Shown piece by piece: positions 1 to 64,000 of a DNA stretch of 64,000 bases. The DNA is taken from the IMG/VR virus record IMGVR_UViG_2825252539_000001, positions 1 to 64,000 of that record. The stretch is one strand, 5' to 3'. The notes below the pieces were generated by a model that was given only the letters and a program-made list of their open reading frames with translations, did not search any database and was not told the origin of the DNA. The number at the start of each line of letters is the position of its first letter. Positions within the stretch are counted from its first letter, which is position 1. Source of the DNA: a virus. Lineage: Duplodnaviria; Caudoviricetes. Made by a program: the position numbers and the translations under genes.

Positions 1-2235
1 ATGACGAATTGCGATACGGCCATCTGTGTGGACAGTTTCCCGGGTAGTGACCCGACGGGTACCACTCCCTCGGATACCGCGGTGGCGGCGGCGATCGCTC
101 AACTCGGAACCGATTCGGGCGTCATCGAATTCGGTGTCGGCACCTATCGGCTCGACGGTTCGGCTGTGCTCGCCCACCCGGGGCAGTACTTCAAGTTCCC
201 CGGCCTGGGTGTCACCAGCATCGATTTCCGCGGTACTGGTCCAGCCCTCAAGGTCTGGGACTCTACGGTTTCCACCGGGGGAACCACCGCCCCCGGTCGC
301 GGTGGGGGCGTCCTCGGTGGCGTCACCATCTTGGGTGTCAACAACACCAACGACGATGCGATCGGCCTGCAGCTCGGCGATCTCGTCGCCCCGGTGGTCG
401 AGGACGTCCGCATTTCCGGCTTCACCACCGAGGGTTGTATTGGTTTCCTCGGCCAGAACCGCTACTCGTGGTGCGAGTACGGGAGGCTGCGGATTCAGGG
501 AGACAACAACACCACCAACTTCGTGCTTGAGGCTCACCCCGATCACCCGCTCCCGTACGGGACCACGTCGTGGTCCTACAACATGCTCGACTGGGGGTTC
601 AGCGCGGAGGCCGATCAGAACGGCGTCATCGTGCGCAATCATGTTGCCGCCGTGGGCTGTACGTGGGCGATGAAGTTCAATTGCAATCCTGGGGCCACGA
701 ACTCCGGGGTGGCGTTCACGTTCGGCAGCGATGGCGACGACTACGTCCATATCGAGGCCGGGATGGATTGGTCGGGCGAGACCACCAACGCCGGCGCGGT
801 CGGGCATGTGGACATGAACTGGCACGGCGGGGGCAATCTGCGTGGCGTTGGATCCCTGATCTTCAACGACTTCTCGGCCCCGTTCGTCGCCGGAAACATC
901 GCGCCGGACAGTTACAAAGTCGTCTTCGCCGGACGCGTCGACAGCCCCAGCTTCGGACACTATGCCCGCAACGAAATCGGATTCGTGACCATCGGCGATC
1001 CGGGACGCTTCGGAGTGCGGGGCGACAGCGCGAATTACGTTCGGACTGAAGAGAACCCATGGGGAGATCCGGTGATCCGGGCCAAGGGGCCCGGTGTCCC
1101 GGGCAGCGGTCACGGCACCAGCGTCGGTATCGCCATGGTGTCGCAGTTCGACCCAGGCGACACGCGCAGGTCGCTGATCACGATCGACGGCGTCAACGTG
1201 GTCGCAACTCTCGACTCGATGGTCACCCATACCTTGCTCGGCAAGAGCACCCCTGTCGACGCCGACGAGCTCGCCATCGCGGACAGCGCCGCGTCGTGGA
1301 CGTTGAAGAAACTCACGTGGGCGAACGTGAAGGCCGCATTGGCAACGTTGTTCGTCGGCAAGCACACCGGCAACGACCTGTCCCAGGAGTGGACGGTGTC
1401 GGCGGGCGCATCATCGGTCAACCTCACCAACCGCGCGATCCCGGCCGGTGCCGTCGGGGTGCGGGTGACGATGATTCCCGGCGGGTTCGGCGGTGGTTCG
1501 GGTCGCCGCGGTGCCGCCGGTACCGTCCGCTGTGGAGGCGGCGGTGGTGGAGCCTTCGGGGTGATCCGTGACTTTTTCATCCCGGTCGGGTCCAACACCA
1601 CCTGGGGGTTGGCCGTGTCGGCTCCCTGCCTCGGCGGAGCGGCCGTCACCACCGACAACACCGACGGGAACGACGCGAGCAGCCCCGGCTTCACCTACTT
1701 CCAGATGGGCAGTCAGCGGTACAGCGCCATGTCGTCGACGGTCACGCTCCCCGGCAAGGGCGGCACCGCAACCTCAGGCGCCGGCGGCAACTGGGCAGCC
1801 GCGCCGACCGCCCCGGCAAGCGCCAGTGGTGCGAGCGCGTCCACATCCGGCGGTGCCGGCGGCAACGGGACCGGCGTCGGATGGATCGATATCTGCGGGG
1901 GCGCCGGGGCCGGCGGCGGAATCACGGCCGCCAACGTCGCGGCCAACGGCGGCAGCGGCGGCGAAGCACGGATGTCGCAACCCGGTACCTCCCCGGCAGG
2001 TGGGGTCGTCGACAGCACGCTCCCGGCCGCGGGTTCGGGTGCGGTCCCGGGGCTGACCGGCCCCGGTGCGGGTGGCGGCGCTGCGTCGATCACCACCGCT
2101 GCCCAGGCCGGTGCGGACGGCATCAGCTACGGCGCACCCGGTGGCGGCGGGGGAGCAAGCCTGAATGGCAACAACTCTGGTCGAGGCGGCAATGGCGGCC
2201 CCGCCTATGCCCGTATCGACTGGGTGTACGGCTGA
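1..2235 (+). CDS. Minor tail protein (beta-helix-like N-terminus, Gly-rich C-terminus); may extend upstream of the window
   Basis: 744-aa ORF. N-terminal DPTG..SDTA.AAAIA...GTYRL pattern typical of pectate-lyase-like tail domains; GGGGG-rich C-terminal half typical of actinophage minor tail proteins; lies at the end of the structural arm next to the integrase. Confidence 0.7.
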   Translation: MTNCDTAICVDSFPGSDPTGTTPSDTAVAAAIAQLGTDSGVIEFGVGTYRLDGSAVLAHPGQYFKFPGLGVTSIDFRGTGPALKVWDSTVSTGGTTAPGRGGGVLGGVTILGVNNTNDDAIGLQLGDLVAPVVEDVRISGFTTEGCIGFLGQNRYSWCEYGRLRIQGDNNTTNFVLEAHPDHPLPYGTTSWSYNMLDWGFSAEADQNGVIVRNHVAAVGCTWAMKFNCNPGATNSGVAFTFGSDGDDYVHIEAGMDWSGETTNAGAVGHVDMNWHGGGNLRGVGSLIFNDFSAPFVAGNIAPDSYKVVFAGRVDSPSFGHYARNEIGFVTIGDPGRFGVRGDSANYVRTEENPWGDPVIRAKGPGVPGSGHGTSVGIAMVSQFDPGDTRRSLITIDGVNVVATLDSMVTHTLLGKSTPVDADELAIADSAASWTLKKLTWANVKAALATLFVGKHTGNDLSQEWTVSAGASSVNLTNRAIPAGAVGVRVTMIPGGFGGGSGRRGAAGTVRCGGGGGGAFGVIRDFFIPVGSNTTWGLAVSAPCLGGAAVTTDNTDGNDASSPGFTYFQMGSQRYSAMSSTVTLPGKGGTATSGAGGNWAAAPTAPASASGASASTSGGAGGNGTGVGWIDICGGAGAGGGITAANVAANGGSGGEARMSQPGTSPAGGVVDSTLPAAGSGAVPGLTGPGAGGGAASITTAAQAGADGISYGAPGGGGGASLNGNNSGRGGNGGPAYARIDWVYG

Positions 2236-2307
2236 CGTCTGCCGAGGTCCTCAACCGAACCTGACCGCCGAGCTATGTGCTTCTGAGGCTCTGACCTGCG
2301 TAAACTC

Positions 2308-2330
2308 TGGTGCGCGATACTGGGATTGAA
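2308..2330 (-). mobile_element. attP: attP common core matching the 3' end of a host tRNA (probably tRNA-Val GAC)
   Basis: Reverse complement TTCAATCCCAGTATCGCGCACCA is a T-loop, 3' acceptor strand and CCA with no 5' half; about 170 bp upstream of the integrase. The Val assignment is from recall of mycobacterial tRNA-Val(GAC). Confidence 0.8.
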
Positions 2331-2452
2331 TAAATACCCAAGCAAACCCACGTTACCGCATTCTACCTGCTACGATAGCACGCTCACCTGGGGTTATGGT
2401 GTACAGTATCACGGGACTCGTATGGACATAGTTACCCGCCATGAGACACTGT

Positions 2453-2474
2453 TATTGCGCGTATATTGCGCGTA
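2453..2474. repeat. Tandem 11-bp direct repeat TATTGCGCGTA, candidate integrase arm-type sites
   Basis: Copies at 2453-2463 and 2464-2474; a third partial copy TATTGCGCG at 3716-3724. Confidence 0.55.
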
Positions 2475-2497
2475 ACAAGGCTGCGGGAGGCTAAGCG

Positions 2498-3691
2498 ATG
2501 GCTCGACAGAGACGCGGGTTCGGACGCATCCGGCAATTCAAGTCGGGCCGCTGGCAGGCATCCTATACCGGTCCTGACGGAAACCTGTACATCGCGCCGG
2601 AGACCTTTGCCGCGAAGATGGACGCCGAAGGATGGCTCACCGACCGCCGCCGCGAGATCGACCGCGAGCTGTGGAGCCCGCCGGCCACAGTGGATCAGAA
2701 GAAGGCGAAACGCGCCGCCGAGATCACGTTCAAGGAGTACGCCGAAACATGGGTCAAGACCCGTACCGTGCGCGGCCGACTACTCGCAACACGGACACGC
2801 GAACACTACGAGGATTTGCTTGAAGACCATATAAATCCAACGTTCGGCACATTGCCCGTTGTCGACATCACAATTGAAACAGTCGACCGCTGGTACGCCA
2901 CAACTTGCCCGAACGCACCCACGATGAAGGCGCACGCCTATTCACTGTTGAAGTCCATTCTGGAGACGGCACGGGTTCGCGACCGCCTGATTTCCACTAA
3001 TCCCTGCGTGATCCGCGGCGGCGGCACATCTCGTCGCAAAAGCAAGACGAAACTTGCCACCCTAGAGCAAGTCGAAATCATCGTTGAGGAGATGCCCGAC
3101 AGATTCAAGCTAATGATCATTCTCGCGTTGTGGACAACACTGCGGTTTAGCGAATTGGTGGAGCTACAACGCAAGGACATTGATGTGACTCAGCGGTCGG
3201 AAATCGACGAGGATGGAGAAGTTGTCGTAATCCGTGAGGGCGTCATCAATGTGAGTAGAGGCGCGAAGCGGACAAAGTCCGGATGGGAGTTTGGCGACCC
3301 CAAGAGCGAGGCCGGCATCCGAGATGTGAGCATTCCGCCACACGTACTGCCGGCGGTGCTCGACCACCTAGAGCGGTACGTGGCCACCGGGGGAGAAGCG
3401 CTGTTGTTTCCGCCCGTGTCGGGCGATCCTACGAAGCGGCTGCAACCATCCACGTTTTACCGCCACTACCACCGCGCCAGGGCGAAGGCGAAGCGTACCG
3501 ACTTGAGACTCCATGATCTGCGCCATACGGGCGCGACGATGGCTGCACGAACGGGCGCGACGCTGGCGGAACTGATGGCTCGCATTGGACATTCGACGCC
3601 ACAAGCCGCAATGCGGTATCAGCATGCCGCTGCTGGGCGCGACAAAGAGATTGCGGCGAGCATGTCAAAGCTGGCTGCAGGGACGGTTTGA
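2498..3691 (+). CDS. int: Tyrosine integrase
   Basis: 397 aa; L5-like arm-binding N-terminus (RRGFGRIRQFKSGRWQASY); catalytic R (LRFSEL), HDLRH, GH and Y (AMRYQH). Confidence 0.97.
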   Translation: MARQRRGFGRIRQFKSGRWQASYTGPDGNLYIAPETFAAKMDAEGWLTDRRREIDRELWSPPATVDQKKAKRAAEITFKEYAETWVKTRTVRGRLLATRTREHYEDLLEDHINPTFGTLPVVDITIETVDRWYATTCPNAPTMKAHAYSLLKSILETARVRDRLISTNPCVIRGGGTSRRKSKTKLATLEQVEIIVEEMPDRFKLMIILALWTTLRFSELVELQRKDIDVTQRSEIDEDGEVVVIREGVINVSRGAKRTKSGWEFGDPKSEAGIRDVSIPPHVLPAVLDHLERYVATGGEALLFPPVSGDPTKRLQPSTFYRHYHRARAKAKRTDLRLHDLRHTGATMAARTGATLAELMARIGHSTPQAAMRYQHAAAGRDKEIAASMSKLAAGTV

Positions 3692-4074
3692 CCCATTACC
3701 AATACCGGGTATGGGTATTGCGCGCCGGCAGCGCTTACTTGGCTTCTTACCAAAGTGGGACAATGTCAATATCCGGACACTGTGATCCTGGTCTCATTTC
3801 GGTCTAGCCTCCCAGGATTTACCGTTTGGCGGAGATACCTTAAGACAGTCGCCCCCAAGGGCGTCCCTTGCTTGTCACCCGAGCCTCCGCGAGGGCTAGA
3901 ACCTCCAACTCAAGGCACCGTCAGCGCACGGGGCTAGTTGCCTGCGGCAGATGTCACGGCTCGTTGGCGAGCCACTCGCCAGGTTGTGGTTACCAAGTCG
4001 GGTACGTCACCAGGCGATCGGTAACTGTCAAAAGGTTGTCGTTCGGCAACATTCAGAAATGTCGCCGTTCGACG

Positions 4075-4614
4075 TCAGCTGCTCTGCCCGCGGCACCCGT
4101 AGGCGAGCATCGCGTTGGATGCGACTACTCGCGCGTTCTCGATGTCAGTCGGTGCCTTCGCGGCTATCTGGCGAGTCGCTGTCTCAAGGCTGACGCCCTG
4201 TCGAATCTGATCACAGAATGAACGAGCCGTCCGGATGGCAATACTCGGATCGGTGACGTTCCAGCCGGCCTCGCGCATCAAATCGAGAAACCGGGCGTCA
4301 GAGTTTGCGCTGAGTTGTGGTGCGATGGTCTGCGTCACGGTGACGGGCGGCGCCGGCATGACGGGCGGAGGGGGTGCAGCGGATTGCTGGACGACGGTGA
4401 CGACGGTCGAGGCAGTGGAAGATGCCTCGCTGAGCTTGTTGTGCAGCAGCCATCCCGCCGCGCTCACCAAGACGACGCTTCCGATCACCCCAATGGTTGT
4501 GATGCGTCGTGGTGTCAACCGTTGAGTCGGGTAGTCATCAGGCTCCGCCAGTGACCAAGCCGCTACCGATTCCGTATCCGCTTCAGCCGCGCCGGCCAGT
4601 TCGGTCGGCTCCAT
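4075..4614 (-). CDS. Single-pass membrane protein with Pro-rich linker and DUF732-like C-terminal domain
   Basis: TM segment ITTIGVIGSVVLVSAAGWLL, PPPP linker, D.RFL..M...G.....AI..AR.FC...C pattern. Start chosen at ATG 4614, just after the upstream gene's stop. Confidence 0.7.
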   Translation of the reverse strand: MEPTELAGAAEADTESVAAWSLAEPDDYPTQRLTPRRITTIGVIGSVVLVSAAGWLLHNKLSEASSTASTVVTVVQQSAAPPPPVMPAPPVTVTQTIAPQLSANSDARFLDLMREAGWNVTDPSIAIRTARSFCDQIRQGVSLETATRQIAAKAPTDIENARVVASNAMLAYGCRGQSS

Positions 4615-4625
4615 ACTGTCGCCGC

Positions 4626-5318
4626 TCACTGTTGGACAACTCCCTGAATCAGTAGACCGTTCCGATGGGATTGCCACCACACCCGCATGCAGACTCGAAC
4701 TGTCACGCCGTCCGGGCGTCGAATTATCCAGACTGGCGGCTCGGGGTTCCCGGGGATCTGATTGGCGTTCCATCGTTCGGCGAACTCGGGCAGCACCTTG
4801 ATTAGATCATCGACCAGGTTACTGAAGAAGTGGTCATGATTGTCGTACGCGATCCGGAACTTCGCCTCGGAGATCCACCAGTCAGCGACCTGATCCCAGT
4901 TGACCACGACGTTCTTCGCGGCCGGGGAGAAGAACCAGGCGCCGACGAAGTCTGCACCCGTGATATGGGGGAGTAGTGATCGGAACGCATCATTTGCGTG
5001 GCTGTCGCCGTCGATCGACAGCCACACTGCAGGATGCGGATTGAGGGCGTCGACATAGGAAACCATCGCGGAGTCGTCCATTGGCCTCGTCGTTTCTGGT
5101 GATGTTCCCAACATCAGGTGTAGATACTGCACCTCCCATGGCTGCAGGTGTAGGACTTCGGCGAAGTTCCTGACGTCAGCGTTAGTTAGTGCAGCGCCGT
5201 CCCCGCGTTCGATGCGACGCAGCCAAGACAGCGAGTGGTAGACACGATTAGCCAGCTCTGGTTGTGTCAGTCCAACGCGTGCGCGGGCGGCGCGTATAAA
5301 ACCCGCGAGCGCACTCAT
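4626..5318 (-). CDS. XRE-family HTH regulator with MmyB-like ligand-binding domain
   Basis: RAARARVGLTQPELA..V..SLSWLRRIERG HTH followed by LNPHPA..., VVNWDQVA and PEFAERW motifs typical of the MmyB family. Start uncertain (up to 5414). Confidence 0.8.
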   Translation of the reverse strand: MSALAGFIRAARARVGLTQPELANRVYHSLSWLRRIERGDGAALTNADVRNFAEVLHLQPWEVQYLHLMLGTSPETTRPMDDSAMVSYVDALNPHPAVWLSIDGDSHANDAFRSLLPHITGADFVGAWFFSPAAKNVVVNWDQVADWWISEAKFRIAYDNHDHFFSNLVDDLIKVLPEFAERWNANQIPGNPEPPVWIIRRPDGVTVRVCMRVWWQSHRNGLLIQGVVQQ

Positions 5319-5662
5319 CTCTCCAGTGTGTACCAAGGCAAGATAAGCCTTGCCATAGAACAGGAAACACTCGTTGTCAACCGTTTGTGCGTTCAACTTT
5401 CTGAACACCCGCAAATTTTCGTTTTCTGACCTGTTCGTGTGACTTTACTGTGACGATCCTGACACCCCGGGGCGTCCGCCCCGGCTCGACATGGGTCAAC
5501 ACTGGGGGTGTCATGGTTGCTGAAAATGTGTTTCGACGATCTCTTCACCGTTGCTCGCGGGCGGCGGTAGGGGATTGATCGGTGATGCAGGACGATCTCG
5601 GTATCGATCAGCTGAGGCTGGAACTTCGTCAGCGCTTGGACAATAGTTCGCCACATTCGTGG

Positions 5663-6226
5663 TCACCCGGGCTTCTTTCGGCCCTGATTGCGATTCTTGA
5701 TCTCGGGGCTGAGAGCCAAGGACACCCTATCGACAGCGGTGTCCAGCGCATCCCCGTCCGCCACCTCAGACGTGTCAAGTGACGTGAGGCGATTGATCTC
5801 GCGCCGTTGAGCGACGAACTGCTGCACGACGGCGAAGATTGCCTTGCGCTCACCGGGCTCTAGTTCATCAGCTCCGTCGGGAAGGGTGAACGGTTCGCCA
5901 GGTATCGGATGCTTCGCGGCGGCGAATGCCTCCTCTTCCTTGACGCCGGCTAGCCATGCAACGGCACGGATCGTTTCGGGAGTGGGCCGGCTTCCGTACT
6001 TGCCCTTGAGGATGCTTGAAGCGGTCGTGTAGTTGATGGCCATGCCGCGGGGGCGTACAGCTTCTTCTTTCCCAACCTCGGCCGCCAGCGAACGCCCAGT
6101 CGCACGGAGGCCCTTCGCCTCGCGTTGGTCGACCGCTCGCTGAAGAAGGTCGCGCAAATTAACGCTCATGCAGGTCAGCCTCCTCGTTTTGCGTCTGGTT
6201 GGGCTAGATGGCGGGGAAATCGTCAT
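5663..6226 (-). CDS. Immunity repressor
   Basis: Leftward HTH-like ORF divergent from Cro; PTPETIRAVA.LAGV..EEAFAAA..P.PG.PF.LP...D.L...ER.A pattern typical of actinophage repressors. Start may be 6169. Confidence 0.75.
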   Translation of the reverse strand: MTISPPSSPTRRKTRRLTCMSVNLRDLLQRAVDQREAKGLRATGRSLAAEVGKEEAVRPRGMAINYTTASSILKGKYGSRPTPETIRAVAWLAGVKEEEAFAAAKHPIPGEPFTLPDGADELEPGERKAIFAVVQQFVAQRREINRLTSLDTSEVADGDALDTAVDRVSLALSPEIKNRNQGRKKPG

Positions 6227-6270
6227 GAAAACTGATCACCCGATCATCGCACGTCAAGTTAACAAATTGT

Positions 6271-6344
6271 CGGTTGTCATTTTGACAACCGGATGTGAAT
6301 TGACATGCATGACAGTTGACAAGATGACAACCGGTCTGCATCCT
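6271..6344. promoter_or_regulatory. Genetic switch: operator inverted repeat and rightward SigA-type promoter
   Basis: IR CGGTTGTCA-ttt-TGACAACCG (6271-6291); extra half site TGACAACCGG (6325-6334); TTGACA (6316-6321)-17 nt-CATCCT (6339-6344) placed 7 nt before ATG 6352, consistent with a leaderless cro transcript. Confidence 0.7.
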
Positions 6345-6351
6345 CTTTTTC

Positions 6352-6612
6352 ATGAGACGCAGACCACCCCTTAACCGAGGCGCCTGCTGGATGGAAGTTC
6401 GCAATCCGGCGGCAATGCGCCGAGCCCGCAAAGAGAAGCGGTATTCACAGCGTGATCTTGGACACCTGGTTCGTCGCACCCAGACGACCATCTACAAGAT
6501 CGAAACCGGTCAGCTGCGAAACATCTCCGAAGATCTGGCGGTAGCACTCGCCGGCCGGCTCGATCGCCACTGGGAGGATCTCTTCATTGCGCACGAGGAC
6601 GTCGCGGCATGA
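6352..6612 (+). CDS. cro: Cro-like HTH protein
   Basis: RRARKEKRYSQRDLGHLVRRTQTTIYKIETG XRE HTH, divergent from the repressor. Confidence 0.85.
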   Translation: MRRRPPLNRGACWMEVRNPAAMRRARKEKRYSQRDLGHLVRRTQTTIYKIETGQLRNISEDLAVALAGRLDRHWEDLFIAHEDVAA

Positions 6613-6878
6613 CGACGTACTTGCCCGCTTGGTCGACGCCGGTCTACCCACAGTTACCTCCGTTCCAATGGAACGCTGAGACCGTGGCCCGGGTCACCGC
6701 CGACGCCGGCATGAATACTCGCCACGATCTGGCTCGCCGGCTCTTCGAAGTCGGAGTCACGCGCAACACCGTGTATCGGACGTTCGATCCGGATTGGAAC
6801 GGCGAGGTGTCGCCGACCGTACTGCGAGCCTTGGCGCATCTGTTCAACGTCTCGTTGGACGATCTGGTTCAACGATGA
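6609..6878 (+). CDS. Small HTH DNA-binding protein
   Basis: DLARRL..VGVTRNTVYR...LRALAHLFNVSLDDLV HTH-like pattern; ATGA overlap with cro. Confidence 0.6.
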   Translation: MTTYLPAWSTPVYPQLPPFQWNAETVARVTADAGMNTRHDLARRLFEVGVTRNTVYRTFDPDWNGEVSPTVLRALAHLFNVSLDDLVQR

Positions 6879-7585
6879 TCAACGCGGCGACGACCTTCGG
6901 TCTGGTGTGCGAGGACTGCCTCAAATCGTTCTTGGCGAGTTCGTGGGTGCGGCCGTGGCTTTGCCCGGACTGTCTCAAGCGAGACGAGATTGCCACCGCG
7001 CAGCTGGCGAGCGTTCGATGAACGTTGCTGCCGCTGCGGCCATCCTGGTCGTAATCGGAGTCGTCCTGTACTACCGTCACGCCGATCGTCGAGTCGACGC
7101 CATCGTTAAAGAGGGTCTACGTCGAATGGGCAAACTATGACCGTCTGCCCCGAGATCTACGCGGTGGACCTCACCGACTTCGAATTCGCCAAGCCGTGCG
7201 CCTACGACGAATGCCCCCGCTCCGCGGAGTGGGTGATATGGGTCCTACACGCTGAGGACTGCAAGCCGGCGACTTACTTCGTCTGCGAGGGGTGCAAGAC
7301 CGAGACCGAGCAGGCGTGGATCGAATGCCTGACTGAACCGCATCTCTGCCCCGATTGCCTTGAGCCGTATATCGGAAACCTCGGTGACTACTTCCGGGCG
7401 GTCAAGCTATGAGCATCCATCAAGCCATCGCTGACGCGATGCCGAAGCTCAGCCACCTCGAATGCGACACATGTCATCGTCGTCGCGATGTCGGCGACGT
7501 AGCTTTCCACTTCCGACACGGGTGGCCCGTGTGCTGCGGTTATGGCATGCGGTTAGTCACGCAGGCAGAGGTGGACGACCCGTGA
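6875..7585 (+). CDS. Four coupled small ORFs (6875-7021, 7018-7140, 7137-7412, 7409-7585), mostly CxxC Zn-finger-like, one membrane peptide
   Basis: Consecutive ATGA start/stop overlaps; CxxC pairs. Confidence 0.6.
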
Positions 7586-7853
7586 AAAAATTCTCCAAAA
7601 AAGTTGCTCTAGCCCCCCGGGATAGCAAACGCAGGGTGTTAAGCTAGTCACAACATCATCGGAGCGGAAAGCCAAACAGACTCCACTGTTTAGGTGAGTA
7701 CCCCACCCAAAATCTTTCAAACCGCGGACATGTCCGCAAACACAACTTCAGTACCGTTTCGGCCAAGCATGTGGGATTCGCGCGTAGTGATTTCAGCGGT
7801 TTCCGGAGGGTCGTTCATAGCCTTGTCGAGAGGCGAGACAACTCGACAACGAC

Positions 7854-7965
7854 GGGTAAGTAGCTATAGGGATGCTCTTCGGAGCGTCGCCCGCGAGGAC
7901 AGATAAACCTCGCCGTCAGCCGTAAGGCGCGTAGACCCACTTCGGTGGAGGATCAACACTTACTC
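7854..7965 (+). ncRNA. Multi-hairpin structured RNA of unknown class
   Basis: Closing helix GGGTAAGT/ACTTACTC enclosing GATGCTC-TTCG-GAGCGTC, GCGAGG/CCTCGC, GCC-GTAA-GGC and CCAC-TTCG-GTGG. Confidence 0.6.
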
Positions 7966-7978
7966 AACATTTTTGGTG

Positions 7979-8051
7979 GCGTGCAGCATTCGTTCACATG
8001 GTCGAATGCCGACGATTCGTCGTCGTCCGAGTTCGAGTCTCGGTGCACGCA
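7979..8051 (+). ncRNA. tRNA-like element with the anticodon loop replaced by a UUCG tetraloop
   Basis: Acceptor GCGTGCA/TGCACGC, D-like GCATTCG/CGAATGC, CGACGA-TTCG-TCGTCG, T arm CCGAG-TTCGAGT-CTCGG. Confidence 0.75.
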
Positions 8052-8066
8052 CAAATTTTTAGAGCC

Positions 8067-8155
8067 TGTCGTACGGGGTAACGAGCTGTTGCCCGTGGAG
8101 ACAGTCGTTCACTCCTAGGAGGGGTGCGGCTGGGTCGTGGCTCCCCCGTACGGCA
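8067..8155 (+). ncRNA. Structured element closed by a 12-bp helix
   Basis: TGTCGTACGGGG (8067-8078) pairs with CCCCGTACGGCA (8144-8155), with internal hairpins. Confidence 0.45.
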
Positions 8156-8186
8156 ACACAGTCTTCCCAAGCAAGAGGAGGAGCGC

Positions 8187-9181
8187 GTGCAATGGTCGGA
8201 ACTAAATCACGAACAGCAGGTGGCATTAGCGGGGTGGTACCTCATCACCCTCGCTGTGCCGGAACACGTGCGTCCGACGGACGACATGCCCCTGGATTAC
8301 TCCAGGGCGATAGCCGAATTGTCAGCTACGGCAGGCCATTACGCGCCCCGCAGATTCATCCGCCAACGCCTCGGACCGGGCATTCCGCTCAACCGACAAC
8401 GCAAGGTCCGAGTGCGCAAACAGCGCCATCAACTCGCAACGAACGTCGGCGAGCCCGCGGTCTAGCATGAACGCCACCGAAAAGTTCGAGCAACGGATCA
8501 TGCTTCATGACCAGCTCGTAACCATCGATCATGACCTTGAGTTTGTGTTCGCCGAACCTCCGAGTCATCGTGTCGTTGAGGATGCCCGTCGGCTACTCAA
8601 TGCCCGCGCTGACCTCTGCGATGAGATGATGGCCGCCGGTTTCCAGCCCTGGGGTGTTCCAATCGATGAGCTGGAAGCGAAGGTGTCCTGATGAATCTGG
8701 GCGCCGCCCTTGAAGACCATGTCGCCCAACGCGCGTACATGATCGATGTCGGCTTTCACTTGGATGAACTGCGGCACATGATCATTGACGGAATGACCGG
8801 GACTAGCGACGAGCGTCTGATCAACAGATTGCTGGCCGAGGTCGACGCGGCCGACCATCAATTGAGTCGGGCGCTGATGTGAGTTCCGACTGTGTCGGTG
8901 CATTCTGTCCACCGCCCCCTCCGCCACCGCCTCCGATGCCTGAGCCTCCAATTGATTACACACCCTGGATAATTGGCGGCTCCATCGTTCTTGGCGTCAT
9001 CGTTCTACTGCTGATCATTCGGGGGTTGGTGCGCGGCATCGCGCGCCGACGCCGAATCGCTAGTGAAAACCGTGCAGCCCTTCTCCGTCGGGCTGAGCAA
9101 CAGAACAACGAGATCTCACACGGGAATCTCGACGCCATCTTCGGGGACTATCGCCCCGTCGACATCGAATGGAAATCCTGA
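8187..9181 (+). CDS. Four small ORFs (8187-8465, 8467-8691, 8691-8882, 8879-9181); the last is a poly-Pro single-pass membrane protein
   Basis: Strong SD GAGGAGG before GTG 8187; abutting ORFs; TM WIIGGSIVLGVIVLLLII. Confidence 0.65.
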
Positions 9182-10107
9182 TGAAGAAGATCGCCATCGC
9201 CCTCGCCGCCAGCGTCGCCGCCGTCGGCCTCACGGCTGGATCGTGTGAGTCGTCGCCGGGTAGGGTCACTACACCCGAGGGTATGTGTGCCTACCTTGTG
9301 GGTAATGGCAACCAGCTCAACGGAAACCGGACCGTTAACGACATCATCTACCCGGGCAACTCGCGCGATTACAACCAGGACTACGACCAGGCCAAGTACT
9401 TCCCCTGTGGTCCTCGGAACTACATCGTCAGCCCCAACAGCGGTGATGCCGGCGGCAAGGATCTCCTCGTGGGTCGAACGAAGCAGGGGACCAGTGTGCA
9501 GGTCTCGGCGTCGGCGTATTGGATGCCTAACCTTCAGGAATCCGTTCTGCGCCAGTTCATCACGCTGTGCCAGAAGTACAACTGCGCCAACGACAACCTC
9601 GACGGCAACAGCAACGCGTCCAACTTCGCCAGCCCAGGTTGGAACGGAATGCTCGCCGAGAACTTCCACCCTGCATTCCAGCGCGCTGCGGCGGCAGTAC
9701 TGCCCACCATCGACGACTCGGCGTGGCAGTCGGCGAACCAGGATGAGCGAAACAAACTGGCCGCCGGCATGTCTGATCGATTTCTCACCGAACTGCAGAC
9801 GGTGACTGGGTTCACGGCTCCACTGTTCTGCTCGTCGGGGTCGACAGGTTCCAAGACCAGCTTCGATTGCGGCAACATTCGCATCGTGGTGGACTACGTT
9901 GCCGCTGCCGACAACTCGCTCCAGCAGCAGACCGACGAGAACATCAAGCGCCAGCGCGAGATCGAGATGCAAAGGCAGGCCGCTCAAGCGCGGATCGATC
10001 TGACAAACCAGCTCTACGGCCCCGACCTCGGCGCTGTCGTGCGGGCTTGCCAGGACGTCCAGTCGAGTTGCGTCATCGCCAATTCGCCTGTGCAGGTGCA
10101 CAAGTAG
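9181..10107 (+). CDS. Lipoprotein, probable SPFH/Band-7-like
   Basis: Signal MKKIAIALAASVAAVGLTAGSC with lipobox-like Cys; C-terminal Ala/Gln coiled coil; GWNGML...F motif resembling actinophage Band-7 proteins. Confidence 0.55.
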   Translation: MKKIAIALAASVAAVGLTAGSCESSPGRVTTPEGMCAYLVGNGNQLNGNRTVNDIIYPGNSRDYNQDYDQAKYFPCGPRNYIVSPNSGDAGGKDLLVGRTKQGTSVQVSASAYWMPNLQESVLRQFITLCQKYNCANDNLDGNSNASNFASPGWNGMLAENFHPAFQRAAAAVLPTIDDSAWQSANQDERNKLAAGMSDRFLTELQTVTGFTAPLFCSSGSTGSKTSFDCGNIRIVVDYVAAADNSLQQQTDENIKRQREIEMQRQAAQARIDLTNQLYGPDLGAVVRACQDVQSSCVIANSPVQVHK

Positions 10108-10292
10108 ATGTAAGCCACGAACATTGGCTGAAACCCTCCCGTCCGTACGCAAGGGTAGGGGAGAGTCGGGACCGATTCGGGTTCGTACGGTCGGACACTT
10201 GGTCACTGACATTGTTCCCACCCGTGACGGGGCGCGCATGTCACGGAGGCTTGAGCACGCGCAACTACAACAAATGAGATGGGAAATTCCTG

Positions 10293-11858
10293 ATGTTCAA
10301 GCGCATCTGGGGTTGGCTCGCCACCCTCCTGCTCGTGGGACTGATGGTCGCCCCCGGGGCGTCCGCTGACCCGTACACCGACGGCCTGGTTAAGAAGTTC
10401 AACCAGACGACCCACGTCGTCACCGATCCCGCGGCCAAGCCGCCGCTGACCAACGGTCCGGCGTTGAATGACCAGATCGTGCAGGGCCGGCGCCCGATTT
10501 ATGTCGCCGTCGTCGCGCCGCCACAGTCGGGCGTGACCACCCCGGACTCGCTGTATTTAGCTTGGACACGGGTGCGCGGTCGATTCGAGGGCGTGCTCCT
10601 GGTGATGGACGCCAAGGGCTATCACGTTCGGGGATTCAACGTCCCTCAGCAGGTCGCCAATAGCATCAACCCGCTCATCGCCCAGTCGATCGCAGAACAC
10701 CGCAATGACCCTGCCGGCACCCTGTCGGCGTTCGTGAGCAAGCTCTCCCAGGTCAAGCCAGCTCCACTCTCGGCGCCCGCGGCACAGACGCATGAGCCGC
10801 GATCATGGACGTGGCTGTGGGTCACCCTGAGCATCATTGGCGGCGTCATCGTGCTCGCCCTGCTGATCTGGGGCGTCAGTGCATACGCTCGCCGTCGCTC
10901 GGCGAAGCGCGAGGAATTGGAGAATCTCCAGGATTCGATTATCGGTGTCGAGGCTGGCGCCGATGACCTAGCCTCTGCGGTGCTCAAGAGCATGGTCGAC
11001 GTCTCCAGCGAGCAGTCCAAGGTATCGCTCGCGCTCGCGGATGCGAAGAAGGCCTTCAAGGACAAGGACTATGCGACGGCGCGTTCACACCTCGCGGTAG
11101 CGAACAAGTACATCGCAGCAGCCAATGCGAAACTGAAGCCGCCCGTGCCGGCCGGCGAGACCTTCACGACGGTCAATGAGAAGCGGGCAGCTGCGAGGGT
11201 GGAATCGGAGCCGACGGAACGCCGGCAGGGCTCGGTCAGGGCCACGAACCCGGACACCGGCCGCAAGGTCACGATCAAGAACTACAACTACCGAACCAAT
11301 GAGACCGCGCAGTACCCGCACTATTACGGCGGCGGCTACCTCAATGGGCTGTACTTCCATCCCGGCTATTACCCGTACCCGTTCTGGGGCGCCGGCTGGG
11401 CCTGGTCACCGGTTGATGTTCTGTTGACCCACGAGCTGCTTGCCGACCACTGGGAGGGCGCCGCGAGCACCCCGACGTACGATGCCGGCTACGACACACA
11501 GGCTAGTACAGAAGCGGCCGGCTGGAACGAAGACACGAACTTCGCCGGCACGACAACAGATGCAGGGTTTGACGGTTCCGACGTCAGCACCACCGATTCA
11601 TCCTCGTCGGACTTCAGCTACGCCGGTTCCGATGACACGCCGTCGTACTCGTCCAATTCAGACAGCGACTACTCTGGCAGCTCCTCGTCATCGAGCGATA
11701 GTTACAGCTCAAGCTACGACTCCGGGAGTAGCGGTTACAGCAGCAGCTACGATTCATCGAGCTACGACTCCGGATCATCCACCAGTAGTTGGGATTCCGG
11801 CGGTTCAAGCTACGACTCGGGCAGCAGTTCAAGCGGGTTCGACTCCGGAGGTTGGTAA
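10293..11858 (+). CDS. Membrane protein with TPM-like extracellular domain and Ser/Asp/Gly/Tyr-rich tail
   Basis: Signal peptide, central TM helix, helical region, SSSYDSG repeats and terminal GGW as in TPM-domain proteins. Confidence 0.65.
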   Translation: MFKRIWGWLATLLLVGLMVAPGASADPYTDGLVKKFNQTTHVVTDPAAKPPLTNGPALNDQIVQGRRPIYVAVVAPPQSGVTTPDSLYLAWTRVRGRFEGVLLVMDAKGYHVRGFNVPQQVANSINPLIAQSIAEHRNDPAGTLSAFVSKLSQVKPAPLSAPAAQTHEPRSWTWLWVTLSIIGGVIVLALLIWGVSAYARRRSAKREELENLQDSIIGVEAGADDLASAVLKSMVDVSSEQSKVSLALADAKKAFKDKDYATARSHLAVANKYIAAANAKLKPPVPAGETFTTVNEKRAAARVESEPTERRQGSVRATNPDTGRKVTIKNYNYRTNETAQYPHYYGGGYLNGLYFHPGYYPYPFWGAGWAWSPVDVLLTHELLADHWEGAASTPTYDAGYDTQASTEAAGWNEDTNFAGTTTDAGFDGSDVSTTDSSSSDFSYAGSDDTPSYSSNSDSDYSGSSSSSSDSYSSSYDSGSSGYSSSYDSSSYDSGSSTSSWDSGGSSYDSGSSSSGFDSGGW

Positions 11859-12068
11859 GTGACCTCTTGGAAGATGTCGGAGACGCAGCAGGGCATAGTC
11901 TTGCGAAACGTCAGATCGAATCTGGGCGTGTATATCGAGCGTCTGCGGAACCTTCCGCACAGCCCGCATATCGACCAGGCCATCAATCACATGTACGAAG
12001 CGATCGATGAAATCGACCTGACTGCGGACAGCCGCGAGATTGTTCTCGCGGCGAAGATGCCGACTTAG
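11859..12068 (+). CDS. Hypothetical protein
   Basis: 69-aa ORF abutting the upstream stop, SD GGAGG upstream. Confidence 0.6.
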   Translation: MTSWKMSETQQGIVLRNVRSNLGVYIERLRNLPHSPHIDQAINHMYEAIDEIDLTADSREIVLAAKMPT

Positions 12069-12175
12069 ATTTAGCGGCGGCATAGGCGGTTCCTACTAAA
12101 CCTTTCATTTTGCGAACAAAATACCGCCCGCCCCATAAAGCTTAGGTGCATAGGTAGTTCCTACAATGACGCCCA

Positions 12176-12247
12176 TCGGCAGGTCGCAGGTTCGAATCCT
12201 GCCCGCGTAGCGTTAGCTACGTGGTAGCTCAGTGGCAGAGCAGCCGA
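12176..12247 (+). ncRNA. Circularly permuted tRNA module in array unit 2 (YrlA-like)
   Basis: TCGGC, variable AGGTC, T arm GCAGG-TTCGAAT-CCTGC, loop-closed acceptor CCGCGTAGC-GTTA-GCTACGTGG, D arm TAGCTCAGTGGCAGAGC, GCCGA. Confidence 0.9.
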
Positions 12248-12542
12248 CTCTACAGTAATACTCCCCGCACCTAATTTCGATGTGGCATAGAGAGTTCCTA
12301 CTACCTTGTTAATTTGCAAACACCATTACTCTCCGCTGCGTCAACTTACCTGTGGCACAGAAGGTTCCTCCAAAATTCCTGCTAATGAACATACCTTCCG
12401 CCGCTTAAGACTCAAGGAGTTTCGCACTAAGATTCGATAGTCGGTGGCATAGGCGGTTCCTCCATTAACTTTCAATTGGTGAATCAAATACCGCTCGCCA
12501 CTCATTTTACCGGCATAGGTAGTTCCTCCATTAACCTGTGGA

Positions 12543-12614
12543 GCCGGATGTCGCTGGTTCGAGTCCAGCCATCCCGTCAATGACGGGGTGTAGCTCAGTT
12601 GGAAGAGCGCCGGC
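12543..12614 (+). ncRNA. Circularly permuted tRNA module in array unit 6 (YrlA-like)
   Basis: GCCGG, ATGTC, T arm GCTGG-TTCGAGT-CCAGC, loop-closed acceptor CATCCCGTC-AAT-GACGGGGTG, D arm TAGCTCAGTTGGAAGAGC, CCGGC. Confidence 0.9.
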
Positions 12615-12784
12615 CTGAATTTACTACCCGCCACATAACAACCGATGGCATAGAGGGTTCCTACCAAACCTTTGAATGGATCAGATTTACCCTCCGCTGC
12701 CGGATAACTGCGGCATAGAACGTTCCTCCAAAAACTTCCTGCTAATGAATCATACGTTCCGCCGCTTACAACAAAGGATCTGAC

Positions 12785-14641
12785 ATGGAATCATCGCTGC
12801 GTTTGTTCAAGGCTGTCCTGGTCAACAACCATGACGGCAAGCCGGATGCGTTCGCAGCCCTCGCTGCGCAGACCGTGAAGAATGGTTTCATCTTCGCACC
12901 CGAGGTCGCGACGGAGTACGCGCACACTCAGCTGGTTCAGCAGGTCGACAAGCTGTTCGGCCGAAATGCCGCACAGCTCAACAACTCTTTCCATAAGTCG
13001 TTCGCTAAGGTGCGCGACGCATCGATCCTGCAGCTGTGGGTCGAACAGTCGTTGCACTACCTGACGACGTACGGATTCGAGCACCTCGGCATCTTCAGCA
13101 ATGACACCATCTACGTTCCGAAAGAGGCACTCGACCTCCCTGACATCGACGGCATTCGCCTCGTCGTCATCCGCGGCCTTACCCACCGTGAGATGAAAGC
13201 CGAGCTGCTGAAGCTCCTGGCGACCGGCATCGCCCTATCGCAGCAGTCGGTGACCGATTGCGTGGATGTCGCGCAAGTGCTCACCCTCACACAGGACGAG
13301 GTCGAATCGGTCAAGAACCGCGAAGTCAAGGCCGCCCTCTACGACCACTTCGGCATGGTGCCGTCCGACCCGGTGGAGTTCCTGCGGTTCGTCGTCTACC
13401 GGGCAACTGAGAAGACGCTGCTCATCAAGAACGCCGAGCTGATCAGTGCGCTCAAGACTCGCAACAACAACGACCTGGTCCGCTACTTCCAGGCCTACGA
13501 CGCCGCCAAGCTCGCCACGATCTTCAACCGGTATAAGCCGATCTTTCTTGCGCTGCGGACCAACCCGGCGCTGAAGAAGAAGATCAACCAGGTTCGCCGG
13601 CTGGCCGTGGCCAACCATAAGCCGATGCCCGAGGACTACCTCAACTCGATCACCGCCCGCCTGACGCGGAACGAAGGGATCGATATCCGGGATCTGTCGG
13701 CGAACCTCCAGGCCGCCAACGTCTTCCGCAAGATCCGCCTGGCCTACGCTCTGAAGTTCCGCACCACCAACCCGGATTCGATCCTGTACCGGGTGCGCAA
13801 CGGTAAGTCGTTCGCCAAGGCGTTCTCGTTCACCAACAACAACGTCGAGCACATCTACCAGTACGTCCTGGCGTCCATCGTCAACGACGTCCGGCCGAAT
13901 GTCGCCGGCAAGACGGTCTACATCCCGAAGGGTCTGACGTACGCCCTGCCGGCTACGGAGAAGCAGTTTACTGGCAACCTCCCAACGGGGACGTGCGTCG
14001 AGGTCACCGATGATCTGATCGCAGGCGTCCACTGGCTGGATGTAGATGGCAGCACCATCGATCTCGATCTCTCCATCGCGAACCTCGGCGGAAAGATCGG
14101 GTGGGACGCCCGCTACCGCACGGGTCAGGCTCTCTACTCGGGCGACCTCACCGCGGCACCGCCGCCCCACGGCGCCTCGGAGGTCTTCCGGATCACCGGC
14201 CCGGGCTCGTGGCTGATGTCGGTGAACTACTACAACTACCGCGACAACGTGGACGTGCCGTTCAAGATCATCGCCGGCAGCGACAGCGCGAAGATGATCA
14301 CGGCCAACCGCGTCATCGATCCGAAGTCGGTTGTGGCGTTCAGCAACTCGGTGATGGACGTCCAGCAGAAGACGCTGGGCCTCATTGTCGCCGACCACGA
14401 GAGCAAGCGCTTCTACTTCACCGAAGCGGACTTCATGAAGAGTCGGTCGGCTCGCCATACCACGGCAGCCGAGCACACCCGGCGGTACCTCTACTCGTAC
14501 TACGAGAACACGATCAACCTGAACGACGTTCTCATCGCGGCCGGCGCGATCCTGATCGATACCCCGGAGCAGGCCGACATCGACCTGTCGCCCGAGGCCG
14601 TCGACAAGACGACGATCATCAACCTACTGACGGCGGCATGA
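12785..14641 (+). CDS. 618-aa protein with helical basic N-terminal region and TerD-like C-terminal domain; candidate partner of the RNA array
   Basis: SD AAAGGA; strong phage codon bias; C-terminal VHW...DLDLS...IGWD...YSGDLTAAP...GASE...VNYY motif is TerD-like; N-terminal FHKSF...QSLHYLTTYG. Confidence 0.7.
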   Translation: MESSLRLFKAVLVNNHDGKPDAFAALAAQTVKNGFIFAPEVATEYAHTQLVQQVDKLFGRNAAQLNNSFHKSFAKVRDASILQLWVEQSLHYLTTYGFEHLGIFSNDTIYVPKEALDLPDIDGIRLVVIRGLTHREMKAELLKLLATGIALSQQSVTDCVDVAQVLTLTQDEVESVKNREVKAALYDHFGMVPSDPVEFLRFVVYRATEKTLLIKNAELISALKTRNNNDLVRYFQAYDAAKLATIFNRYKPIFLALRTNPALKKKINQVRRLAVANHKPMPEDYLNSITARLTRNEGIDIRDLSANLQAANVFRKIRLAYALKFRTTNPDSILYRVRNGKSFAKAFSFTNNNVEHIYQYVLASIVNDVRPNVAGKTVYIPKGLTYALPATEKQFTGNLPTGTCVEVTDDLIAGVHWLDVDGSTIDLDLSIANLGGKIGWDARYRTGQALYSGDLTAAPPPHGASEVFRITGPGSWLMSVNYYNYRDNVDVPFKIIAGSDSAKMITANRVIDPKSVVAFSNSVMDVQQKTLGLIVADHESKRFYFTEADFMKSRSARHTTAAEHTRRYLYSYYENTINLNDVLIAAGAILIDTPEQADIDLSPEAVDKTTIINLLTAA

Positions 14642-16116
14642 TCCTTCTCTTGGGGCTGTTGGCCTACTTGGTCATTGGTCTGTTCTTCAGTCGGTGGGCC
14701 TACCGGACGCACCTTTGGATCAAAGACGGGGACGTGATCTGGCTGATCTTGTTCTGGCCAGTGATCGCCGTCCTTCGGCCAGCGGTCAGGTTCTTCCGAT
14801 GGTTCTACAAACGCCCCGCGGATAAGCGCAAGGGAGCTTGATGGCAAAGGGTGATCCCGAACGTCAGGCGAAGTGGCAGGCGCGCTCAGAAGAATGGGCG
14901 CGTCTTGCCACGCTGTCGAACGACGTCCACATCATCTTTCAGTGTGAAGCCTCTTCGAGGTATTGCGCGAGCATGGCTGAGTTCTGGAGCAAGTGGTGAC
15001 GGACTCTCGCGATCCCGCACTGCGGTGGTTCTTCGCTGGCACTGAGATCAGCGAGGAGAAAGCGTTGTGGCTGGAGGACTCGGGCCAAGCACATGTTGCT
15101 CAAGGCTCATCGGGAGGCGCGCGCTCGCTTCCGGTCGGGGAAGTCTTCACTGACGACGAAAAGCCCGATGGCCCATGGTGTCTCATGAAAGCCGGTCCAG
15201 GCAATGTGTGGATCGAGAAACGCGAGGGCGACTGCCCTGAATGCGGCCAGCCTTGGAAGACCCATCTCCGCCCGGTGTGGGTCCGAAAAGACAAGGACCA
15301 CCGCTGCGTCGAGACGCCCCCACTCACTATCTGCCCGTTCTGCGGTGAGATCGGTGTCTACTGGGAAGACCGCGGGCCGGCGTACAACAGTTACCTCGGA
15401 TACGAGGTTCGAGCAGCTGGCATTCGACACTTCAACGGCGAATCGCACGAGGATTGGTAGTGACAGAGAAATCAGGCGTCACCGGTAAGACAGTAATCCA
15501 ACTGGCCCGCACAATCAGTGCGAAGGACCGTGAAGCCGCTCGCGCTCAACGGTCTAGCGAAGAACAGTTGGCACTTCTCGATACCCGCCCCGGGAAGTCG
15601 CAGAAAGAGCGCGCACGGCTCGCCGGCTGATGGAACTCGGCGACACGATGATGGAGGAGCCGTTCGACTGGGACGGCTACTTCGACGATCAAGAGCGCGA
15701 CTACACCATCGCGATGCTCACCTGCCCGTACTACTGGAATGAGCGGATCGAAGGCGCGACATGTCGAAACGGATGCGTTGAAGAGCCCGCCTGCCACACG
15801 GGAGGTCCATTCGAGTTTCCGCCCGATTGGCCACCTGAACGGTGCTTATCCCGCGCTGTTGACCGACACGTGCACGAACACCCACCAGCGTGAGGAACCC
15901 ATGACCGCATACTCAGTCCACTTCACCACGCCGGCATCAAGAATCGTCCGCGTAGAAGCGGATGACCCCGACGAGGCTATCGAAAAGGCGGACAACGAGG
16001 TTGGCTGTGTCCTCTGTCATCAGTGCGCCGGGGAGATTGATCTAGCCGGCGTGTGGGAGCCCGTTGTGGTATTCGACGATGACAAGAACGAAGTCGCCTG
16101 GGAAGACCGCATCTAG
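14638..16116 (+). CDS. Small hypothetical ORFs (14638-14841 membrane, 14993-15460, 15630-15893, 15901-16116)
   Basis: Co-oriented ORFs with overlaps or SDs; several CxxC motifs. Confidence 0.55.
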
Positions 16117-16142
16117 ACCCCGGTTTCTTGCCTCCGGTCAAA

Positions 16143-16720
16143 GGGTAAGTGGTGGAGTGCGAATGCACCCTAGGCCCGACGGTGGCGCCGCTGTTGGCTA
16201 AAGGTTGGTCACTACCCGAGAGGCTGAAAGTGTGACACAGCTTGGCGCTGGGTACTCCCGGCGTTGCCCCGCAGATTGTGCTGGCATAGGCAGGGAGGGC
16301 TTCATGCCCGAATGCTCCAGCCGGGGGAGCGGAGCGGATCTCGCAAATCCATTAAACCGCACCGGTAGACATGACTCCGTAGACAGTCCGGTGAGCCTAG
16401 TCGCTAGGGAGATTGCGAGTAGTACCTAGGCGCGTGGATGCAACCACAATTTTGAGGACTCGTCCTCGGCAGACTCGCTAGGCGACAGCGGGATTCTGTT
16501 TAGCAAGTTTGAGACACGGCCAGCGGTACACCACCTCCCGCCTTGTGAGGGTTGCCACGCACCCAAGAAGCCGAAAAGCGTGGCTCAAACTTCCCTGCTG
16601 TCCTCCGTGTCGATTCAAAATCGACCAACCGTCGACTGCTGCAGATGCCGGGTGGAGACCCGGAGTGGGGAACGGTGTCGGCCTGTCACCGAAATCAACA
16701 GAGCCAGGGTGGCAACCTTG
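16143..16720 (+). ncRNA. Large structured non-coding RNA region
   Basis: No credible ORF. Nested helices GTGGT/ACCAC, CCTAGG/CCTAGG, CTCGCAA/TTGCGAG, CACCGG/CCGGTG and AAGTTTGAG/CTCAAACTT; T-loop-like hairpin CCGGG-TGGAGA-CCCGG. Confidence 0.6.
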
Positions 16721-16730
16721 ATAGCCAAGT

Positions 16731-16807
16731 GTGTGAGTAGCCCAAAAGACAGAGGCCGCTGGTAACTCGGCGTGAATGTGCGGGTAGAAATCCCGTCTCA
16801 CACACCA
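16731..16807 (+). ncRNA. tRNA-like element with encoded CCA but a shortened anticodon loop
   Basis: Acceptor GTGTGAG/CTCACAC+ACCA, D-like TAGCCCAAAAGACAGAGGC, CGCTGG-TAAC-TCGGCG, T arm GCGGG-TAGAAAT-CCCGT. Confidence 0.75.
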
Positions 16808-17001
16808 GACTTCCCCTCGGGCATCCTAGGAAAGCGGTTATCCCGGCTGTTGGGGCCTTCCGGCAGCGAATCGGCACCCGTAGACCCAGGGGAACCCCGT
16901 GTCAGTAGGCGGCAACAATCCTGTGGTGGGTGAGCCACACCAGCCGAAGCGACCTTCAACCAGTCCGCACGGGGACAAACTTCGACGCCCCAAGGAGGGC
17001 A

Positions 17002-17703
17002 ATGATGCGACGTTACTTCATTGAGTCCGTTGGTGTAGCGATGCTCGCTACGGGCGCCTCGTACATCATTGCCTATCTTGCCGGCTGGATTACGGCCGTG
17101 AATTGGCTGGAAGTGTTCGCCGTCTGGACCTCCTATGCGTGCACGTGGCTGTGCGTTCGCCAGAGCCGCTGGAACTACCCGATCGGCGCCATCTCCACCG
17201 CGGCCTACGCCGTATTGTTCTGGCAGGCAGATCTTCTCGCCTCGGCTCTGCTGAACGCCTATCTGACGCCGGCACTCCTCTACGGGTGGTTCCGCTGGCG
17301 TCAAGACTCCGAGACCCGACCAGTGACCCGCGTCGCTTGGAAGTGGTGGCCGGCGTATATCGGGGTAACCGCCGCGGCTTATTACGGTGCGATCTGGCTG
17401 GTAACCACCCTGAAGGGTAGCTTCTCGATCACCGATGCGCTCATCCTGATCGGGTCCATGCTGGCTCAATTCTTGTTGGATAACAAGAAGATTGAGACCT
17501 GGGCCGTCTGGGCGATCGTCAACGTCGCAGCGATCTACACGTACTTCCACGCGAGTCTCCCGCTCGCGGGATTCCAGTACATCCTATTCCTGGCCAACAC
17601 CGGTGTTGGCTATGTCGTCTGGAGGCGTAGTGTCCAAAGCGTTCGTGCTCATGAAAGCTATGCCGCCGACCACGGGTCATCTGCAGCTCATCCAGTTCGC
17701 TAA
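17002..17703 (+). CDS. pnuC: Nicotinamide riboside transporter PnuC
   Basis: Multi-TM protein with WLE..AV.....CTWL..RQSRWNYPIG, YGWFRW, DA.....S.LAQFLL..KKIETW..W..VN motifs; SD AAGGAGG. Confidence 0.92.
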   Translation: MMRRYFIESVGVAMLATGASYIIAYLAGWITAVNWLEVFAVWTSYACTWLCVRQSRWNYPIGAISTAAYAVLFWQADLLASALLNAYLTPALLYGWFRWRQDSETRPVTRVAWKWWPAYIGVTAAAYYGAIWLVTTLKGSFSITDALILIGSMLAQFLLDNKKIETWAVWAIVNVAAIYTYFHASLPLAGFQYILFLANTGVGYVVWRRSVQSVRAHESYAADHGSSAAHPVR

Positions 17704-18691
17704 GCACCTCAGCCCCGCGGGCGTAACCGTTCTTATCGATACGATTCCCGCTGAGCCAATGGTTCCTGAACGTATCGCGGCCTTGAAGAAGGCGACTTAT
17801 CGCCTGGGTAACGTTCACATCCAACACGTTTCTCAGTGGCTTCCGGAAGACCCCGAGTCAGAGGGTTTCCGAGAGCTGTGGCGCGGGATTCTGATCGGTG
17901 CCGGCGCGCGGCCAGGCGACTACCTGGTGACGAGTGAGCCGTACGGCAAGTGGCTGGCCGAATTGACCGAGACTATCTGGATGCCCTACGACATCCCGCG
18001 GTTTATCAACGGAACACGGGCGACTGCCATTCGCGATGACTTCGTGAGCAATTGGCGGGCAATCCTTCCCGAGTTCCGCCCTCACTTGCAGACTCGCGTG
18101 ACGATCTTCGGCGCCGAGTCGACGGGGAAAACCGATCTCTCATGGATGCTCGCTGACGACCTCGACGCGACGTGGTTGCCCGAGTGGGCGCGGCCGTACC
18201 TGGAGAACGACGAGAACATCGTCAATGTCCGGACTATGACGAACATCTGGCACGGTCAAGCCGCGCTACAGCGTCAAGAGTTCCTGGACACCCCGATCAT
18301 CATCCAGGACACCGACCTTCTCAGCACCTGGGGCTACTGGAAGTACTGGGCTCACCATTACGACAGCTTCGAGCCTTTCGCTCGTCCGCGGTTGACCGAG
18401 TGGGTTCCTCAGGCGCTAGATGACGAAGCGCGCGAGCTTGCTTCCGACCTGTACATCGTCACGCCGAGCAACATCCCGTTCGAGCCCGACCCGCTGCGGT
18501 ATGGCGGCGACAAGCGCGAGATCGACGACCACTACTGGGGCAATTTCCTCGCCCGCGTGGGCGCCAGCGGACGGAGCATTAACTACCAGTTCCTGACGAG
18601 CGAGTCACGGTCGGACCGTCTAGTCGAGGCCAAGGGATTCATTCAGCGGGTGATCGACCAGAAGCAAGCCAAGATCGCCTACAAGCGTTAG
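17630..18691 (+). CDS. nadR: NadR-like NMN adenylyltransferase / nicotinamide riboside kinase
   Basis: N-terminal nucleotidyltransferase motif PPTTGH; P-loop GAESTGKT; EWARPY, DTD and PFEPDPLRYG motifs; adjacent to pnuC; GTG start with SD GGAGG. Confidence 0.88.
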   Translation: MSKAFVLMKAMPPTTGHLQLIQFAKHLSPAGVTVLIDTIPAEPMVPERIAALKKATYRLGNVHIQHVSQWLPEDPESEGFRELWRGILIGAGARPGDYLVTSEPYGKWLAELTETIWMPYDIPRFINGTRATAIRDDFVSNWRAILPEFRPHLQTRVTIFGAESTGKTDLSWMLADDLDATWLPEWARPYLENDENIVNVRTMTNIWHGQAALQRQEFLDTPIIIQDTDLLSTWGYWKYWAHHYDSFEPFARPRLTEWVPQALDDEARELASDLYIVTPSNIPFEPDPLRYGGDKREIDDHYWGNFLARVGASGRSINYQFLTSESRSDRLVEAKGFIQRVIDQKQAKIAYKR

Positions 18692-18699
18692 CCCCTAAA

Positions 18700-19000
18700 G
18701 GGACCGAACCATGGGAGCCACCGGTCTCCATGGTCGAGTGCTAGCGAAAGCCTATTGCGCATAGGGTAACCGGGTGCCCCGCAGCTTATGCAGCGCCATC
18801 GACGGGTGGAGAGGACGGGTGTAAGGCCCGCCGGGGACAGTTGTGCTGGACGACATCGCTTATAACACCCCGCAAGGTGAAGCGTGTCGCCGTGCCGGCC
18901 TTGAAATCGGCACTGCTTAGCAAGCGTTGCAATGTGGCGTCCTCGCCCTCGGGCCAGTCGTCGCATCTTTGGCGCGGGTCCGACGCCTGTATCGGCCACA
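18700..19000 (+). ncRNA. Structured intergenic RNA candidate
   Basis: Hairpins ACCATGGGA/TCTCCATGGT, CGGG-TGTAAGG-CCCG, CGACATCGCTT/AAGCGTGTCG, GTGCCG/CGGCAC, GCGGG-TCCGACG-CCTGT. Confidence 0.45.
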
Positions 19001-19025
19001 AACTTCCCGGTCTGAGAGGACTGTT

Positions 19026-19412
19026 ATGAGCGTCATGGACCCCGCCGCACTCCCGCTGGCTCGAAAGGTGTTGGACAAGATCACCACCGAGCCGAAAAGT
19101 TTCAACATGGACGTATGGTGTGAGTCTCCGATAGACGACAATCTCAACCCTTGTGGGACGACGGCGTGCCTTGCCGGTTGGACAATGATCCTCAGCGGTG
19201 AATACGAACTCGGCAAGGACGGCTTCCCGCTAGAGCTGGAAATGATGTCCAGCGCCGACATCGAGAAGGCCGGCGCCCGCCTCCTCGGACTTCCGCTTGA
19301 GGAAGTCGTTTCGGTCATTGAGGGGGGCCGGAGTCTCTTCTACTCCTCGGAAAAGGTTGCTATCCAGCGCCTTCAGAACCTCATCTCTGAAGCGGAGTTG
19401 GCCGCCGCATGA
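19026..19412 (+). CDS. Hypothetical protein of the CGTTACxAGW family
   Basis: CGTTACLAGW motif; paralog at about 26814-27214. Confidence 0.7.
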   Translation: MSVMDPAALPLARKVLDKITTEPKSFNMDVWCESPIDDNLNPCGTTACLAGWTMILSGEYELGKDGFPLELEMMSSADIEKAGARLLGLPLEEVVSVIEGGRSLFYSSEKVAIQRLQNLISEAELAAA

Positions 19413-19825
19413 GCAAGCCGGACCTGCGGTTCAAGATCGGCGACCGCGTCTATGTACAGCGCAATGAGTCGTACCCTGTCCTCCATGAGGATCGGGGTAG
19501 ACCAGAGAAGCTCACAGTAGTCGGCATCATCACGGTTGCCGAGTTTCCACGAGGCTGGAACGACAGGCCGACGCCCGGTTCAGAAACCGTGAAGTACGTT
19601 ACCTCATACAGCTTCTCAGATTGGCTGCCGGAGAGCTGCCTCTATTCCTCGGTCGAGGAGTTTGAGGAGCGTCGTGCAGATGAAATCGCAGCACTCAAGG
19701 CGAAGCGAGCAGCGGAGGTTCACGAGAAGCGCGTGAAAGCCTACCGCGAGGCTAAACGACTCGTCGCCGATTTCGAGGCTGAGTTGTTCGAAGCGCATGC
19801 AGCGCAGAAGGATTCCGCGACTTAG
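19409..19825 (+). CDS. Hypothetical protein
   Basis: 138-aa coupled ORF. Confidence 0.65.
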   Translation: MSKPDLRFKIGDRVYVQRNESYPVLHEDRGRPEKLTVVGIITVAEFPRGWNDRPTPGSETVKYVTSYSFSDWLPESCLYSSVEEFEERRADEIAALKAKRAAEVHEKRVKAYREAKRLVADFEAELFEAHAAQKDSAT

Positions 19826-20298
19826 TGGCACAGTCCGTGATTCACGCCCAAGCGTCGGCACGACACTTTGGCGGTGAACCCGATGATTACATCGCCATCC
19901 ACGAGTTCATCGACTCCATGAAGTCCTGCGTGGGTGATGTCTCTCATCGGCAGTATTTTCACAACTCGAAAGGCCCCTGGGTTTGTCAGGAGGTCTTCGG
20001 CCGCACCATCACCAACTCCGACGGGAAGAAGATCCCGGTGCGCGAGATCGCCGAGAACCACATCGTGGAAGACCTCGGATGGATTCCCTCGCCGGCCGAT
20101 TGGTCTGCCTGTCTCCAGTGCAAGGTCTGGATGGGCGGCAAACGCAACAAATTCCTTGGCCGAGAGGAGCTTCTCGACGCCACTATCACGCATCCGAACA
20201 GGAGCCGTAATGAGCACGAAGACAGTCTGCGGACGACCAGTGACGGGGACGGTCGACTACCCGTACCGTCGGAAGAAGGTCGAGCAGGGGTCAATTGA
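19825..20298 (+). CDS. DUF6915-like His-rich protein
   Basis: HAQASARHFGG.PDDYI.IH.FID..K....D..HR...H...G...EIAE.HI.EDLG.IP...DW pattern. Confidence 0.7.
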   Translation: MAQSVIHAQASARHFGGEPDDYIAIHEFIDSMKSCVGDVSHRQYFHNSKGPWVCQEVFGRTITNSDGKKIPVREIAENHIVEDLGWIPSPADWSACLQCKVWMGGKRNKFLGREELLDATITHPNRSRNEHEDSLRTTSDGDGRLPVPSEEGRAGVN

Positions 20299-20689
20299 GG
20301 AGTTTGTCGCAGTCCTGGATAGGCTATTCGAACACCCCCAGGTCGAGGCCGTTCGGTGGTCCCAGTTCACGCCCAGCTTCAACGATGGCGATCCCTGCGT
20401 ATTCTCCCTCGGCGAGTTCTACGTCAAGCTGACCGACGGTGACGAAGAGGGCGGCGAGAACGAAGACGGGTTCTACGGCGAGTACGACATCAACGAACAC
20501 TTCTCTACCGAGGATGCATCGTACGACAGCGACAACAACCATCCGATTGCGGAGATCCTCGATAAAGAGCTTGGCTGGCAGACGGCCGAGCGATTCGATG
20601 ATGTCCTCGAATCGGCATTCGGAGACCCCGCCGAGATCACTGCGACACGCGAGGGCTTCCACGTCGAGTTCTACGAGGGTGGGTACTGA
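20210..20689 (+). CDS. Acidic hypothetical protein, paralog 1
   Basis: VRWSQFTPSFNDGDPCVFS...FGDPAEITATREGFHVEFY. Confidence 0.75.
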   Translation: MSTKTVCGRPVTGTVDYPYRRKKVEQGSIEEFVAVLDRLFEHPQVEAVRWSQFTPSFNDGDPCVFSLGEFYVKLTDGDEEGGENEDGFYGEYDINEHFSTEDASYDSDNNHPIAEILDKELGWQTAERFDDVLESAFGDPAEITATREGFHVEFYEGGY

Positions 20690-21267
20690 TGCCTGACCGT
20701 ACCCTCGCCGGTCGCCCCGTCCGCGGCGAACACCCCAAGTACTCCAACCATGAAGTACCCGAGCAGCGGCCGATCTCAGAATTCCTGGCCAAGCTCGACA
20801 GCCTCTTCGCTTTCCCCGAGGTGGAAGCGGTGCGCTGGCATCAGTACACCCCGTACTTCAACGACGGTGAGGAATGCGTCTTCAGTATCCGAGAAGCGTA
20901 CGTCAAGTTCTTCGGCGTTGATGAAGGCGGCGACTACGAAGACGGCTACACCGACGGCAAGGAATACCCGCCGGACTACTGGGACACGCACTATCACACC
21001 TATCACTACGGCAGGGTGTGGGACCGAGATCTCCGACAGACGGTTGACAAACCGCCGCCAGAAGGCAAGCTGCCGCACGAGTACAAGGCACGCGATTTCT
21101 ACGTCAACGGTGTTCTCCGACCGGAGATCGGCGAAGCATTCAAGGCGGTGAAAACTGCCGTATCCAGTGGGGTTCACGAAGTGGAGTTCCTGGACGTCTT
21201 CGGCGATCCCGCTCAAGTGACGGCCACCCGCGACGGGTTCGACGTCGAGTTCTACGAACACGAATAA
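20689..21267 (+). CDS. Acidic hypothetical protein, paralog 2
   Basis: VRWHQYTPYFNDGEECVFS...FGDPAQVTATRDGFDVEFY. Confidence 0.75.
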   Translation: MPDRTLAGRPVRGEHPKYSNHEVPEQRPISEFLAKLDSLFAFPEVEAVRWHQYTPYFNDGEECVFSIREAYVKFFGVDEGGDYEDGYTDGKEYPPDYWDTHYHTYHYGRVWDRDLRQTVDKPPPEGKLPHEYKARDFYVNGVLRPEIGEAFKAVKTAVSSGVHEVEFLDVFGDPAQVTATRDGFDVEFYEHE

Positions 21268-21315
21268 CAACGCATGGCGCCCGACGAAAGGCACTGAAGA
21301 AGCATCACCAGTCGC

Positions 21316-22221
21316 GTGACAATGGCCGGGACTATCCCGGTCATGCAGTACGGGAATCTGCAGCCCAGCTTCGAAGTCGAGGCTGAAACGCACGAAGTGG
21401 CAATGGAACTCGCGCTGCAGCTCTTCAAAGATCTGTGGGACCGTACAGCAGAGGCACCCCTCGATATCAATCGGAACGCACCTCAGGTGCCGTCCGGAGA
21501 ATTGCTGCGTTGCTTGATCTCCGGAACGCCCGTGTACTTCGACCCGATCATCCATGTCTATCGGGGTGCTGACGGACAGCGCTGGCAGGGCGGTTCCACG
21601 TTCGCCAACAAGTTCAAGAGCCAATTCGCCGGCAACGTCATCTCCGGAAAGATGGCCGACAAGTACGGTGTTGACGCTTCGGACATCCTCGCGATGTGGA
21701 AGCTCAACGCCGAGGCGTCGTCGACACTGGGGACCGCGGTGCACGCGGCCCTGCAGCTGTACGGGGAGTACCTGGAGCTATCTAAGGCGACGAAGGATGG
21801 CAGCGACGAGGCCGCGTTAACGTCCAATCCCGTTCTGCGGCCGATTGTTCTGGCGTTCTTCAAGGGGCCTCGGGCAACCGAGAAAGCGTTCTACGAAGCG
21901 TTCGTCGCCGATCCGGTGACCCGCTCTTGTGGTTTGATCGACCGGCTGGTTGCCGAAGATGACGGACTCTGGGTTGAGGACTACAAGACCAACGCCGATA
22001 TCGAGAAAGAGCAGACCATCCTCCCGCCGTTCAAGGGCGTGGTGCCCAACACCTCGCTCGGCGGCTACTGGCTGCAGCTCAGCTTCTACGCGCACATCCT
22101 CATGTCGCACGGCCGGATAGTGAAGGGTCTGCGCATCCACCACTGGACCGGCACCGAGTGGATCACCTATGAGCACCCAGTCGTCGACCTCACGGTTACG
22201 GAACCCTTTGGAGCGAAATGA
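21316..22221 (+). CDS. PD-(D/E)XK (Cas4/RecB-like) exonuclease
   Basis: GTAVH, GLIDRL, VEDYKT and YWLQLSFY motifs. Confidence 0.85.
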   Translation: MTMAGTIPVMQYGNLQPSFEVEAETHEVAMELALQLFKDLWDRTAEAPLDINRNAPQVPSGELLRCLISGTPVYFDPIIHVYRGADGQRWQGGSTFANKFKSQFAGNVISGKMADKYGVDASDILAMWKLNAEASSTLGTAVHAALQLYGEYLELSKATKDGSDEAALTSNPVLRPIVLAFFKGPRATEKAFYEAFVADPVTRSCGLIDRLVAEDDGLWVEDYKTNADIEKEQTILPPFKGVVPNTSLGGYWLQLSFYAHILMSHGRIVKGLRIHHWTGTEWITYEHPVVDLTVTEPFGAK

Positions 22222-23211
22222 GCGAGCTGAAGCCATTCTCGACTGTTATCGAGATGATTCGCGAACTCGCGGAGGAGAATCCGCATGAAGTAGCGGACTG
22301 CCAGTACTTCAACGACGACAGCACGCCCTGCTGCATCTTCGGTCACGTCTTCGCCAAGCTGGGCGCAACGCCCAATGGTCGGGTCATCCAGTCCGCGACT
22401 AGGCGACGAGTCGTTGCCGAGGGTGAAGGCGTCTACGAGATCTACTGGCCGGCCTTAGGGATTGAACAGCCGTCCAGCTTCGAGAACCAATGGGCAGCAG
22501 ACATTCAGGATTACCAGGACACCGGGTCTCGCTGGCCCGATGCAATACAGAAGGCAGACGCAGCATGACCTCAGCGCTGTACGACCTTGACCAACTCGAT
22601 CTCAGCGAGATGGAGTTTGACATTCAGTGCGAGTTCCCTCGCTGCACCGCCTCGGCGGTCGTGATGTCAAAGGGTTGCGCTGACGACCACCATGCTGCGA
22701 TCTGTGCCGGCCACCTCCGAGAGATGCAGGCACGCTTCGAGGCCATCGGAGCCGAGAAGCCGACGGTATGCACCCACTGCCACCGGCCCTGGCTCTTCTT
22801 TGAAACCCACTACGATTTGGTGAACATTTGACAGGTTCTTTGTCCTCCCCTCGGGAGTGGACACCAGCCTCGGTCGAGGCCGCTATCCAGCGTTGTGTCC
22901 AACGCATCGAAGCCGGTGTGCTGAAATGCGATGAGGCGTATAAAAATTTCCTCAAGCTCGACCAGGCATTTGACATGGCCGAAGCCAAGGCCTACTTGAG
23001 AGCCCGCGAGACGGGCGTACCCGCGCACGCGTGCGAGTACGAAGCCACTCTCGCCACTGAGATCGAGCGAGCAGACCGCGACGTCGCCGAGGCGTTGAAC
23101 AAGCTCTGCGACCGCCAAATGAAGGCGCTGCATGCAGAGCTGGATGCTCTGCGCTCCATCGGAACCTCTGTCCGACAGGCCTATTCCGGTTCCGGACGAG
23201 GCGATTTCTGA
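22218..23211 (+). CDS. Three coupled ORFs (22218-22568, 22565-22831, 22828-23211)
   Basis: Start/stop overlaps; Cys-rich and coiled-coil products. Confidence 0.65.
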
Positions 23212-23534
23212 CCGGCTTCGCGCTGGCTGTACGCAAGATCATTCACGAACGTTCCGGAGGTCGGTGCGAACGCTGCACTGCCTGGAATGGTGTCGAGATC
23301 CACCACCGCCGGCCCCGAGCTATGGGCGGCAGCCGCGACCCCGCGACGAACACGCCGGCCAACGGTGTCTTACTTTGCACCCATTGTCACCGATGGGTCG
23401 AATCACACAGGGACCAGGCATTCTCCGACGGATGGTTGGTCCGCCAAGGACATGACCCCGCCGCCGTGTCGGTTCTCTACCACGGCGCCCGCGGCGCCCT
23501 CCTAACCCCGGAAGGGCTGATCGTCTTTGAGTAA
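23208..23534 (+). CDS. HNH endonuclease (probable CTG start)
   Basis: Open frame from CTG 23208: TGF...RSGGRCERC...EIHHRRPR.MGG...TNTPANGVLLCTHCHRWVE. Confidence 0.8.
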   Translation: MTGFALAVRKIIHERSGGRCERCTAWNGVEIHHRRPRAMGGSRDPATNTPANGVLLCTHCHRWVESHRDQAFSDGWLVRQGHDPAAVSVLYHGARGALLTPEGLIVFE

Positions 23535-25930
23535 GCCCCCATGCCAATGCACCGGATGCGCAGTCGGCCATGTCGAGGACGCGTGTCCCGATGATGCATC
23601 TTGGTACGTCGAACTCCACCCCGTGGATATCTGCGACGACCACTACGCCTCCCGCGGAGACCTGTGCATCGACTGCTTTGACGCGATCGTAGCCAAGTGC
23701 AACACCGTGATCGCAATGGGTGCTGTCAATCTACGGCCACCCTGCTGCGTTGAATGCCGCACCCCCATCGAGAAGCTCAGCGACATTATCAAGGATGTGG
23801 TGAAGCTATGAGCCGCGACTTCGACGATGTCGCCAAGGTGTACGTGACTCGAAAGATCGGCCGGCGGATCGGGAATCGCGAGATCCGCAGTGTCGACTTC
23901 GAGTTCAGCTCGTATATGGATGGATGCTGCGAAGAATGTCAATACCCGACGTCGGAGATCCGGGTGTCGGTGTGGTTCACCGACGGGTCTCATGAGTCAT
24001 TCGAGACCGGCAGCTGGCTCGAAGAATTCTTGAAAGAACTAGTTGCCGCAGCCGAATAGGAACTCATCATGGCCGTCTTAATCGTCATTGCCGCAGTTGT
24101 AATCATGGCAGCCCTCTGGTTTTTCATCCGCGAAACACTGGACGGCGATCCGATCTTCGGTCTTGGAATTGCCGCCTTCACCCTCGTGGGCGGGAGTGTT
24201 CTAGGGTCTCTGGTCGCCTTGATCGCGACGTTGAGCCTCAGTCCGATCGTTGGTTACCACTACACGTATCAATCACAACCGCTGGTCACACTTACGGACG
24301 AGCGAAATTCGCTCGGTGGACAGTTTTTCCTTGGCACGGGATACATTAGTGAAGGTGCCGTCTATACGTTCTACACCGACGACGGTGGCTATCGCTCGAT
24401 GCACCAGACGGGCGTGGGTGGCGTGAGAGTCTATGAAGACAGCCCTAAACCGTATGTGGTCTGGGAGACCGGTTGCGAGTCGGACCATCCGGGCATCGTC
24501 TTCTGTGTTGGTAGCAGTAGTCGCAAGCTGGTCGAAATCCACGTTCCGCCGGCATCGATCAAAACCGGCATCAGTATGGGCGCACGGTGACTCAGCGGGA
24601 GCGTGTGGCTGAAGCATTGATTCGTGTCGACGGCCGAGGTGGATTGCGACGCATCTCACCGGCCGACCGTTTGCACTACCTGAAGATGGCCGACGCGGCA
24701 ATTGACGTCATGACGGTTGAGGATGTCGAGCCCTACCTTGGAAAGGCGCGTATCGATGCTTAAGGAATGGCTGCGCCGCGCCAAGGGGCGATGCCTCTCG
24801 TGTGGCTGCGGATTGGTGTGGGTCGGATGATCGCGACGATCATCACCAATAGTCTCGGGTTCGCAGCGAAGGCGGCGGATTGGGCGCTGAGTCGCATCGG
24901 GTCCGACATGGATCGGTTCCTCACGATGGGCGGTTCAGAGTGGTACGCCACAGGGCCGACCGAATGGATGGGCGATGTCCCTCCGCCGTCCGACGCTCGA
25001 CTGATCGGAATTATCGCTCAGGCCGCCCATGGGCACGGCCTGCATCGACTCCTCGACGGTAGTGAGCTGCTCGACCTGGCGGACGACATCCTCATCGGAT
25101 TGCGCAGCAACGGAATCGAGTTGCGATGAAACGCGTAGCCGGCGCCTTCGGCGTTGCAATCTGTCTTGTCCTGGCCCTGGCCTCCTTGGTCCAGCTGATC
25201 GCCGCTTGCGTGCCGGCAACACCTGCCCGCGGCGAGCTGGAATCGGTGCGTGTACAGCGCATCGATGGGGGAGCGTCCTACCCATTTCTCGGCGGATGCC
25301 TGATCTTCACTCACGACTCCATGCAGGGAGCATCGATAGCGGTGGCATGCAAATGACGCCCGAAGAACTCTACGAGATGTATCGCGAGTGCGGCGAGAAG
25401 TATTGGAACGAGCTAGATGTCAAAGAGCAGGATCGTTGGAATCGTGTTGCTCGCGCTGTCGATTCGTGGGGTGATGCGCAGTATCTCGAAGGTTGGAACG
25501 CGGGCGAATTCGGCGACTGACGCCCAGCGAGCGCGGCAACTGTTCGACAGCCGCTGGACGACTCAGCCCGACGGTAGCCGAGTGGGACCAGCCATCCATG
25601 AGGACGCGCTTCGGTTGTTGAGCGCCGACCCGGCGGAGTACTTCCGCCTGAACCGCATCTGGAGGGCGTTAAAACATGCCGAGCTATAGCGCAAGCTACA
25701 ACGCTGCTGATCTTCGCGTCCATATGGGTAGCGATGGCAATGTGCAATTCGCGATGTGGGTGGACGGCAAGGCTATCTCGACCTGGCAAATGACCCCCGA
25801 TAAAGCGATCGACTTTGCGAACAATCTGCTGGACACGGCACGAGGAGCCGCTCATGGTCACGAGAAGACAGATGCTCCGGACTGCGGATCGCGGTTATGC
25901 CGGTGTAGTGGTACACAACCCGAAGCATGA
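23527..25930 (+). CDS. Run of small hypothetical and membrane ORFs (including 24069-24590 membrane protein)
   Basis: Tightly coupled co-oriented ORFs. Confidence 0.55.
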
Positions 25931-26333
25931 GGTGAACGTCGGAACGCTATGGCGTTCAGCGTTTCTCTATGATGCGAAATTCATCGGGACCGTCGGCCGG
26001 CGGTACGAGCATCAAGCGTCGGATACCTCAAAGACGCCCAACCGCGTTCCGATGTTCGAATACTCCGACATCGACGACCTGAAAAGGCACTTGCCGTACG
26101 GGTGCCCGTTAATCGGTGTTGAGTTGCACGACCGCGCGATCCCACTGAACCGGTTCCATCATCCGCAGAACGCCGTCTATCTGCTCGGTTCCGAGGACCA
26201 CGGTCTGCCACCCAAAGTACTTGAAGCCTGCCACCAGATCGTTCAGGTGCCAACGTCGCGCGAGTGGTCAATGAACATGGCCGTCGCCGGATCGATCGTC
26301 CTGAGCCACCGCTACATGCAGAGGATGCCATGA
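25854..26333 (+). CDS. SPOUT (SpoU/TrmH/TrmL-like) RNA methyltransferase
   Basis: NVGTLWRSA, YLLGSEDHGLP and SMNMAVAGSIVL motifs. Confidence 0.9.
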   Translation: MVTRRQMLRTADRGYAGVVVHNPKHEVNVGTLWRSAFLYDAKFIGTVGRRYEHQASDTSKTPNRVPMFEYSDIDDLKRHLPYGCPLIGVELHDRAIPLNRFHHPQNAVYLLGSEDHGLPPKVLEACHQIVQVPTSREWSMNMAVAGSIVLSHRYMQRMP

Positions 26334-27976
26334 CCGATCTTTCAACACTGCCAGAGCGTATGCGTTTCGCAGCTGCCGTGCTTGATGAAGCTCGTGCGGA
26401 ATTCCGGCGCCGTGGAGATTCGCAAGCGAATCCCGACTGGGATGGTCTCGCATGGAATAAGGCAGACCTCTGCACCCTGGCCTCCCGATGGGAGGACGCG
26501 GACCAGGCGCTTGTCGAGGAATTAGCGATGGACCTTCAAGCGGCACTTGTGGTCAGCGTTGGTGCGTACCCATGGGCCAAGATCGAAGCCAGCCCTGACC
26601 ACCATTGGGTCATGGATGCGCGTCGCAAAGAGGCTCAAGCCCTAGTCGACGCCGGCTGGACCAAACCGTGACTGGCCGTGTCTGCCCCGCCTGCGAACGC
26701 ATCGCGTATTCGTTCGTCGGGGAGATCTGCGAAGACTGCGAAGCGGCCTGGGACTACGACGATTACCGCTCTGACGAGTACGACGAGTACTGACCATATG
26801 AAAAGGCTTGACATGACACGCAATATCTTCGCTCTCCGCGCGGTTCGCGATCTCATCAAGAAGTCGCCGGAGAAGCACGCCCAGGACTCTTGGGCAGCCA
26901 TTGAGGCCGATCAGATCGTCTTCCCCGAGGGGGGCGTCGCGAAGGTTTCATGCGGCACCACTGCCTGCGTCGCGGGCTGGGCCGCCACGCTGGCCGGCGC
27001 GAAGTTTCTCATCGAAGAGGACGATCTCGAAGATGGTGTGTACTACGCCGAGAAGGTCGAAGGTCTCGATGGCCAGACCTACTGGGTCGACAGCTATGCG
27101 CGGAACGTCCTGGGCCTGAAGCCTTCCGAGGCTGGCTTGCTGTTCAATGGTGACCTTGAGCGTAAGGAAGTTCTCAAGTTGCTGAAACGGCTCATCGAGG
27201 GCAAGGACATCTGACCGGGGTGGCGCAACTGCCCTTTGCCTGCCCTAGGTGTACGGCTCGCTGGGGTGGCTTGCTCACCGCACACTGTTCAGCGTGCCAC
27301 GAGACATTCACTGGCATTACCGCATTCGATGCCCATCGCACCGGCTCTCACACCGAGAGCGGCGAAAAGATCATTGACAAAGACAAGACCGAACCGCGCG
27401 GCCCGAGGCGATGCCTTCCACCGGCCGAGGTCGGCTTAGTCGATGCCGAGCGGGCCTATCCCTGCTGGGGATACCCCAAGGGTGTCTCCTGGTGGGCGGA
27501 ATCAGAAGAGGCTGGGGAGCTTTCAACATGAACATCAAGTACCGCGGTCGAGAGATCCAGAACCCGATCCTGCGCAAGGTTGCCTTCACCCTGATGACGA
27601 TCTGGATTGTCGTGTTCGTGACTCTGATGATCATCAGCTCACCGCTATGGCTCCTGATTCATTTCCTCCTCCGCATAGCCGGCCTGAGGGGCTTCATCCA
27701 AACAGGGGACGGCGAGGTCTCTCTGATCTTCACCGCCGACTCGTTCAAGCGATGACGATTTACTGGGCCTTAGCGGCAGGAGCCTTCATTGCCATGTGGT
27801 TGCCGATGGTGGTTACGGTCTGTGGTGATGCCGCTGATGGGGGAGGTGTCCTCGCGCTGGCCTTTATTCCGTTGTTTACCATGGGCATTGCCATCTTCGC
27901 GGCAGTCTGGCCACTCACGATCGCGGTGCTCATCATTTACGCGTGCTTTGCGATCGATTGGGATTTCAGCAGATGA
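26330..27976 (+). CDS. Small ORFs including a second CGTTACVAGW protein (about 26814-27214), an FDxHR Zn-binding protein (27220-27531) and membrane peptides
   Basis: AHCSACHETF....FDAHR motif; coupled ORFs. Confidence 0.6.
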
Positions 27977-28665
27977 GCGACACTCTCGGGGACCGGATCA
28001 AACGCTACGAGCGGGCTTACAACCACACCCTCACCCCGCGCATGCCGGTCATCATCCGAGTGGATGGCAGGGCATTCCACACACTTACTCGCCACCTGAA
28101 CAAGCCGTTTGACCACACCCTCATGTCGGCCATGGTGAACGCGGCGATCGACGTCTCACGAGACATGCAGGGGTTCAAGCTCGGATATCACCAGTCCGAC
28201 GAGGTTTCGTTTCTGTTGACTGATTACGACCAACTCGACACTCAGGGCTGGTTTGGCTACGAGCTGAACAAGATCGTCTCGTTGACAGCGAGCCTGTTCA
28301 CCGCGCACTTCTACGCGAACTGTCCGGCCACTCTTCGTGAAAAGTTCGGCCGTGTCGCGACATTCGACGCGCGCGCATTCAATGTGCCGGCTGAAGATGT
28401 GCCCAACGTGTTCATCTGGCGGCAAAGAGATTGGGAGCGCAACTCGCTGCAGATGCTCGCTCACTTCTACTTCTCCCACAGCGAGCTTCAATGCAAGGGC
28501 CGGCGAGAGATGCACGACATGCTGCACGGCATCGGTATCAACTGGGCCGATCTGTCGAGCCGCGAAAAAAACGGCACCTGGATTCTGCACGACGGCGACG
28601 TCACCAGCGAGCGCTGGACCTACCCCGAAATCGAAGACGTCATTGCTGGAGCTATGGCGGCATGA
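27973..28665 (+). CDS. thg1: Thg1-like tRNA-His guanylyltransferase / 3'-5' polymerase
   Basis: IIRVDGRAFH, YHQSDEVS, FDARAF and WRQRDW.RNS motifs. Confidence 0.93.
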   Translation: MSDTLGDRIKRYERAYNHTLTPRMPVIIRVDGRAFHTLTRHLNKPFDHTLMSAMVNAAIDVSRDMQGFKLGYHQSDEVSFLLTDYDQLDTQGWFGYELNKIVSLTASLFTAHFYANCPATLREKFGRVATFDARAFNVPAEDVPNVFIWRQRDWERNSLQMLAHFYFSHSELQCKGRREMHDMLHGIGINWADLSSREKNGTWILHDGDVTSERWTYPEIEDVIAGAMAA

Positions 28666-28680
28666 CCCTAGGAGTTTCGA

Positions 28681-29619
28681 ATGACCACCCTGACATGCAT
28701 GCGGGGGATCAGCGGATCAGGTAAGAGCACCCGGGCACGCGAAATCGCCGATAGCACCGACGCTGTCGTGGTGAACCGTGACTATCTCCGAAAGCAACTC
28801 CTGGGGGAGTGGTTCACCGGAGAGAAGGTCGACGAAGACCGTGTCACCATCGCCGAGGACGCTCAGGTCCGCGCCCTTCTGAAATCCGGAGTGAACGTCG
28901 TTGTCGACGCAACTCACCTTCAGACCTCGTTCCTCAAGAAGTGGGCTCGGCTGGCATCTCGCCTCGGCGCGGACTTCGAGGTTGTCGACGTTGAAGCTGA
29001 CGTCGAGGAGTGCAAGCGCCGAGTGTACGAGCGCTGGTCGAACGCGATGGGCACCGATTCCGCCCGCTTCATCGAGGCGAATGTGATCGACCAGCAGGCG
29101 AAGCGATTCGCCAAGCGGCAACCGGTCGCGGCTGACCCGCCATTGACTATCAAGCCGGCGCCCGAGTGGGATGGACGACCCCTGGCCGTGCTCTATGACC
29201 TGGATGGCACCGCGGCCATCCATCAAGGGCGCAGCCCGTACGACTACACCCGGGTCAGGGAAGACGCACCCAACAATCACCTCTGCCACCTGCTGTGGGC
29301 GATCAAGGTCGCACATCCTGATGCGAAGTTTATTGCGTGCTCCGGCCGCGACGACACCTGTCGGGATGACTCGACCTGGTGGTTGGACAGATACGACTTC
29401 CCGCTGAACCAGCTCTTGATGCGCGACACCGAGGCGGATAAGGACAGTCACGGCAACAAACTTCGCGACGTCGAGGTGAAGTACCGGTTGTACAACGAAA
29501 ACATCCGGGATGTCTACGACGTCATGGCGGTGTTCGATGACCGGCTCCAGGTCGCCGAACTCTGGCACGAACTCGGCCTGCCGCTGTATCGCGTCGGCGA
29601 TCCGAATAGCGACTTCTAA
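28681..29619 (+). CDS. pnk: Polynucleotide 5'-kinase / 3'-phosphatase
   Basis: GISGSGKST P-loop, NRD, VVVDATH; HAD motifs DLDGT, SGR, FDDRLQV. Confidence 0.93.
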   Translation: MTTLTCMRGISGSGKSTRAREIADSTDAVVVNRDYLRKQLLGEWFTGEKVDEDRVTIAEDAQVRALLKSGVNVVVDATHLQTSFLKKWARLASRLGADFEVVDVEADVEECKRRVYERWSNAMGTDSARFIEANVIDQQAKRFAKRQPVAADPPLTIKPAPEWDGRPLAVLYDLDGTAAIHQGRSPYDYTRVREDAPNNHLCHLLWAIKVAHPDAKFIACSGRDDTCRDDSTWWLDRYDFPLNQLLMRDTEADKDSHGNKLRDVEVKYRLYNENIRDVYDVMAVFDDRLQVAELWHELGLPLYRVGDPNSDF

Positions 29620-29954
29620 TGCCGATGCCTGACGAAGAGGATTCGTTCAATGCTGAGGCAGTCCTTGACCGAATCCGCGAGAAGACCCCCGACGGCTGGG
29701 TATGGAAGCTCAAGGTCGACGAAGAATTCGGCCTCACCACTCTGCGGGTGATCCTCAAGCGCGATGTCTGGTACGGCAGCCTCGGCATGTGTTGGTCTGA
29801 CAGCTTCTCCGTCGACCACAAGCTCACCCCAGAGAAGTTCCGCAAGGGAGTGTTGGTGGCTGCACTGAGAGTGCTCGACAAGCGTGCCGAAACTTACGCC
29901 ATCTTGGCCGCGCCCGATTGGAAACAGCTCGCCAAAGAGATACAGGCAGAACTC

Positions 29955-30255
29955 AATGTCCAAGTACCGAAGTCGCCCTAATCAGAGGGCGCGACGGAAT
30001 CTGCGCTTCTGGGTCCTCAGGACGTATGGCGACGGTGCAGAGGTTCCCTGCTCAACCTGTGGCGTCATGCTGAACTGCGTGACGATGACGCTTGACCGAT
30101 ACCCCATCCCGGGCAAGTTCGGCGGCAAGTACAGGAGGGGCAATTGCCGACCGCAATGTCACTCCTGCAACGAGTCTCATGAATTCGAGCCATCAGGGAT
30201 CGCCGTAGGGTGCGACTTTTCGTACCAGCCCTTCGCGGGCGTACGGCCGGCGTGA
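29955..30255 (+). CDS. HNH endonuclease-like protein
   Basis: CSTC...DRYPIPG..GG.Y...NCRPQCHSCN. Confidence 0.7.
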
Positions 30256-30400
30256 TGTTGGTGACCTACAACTTCTGGATCATTGCCGATCGTATTCATG
30301 AGGGCGGTTTCATCGAGGGTGGCGAAAGGAATTTCCAACTGACAATGTCTCGTGAACGTGCGTTGCAGCTGTATTTGGAGCTGCGTCAGGAATTCGGCCG

Positions 30401-30892
30401 TTGAGTCGAGCCGCCAAGCGGCCCGACTACCGAAATCAAGACAAGGCGCACAAGCGCAAACCCTGCATTGACTGTGTCAAAGAGGGCATCACCACCCAGC
30501 GAAAGACCACCGACTCCAAGGGGAATCCCTACCCCGGGCCAAGGTGCGCGACGCACCATCGCCTGAAGCGGGCTCAACGCAAGAGCGTGACCCAAGAGCA
30601 ACGCTGGCTGCAGGTCTACGGCATCACCGCTGAAGAGTACTGGCTGATCTACGAAGAGCAAGACGGTCGTTGCGCCATATGCCGCAGGGCGACAGGCGCT
30701 TCGAAGATGCTCAGCGTCGACCACGACCACAAGTCAGGGGTAGTTCGAGGGCTTTTATGCCTCGGATGTAACCGGAACGTCTTGGGCCATGCCCGCGACG
30801 AGATCGAGTTCTTCGAACGAGCAATCGAGTATCTGAATGCGCCGCCGGCCGTACGCGCCATCGGTGTGCGAACGGTCCCCGAGGAGGGCTAG
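30401..30892 (+). CDS. Endonuclease VII (Holliday junction resolvase)
   Basis: YGIT.EEY....EEQDGRCAIC...LSVDHDH.SG.VRGLLC..CN..LG. Confidence 0.92.
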   Translation: MSRAAKRPDYRNQDKAHKRKPCIDCVKEGITTQRKTTDSKGNPYPGPRCATHHRLKRAQRKSVTQEQRWLQVYGITAEEYWLIYEEQDGRCAICRRATGASKMLSVDHDHKSGVVRGLLCLGCNRNVLGHARDEIEFFERAIEYLNAPPAVRAIGVRTVPEEG

Positions 30893-31132
30893 TTGTACTT
30901 CCACACGCCATCGCTTAAGGGTGCTTGCGCCGAACTCACACAAGAAGAGAGTGAAGTCTTCTTTCCTCCCCCCGAGGGGGGGTCAGGATGGAAGAAGGCT
31001 GTTGCCATCTGTGATACCTGCGAAATCAGGGAGAAGTGCCTGGAGTGGGGTCTGCAGCGTGAGAGCAAGGGAGATCGCTACGGGATCTTCGGTGGACTAA
31101 CGGCGCCTCAGCGTGAGAAGCGGTACGGGTGA
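30893..31132 (+). CDS. whiB: WhiB-family transcription factor
   Basis: C...FFP...AVAICDTCEIREKCL...GIFGGLT..QR. Confidence 0.9.
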   Translation: MYFHTPSLKGACAELTQEESEVFFPPPEGGSGWKKAVAICDTCEIREKCLEWGLQRESKGDRYGIFGGLTAPQREKRYG

Positions 31133-31361
31133 TGCGCCGGCTTCTGCGCCTGCTACTGAGTTGGCTCGTCGGCGATATCTACGTCGTCATGCACTTCGCT
31201 CGGGTGGTCACCGCCACCACGACGTTGCAGGGCGCCGAGGTGGCCCGGACCAAAGAGGCAGAACGAATCTTTAAGGCGCGCTTCGGCGAAGTTCCGCTCG
31301 ACAGTCGCGCACAGTACTTCTACAACCAGATGCGAATCGTCAACGTCGATCTGCAGGACAT

Positions 31362-32555
31362 ATGACAACACGTAAGAAGTGCAAACGGCCCAACTGCCCG
31401 AATGCGGCCGCCTCTCACGGCGGCGACGGTCTATGTAGTTCGCACTATATGCGACTCCTTCGTCAACGCCGGCCCGACGGATGCTTGGTCGATGCGCGGG
31501 AGGCGCAAGAGCACGTTGCACGGCTCCGTGACGGCGGCATGCCATACGCACGGATTGCGGGGCTAGCCGGACTCAGTAAGGACGGGTTACGGAAAATCTA
31601 TCTCGGTCGACGGACTCGCATTCAGCTCGATACCCATCGCCGCATTATGGCCGTGGAGCTATCGGGCCATTGCGATGACGCTGATCCCGCTCAGTTGATC
31701 CCATCCTTCGGCGCGGCACGTCGGGTTCAGGCTCTGTGCGCCATGGGCTTTACTCGGTCTTACTTGGCCGAGTTTATGGGTGTAACGGTTCACGTCCTTG
31801 CCAAGCTCGCCTACAGCGACATCTGCACAGACGGCCGCGGCCAGTTGGTTCAGGCGCGGACCGCTCAGGTTATCGAGGACGCGTTCGAAACGCTACAGAT
31901 GACGCCAGTCGACAGCCCGATTCTTCAATCGCGCATAGCGAAAAAGTGTCGCACGCAGGCCCTCAAGCGGGGCTGGGCACCCGCACTGTACTGGGATGAG
32001 TCCGGACTCGATGTTCCCCACGCGACTCCAGATTCGCCGGAAGCTATCGAGATTCTGCAGCCAACGCTCACCGTTGCTTGCAAGGATGGATGGCGCAAGG
32101 TTGGGGGAGGCTACGACCCCCGATTCGAAGTGTCGCGCGATGGCTACGTCCGTACGTTGCCATACGAAACGCAGTATCGAACATCCACCGGCAAGATCAC
32201 TACGCGGAAAGTGCCGGGGAAAGTACTTTCGATCGTCCGAACTTCCGGGAGACCCGTTGTTCTTCTCGGGACGGGCGGCGATACCAAGAACGAAGTGAAG
32301 CTTGATCGTCTAGTCGCCGGAGTGTTCCACGGGTATCCGTACGAGTCGAACGACCGCGCCGAGGCCTCCCGCTGGAGGGTTCGACACAGGGACGATGACA
32401 TCTGGAATTGCCACGCAGACAATCTGGAGTGGGTTCCAGCGGCCGGTTATCACGAGGATCAGTCCGCGTACGAAGCCAATCTAGCAGCGTGGGAGGCCGC
32501 AAAACAGGAGCCGGCATCGGACTGGTCGCGGCGACTATTCGGGGAGGTTGCATGA
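31362..32555 (+). CDS. HTH DNA-binding protein fused to a NUMOD4/HNH-like domain
   Basis: N-terminal Zn finger and HTH ([14 protein letters not shown]); C-terminal W..V.G....FEVS..G.VR and [16 protein letters not shown]. Confidence 0.7.
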
Positions 32556-33352
32556 TTGAGACTCCGTATGAGGATCTCTTGCGGCGCGTGCTCGCCCAGG
32601 GCACGTCAAAGTCTGATCGAACCGGCACGGGTACCCGCAGCCTTTTTGGACAGCAACTACGGTACGACCTGGCTGCCGGGTTCCCCCTGCTGACTACGAA
32701 GCGGGTTCATTTCAAGTCCGTTGCCTACGAGTTGCTTTGGTTCCTTCGCGGTGACACGAACATCCGCTGGCTGCTGCAGAACGGCGTCACGATCTGGGAC
32801 GAGTGGGCTGACGAGATCGACGGCTACATCGGTCGGGTATACGGCGCCCAATGGCGCACCTGGACCAACCCCGGTGGGCCGGCGATCGACCAAATCTCTC
32901 TTGCTCTGAACACCCTGCGGAGCAACCCCGACTCGCGGCGAAACCTCGTCACCGCATGGAATCCCGCTGAGCTGCACGACGTCGGTCTGCCGCCCTGCCA
33001 CGTGATGTTCCAGTTGTATGTGGCAGACGGCAAGCTGAGTTTGCATGTCTACCAGCGGAGCTGCGACCTGTTCCTCGGTGTCCCGTTCAACATCGCGAGC
33101 TATGCGCTACTGACGCATATGTTCGCTCAACAGGCGGGGCTGGATGTCGGCGAGCTGGTCTGGACCGGCGGCGATTGCCACATCTACAACAACCACGTCG
33201 AGCAAGTCGCCGAGCAGTTGAGTCGCGAACCGCGGCCATACCCGGAACTCGTCCTGCACCAGCATGATTCGATCTTCGACTACGCATACGAGGACATCGA
33301 GATTCGCGGATACGATCCACACCCCGCAATCAAGGCGCCTGTCGCGGTATGA
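32552..33352 (+). CDS. thyA: Thymidylate synthase
   Basis: [53 protein letters not shown]. Confidence 0.98.
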
Positions 33353-34919
33353 GAATCCTCTTCATTTTCGCATTCTTAAGCTATTTGCTTACCCCGGTGG
33401 CCCACGCTGAACCGGACAACGTCAGCAAGTCGCAAGTGTGGATTGATCCGCGGTGCGAGAACTACGCGTACACCCACGACATGCTCGCCGGCCAGTTGGA
33501 CCCGGGGGACGGGATCACTGTTCACGTCTTCTGGACGAGCCCGGGCTACGTCCAGTGGCAGTCGACAGACATCGTTGTCTTCGACGGTCGGTCGGATAAG
33601 TCCATCGCGGTCTACGCCGACCGCGACTGGCCCGACCAGAAGACAGCAGAAGCGCTCTTGGCAAAAACCGAATGGGGCTACGACCCTATAGAGCGGGCGC
33701 TGCAGTTGATTCACGACATTCACGCTTGGCAGGCAAGGAACCCGCGATGAGAACCGATCTCTGTAAGTACCAGCTTCAGCGAGTCTCTCCGGATGGCCGC
33801 CACGTCATCATCTACCACCGCGACGAGAAGAAGTCGTTCCGCTACACCTTCGGTGAGATCACTAGCTATGTCGCCAGTAGCCCCGTAAGTGATTGGGCGG
33901 ACTGGCCGAGTTTTGATCTCGGTGCAGAGACAATCGAGCAGATCCGCGTATTCATGGGCGCCTGGTGACGCCTCTGCTGCCGCGTGTGGGATCGCGACGG
34001 TGGATCGCGTGGAAGCTCGTCCAGCTGGCCTACAGGATCTTCGATGCCGACTACTACGAGCGGATCTACATCAGAGATGCCGATGGGCACCTCACGTTTG
34101 AGGCCATCATCTCTGCAGACCTGTATGGCGCTGGCGTGTCGTCTATCTATGGCGGTGTCGGCAGCTCACTAGGCGCCGGCTCGACGGTGCATTGGGACGA
34201 CGATTACAAGCCCGACTGGCTGGACGAAGAGTGACCGATATTGCCGAGGCGATTATCGCCGACAACCTCTACGAACATGAGTGGGATGCCGATGCGGTGT
34301 CCTGTCGATGTGGCTGGGTGCCCGATGGTGTTGATCATGTCGAACACCAGGCCAGTGAAGCCTTAACCATCCTGCGCAAGGCAGGATTCAGCTTGCGAAG
34401 GGTCTCATGAGCGATATCAAGACGACTCGGACGCTGACTATGGGCGGAATGAGTTGTAGCACAATGGATCTGAGCAACCTCCTGGCGGCAGTGCCGAAGG
34501 ACAATATCACTATGGTGCATTTCACCTTTCACTCTTCCGGCGGTGATCCGCGCGAGCGTGACCATTTAACAGCGCAGGTGACGTCATGATCCAGGGCGGC
34601 GAGCACAGCTGGGCGCTGGTCGGCGAACATTACTGGGGCCACCGTGAGACGGTCGTCTATTGGAGCCGGCAGGGCTACTTCATCCGCATGACCGGTTCTA
34701 CGCGTGAGGTAGTGAGTGACTGAGGCGAAAGCCCAGTACGCCGTCCGCGACGAATACGGCCTCGACGAATGGTCGTGCGGATGCCCGCGATTCTTCTCCT
34801 CCGTCGAGGAGCTACTCGACTGGGGCAACCTCGAACCAGAGGACACCATCGTTCGACGATACGTGACTGAAACCCCATGGGAGGTAGTCAGTGTCGCCTT
34901 ATCCCCGGGAGGGCAGTAG
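33349..34919 (+). CDS. Run of small hypothetical ORFs (33349-33750 has a signal peptide)
   Basis: Coupled co-oriented ORFs. Confidence 0.55.
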
Positions 34920-34921
34920 TC

Positions 34922-35602
34922 ATCGGGTGCGACATCCATATGTACGCCGAAGCCAAACGCAAGAGCGAATGGCTCACGGTAGGTTCGGTTTTCCCGGGTG
35001 AGTTCTATCGGGCCGATGAGCTGACCTACATGCACACCTACCCCGGTAGCCAGGCATGGGAGACGAACAAGCGCTGGTCGATGCATCCCTACGATGCGCG
35101 GAACTACAGCCTGTTCGCCGTCCTGGCGGACGTCCGCAACTCCCACGGGTTCACGCCGATCGATCAGCCGCGAGGAATTCCGGAAGATGTCAGCAAGTAC
35201 CTGAAAAGTGTTGTGGAAGACTGGGAGTACAGCGGACACAGCTTCAGCTGGCTCGGTCTCTCCGAGCTTGAGGAATACGACTGGGAGCAGCCGAACACTC
35301 ACTCGGGTGTTGTGACCGTTGACGGGTTCCGTGAATTCATGACGAACGGCCGGCCGAGCAGTTGGTCTCGGAGTGCGGCCGGCGGCAACATCGTGGTTGT
35401 CGACAACGATGAAATGCGCGCAATCGTCAACGGGGAAGTACCGAGGTTCGGCGGGACCAGCTACTACACGAGTATCACGTGGAACTGGCCCGTCAGTGAG
35501 TCAACCGGCGACTTCGTCAACGGGACGATCCCTCTACTCCGCGAGGTCCGCGACAAGAAGGACGTTGAGGATGTCCGCATCGTCTTTTGGTTCGACAGTT
35601 GA
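34922..35602 (+). CDS. Conserved phage protein of the GCDIH...RNYxLFxxLAxVRN family
   Basis: Motifs GCDIH, RNYSLFAVLADVRN, PRGIPED, HSFSWL, RIVFWFD; SD GGAGGG 8 nt before ATC 34922. Confidence 0.75.
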   Translation: MGCDIHMYAEAKRKSEWLTVGSVFPGEFYRADELTYMHTYPGSQAWETNKRWSMHPYDARNYSLFAVLADVRNSHGFTPIDQPRGIPEDVSKYLKSVVEDWEYSGHSFSWLGLSELEEYDWEQPNTHSGVVTVDGFREFMTNGRPSSWSRSAAGGNIVVVDNDEMRAIVNGEVPRFGGTSYYTSITWNWPVSESTGDFVNGTIPLLREVRDKKDVEDVRIVFWFDS

Positions 35603-36279
35603 TCGATGAGGATATCGAGCAGCATCGCTGCCGAGTCGGAATCCACTGTTGCGCAGGAACGCCTGAAGGTGCGGCCGTCACGTTACAGCCCAACACCATC
35701 TGCCATATATGTGTCATCAAATTACAGCATCAGCTTGACCAGCTAGCGGGCCGGCAGCCGATCAAAACTGGCGATACCGAGGCGACAGTCCAAAAGTTGT
35801 TGCGAGACAGCGTGCAACTCAGCCTTGTTCCACAGGGCGGGGGAGCGAAAGTCTCTACCGGTAAACGTGAGGCTCCGGTGCCGCTCAATCTACACGCGCT
35901 CGATGTCATTGACGAACTCGATCAAGTGCTAGATCTCGTGGGGGGCAGCACGATTGCCAACTTGATTCGCCAAGGGCCAGAACTGGTCACCGTGCGAATC
36001 AAGGGCAACCCCGAGCAGGGTTGGATCGACGGCGTCCACAAAGCCATGGCGGTCGGTGTCGTGTGGCGCAAGATCGATTCCATCATCGGCATCTCAATCG
36101 CGTGGGAACAGCGCCACGCAGCCTGCAACGGATGCGGCCGGCGAACCCTAGGCAGTTACGCGGGCGCGGACCACAACCACTACGCGTCGTGCTCCAACTG
36201 TGGAGCGACGTTCACCCGAGATGAATACGGCGCACTTTGCGACGCCGAACTCAAGAAGAAACAGAAACGGAATACATGA
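35599..36279 (+). CDS. Zn-finger-containing hypothetical protein
   Basis: N- and C-terminal CxxC clusters; PVPLNL motif. Confidence 0.6.
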   Translation: MIDEDIEQHRCRVGIHCCAGTPEGAAVTLQPNTICHICVIKLQHQLDQLAGRQPIKTGDTEATVQKLLRDSVQLSLVPQGGGAKVSTGKREAPVPLNLHALDVIDELDQVLDLVGGSTIANLIRQGPELVTVRIKGNPEQGWIDGVHKAMAVGVVWRKIDSIIGISIAWEQRHAACNGCGRRTLGSYAGADHNHYASCSNCGATFTRDEYGALCDAELKKKQKRNT

Positions 36280-36959
36280 GCCTTAGCAATCCCCGTACCA
36301 ACACCTCGCCCGTCCAGCGCTTCTTTGAGTTGAAGCTGTCGACTGGTGCGGTCACTTGGTACGACAAGGACGCGAAGAAAAACGTCGAACTCGACGTCCC
36401 TTTCAAGTTCGTTGTCCTCGACACCTTGTCGTTCGTCGGTGGTTTCAACGAGCCTGCGAAATCGGGCATCTGGAGCAATGAGGTTCGCTCCGTTCGCGAT
36501 GAGGTGTTGACTGTCCGGACCCGCAAGGGTGTTCTGGCTGAGGGTGTGTACTCGGATATCAAGGACACCATCAAGGCTGAAGGCGGCAAGTTCGGCAACA
36601 GCGTGTACATCGCCTTCCAGGAGGATGGCGAATGGAAGCTGGGCAACCTCAAGCTCATCGGTGCCGGGGTCAGCGCGTGGTTCGACTTCACCGACGGTAA
36701 GCATCTGGACCGCGATCCCGGCGCCGCGGTGACCGGGTGGATCGAGAAGAAGAAGGGCCGCAACGAGTACTTCGAGCCGGTCATTGAATCCTGGACGGTC
36801 GACGGTGCCGACCTGTCGGCAGCATCCGCGCTCGACGAGGCGCTGCAGGACTACTTGAAGTCTTCGCAGACCCGCAAGGACCCCACCCCCGAACCAGTCA
36901 CCTACACCGCGCCGCCGCAGCAGGCGTCGTTCACGGGCGATATGGAACCGCCTTTCTAA
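36276..36959 (+). CDS. Probable ssDNA-binding/annealing protein
   Basis: Strong codon bias, SNEVR motif, acidic tail ending EPPF, located in the replication module. Confidence 0.55.
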   Translation: MSLSNPRTNTSPVQRFFELKLSTGAVTWYDKDAKKNVELDVPFKFVVLDTLSFVGGFNEPAKSGIWSNEVRSVRDEVLTVRTRKGVLAEGVYSDIKDTIKAEGGKFGNSVYIAFQEDGEWKLGNLKLIGAGVSAWFDFTDGKHLDRDPGAAVTGWIEKKKGRNEYFEPVIESWTVDGADLSAASALDEALQDYLKSSQTRKDPTPEPVTYTAPPQQASFTGDMEPPF

Positions 36960-37562
36960 CAAGGAGAATCATGTACAAGTGCACTGAATGCGGCCGGAAG
37001 ATCGGCTACTTCCCCTTGAAGGATGGGAAGGGGAACGATCTTCGCGGCCCGAAGTGCCCGCGCACCGGGCGGTACAGCCTGCCGAACGTTAAGTGAAAGA
37101 CACCCCTTACCAGTATCGCGCCGAGGCGTATCGCGAGGGCGCCTTGTGGTTCACCTGTCCGGGCAGTACTTCCATTCAGCCATGGGAAGACGCCACGCCT
37201 AACGACTTTCAGATCGGCTTTCACGCTACTCCGACAGATGATCAAAGGATCGAGATGCCCATTGCCACCGACTTGATTGCACGCACCGAGCCGACGCCCT
37301 TCCGGGATCGCGCCCCGAATATGTCGGTTGGTCTGCCCGCGGTCAAGCTGACGTCCGAGAACGTCAGAACCATTGCCGCGCACATCATCAGGACAATCGG
37401 CGGGGTTGTTGAGGTGTGCGATAACGGCATTTCTATCGGCAGCACATATGACAACAGGTTCCTTCGCCTGGGCTCATGGGTGGTCGAGGACTACGACTAT
37501 GACGACGAGGTCATCGTCTACCGCATCGCCAGCCCAGACGAGCGGAAGAAGTACGACCTGAG

Positions 37563-38243
37563 GTGAGCCTGACGTACACAAAGTGCGCCGACCCAGCGTG
37601 CCCTGAGCCCCTGCTGCAGGTCACCTGGGTCGGACAGGTCACTCATCCGACCTGCCAGCAGACCGCCGAAGAGCTTCAACTGCGAGCTTTCGTCGATGCC
37701 GTCCAGCGCGGTGACCAGGCCGAGGCCGACAGGCTAGAACGGGAAGTCAATAACGCCGGCTCGATTCCATCACTCGGTGGCGTAGCGCTCTGGTACGCGT
37801 CGCAAGGGTGGCCGGTGTTTCTCCTAGCGCCGAACGGGAAACAGCCCCTCATCGCCAAGCGCGACGGTGGCAACGGATTGCACGACGCCACAACGGATCT
37901 CGATCAGGTCCGCGAATGGTGGGGGCAATACCCTGAGGCTAATGTCGGTCTGCCTACCGGGATCAAGTTCGACGTGATCGACATCGACGGCCCTGACGGT
38001 ATCAAGTCCCTGGCTGAACTCGGCGACGATGTCCTGCCCGAGATCCACGGGAAGGTGTCAACCCCGCGGGGGTTCCACCTGTACGTTTTGCCGACAGGGG
38101 ACGGCAACCGTGCCGGCGTGCGGCCGGGAATCGATTACCGAGGGGTAGGCGGGTACGTATGCGCCCCGCCGTCACAGATCGATTTCAAGCGGTACACCTG
38201 GGTCGTCAAACCGTCGCCGCAGATCCTCGGAGCCAATGGCTAA
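37563..38243 (+). CDS. Bifunctional DNA primase/polymerase (Prim-Pol) domain
   Basis: ALWYA..GWPVF.L.PNGK.P, G..DATTD, WW...P.ANVG, VIDID, TPRGFHLY, GIDYRG.GGYV.APPS. Confidence 0.93.
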   Translation: MSLTYTKCADPACPEPLLQVTWVGQVTHPTCQQTAEELQLRAFVDAVQRGDQAEADRLEREVNNAGSIPSLGGVALWYASQGWPVFLLAPNGKQPLIAKRDGGNGLHDATTDLDQVREWWGQYPEANVGLPTGIKFDVIDIDGPDGIKSLAELGDDVLPEIHGKVSTPRGFHLYVLPTGDGNRAGVRPGIDYRGVGGYVCAPPSQIDFKRYTWVVKPSPQILGANG

Positions 38244-39435
38244 GCGGGTTCATTGCGACAGCTGTGGTGACGAAATCGTCGCAACCACACGCCTGTTGAC
38301 CGTGAAGCGATATTCGGTTACCGACCCCGACAAGCTCGGCCCTTCTGTGGACTTCGACATCTGTCCACGATGCTTTGAGGAGATTATCGTGGGTAAGTTC
38401 CCGTATCGGTACAGATCGACGTGACCACGCTGCCAGATCCCAAGTTGTGCAAGTGCGGATACCTGGTGGAGTGGTTCGAGCCATGCGATCCCGCCAAAGA
38501 ACTGCCGTCCTGGTACCGCCTAGACTTCGAACTGAAGACCGACGTCGTCGAGCGGGAATGCCCACACCGAAACGGGACTGTCATCGAGCACTGCCCATGG
38601 TGTGACCGCCAGGTCGGCATATGGGGTTTCGGTCCGGCCGGCGGCATGGAGTGCAAGTGCTGGAACGACCCCTGGTGGAAGATCCTGTACTGGCGATTCC
38701 TGGGTCTCTTTGAGGGGTGGCGGAAGTGATCGAGTTCGGCGATATCGTTTACGAGCTTCTTGAGAAGGCCACATTGCAGGACGCCGAACGAAGAGAGGCG
38801 ATAGTCAGATCCGCTCTGACGCAACGGGTTTACGAAGCGCTCCTGCCGCATGTGGATATCCGCGAGCACTGCACCTGTGGCACTAGTGGAATCGACTATG
38901 TAGACCATATCGCCGACACCGCGGTACAGGCTTTCGTTGACTTTCTGCGAAATCCGTTTGGAGCCGAGACATCGTGAGCCGCATCCTCCAGATTGTCGAC
39001 GACGATCGACCCGTCCCAAAGGATGCGTGCTGGTGGTCACTTCTCCTGGAGCCCAACGAGGATGGGTATTTCTACGTTGAGCAGTTGCACGTACCCGACA
39101 ACTGGGACGGACGCCGGCCGTGGTCGTATTCCATCGAATACTTCGACGGTCGCAATGACTGGTCGTGGCCGTTCGACGTGAAAATCAAGCCCTCGGAGTT
39201 AAACGAGGCGTTGCAGGACGTCCTCCGGCCCGCGATCAGGAGCCAGCGCTACTTCCTCCGAGTGCTTGACGTGATACCACCCTCAATGGGGACGGGGTGG
39301 TTCCCACAGTGCAAATGCACGCTCGGCTGGACCCGCGAGCCCGACCCCAACTGCATACACCGTCAAGCTTCCTGCGGGACAGATCCGACAAGGGGATATT
39401 CAAACGGGCTTTCTCGACTCCATTGGGGACCGTAA
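38236..39435 (+). CDS. Four small hypothetical ORFs between Prim-Pol and helicase
   Basis: 38236-38424, 38421-38729, about 38726-38977, 38974-39435; coupled overlaps. Confidence 0.6.
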
Positions 39436-39463
39436 GCCGTCTCTTCCACCCTCTGGGCCGCGC

Positions 39464-40822
39464 GTGCCGCCGAGTAATGCGTACGCTGCCGCGGCGCTGC
39501 GAAACGAGGTGAAGAACGTCGCCGAGGCAGTCACCTGCCGTAACGACACCCTCAACAACGCCGCTTGGGCGCTGAAGAAGTACATCAACGCCGGAGTCCT
39601 CGACGAAGGCACCGTGCGGGATGAGCTGACCGAGGCCGCGCTCATCGCCAGTGCCAACGGCGACCACCCGCTGACCGACCACGAGATCGAAGCAACGATC
39701 ACGTCAGGATTCTCACGCTTGGACGTGGCGACTATGCCGGCCGGAACCCCCGCTCCGGTGTCTACACCCTCGGATACCTCCGTTCGGCCGTCTGTGAACG
39801 CCTCAAAGGACGTCTGGGGGGATGTCCCGCCGGTCGACGGCGCCGAGTGGATGTTCAAATCCGACGATACGGTGGTCGAACTCTGGGGCTCGGGGGATGA
39901 CATCCTCTGGGCCGAGGGTGAGGCGCTGATGATTGCCGGCGGTATGGGACTCGGCAAGAGCACCTTGGCCGGCCAGCTCGTCAGGGCACAGCTGGGGCTG
40001 CAGCCGACGGTGTTGGACATGCCCGTGACGCCGATCGAGCGCCCGATTCTCTACCTGGCCATGGACCGCCCGCGGCAGATCCGCCGCTCCATGAAGCGCC
40101 AATTCAGCGAAGACGAACGCCACAAGATCGCCGGCAAGCTCTTGGTCCGCCCAGGGCCGCCGATCATGGACATGGCAGTCGACCCGACCCTGCTGGCCAG
40201 AATGGCTGAATCGGTGGGCGCTGGAGTGGTGTACGTCGACTCGCTCAAAGACGCGGTCGTCGGGTTGTCGGCGGATGAAACCGGCGCGATGTACAACCGC
40301 GCTCGTCAATCGCTTCTGGCCATGGGTGTGAACATCTGCGAGTTGCACCACCTCCGCAAGCCCTCTCCTGAAGCGCAGGGCGGCATCGCATCGGTATACG
40401 GCTCAACATGGTTGGCCTCCGGCGCCGGCTCGGTGATCATCCTGTCGGGTGAGCCCGGGGACTTGGTTGTGAAGTTCCGCCACGCCAAGACGCCGGCCAA
40501 TGAGGTCGGGCCGTGGCACATCCATCTCGATCCCGACCAGGGTTCGTTCTCGGTTCGCAAGTGCGACCTGGTGGTGTCGGTGCGCAAGGCCGGCCCAGCG
40601 GGGTTGACCGCGGAGGACGCGGCGAAGGATCTCTACGAGACGCGACGTCCCACAGCCGGTGAAAAGAAAAAGGCTGAGCGTCAGCTCGACCGACTCGTGA
40701 GCCAGGGAATGCTGACCAAAATGGACGGTATCCACGGCGCGGTATGGTTCCTCCGGGAGGATCGATTGGGCGAGCCGAATCAATTCCCGCCGCCAGAGCC
40801 AAGCGGAGATCTCTTTGCATAG
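39464..40822 (+). CDS. RepA/AAA_25-type replicative helicase with N-terminal primase accessory region
   Basis: Walker A GGMGLGKST, ILYLAMD, VYVDSL, HHLRK, YGSTWL; N-terminal RNDTLNNAAW...EIEATITSG. Confidence 0.88.
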   Translation: MPPSNAYAAAALRNEVKNVAEAVTCRNDTLNNAAWALKKYINAGVLDEGTVRDELTEAALIASANGDHPLTDHEIEATITSGFSRLDVATMPAGTPAPVSTPSDTSVRPSVNASKDVWGDVPPVDGAEWMFKSDDTVVELWGSGDDILWAEGEALMIAGGMGLGKSTLAGQLVRAQLGLQPTVLDMPVTPIERPILYLAMDRPRQIRRSMKRQFSEDERHKIAGKLLVRPGPPIMDMAVDPTLLARMAESVGAGVVYVDSLKDAVVGLSADETGAMYNRARQSLLAMGVNICELHHLRKPSPEAQGGIASVYGSTWLASGAGSVIILSGEPGDLVVKFRHAKTPANEVGPWHIHLDPDQGSFSVRKCDLVVSVRKAGPAGLTAEDAAKDLYETRRPTAGEKKKAERQLDRLVSQGMLTKMDGIHGAVWFLREDRLGEPNQFPPPEPSGDLFA

Positions 40823-41291
40823 GCGGTCGACTCTAAAGAAAGTCGGCACCCGCCCGCGGGAGAATTACGCGATCATTCCCAATGGCTTAGCGCGCGACCC
40901 CTCGATAAAGCCGCGGGCCAAAGCGGTGGCACTCTATTTGTGGTCATTACCCGACGGCTGGGAGTTCAGTGTCGACTCGCTGGCTGAGTCGACAGGGATG
41001 AGCAACAAGACGGCCGGCGCCGCGGTCCATGACCTGATCGAGGCGCGTTGGCTACGTCGGGATGAGCGCAAGAACCGCCATGGGCTGGTCTTTGAGTACG
41101 TCTATGTCCTCAGTCAGGGTCGTCGCTTCGCCGTAAAAACTACGGCGAACATGGCCGTAGAAAGTACGGCACCTACTAAGACTGAGAAGACAGACGACAC
41201 CCGTAAGGCGTCGGGTGTCACGGACGGCCTGACGGCCGTGGTGGTTCAGGGACCTTGGGGTGATCCTTGGGGTGAGTCTGCCTATGGCTGA
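40815..41291 (+). CDS. wHTH replication-initiator-like protein
   Basis: YAIIPN.LARDP.I..RAKAV..YL.SLPDGW.FS...LA pattern. Confidence 0.75.
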   Translation: MHRRSTLKKVGTRPRENYAIIPNGLARDPSIKPRAKAVALYLWSLPDGWEFSVDSLAESTGMSNKTAGAAVHDLIEARWLRRDERKNRHGLVFEYVYVLSQGRRFAVKTTANMAVESTAPTKTEKTDDTRKASGVTDGLTAVVVQGPWGDPWGESAYG

Positions 41292-42309
41292 AGCTTCTGA
41301 TCTCTGGTGAGCACGAGAGCGAAGCTTGCCGCCGATACATAGGAAGTCTATATGACTGAGTTCTTCGGTCCGAACGGCGAGCGCTGGACCCGCAAACAAT
41401 TTCTCGACTTCTGCTTTTCGTACAACAGGCCGGCTTTGGCATCCGTCATGAATGACCAAGACGTCTGCGTCAACTGTTGGTGCACCGATTGTGGGTGTTG
41501 CCAAAACTGCGGCGCGAAGAATGCCGACCTGGAGTCTAATCACACATGCAAGAGGATTAGTGGGATTAAATACTGACTTCGACTGCTGGAACGGCAGTTA
41601 TGGCGGCTTTTCCGAATTCCGGAAAGAACTCGGTCGAGCATCCGGATTCAACGTCGCGAACTACGACTGGGACTCGATCACCAACGAGCAGCTGCTCGGC
41701 CACTGGGGCGACCACAAGCCGGTCATCCAGGACGGGATCTACGACCCGCCGCGGCACGACCCGATCTTGTACTTGCTGCTCCACCAGGACTGCGAAGGCG
41801 AGCTTGAGTGGCGCCACCTCGCCAGCCTGAAGGAATCGCTGGAGAAGCTGCGTGACTCGGGCTACCCGTTCACCGACTACGCCAGCGAGCACATCGACCA
41901 ATTCATCGAAGGCCTAGACCGTGCGATCGACGCCGGCCTCAGCGTCCAGTTCCACTAGGGAGTGCGATTGACTCTCGAATTCGAGAAGTATCAGCCCAAG
42001 ACTATTGAAGCGGTGTGCATCCATCGTCGGGAGCAACTCGATGAGGCGATGGGCTGTCTTGTGCACGGCAGTCCGAAGGCGGCGCCGCCGTACACCATCA
42101 ACGTCAACCGAAACCCGCATTGGCCCGATACGGCCGACTTTGAAACCGCAGTCCACAAGCCGGCGAATGGTGATCCCATCACGATCTTTCGCGGTGACTA
42201 CCTCGTCAAGACGGATTCCCGCGGCGAGAACTGGGGCATCTACGAGATGGTCGACTGGGAGACCCTGCGCGACAAGTGGGAGCTGGTCAATCCTCCAGGG
42301 GACTCGTAG

Positions 42310-42861
42310 GTGACCTGCATAGTCGGCGTGGAACATAAGCATGGTGTTCTGATCGGCGCCGACTCATGCGGAAGCGCCGGCACGTCAATGACGATCCGGG
42401 CCGATGAGAAAGCGTTCGTCAACGGGCCGTACATCATGGGGTACACCACCTCGTACCGAATGGGTCAGCTCCTGCGGTACAAGCTCGATCCACCGATCCC
42501 TACGGCGCAAGATCTTCGTGACCTAGATCGTTTCATAGCAACAACATTCATTGATGCGGTGCGAACGACGTTGAACGAAGGCGGTTTTGCGAAGATCGAG
42601 GACCAACGGGAAGAGGCCGGCAACTTCCTCGTCGGCATCGCCGGTCGACTGTACAACATCGACGAGGACTACCAGTTCGCCCGGAACATGGCCGGCTTCG
42701 ACTCCGTCGGCTGCGGTTATGAGCTAGCTCTCGGATCACTGCACACCACTGCGCGGTATCGAATCACACCCAAAGAACGGGTCCGCATGGCGCTAGAAGC
42801 CGCGGCTGCGTTCTCTAGTGGTGTAGCGCCGCCATTCATCTTTTTCGATCAGGCGAAATGA
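42310..42861 (+). CDS. HslV/proteasome-like Ntn hydrolase
   Basis: MTCIVG...IGADS, K.F, SVGCG.ELALGSL, ALEAA......V.PPF. Confidence 0.8.
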   Translation: MTCIVGVEHKHGVLIGADSCGSAGTSMTIRADEKAFVNGPYIMGYTTSYRMGQLLRYKLDPPIPTAQDLRDLDRFIATTFIDAVRTTLNEGGFAKIEDQREEAGNFLVGIAGRLYNIDEDYQFARNMAGFDSVGCGYELALGSLHTTARYRITPKERVRMALEAAAAFSSGVAPPFIFFDQAK

Positions 42862-43287
42862 GTGTCATGCAAAAGCTGACCGGCAAAAACATCACACTCA
42901 TTCTGGAGAGTGACTGGTCCGAGCTGGTTGCCGAAGTCTTTGACAGGCCTTACAACTTCCAGCAGCAGGCGGGCTGCAGATCGAATGACACGATCTGGAA
43001 ATTCACCGTCCCTGAGTCTTTCAAGGACTGGGATCTGAATGCGGTCGACGCCGCGATCGAGCAGTGGCGCAACTCTGAACCTCACCGCAATGAGCAGATT
43101 CCCGCCGTCAGGGACGGCAAGGTTGTTTACGTCGAGCACCCCCGCCGCGAGTGGCCCATGAGCGACTTCAGCTTGAAACTGTGGTGGGAGCGCGAGAACT
43201 GGCCCGAGTTCGAAGACGTCATGTGCGTGCTGGCCCGGAGGGGCCTGATCGATCCTGGCGAGTACGCCCTACATATCTGGTGGTGAC

Positions 43288-43674
43288 ATGAAACAGATGA
43301 TCGTTATGCGGACAGACCTTCGAAATACCGACAACGAAAAGGTCCGCACCGGAAAGCTCATCGCGCAGGGGGCGCACGCCTCTCTCGGCGCCGTCGCGAA
43401 GTACCTGCTACACCCACACGAGGGCAGGGAACAGCGCGGCAAGATCATCGAGTGGTTGGGCGGACCTTTTACCAAGATCTGCCTTGCCGTCGACAGCGAA
43501 GAGCAACTGCTAGAGGTTTACAACGCCGCGAAGGCGGCTGGCCTCATCACGTCACTGATCACTGACAACGGTCAGACCGAATTCGGTGGCGTACAGACCA
43601 TTACGTGTTGTGCCATCGGCCCAGACACGAACGAGAACCTAGACCCGATCACGGGTGGATTGAAGCTGCTTTGA
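43288..43674 (+). CDS. pth2: Peptidyl-tRNA hydrolase, Pth2 family
   Basis: KQMIVMRTDL...GKLIAQGAHAS, KICL, ITDNGQTEF, T.TCCAIGP...ITGGLKLL. Confidence 0.95.
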   Translation: MKQMIVMRTDLRNTDNEKVRTGKLIAQGAHASLGAVAKYLLHPHEGREQRGKIIEWLGGPFTKICLAVDSEEQLLEVYNAAKAAGLITSLITDNGQTEFGGVQTITCCAIGPDTNENLDPITGGLKLL

Positions 43675-45358
43675 CACCACAGGAACACTTTGAGGCTACC
43701 GAGGCGCTACTCGCCGAGGGGGTCAAGACCGTCCAGAAGATCGCCGAGCTGGCTGAACGCCGTCGGCAACTCTCCGAGAGGGTCTATGCGGACGAGCCGG
43801 GTTCGACTACCTGGCATGAACTCGTCACCGCCGAGCGGCAGATTGAATCCATGACCATTCGCATGGATGAGTATGGCAAGAAGGCGATGGGGATCTGGGC
43901 GCAGGCGCAGGTGCATGCGACCCTGGCTAACAGGCAGTACAGCGCAGTTAACGTTGTGAATGAGATTGTCTATCAGTGAGTCTGACGCGACGCGATAAGT
44001 TCGCTGCTTCTCAGTCGCCCTACGCACTCGATCCCAACACCTTCGATGTATCTGAGCGTGGATTGAGTAGCGTTACCGCGATCTGGGCGGGGCGGAAGAA
44101 CGGCCGCACCACAGCGTCTTTCGGAACACTGGTCGGTGAGCATAACAAGCATGCGTCATTCGAGGAGTTCGTCGCCAAAGTCGACATGCGCTACGGCGGT
44201 ACGTATGAGGGCAAGTGGGACGGCCGCACGCTCATCACCGAATCGGCCCTGCCCGAGTTGCGACGCCTAGAGCTGATCAACCTGCTCGACGGTGTGCTCT
44301 CTCGATTTCCCCTAGTGCCCGAAGGTTACGAAGGATGGTTCTACCGCGCGTGAATAATCCCGTCATTGCGGCGGCGAGGCGTGCGTTTGAATCCATCTGG
44401 CCTGACCAGGGTGACTTCGAGTTCAACTTTGAGGACTCGACGCGCGCGTATGCCGTCATCAGCGCTGACGAGGCGCTCGCACCGCTGCGTAAGCTCCACT
44501 TCCCGCTTCGCCTATCCAATCCCGCGCCGGGTTGCAATCCATATGTGGGCTGCAGTGATTGCCGGCAGGCGTGGCCTTGCCGAACTGCCCGCCTGATCTA
44601 CTCCGAGAGCAGGATGCCATGAAGATCGAGACTGTCGATGGAATCGATTGGCCTGTACTACAACCCGAAGACTGTCACACCCGCATAGGTGATGACGTTT
44701 TCGCGCTCTTCGAGGACGAAAGCGGTAACGGTGTCTTTGGTTACGGCCATGTCCCAGAAGCCGAGTTCCTCGCCGAGGTCAGGCGATTCTGGGCCTGCAC
44801 TTGTCCGGATGATGACGAGTGGGAGATCGTCGGCCCGGTATCGCACGTCTGGGCCAAGTTTATCGACCCCAACGGGGAGCGGTTTTCCTGGGCTGGTGCG
44901 ACATCCGAGACGCAGCACGCCTTTCCGATGACCGTCTTGGAGTGGTGATGACATACTACGAGAGCATCGAAGAAGTCGCTGAGGTTATCGGCAAGCTCCC
45001 CCGTGTTGATCTCGAACTGGAGCCTGTGTTCAAAGCTATTCGCGCGCAGATTGATAGCGGATCGCAGTTCGACATCCGCGTTGGGGCGATCTGGGATCGT
45101 AAAGGTTACCCAGACGGGGGTAGCGTCTCGAAAGAGGTGTCGCCCAGCTCTTATCGCTACAGCGAATACACCTGGGTAGGCGTCGGCGTCCTTGTTGGTG
45201 ATGGCTGGCAGACCGACGAATTGAAATCGGTCGTTTCCGCGGCGGCAAACCATGACGAGATTAAGAAGTTCATCGCTGAAGAGAACGCACGGCAGGCGAC
45301 GCGAGACAAGGTCGCCGCCCTGCGCGCCGAGGCCGACAAGCTGGAGGAGAGTCTGTAG

Positions 45359-46150
45359 GTGGAGTTCCCAGAACCCGCCAAGATCCTGGTGGCGGGGGAC
45401 TGGCATGACAACGCCAATTGGGGCCGAAGCATCATCCGCCACGCGATACTTCAGGGTGTCGACGCCATCGTCCATTGCGGCGACTTCGGTTGGTGGCGTG
45501 AGGGTTTACCCACACATCACTACCTAAGCACGATCAGCGCGGAACTCGTCGAGGCGGGTGTTCAGCTGTATTGGGTCGACGGAAACCACGAAGACCACGA
45601 CCGGATTAATGAATGGCTCGACGCCACGGGTGGTCAACCATGGTCCGATAAGCGATACCCGAACATCACGCACCTGCCAAGGGGTTTCCGTTGGGTGTGG
45701 TGGGGCCAGACCTGGCTTGCGCTAGGTGGTGCACACTCGGTCGACCGGTTGGGGCGTAAGCCTGGAATCGACTGGTGGGACGCGGAGCACATCACCGATG
45801 AGCAGATGGCCCGCGCGATGGATGGTGGCCACGCCGACGTGATGATCACTCACGACTGTCCAGCGGGCGTGAGCATCCCTGGCATTCCCGATGACCCCGC
45901 CGACGATCACCGCGGCTACTGGCCCATGTCGGAGCTGATCGCCTCTCGCGATCATCGAGAGCGGCTGGCGGTGGTGGTCGACTACGTCAAGCCGCATTTA
46001 CTGATCGGTGGCCATTACCACCTCAGGCATGCTGGCCTTCGCCGATCGCCCGACGGCTGGGTAACTCAGGTTCACATCCTGGACTGTGACGCAACGTCTT
46101 TGGCTGACAACACGCTAATCATGACGCGGAACGAGGCTGATGAGCACTAA
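45359..46150 (+). CDS. Calcineurin-like metallophosphoesterase
   Basis: GDWH, GDFG, GNHED, THDCP, GHYH. Confidence 0.92.
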   Translation: MEFPEPAKILVAGDWHDNANWGRSIIRHAILQGVDAIVHCGDFGWWREGLPTHHYLSTISAELVEAGVQLYWVDGNHEDHDRINEWLDATGGQPWSDKRYPNITHLPRGFRWVWWGQTWLALGGAHSVDRLGRKPGIDWWDAEHITDEQMARAMDGGHADVMITHDCPAGVSIPGIPDDPADDHRGYWPMSELIASRDHRERLAVVVDYVKPHLLIGGHYHLRHAGLRRSPDGWVTQVHILDCDATSLADNTLIMTRNEADEH

Positions 46151-46840
46151 CAAGTGGCGCGTACGCAAGAGTCGAAACAGGTGGATTGTCCGCGAACCGG
46201 GCGGTTCACACTTTGGAACCTACCTCACATGGCACGAAGCGATGGCTCAAGCGACCGGCCGCACAGTGATACAGGGTAGGTCCGCCAATGGGGGCAGCTT
46301 CGCTCTCGGATATGGCCAGGCTTACGACTCCCGGTCATGGAGCCGCGCGTTCGGGTTCGTCGGGCCGGTGAGGTGCTGATGAGTTGGACACTTCCAGACG
46401 GATACCGTCAGCAAATCGCGCTAGCGAATTACGCGCCCGGGCCGTTGAATCCGCCGGGATTCTATGACGACATTCCCATTCTCGAATGTGGATGCAGTGC
46501 CGAGGATTGTGACGGCTTCGCCTGCGAGGAGTAATCGATGTGTAGCCCGGAGCTAGTCAAGGGGATGTGCTGCATCTGTTGCGGCACTTTGACTCCAGAG
46601 AACATTTACGTCGATGACGCAGGGGTTCAGTGGGACTTCCACCGGGGTAAGTGCGCCATTCTTGGCGGGGTCTATTCCGATCCCGTGCACGAGGCGGTGG
46701 GCGAAGCCTTGATCAAGGCGTTTCAGTCACTCCCTGCGAACAGTGCTGAACGGCACTTGATGAACAGGATCTATTACGGCTTCGCCGATCTGGTCGCAGA
46801 TGAAGACCACTTCGATAGGGGCCAACAGGAGGTTAACTAA

Positions 46841-47218
46841 GTGCCCGTCTGGATGGGTGTTATCAGCGCACTGATCGTTCAGGTGTCGGGAACACCGTAT
46901 ATCCCAGGGGGCGATAGCCCCGCCGGCACCGACTGCTCAGGTCTTGCGTCCTGGGTCGCGAACGCCGCGACAGGCCGCCCGATCTATGGGGATCGCTTCC
47001 ACACGGGTAACGAGGAGCAAGCGCTGCTTGCCCGCGGATTCCGCTACGGGACAGCGCCGAACGCGTTGGTGATCGGTTGGAACAGCCGGCACACGGCGGT
47101 CACCCTACCTGATGGCACTGCGGTTTCCAGCGGCGAACGCGGCGGTGTTCGAGTCGGCGGTGGCGGCGCCTATCAGCCGCAGTTCACCCATCACATGTAC
47201 CTGCCAATCGAGGGCTAG
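46841..47218 (+). CDS. NlpC/P60-like peptidoglycan hydrolase domain
   Basis: GTPY..GG.S..GTDCSGL.SW and HTA motifs. Confidence 0.75.
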   Translation: MPVWMGVISALIVQVSGTPYIPGGDSPAGTDCSGLASWVANAATGRPIYGDRFHTGNEEQALLARGFRYGTAPNALVIGWNSRHTAVTLPDGTAVSSGERGGVRVGGGGAYQPQFTHHMYLPIEG

Positions 47219-48295
47219 TTTGCAACAACAGCTGAAGATAACGCTGTACTCCGCTAATGATCAGATCCGTTCCGCCGTAAGGGCGTTCAAGAGCAATGTG
47301 TGCCAGGTTCTTGAGATCACGGACTCATCCAAGATGCCGCGGGTAGATCTCAATGAAGAGCAGCAACCCGGCACGATCGGCCGGCTCAATCTACCCGACC
47401 GGGTAGATGCCGTCATCAGTTGTTCGGCGCTGAACTCCAAGACCGAAGGCCTCGCGGCTTCACTCGGCTTGAAGCAGAACCGCAACGACGTATACGCGGT
47501 CGTGCTTCCAGAGGCCTTGGACTGGTTGAAGAACAAGCTCGATCGACACGGGGAGTTGGTCCTCGTTGGGGCGGACCAAGCCAAGTGAGCGCATGCCTGA
47601 ATTGTGGTGAAGCCCTCGACAGTACAGCCAAGATCCACGCCAACGGCCAGTTCCGTTGCGAGGGTGGCGGTTGGGCCGAGGAATGGACGCCAGACGCTCT
47701 CGCCGGTCGAATCGAGCACGCCCGCGAAGAGGGATATTCCGACGGGTATCGCGAAGCGGAGTACGAGTACGACAACAAGGTAGATGATGCCTACGACGAC
47801 GGTAGGGCCGACGGCCGCAAAGAGATCATCAGCCGGGTCCAGGCGGCGATTACCGAACTGCGTTCGCCGGACGTCTATCTGACGGCATATGACGTACTCA
47901 GCCAAGTCGAAGAGGCGCTTCGTTGATCGGCGCCGACCGCTGGATTCTGAAGCCAACGGGTCAGCCCTTCGTCAGTAGCTACTGGTGTGCCGCGGTCCGG
48001 AAGATGCCACGCCGGTACTTGGTCCACCTGTACGAACGTCTGACTCAGGGCGTATCACGTTACGACGCTGTCGATCTTAACGGATTTATCGCTGACACGA
48101 TCGCCCTAGGCGCGTGGAAGTTGTTCGTACACACACAGAGCTATCCGCTCGGCTACACCTATGACCAATGGCTCGATGTCCTGCTGGACATACGAGACGA
48201 ATTCACCGCAGACCCGGACGACGTTGATTGGCATCCGTCTGATCGGGCGTGGCGGCTCCTGCATAAACACTCACAAGATCTGTGGAGTTAGACAA

Positions 48296-49573
48296 TTGAA
48301 GCTCGAAGCACCCAAGTCAATTAACTATGCGGCTCAGGTCGTCCGTATCCCTACGCTGGTGGAATTGGCCAAGCTCGACAATCTGGTTGGTGTACCGATT
48401 CTCGGTTGCCAGGCGTTAACACAGAGGGCGGGCAGCTCGGTTGGTGATCTCGTCATCGCATTCACTGCTGAGACTCAGCTGTCCGACGAGTACGCCCACC
48501 TGAACGACCTCTATCGGGACGTCGAACTCAACGCGACCCCCGAGGCTACGGGCTACCTGGAGAAGAATCGCCGCATTCGGGCGGTGAAGTTCAAGGGCCA
48601 TCGCTCCGACGCTCTACTCATGCCCCTATCGTCTGTCGCCTATACCGGAGTCGACCCGTCCGAATTCCAAGAGGGCGATGTCTTCGACACGCTCAATGGG
48701 CACGAGATCTGCAAGAAGTACGAACTGCCGGTCAAGGCCGGCACGGCGGCAAAGTCCAAGGTTGACAAGGCATTCAAGCGGGTGGACAAGAAGATCTTCC
48801 CGGAACATCTGGAGACCGACAACTATTGGCGCAGCAAGCATATTTTGGACCCCAAGCGTGTTGCGATCTCGACTCAGAAGTTGCACGGCACCAGTATTCG
48901 CGTTGGCCGCGTCCCCTGCCTGCGCCAGAAGGGCTGGCTGGAGCGCGTCATCAACCGGTGGTTCCCGACCGCGGATCACACCTACGACGCCGTGTTCGGC
49001 AGCCGCAAGGTCATCAAGGACATCAACAACCCGAACCACTCGCACTACTACGAGTCGGACATCTGGACCGAGTACGGCAAGCAGGTTGCCGACCTCCTGC
49101 CGGACGGCTACATCGTCTACGGCGAGCTGATCGGCTGGACACCAGAGGGGCAGCCCATCCAGAAGGGCTACACCTACAACCTGCCGCACGGTAAAGCTGA
49201 GCTGTACGTCTACCGCATCGCGTTCATCAACGCCCAGGGGACGCTTGCCGATCTTCCGTGGGATGGCGTGAAGGACTTCTGCCTCGCGCGCGGCCTGAAG
49301 TGGACGCCCGAGTTGTACCGGGATTTCCCGATGCACATCGACGGCGAACATGTCGACCCATGGCTTGGGTCGCGGTTCTTTGAGGTCCATGAGGATGCTT
49401 GGTTCTACGAGCAGCCGGTTCCATTGTCGGACAAGAAGACCGTCGATGAGGGATTCGTTATCCGCCAGGATGGCATCGTCCCAACCCTGCTCAAGGCGAA
49501 GGCGCCTGAGTTCCTCCAGTACGAGACCAAGCTGCTCGACAAGGGCGAGGTCGATACGGAGAGTGCAGCTTGA
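48296..49573 (+). CDS. RNA ligase (Rnl2/DRB0094-like)
   Basis: Motif I QKLHGTS, YGELIG, EGFVIR, LLKAK; N-terminal OB-like region. Confidence 0.85.
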   Translation: MKLEAPKSINYAAQVVRIPTLVELAKLDNLVGVPILGCQALTQRAGSSVGDLVIAFTAETQLSDEYAHLNDLYRDVELNATPEATGYLEKNRRIRAVKFKGHRSDALLMPLSSVAYTGVDPSEFQEGDVFDTLNGHEICKKYELPVKAGTAAKSKVDKAFKRVDKKIFPEHLETDNYWRSKHILDPKRVAISTQKLHGTSIRVGRVPCLRQKGWLERVINRWFPTADHTYDAVFGSRKVIKDINNPNHSHYYESDIWTEYGKQVADLLPDGYIVYGELIGWTPEGQPIQKGYTYNLPHGKAELYVYRIAFINAQGTLADLPWDGVKDFCLARGLKWTPELYRDFPMHIDGEHVDPWLGSRFFEVHEDAWFYEQPVPLSDKKTVDEGFVIRQDGIVPTLLKAKAPEFLQYETKLLDKGEVDTESAA

Positions 49574-50316
49574 GCCGGCAGACGATCGTCGTTGACGTCG
49601 AGACCACCGGACTAGAGGACCATCATGTGATCCTCGAAGTCGCTGCGGTAAACATCGACACGGGCGAAGAGATGTGCTTCGTGCCCTACGTCCCAATGGA
49701 GGACTTCGCCAAGGCTTCGCCAGAAGCTCTAGCAGTCAACCGATACTTCGAGCGTGGCATTCGGCAGTACATGGCCGACGAAGAAGAGACACGGCTTGGT
49801 TACTACAAGCTGCGGACGTGGCTGGAAGGCAACACGCTCGCCGGATCGAATCCATCGTTCGACGCCGGCAAGCTCGCCAAAGTCAAATACACCGACCCAA
49901 ACGGATTCTCATTCGAGGATGGGCGCACCTTTGGCACCCCCTGGCACCACCGTTTCCGAGATCTCAGCGCTTACGCCGAGGGGACGCTCGGTCTCGATGA
50001 GCTACCCGGGCTGCACAAGGTGTGCGAGTTGTTGGGCGTCGAGAACACGGCCGAGCATTCTGCGCTCGGTGACGCTCGTGCAACGGTCGAATGCTTCCGC
50101 TTGCTCAAGGGGAGGCCGCGCAAGCGCGTAGACATCGACAAGTTGTGCCGAAAAGCTCAGGCGCTTGGCGGAATGGACACTCGTAGCTTCAGCTTCGCTG
50201 AAGCGGTCTTCGACCTCGTGAACGCCATCTACCAGGAGGCGCCAGCGGTGCATTGGGTAGGTCGCATCAAGCCCGAGAACATGATTGACGGACGCGATTC
50301 CTGGACTCGATGTTGA
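49570..50316 (+). CDS. DnaQ-like 3'-5' exonuclease
   Basis: VDVETTGL, NPSFD, HSALGDA (DEDDh). Confidence 0.92.
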   Translation: MSRQTIVVDVETTGLEDHHVILEVAAVNIDTGEEMCFVPYVPMEDFAKASPEALAVNRYFERGIRQYMADEEETRLGYYKLRTWLEGNTLAGSNPSFDAGKLAKVKYTDPNGFSFEDGRTFGTPWHHRFRDLSAYAEGTLGLDELPGLHKVCELLGVENTAEHSALGDARATVECFRLLKGRPRKRVDIDKLCRKAQALGGMDTRSFSFAEAVFDLVNAIYQEAPAVHWVGRIKPENMIDGRDSWTRC

Positions 50317-50341
50317 ATAACTAAAGAGAGAGTGGCTGACC

Positions 50342-51199
50342 ATGAGCGTTGATCTCAGCCTGTATACACCGACCGCCGGCACGATTCGTCAAGTAGCCAA
50401 CGTGTTCAAGTTCCCCGGTGGAGAGGTGCACCTCAACGACCTCAAACTCGGCGAGGTGTCGGACGATGCGATTTTCATTGCGCTGGTCCGTGGTTCAAGC
50501 CTTGACGATCTCATGGCAGCCGCGCTCTGGTCCGATGTTGCAGCGGATAACGCGTGTCGGTTCGCGTTGATGCTGCCGTACCTGCCGGCCGCGCGTGCGG
50601 ATCGGGGATCGCCCGAGGGTGCTTACGTGTACTCGAAGTTCATCAACTCGATGCTGAATCCGAGTTGCGACCAGATCATCACGGTCGACGCCCACTCGTG
50701 GGTGATGCCGAAGTACTTCGGCGAGGCGATTGACGACCTTAGTGCTGTACCGCTGATCAAGCGCGCCCTCACCTCGACCTGCGAGCAGTATGACGCGGTC
50801 ATAGCGCCCGACGCAGGAGCCGAGCACCGAGCGAAGATGGCGGCGACCGCTCTGGGGCTTGACTTCTACCAGTGTGAAAAGCATCGCGACTTCGACACCG
50901 GGAAACTACTGAAGTACAGGGCTCCCGAGATGCCGAAGGCCGGCCGCTATCTCGTTGTGGATGACATCTGCGACGGCGGCGGGACTTTCATGCTCCTGGC
51001 GAACTCCTTGAACCTGCCGAGGGAGCAACTCGGTCTGTGGGTGACTCACGGCATTTTCTCGGGCGCCGCCAATGACCTTCGCGCTCGCTATGACCGGATC
51101 TACACCACCGACTCTCACCCCGGTCACAGCCGAGTCGGCTGCGCCACAACGACGATCCCGACCTACGTCTACATGTTCCAAGCGATGAAGAAGGACTGA
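50342..51199 (+). CDS. PRPP-synthetase-like protein (possible Adps of NARP1)
   Basis: FPGGE, PYLPAARADR, DAHS, APDAGA, VVDDICDGGGTF, VTHGIFS. Confidence 0.9.
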   Translation: MSVDLSLYTPTAGTIRQVANVFKFPGGEVHLNDLKLGEVSDDAIFIALVRGSSLDDLMAAALWSDVAADNACRFALMLPYLPAARADRGSPEGAYVYSKFINSMLNPSCDQIITVDAHSWVMPKYFGEAIDDLSAVPLIKRALTSTCEQYDAVIAPDAGAEHRAKMAATALGLDFYQCEKHRDFDTGKLLKYRAPEMPKAGRYLVVDDICDGGGTFMLLANSLNLPREQLGLWVTHGIFSGAANDLRARYDRIYTTDSHPGHSRVGCATTTIPTYVYMFQAMKKD

Positions 51200-51202
51200 T
51201 CT

Positions 51203-51616
51203 TTGACCGTCTGCCTTGCCCCCATCGAATGGCCAACAGGCACCCTGCTCGAACGCCAAGCCATCTTTACCTACGAGGTTGCTCGCCTACAGGCGGCGGC
51301 GGTCGATGCGCCCATCGTCCCCGAGCCGTGGTCGACACGCGACGAGAAGTTCCGTACGCAGTACTTGGAGATCACTTCCAAGATGATGGGTCCGGACCGG
51401 TTCGAGAGTCCGGAAGCCGCCCATGATTCCTGGTGGCAGGCATATATCGACCTGGGCTGGACCTACGGCCCCGTGCGCGATGTCGACGCCAAAACTCATC
51501 CCGACATGGTTCCATTCGCCGATCTCGGATGGGAAGAACGTGTCAAAGACGCCGTTTGGATCGCCCTCAATGAGATTGCGCGCCAGTGGATTACCGATGG
51601 AGATCCCGATGACTAA
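51203..51616 (+). CDS. RyR-repeat domain protein
   Basis: HDSW......[25 protein letters not shown], the RyR domain signature. Confidence 0.85.
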
Positions 51617-53087
51617 GTTCGCGCCCGTCGCGGCTTTGTTCAAGACCGATGCCTACAAGCTCGGCCACATCCAGCAGTATGCGTTGAGCGGCAAGGTCAC
51701 TCGCGTCTACTCCAACTACACCAACCGCAAGTCACGCATCCCCGGCGTCGACCATGTCGTGCACTTCGGCCTACAGGCCTATATCCAGCAGCAGCTCATG
51801 GAGGCGTTCGAGCCGTTCTTTGCCGCCGATGAGGATCTCGTCTGCGAGTTGTACGAAGAGCGCCTCGGTCAGATCCTTGGCCCAGATGCCGCGGCTAGTA
51901 TCGGTTCCGATCACATCCGCGCCCTGCACCGGCTCGGTTACTTGCCACTGCGGTTCTGCGCCCTCCCAGAGGGAACGCTTGTCCCCATCGGAGTGCCGGC
52001 ATTCACGGTTGAAAACACGATCGACGAGTTCTACTGGCTAACGAACTATGTCGAGACGGGGATCTCGGCCGGCTACTGGCAGCCGTCTACGAGTGCCACA
52101 ATCGCTCACCAGTACCGCAAGACGTTGGTGGCTGCTGCGATTCGGACGGGCGTTCCCGTCGAGGTTGTCGACTGGCAATGCCACGACTTTTCTTATCGAG
52201 GCATGTCTTCGCACGAGACCGCGGCGGCATCAGGCGCCGCCCATCTGCTGAGCTTCACCGGCACTGATTCTCTCGTGGCGCTGGAGTGGATCGACAAGTA
52301 CTACGGCGGTTCTTACGTCGCGGGAAGTGTCCCAGCTACGGAGCACTCTGTCATGTGTACCGGTATCGAGACCGTGGGTGAGCTGGAGACCTTCCGGCGA
52401 TTGCTCAAGCTGTACCCCACGGGCATCGTCTCCGTCGTCTCGGACACCTTTGATCTCTGGAAGGTGCTCACCGAGTATCTGCCGGCGCTCAAGGATGAGA
52501 TCCTCGCCCGCGACGGCAAGCTCGTCATCCGACCAGACTCCGGCGATCCTGAGAAGATCATCTGTGGCGATCCCGATGCAGAACCCGGCACGCCGGCATG
52601 GTACGGCGTGGTGTGGTTACTCGATATGGTGTTTGGCCACACGTTCAATGATGCGGGTTTCGCCGAGCTTGATCCTCACGTTGGTGTCATCTACGGCGAC
52701 TCCATCACGGTGGAGCGGTCTGATTCCATCACGCGACGATTGGAGCGGATGGGCTTTGCTTCGTCCAACATCGTGTTCGGTGTGGGTTCCTTCACCTACC
52801 AGTACAACACGCGCGACACGTTCTCTTCTGCCATGAAGGCGACATGGGCCGAGGTCGACGGTGAAGGTGTGAATCTGTTGAAGAATCCGGTCACCGACAA
52901 CGGCACGAAGAAGTCCGCGACCGGTCGACTGGCAGTGGAGCAAAGCTGGGGTGAGCTTATCTTGACGCAGGATGCGACTTGGGACGAAGAACGACACAGT
53001 CTGCTCCAGCTTGTCTGGGAGAACGGTGAATTCATACGCCGGCAGGAATTCGCGGATGTCCGACGCGTCCTAGGAGAAGCGGCATGA
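51609..53087 (+). CDS. Nicotinamide phosphoribosyltransferase-like protein (possible Namat of NARP1)
   Basis: [57 protein letters not shown]...MKAT, KKSATG. Confidence 0.93.
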
Positions 53088-56000
53088 CCTTTTCAGTGCA
53101 ACGTGTACGTCCCCGAGATCTCCAGATGTTCGCCGTGCAGTGGGACTCCGAAGATGCGGCGCACGACATCATCGATTGGATCGAGGTACACAACGGTCAC
53201 GCCTACCGAGATGAGGACGTCTCGGGTGCGTCGGGTCCGGCCGGCGAGGACTGGGGTGAGTTCCAGGTAGAGACGTTCAACGGCGATATCGACGTTGCCC
53301 CATACGATTTCATCATCCTGGGCACCACCGGCGAATTCTTCGTGCGCAAGCCTAAATCCATGATCGAACTATACGAGGTGCTCTGATGGCTGAAGATCTA
53401 CTGAAGCGGGTTCTTGAAGGGATCGGACCGAACGGCGTGGCTGTCGCCGAGGCGTTTGCGGAAGCGTTCCGAGACTTCGCGAAAGATAACAGCTTCGACG
53501 GTCATCGACGAGCGGATGCCGAGCGACTCCTCGTGGCCGAAGCCGAGCTAGAGGCTCTTCGTACCGAACTGGCGGAGGTTACCTACGAACGGGATCGGCT
53601 GATCATCGCTCGGGATAACGCCGCGGAGCGGGCGTCTCGATACGCGCGACAGCTCGGCGAGATCACCGTAGCGTTTGACGCTTTGCGGATCGTGGTGAAC
53701 GGGGTGGAATGAGCAAGCAGATATCCATAGTTCTTCCGGAACCGTCGGAGTACTCACCCTGGGGCGAGCCTCAGTGGAACTCTTACCCGTTTGTTCGGGT
53801 TGAAGATGATGCTGAAGAGGGCGACGAGATCGTAGTAGGCGTCTCGGATGAGCACCTCTACAAGATCAATCCGTACGAGGCGCAAGATTTCGCCGCTTCG
53901 CTACTCGCTGCAGCGGACAAGCTTCTGTCGCGGTGAGAGAGCCGACTTGCGGCGGCTGCCAGGGGCTGGGAGCGCACGGCCGGCTGTGCCGTACCCGTCC
54001 GGGTTGGTACTGGCGCCGTCTCGCTCAAGATGCTACGGATCTGGCCGACTCGATCGGCTCCAACGATCCAGAGGCGTCGAACATGGCCTACGCCATCGCG
54101 GGACGAATGCGAATCAAGGCCGACGCTTCCACCACGACATTTCTGACCAATCAAGGGGCTTCATGAGCTGGCATGTAGGGGTGTACGAAAACACCCTCAC
54201 GATGGATGCCGCGGTAGCGGAGAGGTTGATCGCCGAAGGCGACAATCAGGGTTATCTACTGTTCTACGAAAACGACAAGCTGACAATCGACGGTGACCCA
54301 GCCGAGCACATCGACTTCTTCTGGCAAGACTGGGCGGAAGAGATCCTTGACGATTCGTCGGTGAACGGTGTGTTCGCCTTCATCTCGGCCGAGGGTGACA
54401 ACGCCGGCAGCATCTGGGGCTATCAGTTCGATCAAGGTCGCGTGACCGAGTTGGTCGGTGAGATTCGGCTGGTGCCCGCGAGTTGACGGTCAAGCACGCT
54501 GACGCATGCCTGTTCACCATCTATAGCGGCGGCCGGCCGTGGCGCACCCACAAGGCGTCTGCTGTTTTCTTCGACGACGACCGTATGCGTGGTACTCGCT
54601 CCAGGGCGGAGCCAACTTTCGCGGTGTCTGTGGTTGATAGAGAGACGGGCGAGGTCATCCGCTACCCGGGTTGGTCGCAGTTCGAGGTCGCCAATGGGTG
54701 AGCCGAACTTCAGCGATGAAGGGCGTTGGCCGTATCCCCGCGACAAGACTGAAATCGACAAGCTGAAGCGCATCGTTCACAGCTATCGAACGCAGCTCCA
54801 AAACGTTGACCCAGTGGGGTGTCGGATAATCGATGCTCGCATGGCGCTCTACGGCGAGTCATGGATTAGCGAGGGAATCGACGTGTCTCGGGACTGCACA
54901 GTCGAGGAGATCTACGCCGAGTTTGGCCGCGGGTTTGAGCCTCATGTAATTCACCAGTGGGCGCGCTCGGACCCGGGAAAGATCCCCTGGCGTGGGAAAC
55001 GCGACGGTAGAACACTTTATCGACTGGCGGATGTGTTGGCGTATCAGGTAGCGCTATAGCCATCAGAAATGGAAAAGGTACTTGCCCCAGAGTCTTGGCG
55101 AGGTCAAATACGGCAAGGATGAGGAGCTGGAGCGTCTCGCCAACGAGCTTCTCAATGGCAGCGTCGGAGAAAATAAGCGCTGTGTAGACCGGGACATCGA
55201 GAAGGTTTCCTACGAGCTGGGCCTCGTCTCTGATGACGACCTCCATCACTACGATCCCAACAACGACTGGGACGCCCAAGATTCGGTGTTTGCAGTATCG
55301 GTGGACCCGGGCGATCTGAGTGGCATTGAGCCGACCATCTGTGCGGATGTGCCGGACGGCAACGTCCGGGCGCGGAATCCGAAGTTGCACGAGCGCCGAG
55401 CGCTCACGCGTCACACCGGAGATGACGAGGCCTGGGGCTCGACGTTCGAGGAGATTCCGCTACTCGGCGTCAACGAAGGCCCGCGCAAGGTCTGCACTCG
55501 ATGCAAGCAGTCGAGAGGGCTCTCGCTTTTCTCGCGCGATAAGCGGAATGTGGATGGCCTTCGCTCGTGGTGTCGATCCTGCGAAAAAGCGGCAGCAAAA
55601 AACCGTTACACGAGAAAATCTCAGTAGGCCCGCATAACCACAGGTCAGACGGCTAAAAATTGCCGGTGCCCCGTAGCGATAGTGAGGAAGATTAATTTCC
55701 TTTCGACTATCTAGACGGGGCACCGGAGAACCTCGCGAGCAGTAAGCCAAACAACCGGTTATAGACCGGAGGTACGGGCCGTGGCGAGGTGGAAAGACCC
55801 GTATATCGACCCGTACACCGGACTAAATAACATCGACGCCATCCTCGAAGACGCTCGTTCGGGCCGTCTCGCATATGACGACGATGATGATGGGGAAGTC
55901 GATCAGTCCGAGGACTGACGTACCAAAACCTTCACACGTCTGGTCGATCTGTACATGACTTGATTCTGGCAGCGCCCCTCCCCGATGCGGGTCGAGCAGG

Positions 56001-57153
56001 TGCGCCGCCGCCCCGTTCGGCATAGCGCTCACTGCGGACGGGGCACACTCTTTCGGAGGAATGCATGATCATCGCTGAGGTGTGCAACGGCTGTGGAGCC
56101 GAGCGACCGTCCTGGCATGGCGGAAGTCATGTTAAGCGGTGCTACACCCACCATGTAGAGCATGCCGCCTGTTGTGACGGCAAGACGGCCGAGGAAGACT
56201 GGCGGACCCGAAAGTATAGCTTCATGTCAATCCCACGGCACTGGGCAACCGCGTGAGACCAGCCGGCCGAGCATGGCTCGCCACGGCGCTAGGTATTACG
56301 ACTTACGAAACCCTCGCCCCGCCAGAGGAACTCATGTCCGAGGCGGCCGACCGCTGGATTGAGCGCCGACCCATCTTGGCGCGGATAGCAATCATTGCAA
56401 TTGGGCTACTACTGACGGCCCACGTCGCCAATGTAATCCCGAGGCCGGACCGCTATGACGTTATGTCGCAGGGGTTTTGGCAGCGCATCCACGAGGAGTG
56501 CTCAGTGACGTTCAACCGCGACACGATCTAGCAAATACCTAGGTATGACACCACCTTAGACGGGTCAATACGGCGAGATGCCGCGAAAGGAATAGGCGAG
56601 ATGCCTTCTGAATACATCGGATTCGCTCCGCAAGAGCACGGCTCGGCGAAAGTAGCCTGGGGCCGTGATTGCGGAACCATTCAAATGACTGTAGCCGGCC
56701 CAATTGGCTGGCGCGAAGACTTGATCGGCCGGCCATGCTCATGTGACGGCCGCAATACAGCTTGCGAGGCGTTCGGCTGTCGCTCGTCGCTAGAGACTGA
56801 CAACAGTCTCGATTGGCACTTTACTTTTCATCACCGCCGCGAGATCAACGACTTGATTGAGCTTCTGCGCAAGGCTCGTGACGGAGCGTTTGGAAAAGAT
56901 GCATGACCGGCGACCAATAGATCACCAAGGATGGACCTTGACCGAAGGCGTGTTTGACGAGTTCGGTGGGGAGAAGTTCGAATACCCGCATTGCAATCCC
57001 GAAGTGCTACACGCGCCGGGGATCTGCTACTACTGCGACCACTACCCTTCTCGTCAAGCTGCACGAGCCGCCTCACGAGCGACGTTCTCGCCGCCTGAGG
57101 CGAATGGCTGGATGGGCAATGTCGCTGTACCCGAGAGGCTTTCGAATGATTGA
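53084..57153 (+). CDS. Run of small hypothetical ORFs (e.g. 53084-53386, 53386-53712, 54695-55059, 55082-55627, 56253-56531, 56601-56906)
   Basis: Coupled co-oriented ORFs with no confidently recognised function. Confidence 0.55.
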
Positions 57154-57449
57154 CTTCGATCCTGGCTGACCCTTTCTACTGACAAAGTAGAAAGGAGGTC
57201 CACATGCCAGGACCCTGCTCAGCCCCGAATGGGGATGCCCGACTCGTTGAACTCAGCGGGGAGGAGCGTGTTCGCCTTGCAGATCAGCGCAAGTTGAACA
57301 CGGGAAAAACTAGACTCAAGAGGGAGCGCGCGAGCGCTTCTACAGAGGGTCGGCCGCTCAACGAGTAGCGGTAACGCGAGTTGTGCACGCCCTCGCTTCA
57401 AAGGTGTAGCTGTCTCACCGGTAGGTCAGCGGTATATCTGGCTCGCGAA

Positions 57450-57483
57450 CCTCGCTCGTCGAATCGGGCGGGGCTTTTCTTTG
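57450..57483 (+). terminator. Intrinsic terminator candidate
   Basis: CCTCGCTCG-TCGAAT-CGGGCGGGG followed by CTTTTCTTT. Confidence 0.65.
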
Positions 57484-57726
57484 ACTAACGACTAGTACCC
57501 CGGTACCTCTGCCGGTCAACGTCTAGTCGGGGTGTAGCTCAAGCATTTCGAATGAGCACCGTCGCATCCCCGCATTGAGGCCACTGAGCCAAGGCTCGCT
57601 GGGCGGGGACGGGACCACGGAGGCATGTCGGTAGGGGTTTTAACGGGAGCTATTCCTGTAAGCCAGTCCGGCCACCCAATGAACTAGGGCCTTTCGCCGT
57701 TTTCCGCCCATCAAGGAAAACCGCAC

Positions 57727-57782
57727 GATCCGTCCAGGCGGGCGGCCTCCGGAGGCCTTGGAGTTCAACTCTCCGCGGATCA
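57727..57782 (+). ncRNA. Minimal tRNA-like element
   Basis: GATCCG/CGGATC acceptor-like helix, GGCCT-CCGG-AGGCC, T arm TGGAG-TTCAACT-CTCCG; D arm reduced. Confidence 0.5.
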
Positions 57783-57815
57783 CGACAATTGCAATCGCCA
57801 AACTAGGGGAACAGT

Positions 57816-58211
57816 GTGGCAAGCACGTATCGAATGACCGACCATCCGAACGCCCGCGGTTTGATCTACATCGCCGGCCCAATGACCCTTTACGGACCTC
57901 CGAACTGGGGTTACGAGCACTTCGCCGATATGGCAAAGCGTCTGCGAGCAGCCGGGTTTGACGTAATCAGTCCGCATGAGCTGCACGGTCCCGAGGACGC
58001 GCCGCAGTACGGCGACGACGACCCGGATAGCGCATGGGGATGGTTCCTGCGTCGTGACATCCGCGAGCTAGCTAAGTGTGGCCGCATCGTGATGCTGCCC
58101 GACTGGGAGAAGTCCCGCGGTGCCCAGCTCGAATTCACGGTCGCGAAGGCGCTTGAAATGGAGATCATCTACGCCCACGAGGTCGACGACCTCCTGAAGG
58201 CGGCTGCGTAG
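57816..58211 (+). CDS. DUF4406 / nucleoside deoxyribosyltransferase-like protein
   Basis: IYIAGPMT...F...A..LR..G..V.SP.E, D...L..C..I.MLP.WEKSRGA.LE..VA..L. Confidence 0.85.
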   Translation: MASTYRMTDHPNARGLIYIAGPMTLYGPPNWGYEHFADMAKRLRAAGFDVISPHELHGPEDAPQYGDDDPDSAWGWFLRRDIRELAKCGRIVMLPDWEKSRGAQLEFTVAKALEMEIIYAHEVDDLLKAAA

Positions 58212-58583
58212 GTGGGATACCCGCACTACAGCACCGATTGCCAGGACTACTGGCGTCACGTAACCAACGACAACGTCATCGACGCGGCGCACCTGCAGCG
58301 TCAGCGTGACTTCAGCCTGAAGACATTCGGTCCGGGACAGCGCACCGATGGCGTGCTAGACCACATCGCCAAGGAACTCGAAGAGATCCGCCAGGACCCC
58401 ACCGACGTATCGGAGTGGGTCGATGTGATCATCCTAGCGTTTGACGGCGCATGGCGTGCAGGCTGGGACAACCAGCAGATCATCGACGCGATTCACGCCA
58501 AGCAGCTCAAGAACGAAGCCCGCGAGTGGCCAGACTGGCGTACGCAAGATCCCAACAAGGCGATCGAGCACGTGCGTGGGTAG
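58212..58583 (+). CDS. DUF550 MazG-like dATP/dGTP pyrophosphohydrolase
   Basis: FS..TFGPG.R..GVLDHI.KEL.EI...P.D.SEW.DVIILA.DGAWR...K..KN.AR.WPDWR. Confidence 0.88.
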   Translation: MGYPHYSTDCQDYWRHVTNDNVIDAAHLQRQRDFSLKTFGPGQRTDGVLDHIAKELEEIRQDPTDVSEWVDVIILAFDGAWRAGWDNQQIIDAIHAKQLKNEAREWPDWRTQDPNKAIEHVRG

Positions 58584-59058
58584 GTCAGAGATCGGCGGCG
58601 GTCCCATCGACTTCAAGCCACCTAGCGCGGTCAAGGACACGAACCCGAAGGATGCCGTAGGCACCGCCAAGGCACCGTTTTCCACCGTTTCTATGCCAGT
58701 CCTAGCGGAACTTGGCCTGGTGATGATGGAGGGCGCGCGAAAGTATGGGCGCCACAATTACCGCGCCGCTGGAGTCCGCGCGAGCGTCTATATTGATGCC
58801 GCATTTCGACACCTGGCCCGCTTCTGGGAGGGTGAAGACCTCGATCCCGACAGTGGGATGCCTCATCTGATTCATGCCATGGCCTGCTGTGCCGTGTTGC
58901 GCGACAGTCAGATTCAAGGCAACTGGACGGACGACCGTCCGCCGAAGACCCCGCAGGGGTGGATCGAAGAACTCAACGCGAAAGCCGCGGCTCTTCTAGA
59001 GAAGTATCCGAATCCAATGCCAGCACATACGGAGCTGACCAACACCCTGGCGGGTTAA
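58576..59058 (+). CDS. DUF5664-like dATP/dGTP diphosphohydrolase
   Basis: TNPKDAVG..K, GARKYGRHNYR..GVRASVY.DAA.RHL..FWEGED.DPDSG.PHL.HA. Confidence 0.85.
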   Translation: MGRSEIGGGPIDFKPPSAVKDTNPKDAVGTAKAPFSTVSMPVLAELGLVMMEGARKYGRHNYRAAGVRASVYIDAAFRHLARFWEGEDLDPDSGMPHLIHAMACCAVLRDSQIQGNWTDDRPPKTPQGWIEELNAKAAALLEKYPNPMPAHTELTNTLAG

Positions 59059-59079
59059 AACCATAGGGGGACCAGTCTT

Positions 59080-59853
59080 CTGGCTGCCATATTGACCATC
59101 GATATCGAAACCCAGCGGGCCATCACCGAGACGTGGGACCTCTGGCCGAAGTACATCCCAATCGACAATGTCATCATCCCGAAGCGGATTCTTTGCTTCG
59201 CGGCGAAGTGGCACGACGACGACGAGGTCCAGTTCTACTCGGCCTGGGATGACAACGACCAGGAGTCCTACGACGCGATGATCCGCGCGGCATGGGAACT
59301 GCTCGATCAAGCTCAGGTAGTCGTCGGCTGGAACTCGACTCGGTTTGATATCCAGCACTTCAACGCCGCTTTCGGCCGGCTCGAACTCGGGCCGCCCTCG
59401 CCGTTCCGGAGTCTCGACCTGATGAAGGTCGCCAAAAAGAACTTCGCGGCCGGCGAACTCAGCCTGAAGCTGGACTGGTTCTCTCGCATGTGGTTGGGCG
59501 ACCGTAAGACCGATCATGGTGGACGTGACCTTTGGCGCGACATCCGATACGGCAAGCCTGCTGAAAAGCTTGAAGCCCAACGGATCATGGAAGAGTACAA
59601 CCGCCACGACGTCGAGCTGACAGAGCAACTACTTGACCGGTTCAAGCCTTGGACCGGGGTCAACTGGGCGCTGTTCGATTCCGACGGTGACGACGGCACG
59701 CCACGTTGCACCACGTGCTCGTCGACCAAGATCCAGAAGCGCGGCTACTTCTATACGACTTGCATGACGTATCAACGGTATCGGTGCAACGACTGTGGCT
59801 CCTGGTCGCGCGGTGCTTCTAGGGTGTACACCACCGAGCTTCGGCCCGTGTAA
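59080..59853 (+). CDS. RNase H-like 3'-5' exonuclease with C-terminal Zn ribbon
   Basis: IDIET, WNSTRFD, YNRHDV; C-terminal CTTC...YQRYRCNDCG. Start CTG 59080 or TTG 59092. Confidence 0.85.
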   Translation: MAAILTIDIETQRAITETWDLWPKYIPIDNVIIPKRILCFAAKWHDDDEVQFYSAWDDNDQESYDAMIRAAWELLDQAQVVVGWNSTRFDIQHFNAAFGRLELGPPSPFRSLDLMKVAKKNFAAGELSLKLDWFSRMWLGDRKTDHGGRDLWRDIRYGKPAEKLEAQRIMEEYNRHDVELTEQLLDRFKPWTGVNWALFDSDGDDGTPRCTTCSSTKIQKRGYFYTTCMTYQRYRCNDCGSWSRGASRVYTTELRPV

Positions 59854-59859
59854 TCCGCC

Positions 59860-60393
59860 GTGACTCACATCCACGATTACACCGAATGGATTGAGGAGCC
59901 GGGCCATGACTCGCGCACCCTCGAATGGGTGAGGGTCTGTGAGTGTGGGTTCTCTCCCGACCGGCTAGCGCATCGGGTGATCGTCACTGGCTCCCGGGTC
60001 TGGAAAGACCCCCTACCGATCATCGATGCGCTCTGGGATCAATTCGCCTACGCCAAGTCTCACGACTTGCCGATGGTAGTGGTCGAGGGTCGGTGCCCGC
60101 ATGGGGGAGCGGACAAGATCGCCGAGAACTGGGCTAAAGCCGCCAAGAGGCAGGGGCTTCCAGTCGATCATGACCCGATCCCCGCCAACTGGGAGGCTCT
60201 CGGCAAGCGCGCCGGCCCCTTCAGAAACCAGGTCATGGCCGACCGTGGTGGCAACGCTTGCTTGGCGTTTCCACTTCCGGAAAGCCGCGGAACCTGGGAC
60301 ATGATCCGCCGCGCCTTGGATGCCGGCATCCCCGTGGGGATTTTCGAGAATGGGGAGATGACATGGCATCCGAGCAACTCCGCTACCGACTAG
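59860..60393 (+). CDS. SLOG-family (YspA/DUF2493-like) protein
   Basis: RVIVTGSR, GAD.IA..WA, ANW...GK.AGP.RN..M, AF...SRGT.DM..RA. Confidence 0.85.
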   Translation: MTHIHDYTEWIEEPGHDSRTLEWVRVCECGFSPDRLAHRVIVTGSRVWKDPLPIIDALWDQFAYAKSHDLPMVVVEGRCPHGGADKIAENWAKAAKRQGLPVDHDPIPANWEALGKRAGPFRNQVMADRGGNACLAFPLPESRGTWDMIRRALDAGIPVGIFENGEMTWHPSNSATD

Positions 60394-60556
60394 GTCGTAG
60401 ATCTAGTAACGCCGCTCAGCCACACCGCAATCGACACCGAGAGCGCAAGTCTGGCCAGGACGGCACCGAAGCGTTAACCGAAGCGCAGCAGGGACTTATC
60501 GATTATGAGACAGACCACGAGGTCTGGAAACCAGGGGAACTAATGGACGGGGAGAA

Positions 60557-63500
60557 TTGACGCACCAACCTGGCTGCAACTGCGGACTTCCGCCTGACGC
60601 AGTTGTCACTGCTGTTCTGACGGTCGTCGAGTATATCGATGCCAACGGTCAACTCTGGAAAGCCGACTTCTCGGAGGACGGCTCAGGCGAAGAACTGGAG
60701 TTTGGCAAGACTGTCGAACTGTGCGAGTGGGTCAAGATGGTCCACCAGCTGCCCGTCCTCGTCGACATGATTCACGATTACGTGTACGGCGACGAAGGCG
60801 AAGAGGACGACGAAGGCGACTACGCCACCGTATGACCTTCGCGTGTAACTGCCAGTATGGATCTCAAGACGCGCGATGTTGTATCAATCGCGCCCGACGA
60901 CAAGAGCTAGAAGAGGCCCACCGCCTGGGACGCGAAGGCAAGCCTCTGCCCGAGGATGATACGCCAGTAGGCGACATCTCGTGGCTAGCCGCTATCGCCA
61001 ACGGAATCAACGGCGCCACAACAAAATAAAGCACCTAGGGGAACAGAGTGCGCTTTCGCGACCTTCAAATCACCATCCTCAAGGGGATGCATCCCGATCC
61101 GCATCACGCGCTTCGGAAGATGATTCCCGACGAGCCGACAAAGCTTATCGGTACCGCCAGGCTTCTCAGTCCGTTCCCGAACGGCTCCAATATAGGGCTG
61201 CCAAAGCCGCGTCCCGGGCTCGATCAGGACGACGTGATGCACGTGAAGCCCAACCGGGCTGCCCTGCGATCCCGCGGGGTTCCACGGCGACGCCTCAAAG
61301 GCGTAGCGCTACCGACCGATCAACAGCCATGGAAGGCGTCATGATTCAGACACACGAATCGCATGACTGCTCACTCTGCCCGGACCGTGACTGCTGCAAC
61401 GGCAAGGACATGATGCGCGGCCGACCAGCCGCGGGTCTCGTCGTATTCGAATGCCAGCACTGCGACCGGCGCTAGCCGGTGTGTGATAGAGACCATGAGC
61501 CGTTCGACACCTGGGGCGGCATTCCGGTCTTTTATCTGTGATGACGTACCCGCCCACTTGACGGGCGTCTTCGTGCCAAGCGATTTGGCTACTCCAACAA
61601 CTCAACAGGGGAACAGTTGATCACCGAGAAAGTGCGCCACGTTAGCAAGCCGTCCGAGCCCTGGGGGAAGTCCTCGGACTACGGCCGGATCACCCGCACC
61701 GCTGAGGACGGCCCGCTCCGCGTGACGCCGGCCGCTCGTGGAATTCCGGCACAAGCCCACGTCCTATGGAACGCCGACAGCGACAACCCCTACTACACGT
61801 GGGAGCGTCTTGCCGATCTGAAAGAGGTTGGCCGGCGGTAATGCCGAGCAAGAAAGAACTTCTGATCGAGCTGGACGACTTGCGTTCAGAGATCGAAGGA
61901 CTGAAGGCGCGGTTGGCGAGTATTGAAGCGCGGCCGGTCGCAATGCCTGTCGCCCCGATCATGCCGCCACCATGGCCCCAGCCGCCGAACTGGCCTCCGC
62001 AGGTCTGGTGCGGATCGGCGTCAAGGGTTTCGTACGACGAACTCATCAGGATGGCCGTGAACGACGAATCAACTGGGTAAGCGCTGTCATCTACGCGCCT
62101 TCCTTGTGAGAGTGCGACGAAGTACAGAGTCAAATGACAGACCTATTGCGGTAGGCCTGGAAGTGAGCCACAGGATAACTCGCCGGACGACGAGGCCTGT
62201 GGAACGCGAGCAACAGTCATCGTCACGCCTCTCGCGGACGCGCAACTCGACGATGCAATGGGTGGCGCATAGTCGCTCATCGGTCCCACCCACCGACCGG
62301 ACGGGTGCGCCTCTGATTGGTGTGGCGTTAAAGCACTCGGCATGTAGCGGTCTGTCGTCAACCCGACCGCCAAAACTTCTGAAAGGGAATCAGATTGGCC
62401 AGCCTGTGCTTCGTCTGTGATACAGCAATCGCCGGAGAGCCGGCGGTCAACATCAGCGGCCTCACGGTCCACGACAGGTGCGTTCCGGAACACCCGGGCA
62501 ACGTCCCGACGTGCCAGAATCCCGGCTGCCACTGGCGCTGGACGATTCACTCTGGAGCGTGCGTCGACTGATGACTGCGTTCTCCAACGGCTTCGAGTAT
62601 GACTCTTGGTCGGCGAACTGGTGCAGCAAGTGTGCGAAGGACAGTCTAGGCCTCGCGCCGGAAGGCGTGTATTGCCCGATCATTTCGCGTGTCCTGCTTG
62701 ACAACGAAGTGCCGCCCGAGTGGTCATCGGGATCTGACGATCTTAGAGACCGCTACCACTGTTCGGAGTTCACCGCATGACCGCTGCTTCAGCAGTCTTC
62801 ATTCTCGCGGGTGTAGTGCTCGCTCTCTTTCTTCTACAAGCCGTAACAATCGACTCAATTAAGGATGCAATCATGACCGCAGTTCAGGACACTGTCGACG
62901 CCCTCACCGCTCAGCTCGGCAAGGCCAAGGACGAAATCATCGCCAAGGTAGCTGATCTCGAAGCTCAGGTCGCCGCGGGCGAGGCTCCGGATCTGACCGC
63001 TCTGAAGGCTGCCGTTCAGGCGCTCGACGACGTCGTTCCCGATCCCGTTGTCGATGAGCCGGCCGAAGAGCCCGCAGCGGAGTAGCCGTACGCGAGTGGC
63101 ATGCCCCTGACGGGATGACTCGAAAGGGGCTGCCATGGCTCGCATGATGGGCGCCAACTTCAAGCGGGTCGGCCGGTGCCATCCATGGTGTGGCAATCGG
63201 GAGTACCTGGTCGGCCGCGCTTCGGAGAATGCCGAATGGCTCCGCGAAGACTGGGATCTCAACTGGACCGACGCTGAGTGGAACTACCTCAGGGATCGTG
63301 CCGACGCAAACTACACGGCTTACGAGTGGTGGGAGTCATTGTGCGCCAATGGATCGCCGCCTGCCTCCGAGAGATAGCCGAGCGAATCCATAACGACGAC
63401 CATTCCGAGTCTGTCGAAATCATCGATGAGTACGGCGTCTGCCGATGCTTCGTTGAACTCAAGGCCGATCACGCCCACGGCGTGAACGCGACCTTTTCCG

Positions 63501-63583
63501 AATTACCTACCGGATGGCACTTCGCGGTAGAGGGGAACCAAAATGCAATCCGTCGACCCGACCCGGATCGATATCGCCACTGA
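60557..63583 (+). CDS. Run of small hypothetical ORFs separated by structured gaps
   Basis: e.g. 60557-60835, 61048-61344, 61617-61841, 62395-62571, 62571-62780, 62777-63085, 63135-63377. Confidence 0.5.
62084..62370 (+). ncRNA. Structured intergenic RNA candidate
   Basis: Serial helices CTGTCAT/ATGACAG, CCACAGG/CCTGTGG, CATCGTC/GACGATG, GGCGCA/TGCGCC, GCGGTC/GACCGC. Confidence 0.45.
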
Positions 63584-64000
63584 CCCGACCGCACAACGGA
63601 TGTCGGGAGTGGCCCGTCATGGCATGACGCCGTTCGACGTTCCATTCATCAGCGAGATCGCTGACAATCTTTGGCAGGGCGGCTGTGAGAACGGTCTGGT
63701 ACTGCCGACGTTCATCAAGCATGTCATCTCCCTGTACCCGTGGGAGAAGTACACGATCAACCACGACGCGACCTACGAAGAGCACGAGTGGTACGACTCT
63801 GACGATGAGTCGGCCGACAACCTCGATGAGATCGCGAATCGGGTCAACGAACATCGAGCTGACGCGCCGACGCTCGTCCACTGTCAGGCCGGATTAAACC
63901 GGTCCAGCTTGGTCGTAGCGCGAGCGCTGTTCCTCTACGGAGACTTTGAGACCGGCGCCGAGGTTCTGACCCACTTGAGGGCAACCAGGTCGCCGGCCGT
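63543..64000 (+). CDS. Dual-specificity/tyrosine phosphatase, truncated by the window end
   Basis: Own translation from ATG 63543 gives ...LWQGG...TLVHCQAGLNRSSLVVARAL (CX5R). Confidence 0.9.
   Translation, partial: MQSVDPTRIDIATDPTAQRMSGVARHGMTPFDVPFISEIADNLWQGGCENGLVLPTFIKHVISLYPWEKYTINHDATYEEHEWYDSDDESADNLDEIANRVNEHRADAPTLVHCQAGLNRSSLVVARALFLYGDFETGAEVLTHLRATRSPA

Follow-up and report, generated by a model that had tools for sequence, protein, structure and literature searches.

Cleavage of tRNAs is a frequent end point of toxins and anti-phage systems. The 152,748-base provirus examined here carries an array of hairpin RNA units, and the original prediction held that these units form a panel of anticodon mimics on a common protein-binding handle, possibly serving as decoys or sensors for anticodon nucleases. 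The locus raises the question of whether the units display anticodon loops and what such a display might be for. By the window we mean the whole stretch of DNA that was analyzed, which comprises 64,000 nucleotides (IMG/VR record IMGVR_UViG_2825252539_000001, positions 1 to 64,000; Duplodnaviria, Caudoviricetes).

An array of eight RNA units

Eight hairpin RNA units extend from 12079 to 12763 on the + strand and are followed, after 21 nucleotides, by a reading frame of 618 amino acids. The eight units are a 367-nucleotide duplication of a four-unit block, and therefore units 1 and 5, like units 4 and 8, are not independent pairs. Nowhere else in the provirus is the array motif found. The six units other than 2 and 6 have loops of 27 to 32 nucleotides. 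The features are as follows.

12079..12132, + strand: unit 1, handle and short loop; CTTTCAT at 12102 lies 5' of the hairpin or overlaps it
12146..12270, + strand: unit 2, handle with one mismatch and a YrlA-type permuted tRNA module
12178-12248, + strand: tRNA module of unit 2, with T arm, closed 7-bp acceptor stem and D arm
12284..12337, + strand: unit 3, handle and short loop; most of TTGTTAA at 12306 is base-paired in the hairpin predicted there
12354..12402, + strand: unit 4, handle and loop; Ser(GCU) heptamer CTGCTAA at 12379, with an optional 3-bp TTC/GAA closure (8-nt loop)
12446..12499, + strand: unit 5, duplicate of unit 1; Glu-like CTTTCAA loop at 12469 in one of two folds
12512..12632, + strand: unit 6, duplicate of unit 2; handle and YrlA-type permuted tRNA module (12545-12612)
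12536, + strand: His(GUG)-like heptamer CTGTGGA of unit 6, in tRNA register
12647..12698, + strand: unit 7, handle and short loop; CTTTGAA at 12670 overlaps the 5' strand of TTTG[AATGGAT]CAGA
12712..12763, + strand: unit 8, duplicate of unit 4; Ser(GCU) heptamer CTGCTAA at 12739
12785..14641, + strand: gene for the partner protein of 618 amino acids

No sigma-70 promoter was found between 11500 and 13200, and no convincing terminator follows the array. ARAGORN reported zero tRNA genes in the window and the provirus, and a canonical cloverleaf with an anticodon arm was not found there. At the gathering score, Rfam returned only tRNA and tmRNA for the array units of the window and 15 related loci, and a DNA similarity search of the array against annotated phages gave only matches to tRNA T and D arms. 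Just upstream of the array region (10293-11858) is a gene for a 521-amino-acid membrane protein with a long C-terminal tail rich in Ser, Asp, Tyr and Gly.

A covarying handle and tRNA-body modules

The handle has the consensus GGC-AHA-RNNNRU/UCCU...ANNNNY-C-GCC, in which GGC and an AHA bulge precede a six-pair stem, the loop opens with UCCU(A/C), and the partner strand is followed by a bulged C and GCC. When both handle halves were set by sequence only, all five inner positions pair in 268 of 289 units from 143 protein groups, compared with a mean of 41 and a maximum of 62 with shuffled partners, and the middle position uses four pair types. The common handle proposed in the original prediction is thus a conserved stem that covaries. 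A reading of the repeats as CRISPR-like elements or DNA sites was rejected because they pair 5' with 3' and covary as RNA.

Units 2 and 6 contain a permuted tRNA module in the order T arm, acceptor stem and D arm that corresponds to positions 23-88 of the Rfam YrlA model (RF02553). Their score of 36.8 bits is below the gathering threshold of 69, and at gathering YrlA has no match in the 15 related loci. A second permutation accounts for 39 matches (32 distinct), wherein a tRNA body of normal order carries a permuted handle in place of the anticodon loop. Examples are L215:3681-3790, L196:3685-3795 and L055:3499-3615, and some of these are called tRNA by Rfam. In both permutations, the handle and the tRNA body join at the anticodon loop, which is the cut site of anticodon nucleases.

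Loops in tRNA register occur on tRNA bodies for Pro, Lys, Ile and Thr in L004, L055, L008/L009, L087 and L321. Position 37 of the tRNA-body units is a purine in 28 of 30 cases (17.6 expected), and positions 37-38 are kept. Enrichment of U33 is not seen (13/30 versus 9.0, p=0.07), and only 2 of the 30 heptamers belong to the set of real anticodon loops defined below. The handle bears a D stem and an anticodon arm in L279, L280 and L299. In these three and L330, which are large phage contigs, the units lie scattered among the genes and form no array, and the protein is encoded far away in the record.

Anticodon-like heptamers in the window

All seven heptamers claimed for the array are present at the positions given for them. 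Measured offsets from GTTCCT(A/C)C are 5, 4, 7, 5, 6, 5 and 9 nucleotides, matching the proposed spacing of 4-9, and the heptamer of unit 6 does lie in exact tRNA register, occupying positions 32-38 before the 3' anticodon strand GCCGG. This strand pairs with a CCGGC located after the D arm. Unit 2 has no anticodon-like heptamer in tRNA register. What did not survive is the reading of every heptamer as a loop, since three of the seven overlap stems.

How often such heptamers arise by chance was judged from loop shuffles. The loose pattern Y-U-NNN-R-(A/U) is found at offsets 3-9, a range picked post hoc, in 7/8 units versus 2.33 expected (p=0.0002), and anywhere in the loop in 7/8 versus 4.89 (p=0.11). 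A set of real anticodon loops was built from 203 distinct tRNAs of related loci and holds 100 Y-U heptamers. Exact members of this set occur anywhere in the loop in five of the eight units versus 1.30 expected (p=0.004), and in 4/6 versus 0.95 (p=0.006) without units 5 and 8. Four of the seven named heptamers (units 3, 4, 7 and 8) are in the set.

In the minimum-energy fold, none of the seven forms a closed 7-nucleotide loop. When aligned, the short units share a hairpin of the TTC...GAA type, with the Ser heptamer of units 4 and 8 inside its loop, and the heptamers of units 1, 3, 5 and 7 begin in its 5' strand. In units 1, 3 and 7 the heptamer overlaps this strand, and forcing a 7-nucleotide loop costs 4.3, 9.0 and 6.1 kcal/mol, respectively. 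Judged from these predicted folds, the three heptamers are probably stem sequence. Unit 5 has two near-equal folds, TTC[AATTGGT]GAA or CATTAA[CTTTCAA]TTGGTG, and the one that exposes CTTTCAA as a closed 7-nucleotide loop lies 0.3 kcal/mol above the best fold with a pair probability of 0.145; units 1, 3 and 7 have no such fold. The heptamer of units 4 and 8 stands in an open loop that is closable as an 8-nucleotide loop on TTC/GAA with a probability of about 0.07, and in the best fold of unit 6 some of the heptamer is paired to the conserved UCC linker. Plausible anticodon displays in the window are Ser(GCU) in units 4 and 8 and His(GUG) in unit 6, and unit 5 perhaps displays Glu(UUC).

Anticodon loops in homologous arrays

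Dereplication at 85% loop similarity reduced the units from 468 to 291, and loops longer than 45 nucleotides or with a T loop were excluded from the short-loop tests (288 to 245). The rule-based, tRNA-body and loop-size counts omit L311, which spans two units, and L313, which is on the contig of L007. The unit finder misses units with a non-purine first base, and unit 2 of the window was added by hand.

The original prediction implied that real anticodon loops should be enriched over shuffled loops in homologous arrays, and this is borne out at the level of the family. With the window itself left out, a real heptamer forms a closed 7-nucleotide loop, meaning one with three or more closing pairs, in 24 of 240 non-redundant short loops versus 1.1±1.0 expected. 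Of these 24 loops, 18 start 4-9 nucleotides after the motif (0.5 expected). The result is similar with dinucleotide shuffles (24/245 versus 2.1±1.4) and when the loop letters alone are permuted in fixed hairpins (22/143 hairpins versus 1.8), and the reverse-complemented and reversed controls yield 2 and 1 closed real heptamers. Such loops represent 24 of 150 array hairpins (16%) versus 125 of 10,539 (1.2%) for hairpins in AT-rich control DNA taken from these loci. The finding was replicated in loci found independently by DNA pattern (8/57 versus 0.45, or 7/56 without one repeat contig).

The excess is specific to size 7, as real heptamers number 2, 3, 24, 4, 2 and 1 in loops of 5 to 10 nucleotides. 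Loop sizes as such also peak at seven (60 versus 19.7 of 293). Register specificity is not absolute, because heptamers shifted by +1 and +2 from the 7-nucleotide loop are somewhat enriched as well (7 and 10 versus 0.8). Unclosed heptamers at offsets 4-9 are mildly enriched (18 versus 10.4), the loose pattern is found anywhere in the loop in 181 versus 164 of 245 homologues, and a rule-based pattern detects a closed anticodon loop in 44/296 short units.

Identical loops are carried by different stems. The Asn loop CTGTTAA is closed by five (TCT/AGA, ATC/GAT, CTA/TAG, AGA/TCT and GCT/AGC), the Ser loop CTTGAAA by four, among them TGA/TCA, AGT/ACT and an A-run/T-run, and the Ser(GCU) loop CTGCTAA by different stems in L019, L164 and L191. 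These A/U-rich stems are unlike the G/C-rich stems of real tRNAs, and the same loops appear in different protein groups. Because identical loops sit on unrelated stems in separate protein groups, the sequence comparison indicates that selection acts on the loop and its closure and not on tRNA ancestry. More than 20 anticodon triplets are displayed, with Asn(GUU) and Ser(UGA) in the lead.

A closed anticodon loop is carried by about 10-15% of short units and is lacking in 216/240, and even by a looser rule only 39/149 protein groups have one. Other units display a tRNA body, either permuted or whole, a T loop, a (U/A)UGG hairpin or simply a stable hairpin, and some show hairpins of the UUCG/GNRA type. 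T-arm units make up 24 and D-arm units 14 of the 291. The (U/A)UGG hairpins (25 versus 2.8 expected) fit D-loop mimicry or Pro/Gln loops with altered positions 32-33. Recurrent hairpins in L015 (-318, -140), L048 and L105 have loops that end in ACCA and are possibly acceptor-end mimics. The proposal of a panel of anticodon mimics on a common handle thus holds with regard to the covarying handle and the enriched true mimics, but the array is not a uniform panel.

The partner protein and its association with the RNA

The 618-amino-acid protein is predicted (pLDDT 92) to comprise a small alpha/beta N-terminus, helical repeats with invariant basic residues (Arg/Lys at 249, 251, 338 and 393) and a C-terminal domain of the TerD fold (versus 2qz7: Z 9.7, rmsd 3.2, 144 aligned). 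Neither Pfam, including TROVE (PF05731), nor PHROG has a family for it, a search by sequence found no solved structure, and Foldseek with the N-terminal model returned nothing at E<=0.001. The only long structural matches are Ro60 chains, which align weakly over 196-287 residues (Z 5.4-6.2, rmsd about 6). The best of these for the helical part is 9l5y (Z 6.1-6.2, 196-241 aligned, rmsd 6.2-6.6), and a second comparison aligned only 69-75 residues with Ro60. HHalign gave a probability of 0.2 for the N-terminal alignment against 7 TROVE proteins, a shallow set on the TROVE side, and a profile search of TROVE proteins, also a tiny set, gave a best E of 0.03. A C-terminal vWA domain with MIDAS was not found, the TerD fold occupying this place. 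The provirus has no TROVE gene and no Ro60 orthologue beside the array, and TROVE is present in only 9/44 genomes carrying the system. Homology to Ro60 is putative; the layout is like that of Ro60 and Y RNAs, and membership of the Ro60 family was not found.

A similar fold is predicted for the SCO0854/Prok-RING_4 group and for phage 'cytoplasmic proteins' (Atlas TM 0.60, BFVD TM 0.44-0.58). The Pfam text for PF14447 describes ROT/TROVE-like repeats plus TerD. Unlike the SCO0854/Prok-RING_4 group, the partner protein has no RING domain.

Relatives of the partner protein number at least 1,881, and the loci fetched were the best 80 of 261, 427 and 288 relatives. At least one RNA unit is present in 214 of the 226 loci with more than 300 nucleotides upstream, and 162 loci have two or more; these loci are redundant and represent 165 protein groups. 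The reverse-strand background is 12 motif hits in 1.98 Mb. Among the carriers are contigs of phages, assemblies of archaea and bacteria, and chromosomes of Chryseobacterium. With the RNA motif as the starting point, the protein is encoded within 2.5 kb in 67 of 80 viral loci, namely those of 97 motif loci that have long flanks. The 13 loci without a nearby protein come from 12 records, of which four, including the only complete one, encode it elsewhere, and the remaining eight, without the protein, are 2-28% complete. In phages and bacteria alike, the RNA family occurs together with the protein.

tRNA repair genes near the arrays

The commonest neighbors are RtcB and RlaP. RtcB occurs within loci in 10/165 groups, and in six groups it ends 269-482 nucleotides upstream on the same strand, together with a divergent WYL gene. 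Some repair gene is present within about 4 kb in 19/165 groups, with none in the other 146, and phage loci repeatedly contain genes for RNA ligase, PNKP and CCA enzymes. In six Bacteroidota loci (L189, L193, L194, L198, L209 and L232), the divergent WYL gene, RtcB, the RNA array and the helical/TerD gene are clustered. RlaP ends the cluster in three of the six, and a small HopJ-family gene is found in five. This cluster looks like an undescribed RNA repair operon.

The provirus, in which RtcB was not found, encodes Thg1, PNKP, a SpoU methylase, two RNA-ligase-family matches and a CCA-enzyme-like match, and has no tRNA gene. These genes are located at 25815-29619 of the window and at about 48.9 kb, 130 kb and 135 kb of G000, the provirus record. 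Because the PNKP is 65% identical to mycobacteriophage enzymes, we infer an actinobacterial host. Located 2-4 kb downstream of the partner gene (16930-18691) are genes for a PnuC-type nicotinamide mononucleotide transporter and then a NadR-like AAA_28 protein.

Comparison with known systems

The system resembles Ro60 (Rsr) and its YrlA and YrlB RNAs (PMC4201824; RF02553) in that several small RNAs are located just upstream of a gene for a helical-repeat protein, the 5' and 3' ends form a bulged stem, some units have a permuted tRNA module, and there is linkage to rtcB. In addition, the CUAC after the array stem recalls the conserved YUAY of Y RNAs (PMC4201824). However, the array handle carries GGC-AHA-R, and the Rsr-binding motif of YrlA, GNCGAAN0-1G, is absent from the array. 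Where Ro60 has a vWA domain, the partner protein has TerD, and its sequence shows no similarity to TROVE. In contrast to YrlA, short units of the array family display anticodon stem-loops, and a second permutation exists.

The Chryseobacterium loci recall the Salmonella rsr-yrlBA-rtcBA operon (PMC7790460) in that one regulated unit combines RtcB, small tRNA-like RNAs and a protein of RNA-binding type. The Salmonella operon has an RtcR/CARF regulator, whereas array loci have WYL, an RlaP neighbor, another protein and another RNA handle. Thermus phage phiLo likewise has an RNP gene with upstream hairpin RNAs, encoding Ro60 with Yrl1 and Yrl2 (PMC12135203; 9l5y). The phiLo protein, however, is a canonical HEAT and vWA ring, its RNAs have a CGAA motif, and anticodon mimicry is not mentioned in the available sections of that report. 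The tRNA-Lys of phage T5 acts against PARIS AriB (PMC12409363) and is likewise a phage RNA that answers tRNA cleavage. T5-type tRNAs are full decoding molecules mutated against cutting (PMC12409363), whereas the array RNAs are non-decoding fragments with a host-like loop.

Upstream of two planctomycete Ro60 genes (L249 and L250), 500 nucleotides contain repeated units with a T-loop sequence and a GGAGTACATGG motif that the two loci share. These repeats before TROVE genes are perhaps a further uncatalogued Y RNA array.

The literature that we searched has no description of the RNA family or of arrayed anticodon-loop decoys, and reviews beyond it may mention the protein family. As judged from sequence, the system appears to be of a known kind in its Ro60/Y RNA-like layout and new in its handle, TerD protein and display of anticodon stem-loops.

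Possible functions of the RNA-protein system

In the model we favor, the array would be co-transcribed with the downstream gene and cut into small RNAs, each closed by the common bulged stem. The helical/TerD protein would bind this handle and stabilize the RNA as Ro60 does Y RNAs. Sequence comparison shows that the variable part presents a piece of tRNA about 4-11 nucleotides from the handle. This piece is an anticodon stem-loop whose stem is weak and A/U-rich, a permuted or whole tRNA body that is open at the anticodon loop, or another arm-like hairpin. We consider such a ribonucleoprotein architecture highly probable. The most likely role of these non-decoding mimics would be to serve tRNA anticodon nucleases as decoy substrates or to inhibit them competitively, forming one arm of a tRNA-damage response beside repair enzymes. 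The chances that the decoy or inhibitor role is correct seem to us about even. Stem-loops of 17 nucleotides are targets of PrrC, whose action a stable stem impedes (PMC3014915), isolated stem-loops are cut by Cas13b6 (PMC13692257), and YrlA has been proposed to be a competitive inhibitor of an anticodon nuclease (PMC7790460). On the other hand, PrrC depends also on base modifications (PMC3014915) that the array mimics may lack, and an anti-defense role is less obvious in bacterial chromosomes, where the system also sits.

Alternatively, the RNAs might tether the protein, as in RYPER, to those host enzymes by which parts of tRNAs are recognized. Each loop could recruit a different partner, be it a ligase, a nuclease such as PNPase, a modification enzyme or a synthetase, and broken tRNAs would be repaired or cleared. 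The variety of displayed parts, notably T arms, D arms and (U/A)UGG hairpins, is consistent with this function, as are the rtcB and RlaP neighbors and the Ro60/Yrl/PNPase complexes described for a phage (PMC12135203). We nevertheless regard tethering as rather unlikely, and it leaves more than 20 anticodon triplets with exact 7-nucleotide loops unexplained. The stem-loops might also be tripwires whose cleavage sets the TerD protein free, activates it, or leaves cyclic-phosphate ends that induce a WYL-regulated repair operon. Weak stems would be easily cut (PMC3014915), tRNA fragments activate the Salmonella rsr-yrlBA-rtcBA operon (PMC7790460), and a divergent WYL gene is present in six Bacteroidota groups. 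However, most loci are without WYL, the partner protein has no effector domain beyond TerD, and real tRNA fragments already serve bacteria as a signal; a sensing role seems improbable to us.

We assign a still lower probability to the view that only the handle is functional and that the loops are inert spacers or drifting remnants of captured tRNA genes, with the window heptamers arising largely by chance. Genes for tRNAs occur in 40/242 loci, the loose pattern is common anywhere in the loops of the window and its homologues, and most loops have no closed anticodon loop, all of which speaks for this view. In contrast, drift does not account for the recurrence of identical loops in independent groups on A/U stems that are unrelated and fully re-paired, nor for the peak of 7-nucleotide loops. 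This view is strongly disfavored at the family level, but it may hold for units 1, 3 and 7 of the window.

Biological significance

In the literature surveyed, phages answer tRNA cleavage with replacement tRNAs and repair enzymes. If the decoy reading is true, they would have a third answer in small RNAs that present exact anticodon loops on exchangeable stems. The purpose of tRNA mimicry by bacterial Y RNAs is left open in two studies (PMC4201824, PMC7790460). The array variants naturally split the handle from the display, so loop swaps can test this mimicry directly. How Y-like RNAs originate from tRNA genes is suggested by the two circular permutations in which handle and tRNA body are combined.

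In its broadest form, our proposal is a tentative one to which we give somewhat less than even weight. The system may be a widespread and undescribed ribonucleoprotein in which a TerD-fused helical protein holds an evolvable cassette of mimics that copy tRNA parts without decoding. Its set of anticodons would be tuned in each genome to the tRNA nucleases encountered, and would thereby provide an RNA-based, programmable counter-defense or a means of bacterial self-protection, as well as a readable record of the tRNAs that are attacked.

Follow-up and report, generated by a model that had tools for sequence, protein, structure and literature searches.

The array and its neighbouring gene

Eight small structured RNAs lie in tandem on the plus strand (12076-12765) of a 152,748-bp provirus, of which the window, the whole stretch of DNA analysed here, covers 64,000 nucleotides. 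All eight share a common stem, referred to below as the handle, and the last of them ends about 20 nt before the start codon of a gene for a 618-residue protein, P0001 (Table 1). By reading the sequence and by a regular-expression scan, we located the eight 5' cores, GCA[T/C]AG-NNN-GTTCCT[A/C]C, at 12080, 12148, 12285, 12355, 12447, 12513, 12648, and 12713, and the scan paired every one with a 3' TAC-N'N'N'-C-[C/T]-GC and returned zero cores on the opposite strand of the window. An earlier note on this DNA had listed the eight NNN/N'N'N' pairs, and all were correct on re-reading, including the one mismatch in unit 2. The G-U pair closing P2 of unit 5 was absent from that note.

Table 1. Positions of the eight units and of the adjacent gene in the window
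Feature	Position	Strand	Description	Score
Unit 1	12076..12134	+	P2 GGCGG/CCGCC, AUA/C loop, GUUCCUAC...UAC; hairpin cargo UUUUG-CGAA-CAAAA	77.3 bits
Unit 2	12144..12272	+	One P2 mismatch; permuted tRNA-like cargo (anticodon-like stem, T arm, closed acceptor stem, D arm)	
Unit 3	12282..12339	+	P2 GAGAG/CUCUC; AU-rich short cargo	61.5 bits
Unit 4	12352..12404	+	Internal loop ACA, not AUA; cargo UUC-CUGCUAAU-GAA	67.1 bits
Unit 5	12443..12502	+	G-U closes P2; hairpin is CUUUCAA (anticodon-loop-like) or UUCA-AUUGG-UGAA (D-loop-like)	74.9 bits
Unit 6	12512..12632	+	Handle, small hairpin, permuted tRNA-like domain	22.8 bits; MFE -51.7, z -3.48
Unit 7	12647..12698	+	P2 GAGGG/CCCUC; cargo UGA-AUGGA-UCA	65.7 bits
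Unit 8	12710..12765	+	P2 GAACG/CGUUC; cargo like that of unit 4	73.6 bits
Shine-Dalgarno-like AAGGA	12774..12778	+	6 nt before the ATG at 12785; read from the sequence	
Gene for the 618-residue protein P0001	12785..14641	+	ORF	

The handle consists of P1 (about 5 bp), a 3x1 internal loop with A-N-A facing C, P2 (6 bp, with covarying inner pairs), and then G-UUCCU...U-A-C, and it contains about 15 invariant nucleotides clustered in the internal loop and junction. These elements are common to all eight units and are accompanied by compensatory changes, as with GAAGG/CCTTC in unit 4 versus GAACG/CGTTC in unit 8. RNAfold gave an identical fold of P1, internal loop, and P2 in 8/8 units, with modest folding z-scores for each unit (-0.85 to -3.5). 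On alignment, units 1-4 are colinear with units 5-8; by its sequence, the array arose when a block of four units was duplicated, and the two copies have since diverged. With six of the window units we built a covariance model (R1), which matched only array units, both in the window and in the whole provirus. At Rfam gathering scores, the window matched no family; the region found no match among phage records by megablast, and promoter and terminator scans gave no enrichment.

That selection acts on the RNA structure, as the earlier note had proposed, is supported by 95 homologous units from other phages. Here, 98.5% of the cells are paired and double changes occur in 9 of 11 pairs (261 cells in all), though these units were fitted to the model, which favours pairing, and the covariation counts are inflated because related sequences were aligned to it. 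Over 500 shuffles, the paired percentage and the number of double-change cells were never reached, and the count of nine pairs was reached once. The eight-unit array is far beyond chance. We also considered and rejected two other identities for the repeats, namely a K-turn handle, by eye, because the pairs beside the 3-nt bulge covary as Watson-Crick pairs, and a CRISPR-like array, because every unit self-pairs and identical direct repeats are absent.

Spread of the units and their coupling to the gene

According to the earlier note, the array is coupled to the 618-residue protein, a covariance-model search combined with adjacency to homologs being the suggested check and homologs without arrays the suggested counter-evidence. 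When both strands of 83 related phage loci (777,129 bases) were searched with R1, 198 matches were obtained at E<=1, and 198/198 are on the strand of the gene, mostly directly upstream. An independent regular-expression finder gave 220 units on the plus and 0 on the minus strand in 85 sources. Among 206 such units in 83 loci, 188 are located no more than 800 nt upstream of the gene, nine just downstream, and nine elsewhere, with a median gap of about 26 nt between the last unit and the gene. In fact, and opposite to what that counter-evidence would have been, at least one unit (by regular expression or model) is found in 77/77 phage loci with upstream DNA. Moreover, the handle is retained at contig GC contents from 20% to 58%, and the arrays hold up to eight units with spacers of 10-24 nt.

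In 80 genome or metagenome-assembled loci from many bacterial phyla and archaea, R1 gave 78 matches in 58 loci, all on the plus strand, which is that of the gene, and mostly directly upstream of it. A looser regular expression added nine loci, and the handle does not vary between hosts as distant as Bacteroidota and Asgard archaea. A single match in one locus (L121) is probably due to chance, and five of the 80 loci (L094, L145, L151, L158, and L164) have upstream DNA without any unit. Adjacency of gene and units is not absolute, and one complete 424-kb phage has its units scattered away from the protein gene. For a search in the reverse direction, the exact 5' half-pattern was sought in viral contigs, and 80 loci were listed out of at least 119 matching stretches; the protein is encoded within the locus in 13/80 among the matches listed, while the remaining 67 listed loci are mostly chance half-matches lacking the 3' half. 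Credible units without an adjacent gene are found in seven listed loci (L192, L200, L201, L203, L230, L232, and L246). When the whole records of five of these seven were searched, the protein was present in two, the sole complete record and one of 28% completeness, and absent from the other three, which are fragments 5-18% complete.

Beside the gene, no other protein family is conserved in 70 loci, and the RNA and the protein are a self-contained pair. Judged from these matches, the handle RNAs are a widespread small viral RNA family that is absent from the RNA family libraries searched, and searches of the literature outside most subscription journals found no description of either the handle RNA or the 618-residue protein.

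Two readings in which the protein has no primary part can be weighed here. In the first, the units would be non-functional repeats or chance hairpins, left by a mobile repeat or by the decay of a tRNA cluster. Some cargo is indeed like tRNA fragments, and ARAGORN found no intact tRNA in the window, but hundreds of divergent viruses keep the handle, with compensatory changes, under an absolute strand bias and at a fixed position relative to one gene; this reading, to which we give practically no credence, is already contradicted by conservation, covariation, and strand bias. In the second, which we hold to be very improbable, the handle would be a small ribozyme that cleaves or processes itself and so divides the array into units, with the protein association being secondary. 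Such a role would suit the clustering of invariant nucleotides at the internal loop and junction, the tandem arrangement with short spacers, and the richness of the phage genomes in tRNA genes, and Twister-sister gave a weak row (17.9 bits, E 0.8, probably noise), yet no known ribozyme family was found at threshold and a tight family-wide coupling to one protein is atypical of small ribozymes.

Cargo of the units and fold of the protein

As cargo, the units carry an elbow domain of the YrlA type, hairpins that resemble anticodon loops or D loops, T arms, or entire tRNAs. The cargo of units 2 and 6 includes a permuted tRNA-like domain of the YrlA type (T arm, closed acceptor stem, and D arm), the fold of which is also seen with RNAfold. 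This domain matched Rfam YrlA RF02553 over model positions 23-88 in unit 2 (12178-12248; 36.8 bits, E 3.1e-6) and 23-85 in unit 6 (12545-12612; 36.8 bits, E about 3e-6). A whole tRNA is nested within a unit in L080 and, as read by eye, in L201. Among 157 short units, 7-nt CU-NNN-AA hairpin loops occur in 20 (0.95 +/- 0.97 in 500 shuffles) and A-N(1-3)-GG loops in 25 (3.2 +/- 1.7 in shuffles), with GUU, UUU, and UGA as recurring triplets in the anticodon-loop-like cargo. Across the family, the cargo is often tRNA-derived, and in 123/186 units (about two thirds) it has no recognisable tRNA feature.

As to genomic context, tRNA genes are present in 17/60 loci scanned, all on the same strand as the units. 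In the cyanophages S-CRM01 and S-CBWM1, the protein gene is located within tRNA clusters, and in Phass-1 the units abut a tmRNA gene. One unit of S-CRM01 overlaps an annotated ORF on the opposite strand. At Rfam gathering scores, 14 related loci gave tRNA and tmRNA only. The window itself has 0 tRNAs by ARAGORN, and only a T-arm fragment scores against the Rfam tRNA model (15.8 bits).

This context bears on the reading that host enzymes (RNase P, RNase III/E, or T-arm enzymes) recognise the handle as a signal for processing, stability, or regulation in cis. The array would then be an expression cassette for tRNA-like RNAs together with a gene leader, and the protein would act on tRNAs or on some other target without binding the handle. 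A universal host factor could be the reader of an invariant handle across bacterial and archaeal viruses, and the invariant G-UUC...A-C of the handle presumably resembles T-arm invariants. The units are in the 5' leader of the gene, they can be interleaved with tRNA genes, and whole tRNAs can nest in the handle; moreover, YrlA of M. smegmatis is cleaved by RNase P according to PMC4201824. Against this stand the invariance of the handle from Bacteroidota to Asgard archaea with the 618-residue protein family as its sole co-inherited partner, and the lack of any other conserved neighbour gene. That some units follow the gene or lie at a distance from it speaks against a pure leader role. Overall, we consider this reading unlikely.

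In the AF2 model of P0001 (pLDDT 92.2, pTM 0.90), residues ~1-375 are mostly helical with a few short strands, residues ~405-570 fold as a TerD-like beta-sandwich, and C-terminal helices follow. Structural superposition of the C-terminal part with VIA-align gave a Z of 9.9 for 2qz7_B (rmsd 3.2 with 144 residues aligned, residues 407-569) and 8.8 for 2kxt, and the Foldseek probability was 1.0 for 3ibz, 2qng, and 2kxt, all in keeping with the TerD domain assigned by the earlier note. At the sequence level, Pfam TerD (PF02342) had no match at E<=1 in P0001 or 58 family members; there was no family in Pfam or PHROGs for P0001, none in Pfam for the 58 members, and none in PADLOC for four members at E<=1, and a sequence-profile search of the PDB gave 0 matches. 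A neighbouring Atlas cluster has TerD on 22% of its members, which we treat as a lead only. Four acidic residues (D426, D428, D454, and E466) are invariant in the family and fall within the DLDLS, SGD, and GASE motifs, which we take to resemble the Ca2+ sites of TerD. TerD domains are known as Ca2+/ligand-binding modules rather than as RNA binders.

For the N-terminal part alone, Foldseek gave no match at E<=1e-3, the best VIA-align Z was 6.2 from helical pieces of 60-80 residues, and neither program revealed a recognisable RNA-binding fold. The Foldseek rows for botulinum-neurotoxin and Cry-toxin with the full model were set aside as noise (probability 0.05-0.4, rmsd ~30). The family comprises at least 1,881 members and 1,401 clusters at 50% identity. 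A search for longer relatives with fused domains found none, which is weak evidence, and L043 1783-3636 is not a paralog of the protein.

Interpretation and comparison with known systems

Ro60/Y-RNA systems occur in phages too, according to PMC4201824 and PMC12135203, and GNCGAAN0-1G near the RNA 5' end is put forward in PMC4201824 as the Rsr site. In principle, the locus might be an ordinary system of this kind, its protein a highly divergent Ro60 with TerD at the position of vWA and its units divergent YrlA/YrlB RNAs. Here, the YrlA-core scores of units 2 and 6 resemble those of true YrlA beside TROVE genes (36-47 bits), whose matches are also sub-gathering (36.6-46.6 bits; several span positions 1-114). 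The combination of helical repeats and a metal-binding C-terminal domain parallels the Ro60 architecture as well, and Ro60 chains are among the weak structural rows with the longest alignments, both within the stated noise for helical proteins: 9l5y_B (Z 4.9-5.2, 154-197 aligned, rmsd 4.9-6.4) and 1yvp_A (Z 4.5, 276 aligned, rmsd 5.8). The helical N-terminal part may be structurally related to Ro60. However, TROVE has no match in P0001 or 58 family members, the family profiles align with nine Ro60 proteins at an hhalign probability of 0.1%, and PF05731 was found in 0/11 phage records (the provirus and 10 carriers), the control being positive in D. radiodurans and B. thetaiotaomicron. Likewise, GNCGAAN0-1G has 0 matches in 12061-12780 and is absent from the 5'-most 30 nt in 206/206 units (3/206 have it anywhere), and the RF02553 matches leave the terminal stem of the model, where Ro would bind, outside. 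In 10 true TROVE loci, Y-RNA-type Rfam matches occur in seven and R1 matches in none. We regard a divergent Ro60 as highly unlikely. The earlier note had described a recognition helix other than the Ro-type GNCGAA, which holds, and a non-Ro protein, and P0001 is indeed not detectable as a TROVE/Ro60 protein; a full YrlA score with a true Ro60 elsewhere, which would have told against it, was not found. As for the YrlA search suggested there, the tRNA-like core of units 2 and 6 was matched, but the gathering score of 69 bits for the whole model was unreached by the array.

The explanation that we find reasonably probable is a ribonucleoprotein like Ro60/Y RNA but made from different parts, in which the protein would read the handle and the RNAs would display tRNA mimics. 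The RNAs and the adjacent gene would share a transcript, which in tRNA-rich phages would include tRNA genes as well, and the RNAs would then be cut into single units. By binding the invariant handle, the protein would form a family of ribonucleoproteins whose tRNA-like modules engage tRNA-binding host factors such as nucleases and processing or modification enzymes, and these might divert tRNA-targeting defences as decoys or act as adaptors in RNA turnover. A broader version, possible but rather doubtful, is that viruses of bacteria and archaea have a general platform on which parts of tRNAs are displayed, with one handle, a dedicated helical-plus-TerD protein, swappable modules, and an origin independent of Ro60. 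The loadable modules would be elbows, T arms, entire tRNAs, and the anticodon loops of certain tRNAs, only the YrlA-like one being borrowed, and arrays would be programmable sets of decoys or adaptors that counter tRNA-targeting immunity or redirect tRNA enzymes of the host.

If the protein binds the RNAs, the ribonucleoprotein that we propose would be a second, independent Ro/Y-RNA-like class, and a widespread one given the 1,401 clusters at 50% identity. It would bring a new RNA family (nothing in Rfam 15 at threshold) and a new protein family without a Pfam, PHROG, or PADLOC match, and would explain unannotated gaps within phage tRNA clusters. Cargo made of tRNA pieces would bear on how viruses handle tRNA-targeting defences and tRNA turnover, and an invariant handle whose cargo can be exchanged could find use as an RNA-scaffold tool. 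The module is testable because it is present in two cultured cyanophages, S-CRM01 and S-CBWM1.

Among known systems, phage tRNA clusters share strand and location with the units, which differ from tRNAs in being defined by a non-tRNA handle. The TerD family (2kxt, 2qz7, and 3ibz) has the beta-sandwich in common with the C-terminal part of P0001, but in P0001 it is fused to a helical part of ~375 residues and the gene is coupled with an RNA array, whereas TerD proteins are encoded in membrane-stress (Ter) operons. The MXAN_6230/SCO0854 RING family (NF041916) has a homologous TerD-like region (hhalign probability 94%, E 1.5e-7), with GNxPxGT, DLDLS, and SGDxTxAPxPxGASE as common motifs. Its match to P0001 (E 6.5e-7) is local to residues 415-467 and scores 27.9 bits against a cut-off of 600, no RING domain is found in P0001 or 58 members, and no handle units occur beside NF041916 members (one full and one partial member examined). 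An Atlas structure row for this family (TM 0.60 over 496 aligned residues) is a lead only.

The closest resemblance is to Ro60/Y RNA. Unlike in that system, the handle here is GGC-ANA-P2-GUUCCU instead of GNCGAAN0-1G and is absent from true Ro60 loci, the protein has a TerD C-terminal domain in place of vWA and no TROVE signature, the cargo is mostly a short hairpin instead of a full tRNA-like domain, and the arrays reach eight units. In both, several distinct RNAs are encoded beside one protein gene, and the RNAs are modular, with a terminal stem as the presumed protein handle and an effector module that mimics tRNA, which in units 2 and 6 has the same T-arm, closed-acceptor, and D-arm core as YrlA.

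The array and its fold

The provirus record is 152,748 bp long, and its first 64 kb, the window, carries phage-type early genes on the + strand. Here, all eight tandem RNA units (units 1-8) described by the earlier note were confirmed in the sequence and by a regex scan, with a 69-aa ORF on one side and the 618-aa ORF of the protein P0001 on the other. The same fold is found in each of the eight, wherein a P1 stem of 3-6 bp, an internal loop with AUA facing one C (unit 4 has ACA), and a 6-bp P2 (G-NNN-G-U paired with A-C-N'N'N'-C) lead into UCCU(A/C)C, a variable top that we call the cargo, and a U. Within the array, a block of four units occurs twice in diverged form, and the P2 changes between the two copies are compensatory. 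A covariance model built from six short units of the window matched only array units, whether it was run on the window or on the full provirus.

As for selection on the RNA structure of the near-invariant stem (the handle), an alignment of 95 units from other phages bore this proposal out, with 98.5% of cells paired, nine of 11 pairs changed on both sides, and far lower values in controls. The columns C7, A8, A10, G15, U16-U20, U69, A154, C155, C160, and G161 of this alignment are invariant or nearly so.

Around the array, neither of the two large upstream ORFs belongs to an informative family, and the 67-aa ORF that follows the P0001 gene, which shares its frame with an ORF at 14101-14841, lacks conservation among related loci. 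Further downstream is an ORF with an adenylyltransferase match. The gut phage Phass-1 has genes for nicotinamidase, PRPP synthetase, and NAMPT, and its homolog of the P0001 gene follows them at a distance of ~0.6-4.5 kb, so that two unrelated phages have NAD-salvage genes close to the module.

Coordinates of features in the window and in compared loci (L-numbers)
Locus	Position	Strand	Feature	Remark
Window	2498-3691		Tyrosine integrase	
Window	9169-10107	+	312-aa ORF	phrog_31970, function unknown
Window	10293-11858	+	521-aa ORF	Weak TPR_21 match only, E 0.0013
Window	End 12068		69-aa ORF	Flanks array
Window	12076-12765	+	Units 1-8	
Window	12785-14641	+	618-aa ORF	P0001
Window	14638-14841	+	67-aa hydrophobic ORF	Start overlaps P0001 stop codon (ATGA)
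Window	17492-18691	+	399-aa ORF	AAA_28 and phrog_3462 (nicotinamide-nucleotide adenylyltransferase) matches
L001 (S-CRM01)	4791-4937	-	g173c, annotated 48-aa ORF	Probably spurious
L001 (S-CRM01)	4818-4875	+	Handle unit	Overlapped by g173c
L003 (Phass-1)	8017-8481		Four to six units	Unannotated gap
L003 (Phass-1)	8488-8926		tmRNA gene	Rfam tmRNA, 77.9 bits
L080	3630-3745		Whole tRNA nested in unit	Rfam tRNA, 56.8 bits
L201	1487-1599		Nested whole tRNA with encoded CCA	Read by eye
L169	1462-4026	-	Cellular MXAN_6230/SCO0854 RING protein	836 bits to NF041916

Coupling of units and protein gene

Coupling of the array to the protein had been claimed from the window, and we followed this by model search and gene adjacency in 83 phage loci, these being 80 IMG/VR loci encoding relatives (37-60% identity) and three GenBank phages. 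The claim held, as every one of the 198 model matches (E<=1) lies on the strand of the homolog, and the units are mostly upstream of it. Moreover, an independent regex finder gave 220 units on the + strand and none on the - strand (85 sources). The regex found 206 units in these 83 loci, of which 188 are at most 800 nt upstream of the gene, nine are just downstream, and nine are elsewhere. Loci carry 1-7 units (mode 3), with the eight of the window forming the largest array seen, and inter-unit spacers are mostly 10-24 nt. Six phage loci gave no regex unit, among which L013, L045, and L073 are without upstream DNA and L066, L072, and L076 have a model match. No other protein family is conserved beside the gene in the loci compared.

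The same model, when run on 80 bacterial and archaeal genome or MAG loci, gave 78 matches at E<=0.1, all on the + strand and spread over 58 loci. Bacterial carriers include Chloroflexota, Cyanobacteria, Planctomycetota, Desulfobacterota, Gammaproteobacteria, Bacteroidota, Firmicutes, and Fibrobacterota, and archaeal ones include Asgard, DPANN, Thermoplasmata, and Methanobacterium contigs. For 15 of the other 22 loci, a looser regex found credible units in nine, none in five (L094, L145, L151, L158, and L164), and a single, probably chance, match in L121; the remaining seven have at most ~200 nt upstream. The contigs L086-L090, L093-L095, L131, and L152, which are archaeal by MAG label and may be archaeal viruses or binning artefacts, all carry the protein gene, and with the exception of L094 they also carry handle units. 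Their labels are Promethearchaeota, Pacearchaeota, Nanoarchaeota, Woesearchaeota, Borrarchaeum, Thermoplasmata, and Methanobacterium, and for L093 simply 'archaeon'.

A search in the reverse direction, from the exact 5' half-pattern to the gene, gave mostly chance half-matches, and the protein was present in 13 of 80 loci among the matches listed. Seven of these listed loci have credible units with no adjacent gene, and the whole records were searched for five. The only complete genome of the five, that of a 424-kb phage, has dispersed units and the protein gene elsewhere in the genome; one partial record likewise has the protein elsewhere, and it is missing from the other three, each a 5-18% fragment. 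Adjacency is thus the rule but not absolute, because credible units occur apart from the gene in some records. The array observation is real, strongly non-random, and generalises widely. What the data establish is a conserved two-part module, in which one protein family goes with an RNA family defined by an invariant handle and by swappable cargo, often derived from tRNA.

The cargo and the 618-aa protein

Among 186 distinct units, 17 contain a T arm, among them YrlA-type permuted domains, a T arm plus hairpin, and whole tRNAs nested in the handle, and 123 (two thirds) have cargo without a recognisable feature. In the 157 short units, a 7-nt CU-NNN-AA hairpin loop occurs 20 times (0.95 +/- 0.97 in shuffles) and D-loop-like A-N(1-3)-GG loops occur 25 times (3.2 +/- 1.7 in shuffles), counts for which the units are related to one another and the events not independent. 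The 'anticodons' of the CU-NNN-AA loops include GUU (six), UUU (four), and UGA (four). Units in L122, L123, and L125 (Gammaproteobacteria genomes or MAGs) have a T arm and acceptor 3' strand ending in GCCA, a spacer, and then an acceptor 5' strand and D arm, all inside the handle, and so have the appearance of tRNA genes that are truly permuted and contain long inserts.

Same-strand tRNA genes were found in 17 of 60 loci scanned. In two Synechococcus phages, S-CRM01 and S-CBWM1, the gene and units lie inside tRNA clusters. The units of Phass-1 abut, and are directly upstream of, a tmRNA gene, both being unannotated in the record.

P0001 matches no family in Pfam, PHROG, or PADLOC. Scoring of candidates at E<=1e-3 put at least 1,881 proteins in its own family (1,401 clusters at 50% identity), all annotated 'hypothetical' and mostly viral by Atlas labels, and the only GenBank phage records with a member are S-CRM01, S-CBWM1, and Phass-1. 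An AlphaFold2 model of P0001 (58 sequences; pLDDT 92.2, pTM 0.90) revealed a TerD beta-sandwich in the C-terminal part (Z 9.9 for 2qz7 and 8.8 for 2kxt; Foldseek probability 1.0 for 3ibz, 2qng, and 2kxt), which has a homologous counterpart in the cellular RING family MXAN_6230/SCO0854. The N-terminal part, when folded alone (pLDDT 82.5), gave nothing in Foldseek at E<=1e-3 and a best VIA Z of 6.2 on short helical pieces, and so has no clear relative. Full-length structural relatives in BFVD are from other phages, all uncharacterised. The RING protein of L169 has the TerD-like region and GASE/DLDLS motifs in common with the phage family and may be its cellular relative; no handle units were found near its gene.

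Relation to Y RNAs and Ro60

ARAGORN found no tRNA in the window, and no Rfam family reached its gathering score there. At relaxed thresholds, units 2 and 6 each align at 36.8 bits (E ~3e-6) with Rfam YrlA, unit 2 over model positions 23-88 and unit 6 over 23-85, which is its central tRNA-like part, namely the T arm, closed acceptor stem, and D arm, and leave the YrlA terminal stem unmatched. That these might be ordinary YrlA RNAs with a true Ro60 encoded elsewhere in the genome, which the earlier note named as a result that would refute its proposal, is countered by this partial match and by the lack of TROVE in the provirus; TROVE was likewise missing from 10 other carrier phage records (seven rated >=90% complete). 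The claim of a TerD-domain protein was upheld by the modelled fold, and P0001 is not detectably a Ro60 protein, as TROVE models match none of 58 aligned relatives and profile-profile comparison of the P0001 family with nine Ro60 proteins from TROVE-positive genomes gave a probability of 0.1%. TerD sequence models match none of the 58 relatives either. In structure comparison, Ro60 chains reach only Z 4.5-5.2, which is within the noise given for helical repeats. Also as claimed, the recognition helix is unlike the Ro-type site, with GNCGAAN0-1G, the Rsr site proposed by Chen et al. in excerpts of PMC4201824, being absent from the array; among 206 related units, none has it within its first 30 nt. 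In a contrast set of 10 true Ro60 loci, seven have YrlA or Deinococcus-Y-RNA-type matches, and the model search found the handle in none.

The most economical mechanism would have the protein recognise the handle, a predicted binding, and so form Ro60/Y-RNA-like particles that might present tRNA mimics to tRNA-binding factors. Such a Ro-analogous ribonucleoprotein stands as the best available explanation, drawn from the genomic coupling, but its protein-RNA binding stays a prediction. The tRNA T arm has the invariants G53, T54, pseudouridine 55, C56, A58, and C61. Invariance at the top of P2, where a G-C and a U-A never covary and a U-C follows, recalls these positions, which might offer a docking site for the D-loop-like GG hairpins. 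Literature searches, with papers including PMC4201824, PMC7824862, PMC7159879, PMC9964418, and PMC12135203, turned up no account of either the handle or the protein. From the cargo, and from the precedent of the phiLo Ro60-Yrl complex, which according to PMC12135203 attenuates host PNPase, we infer that the module may act as a decoy against tRNA-targeting defences or as an adaptor for RNA turnover or repair.
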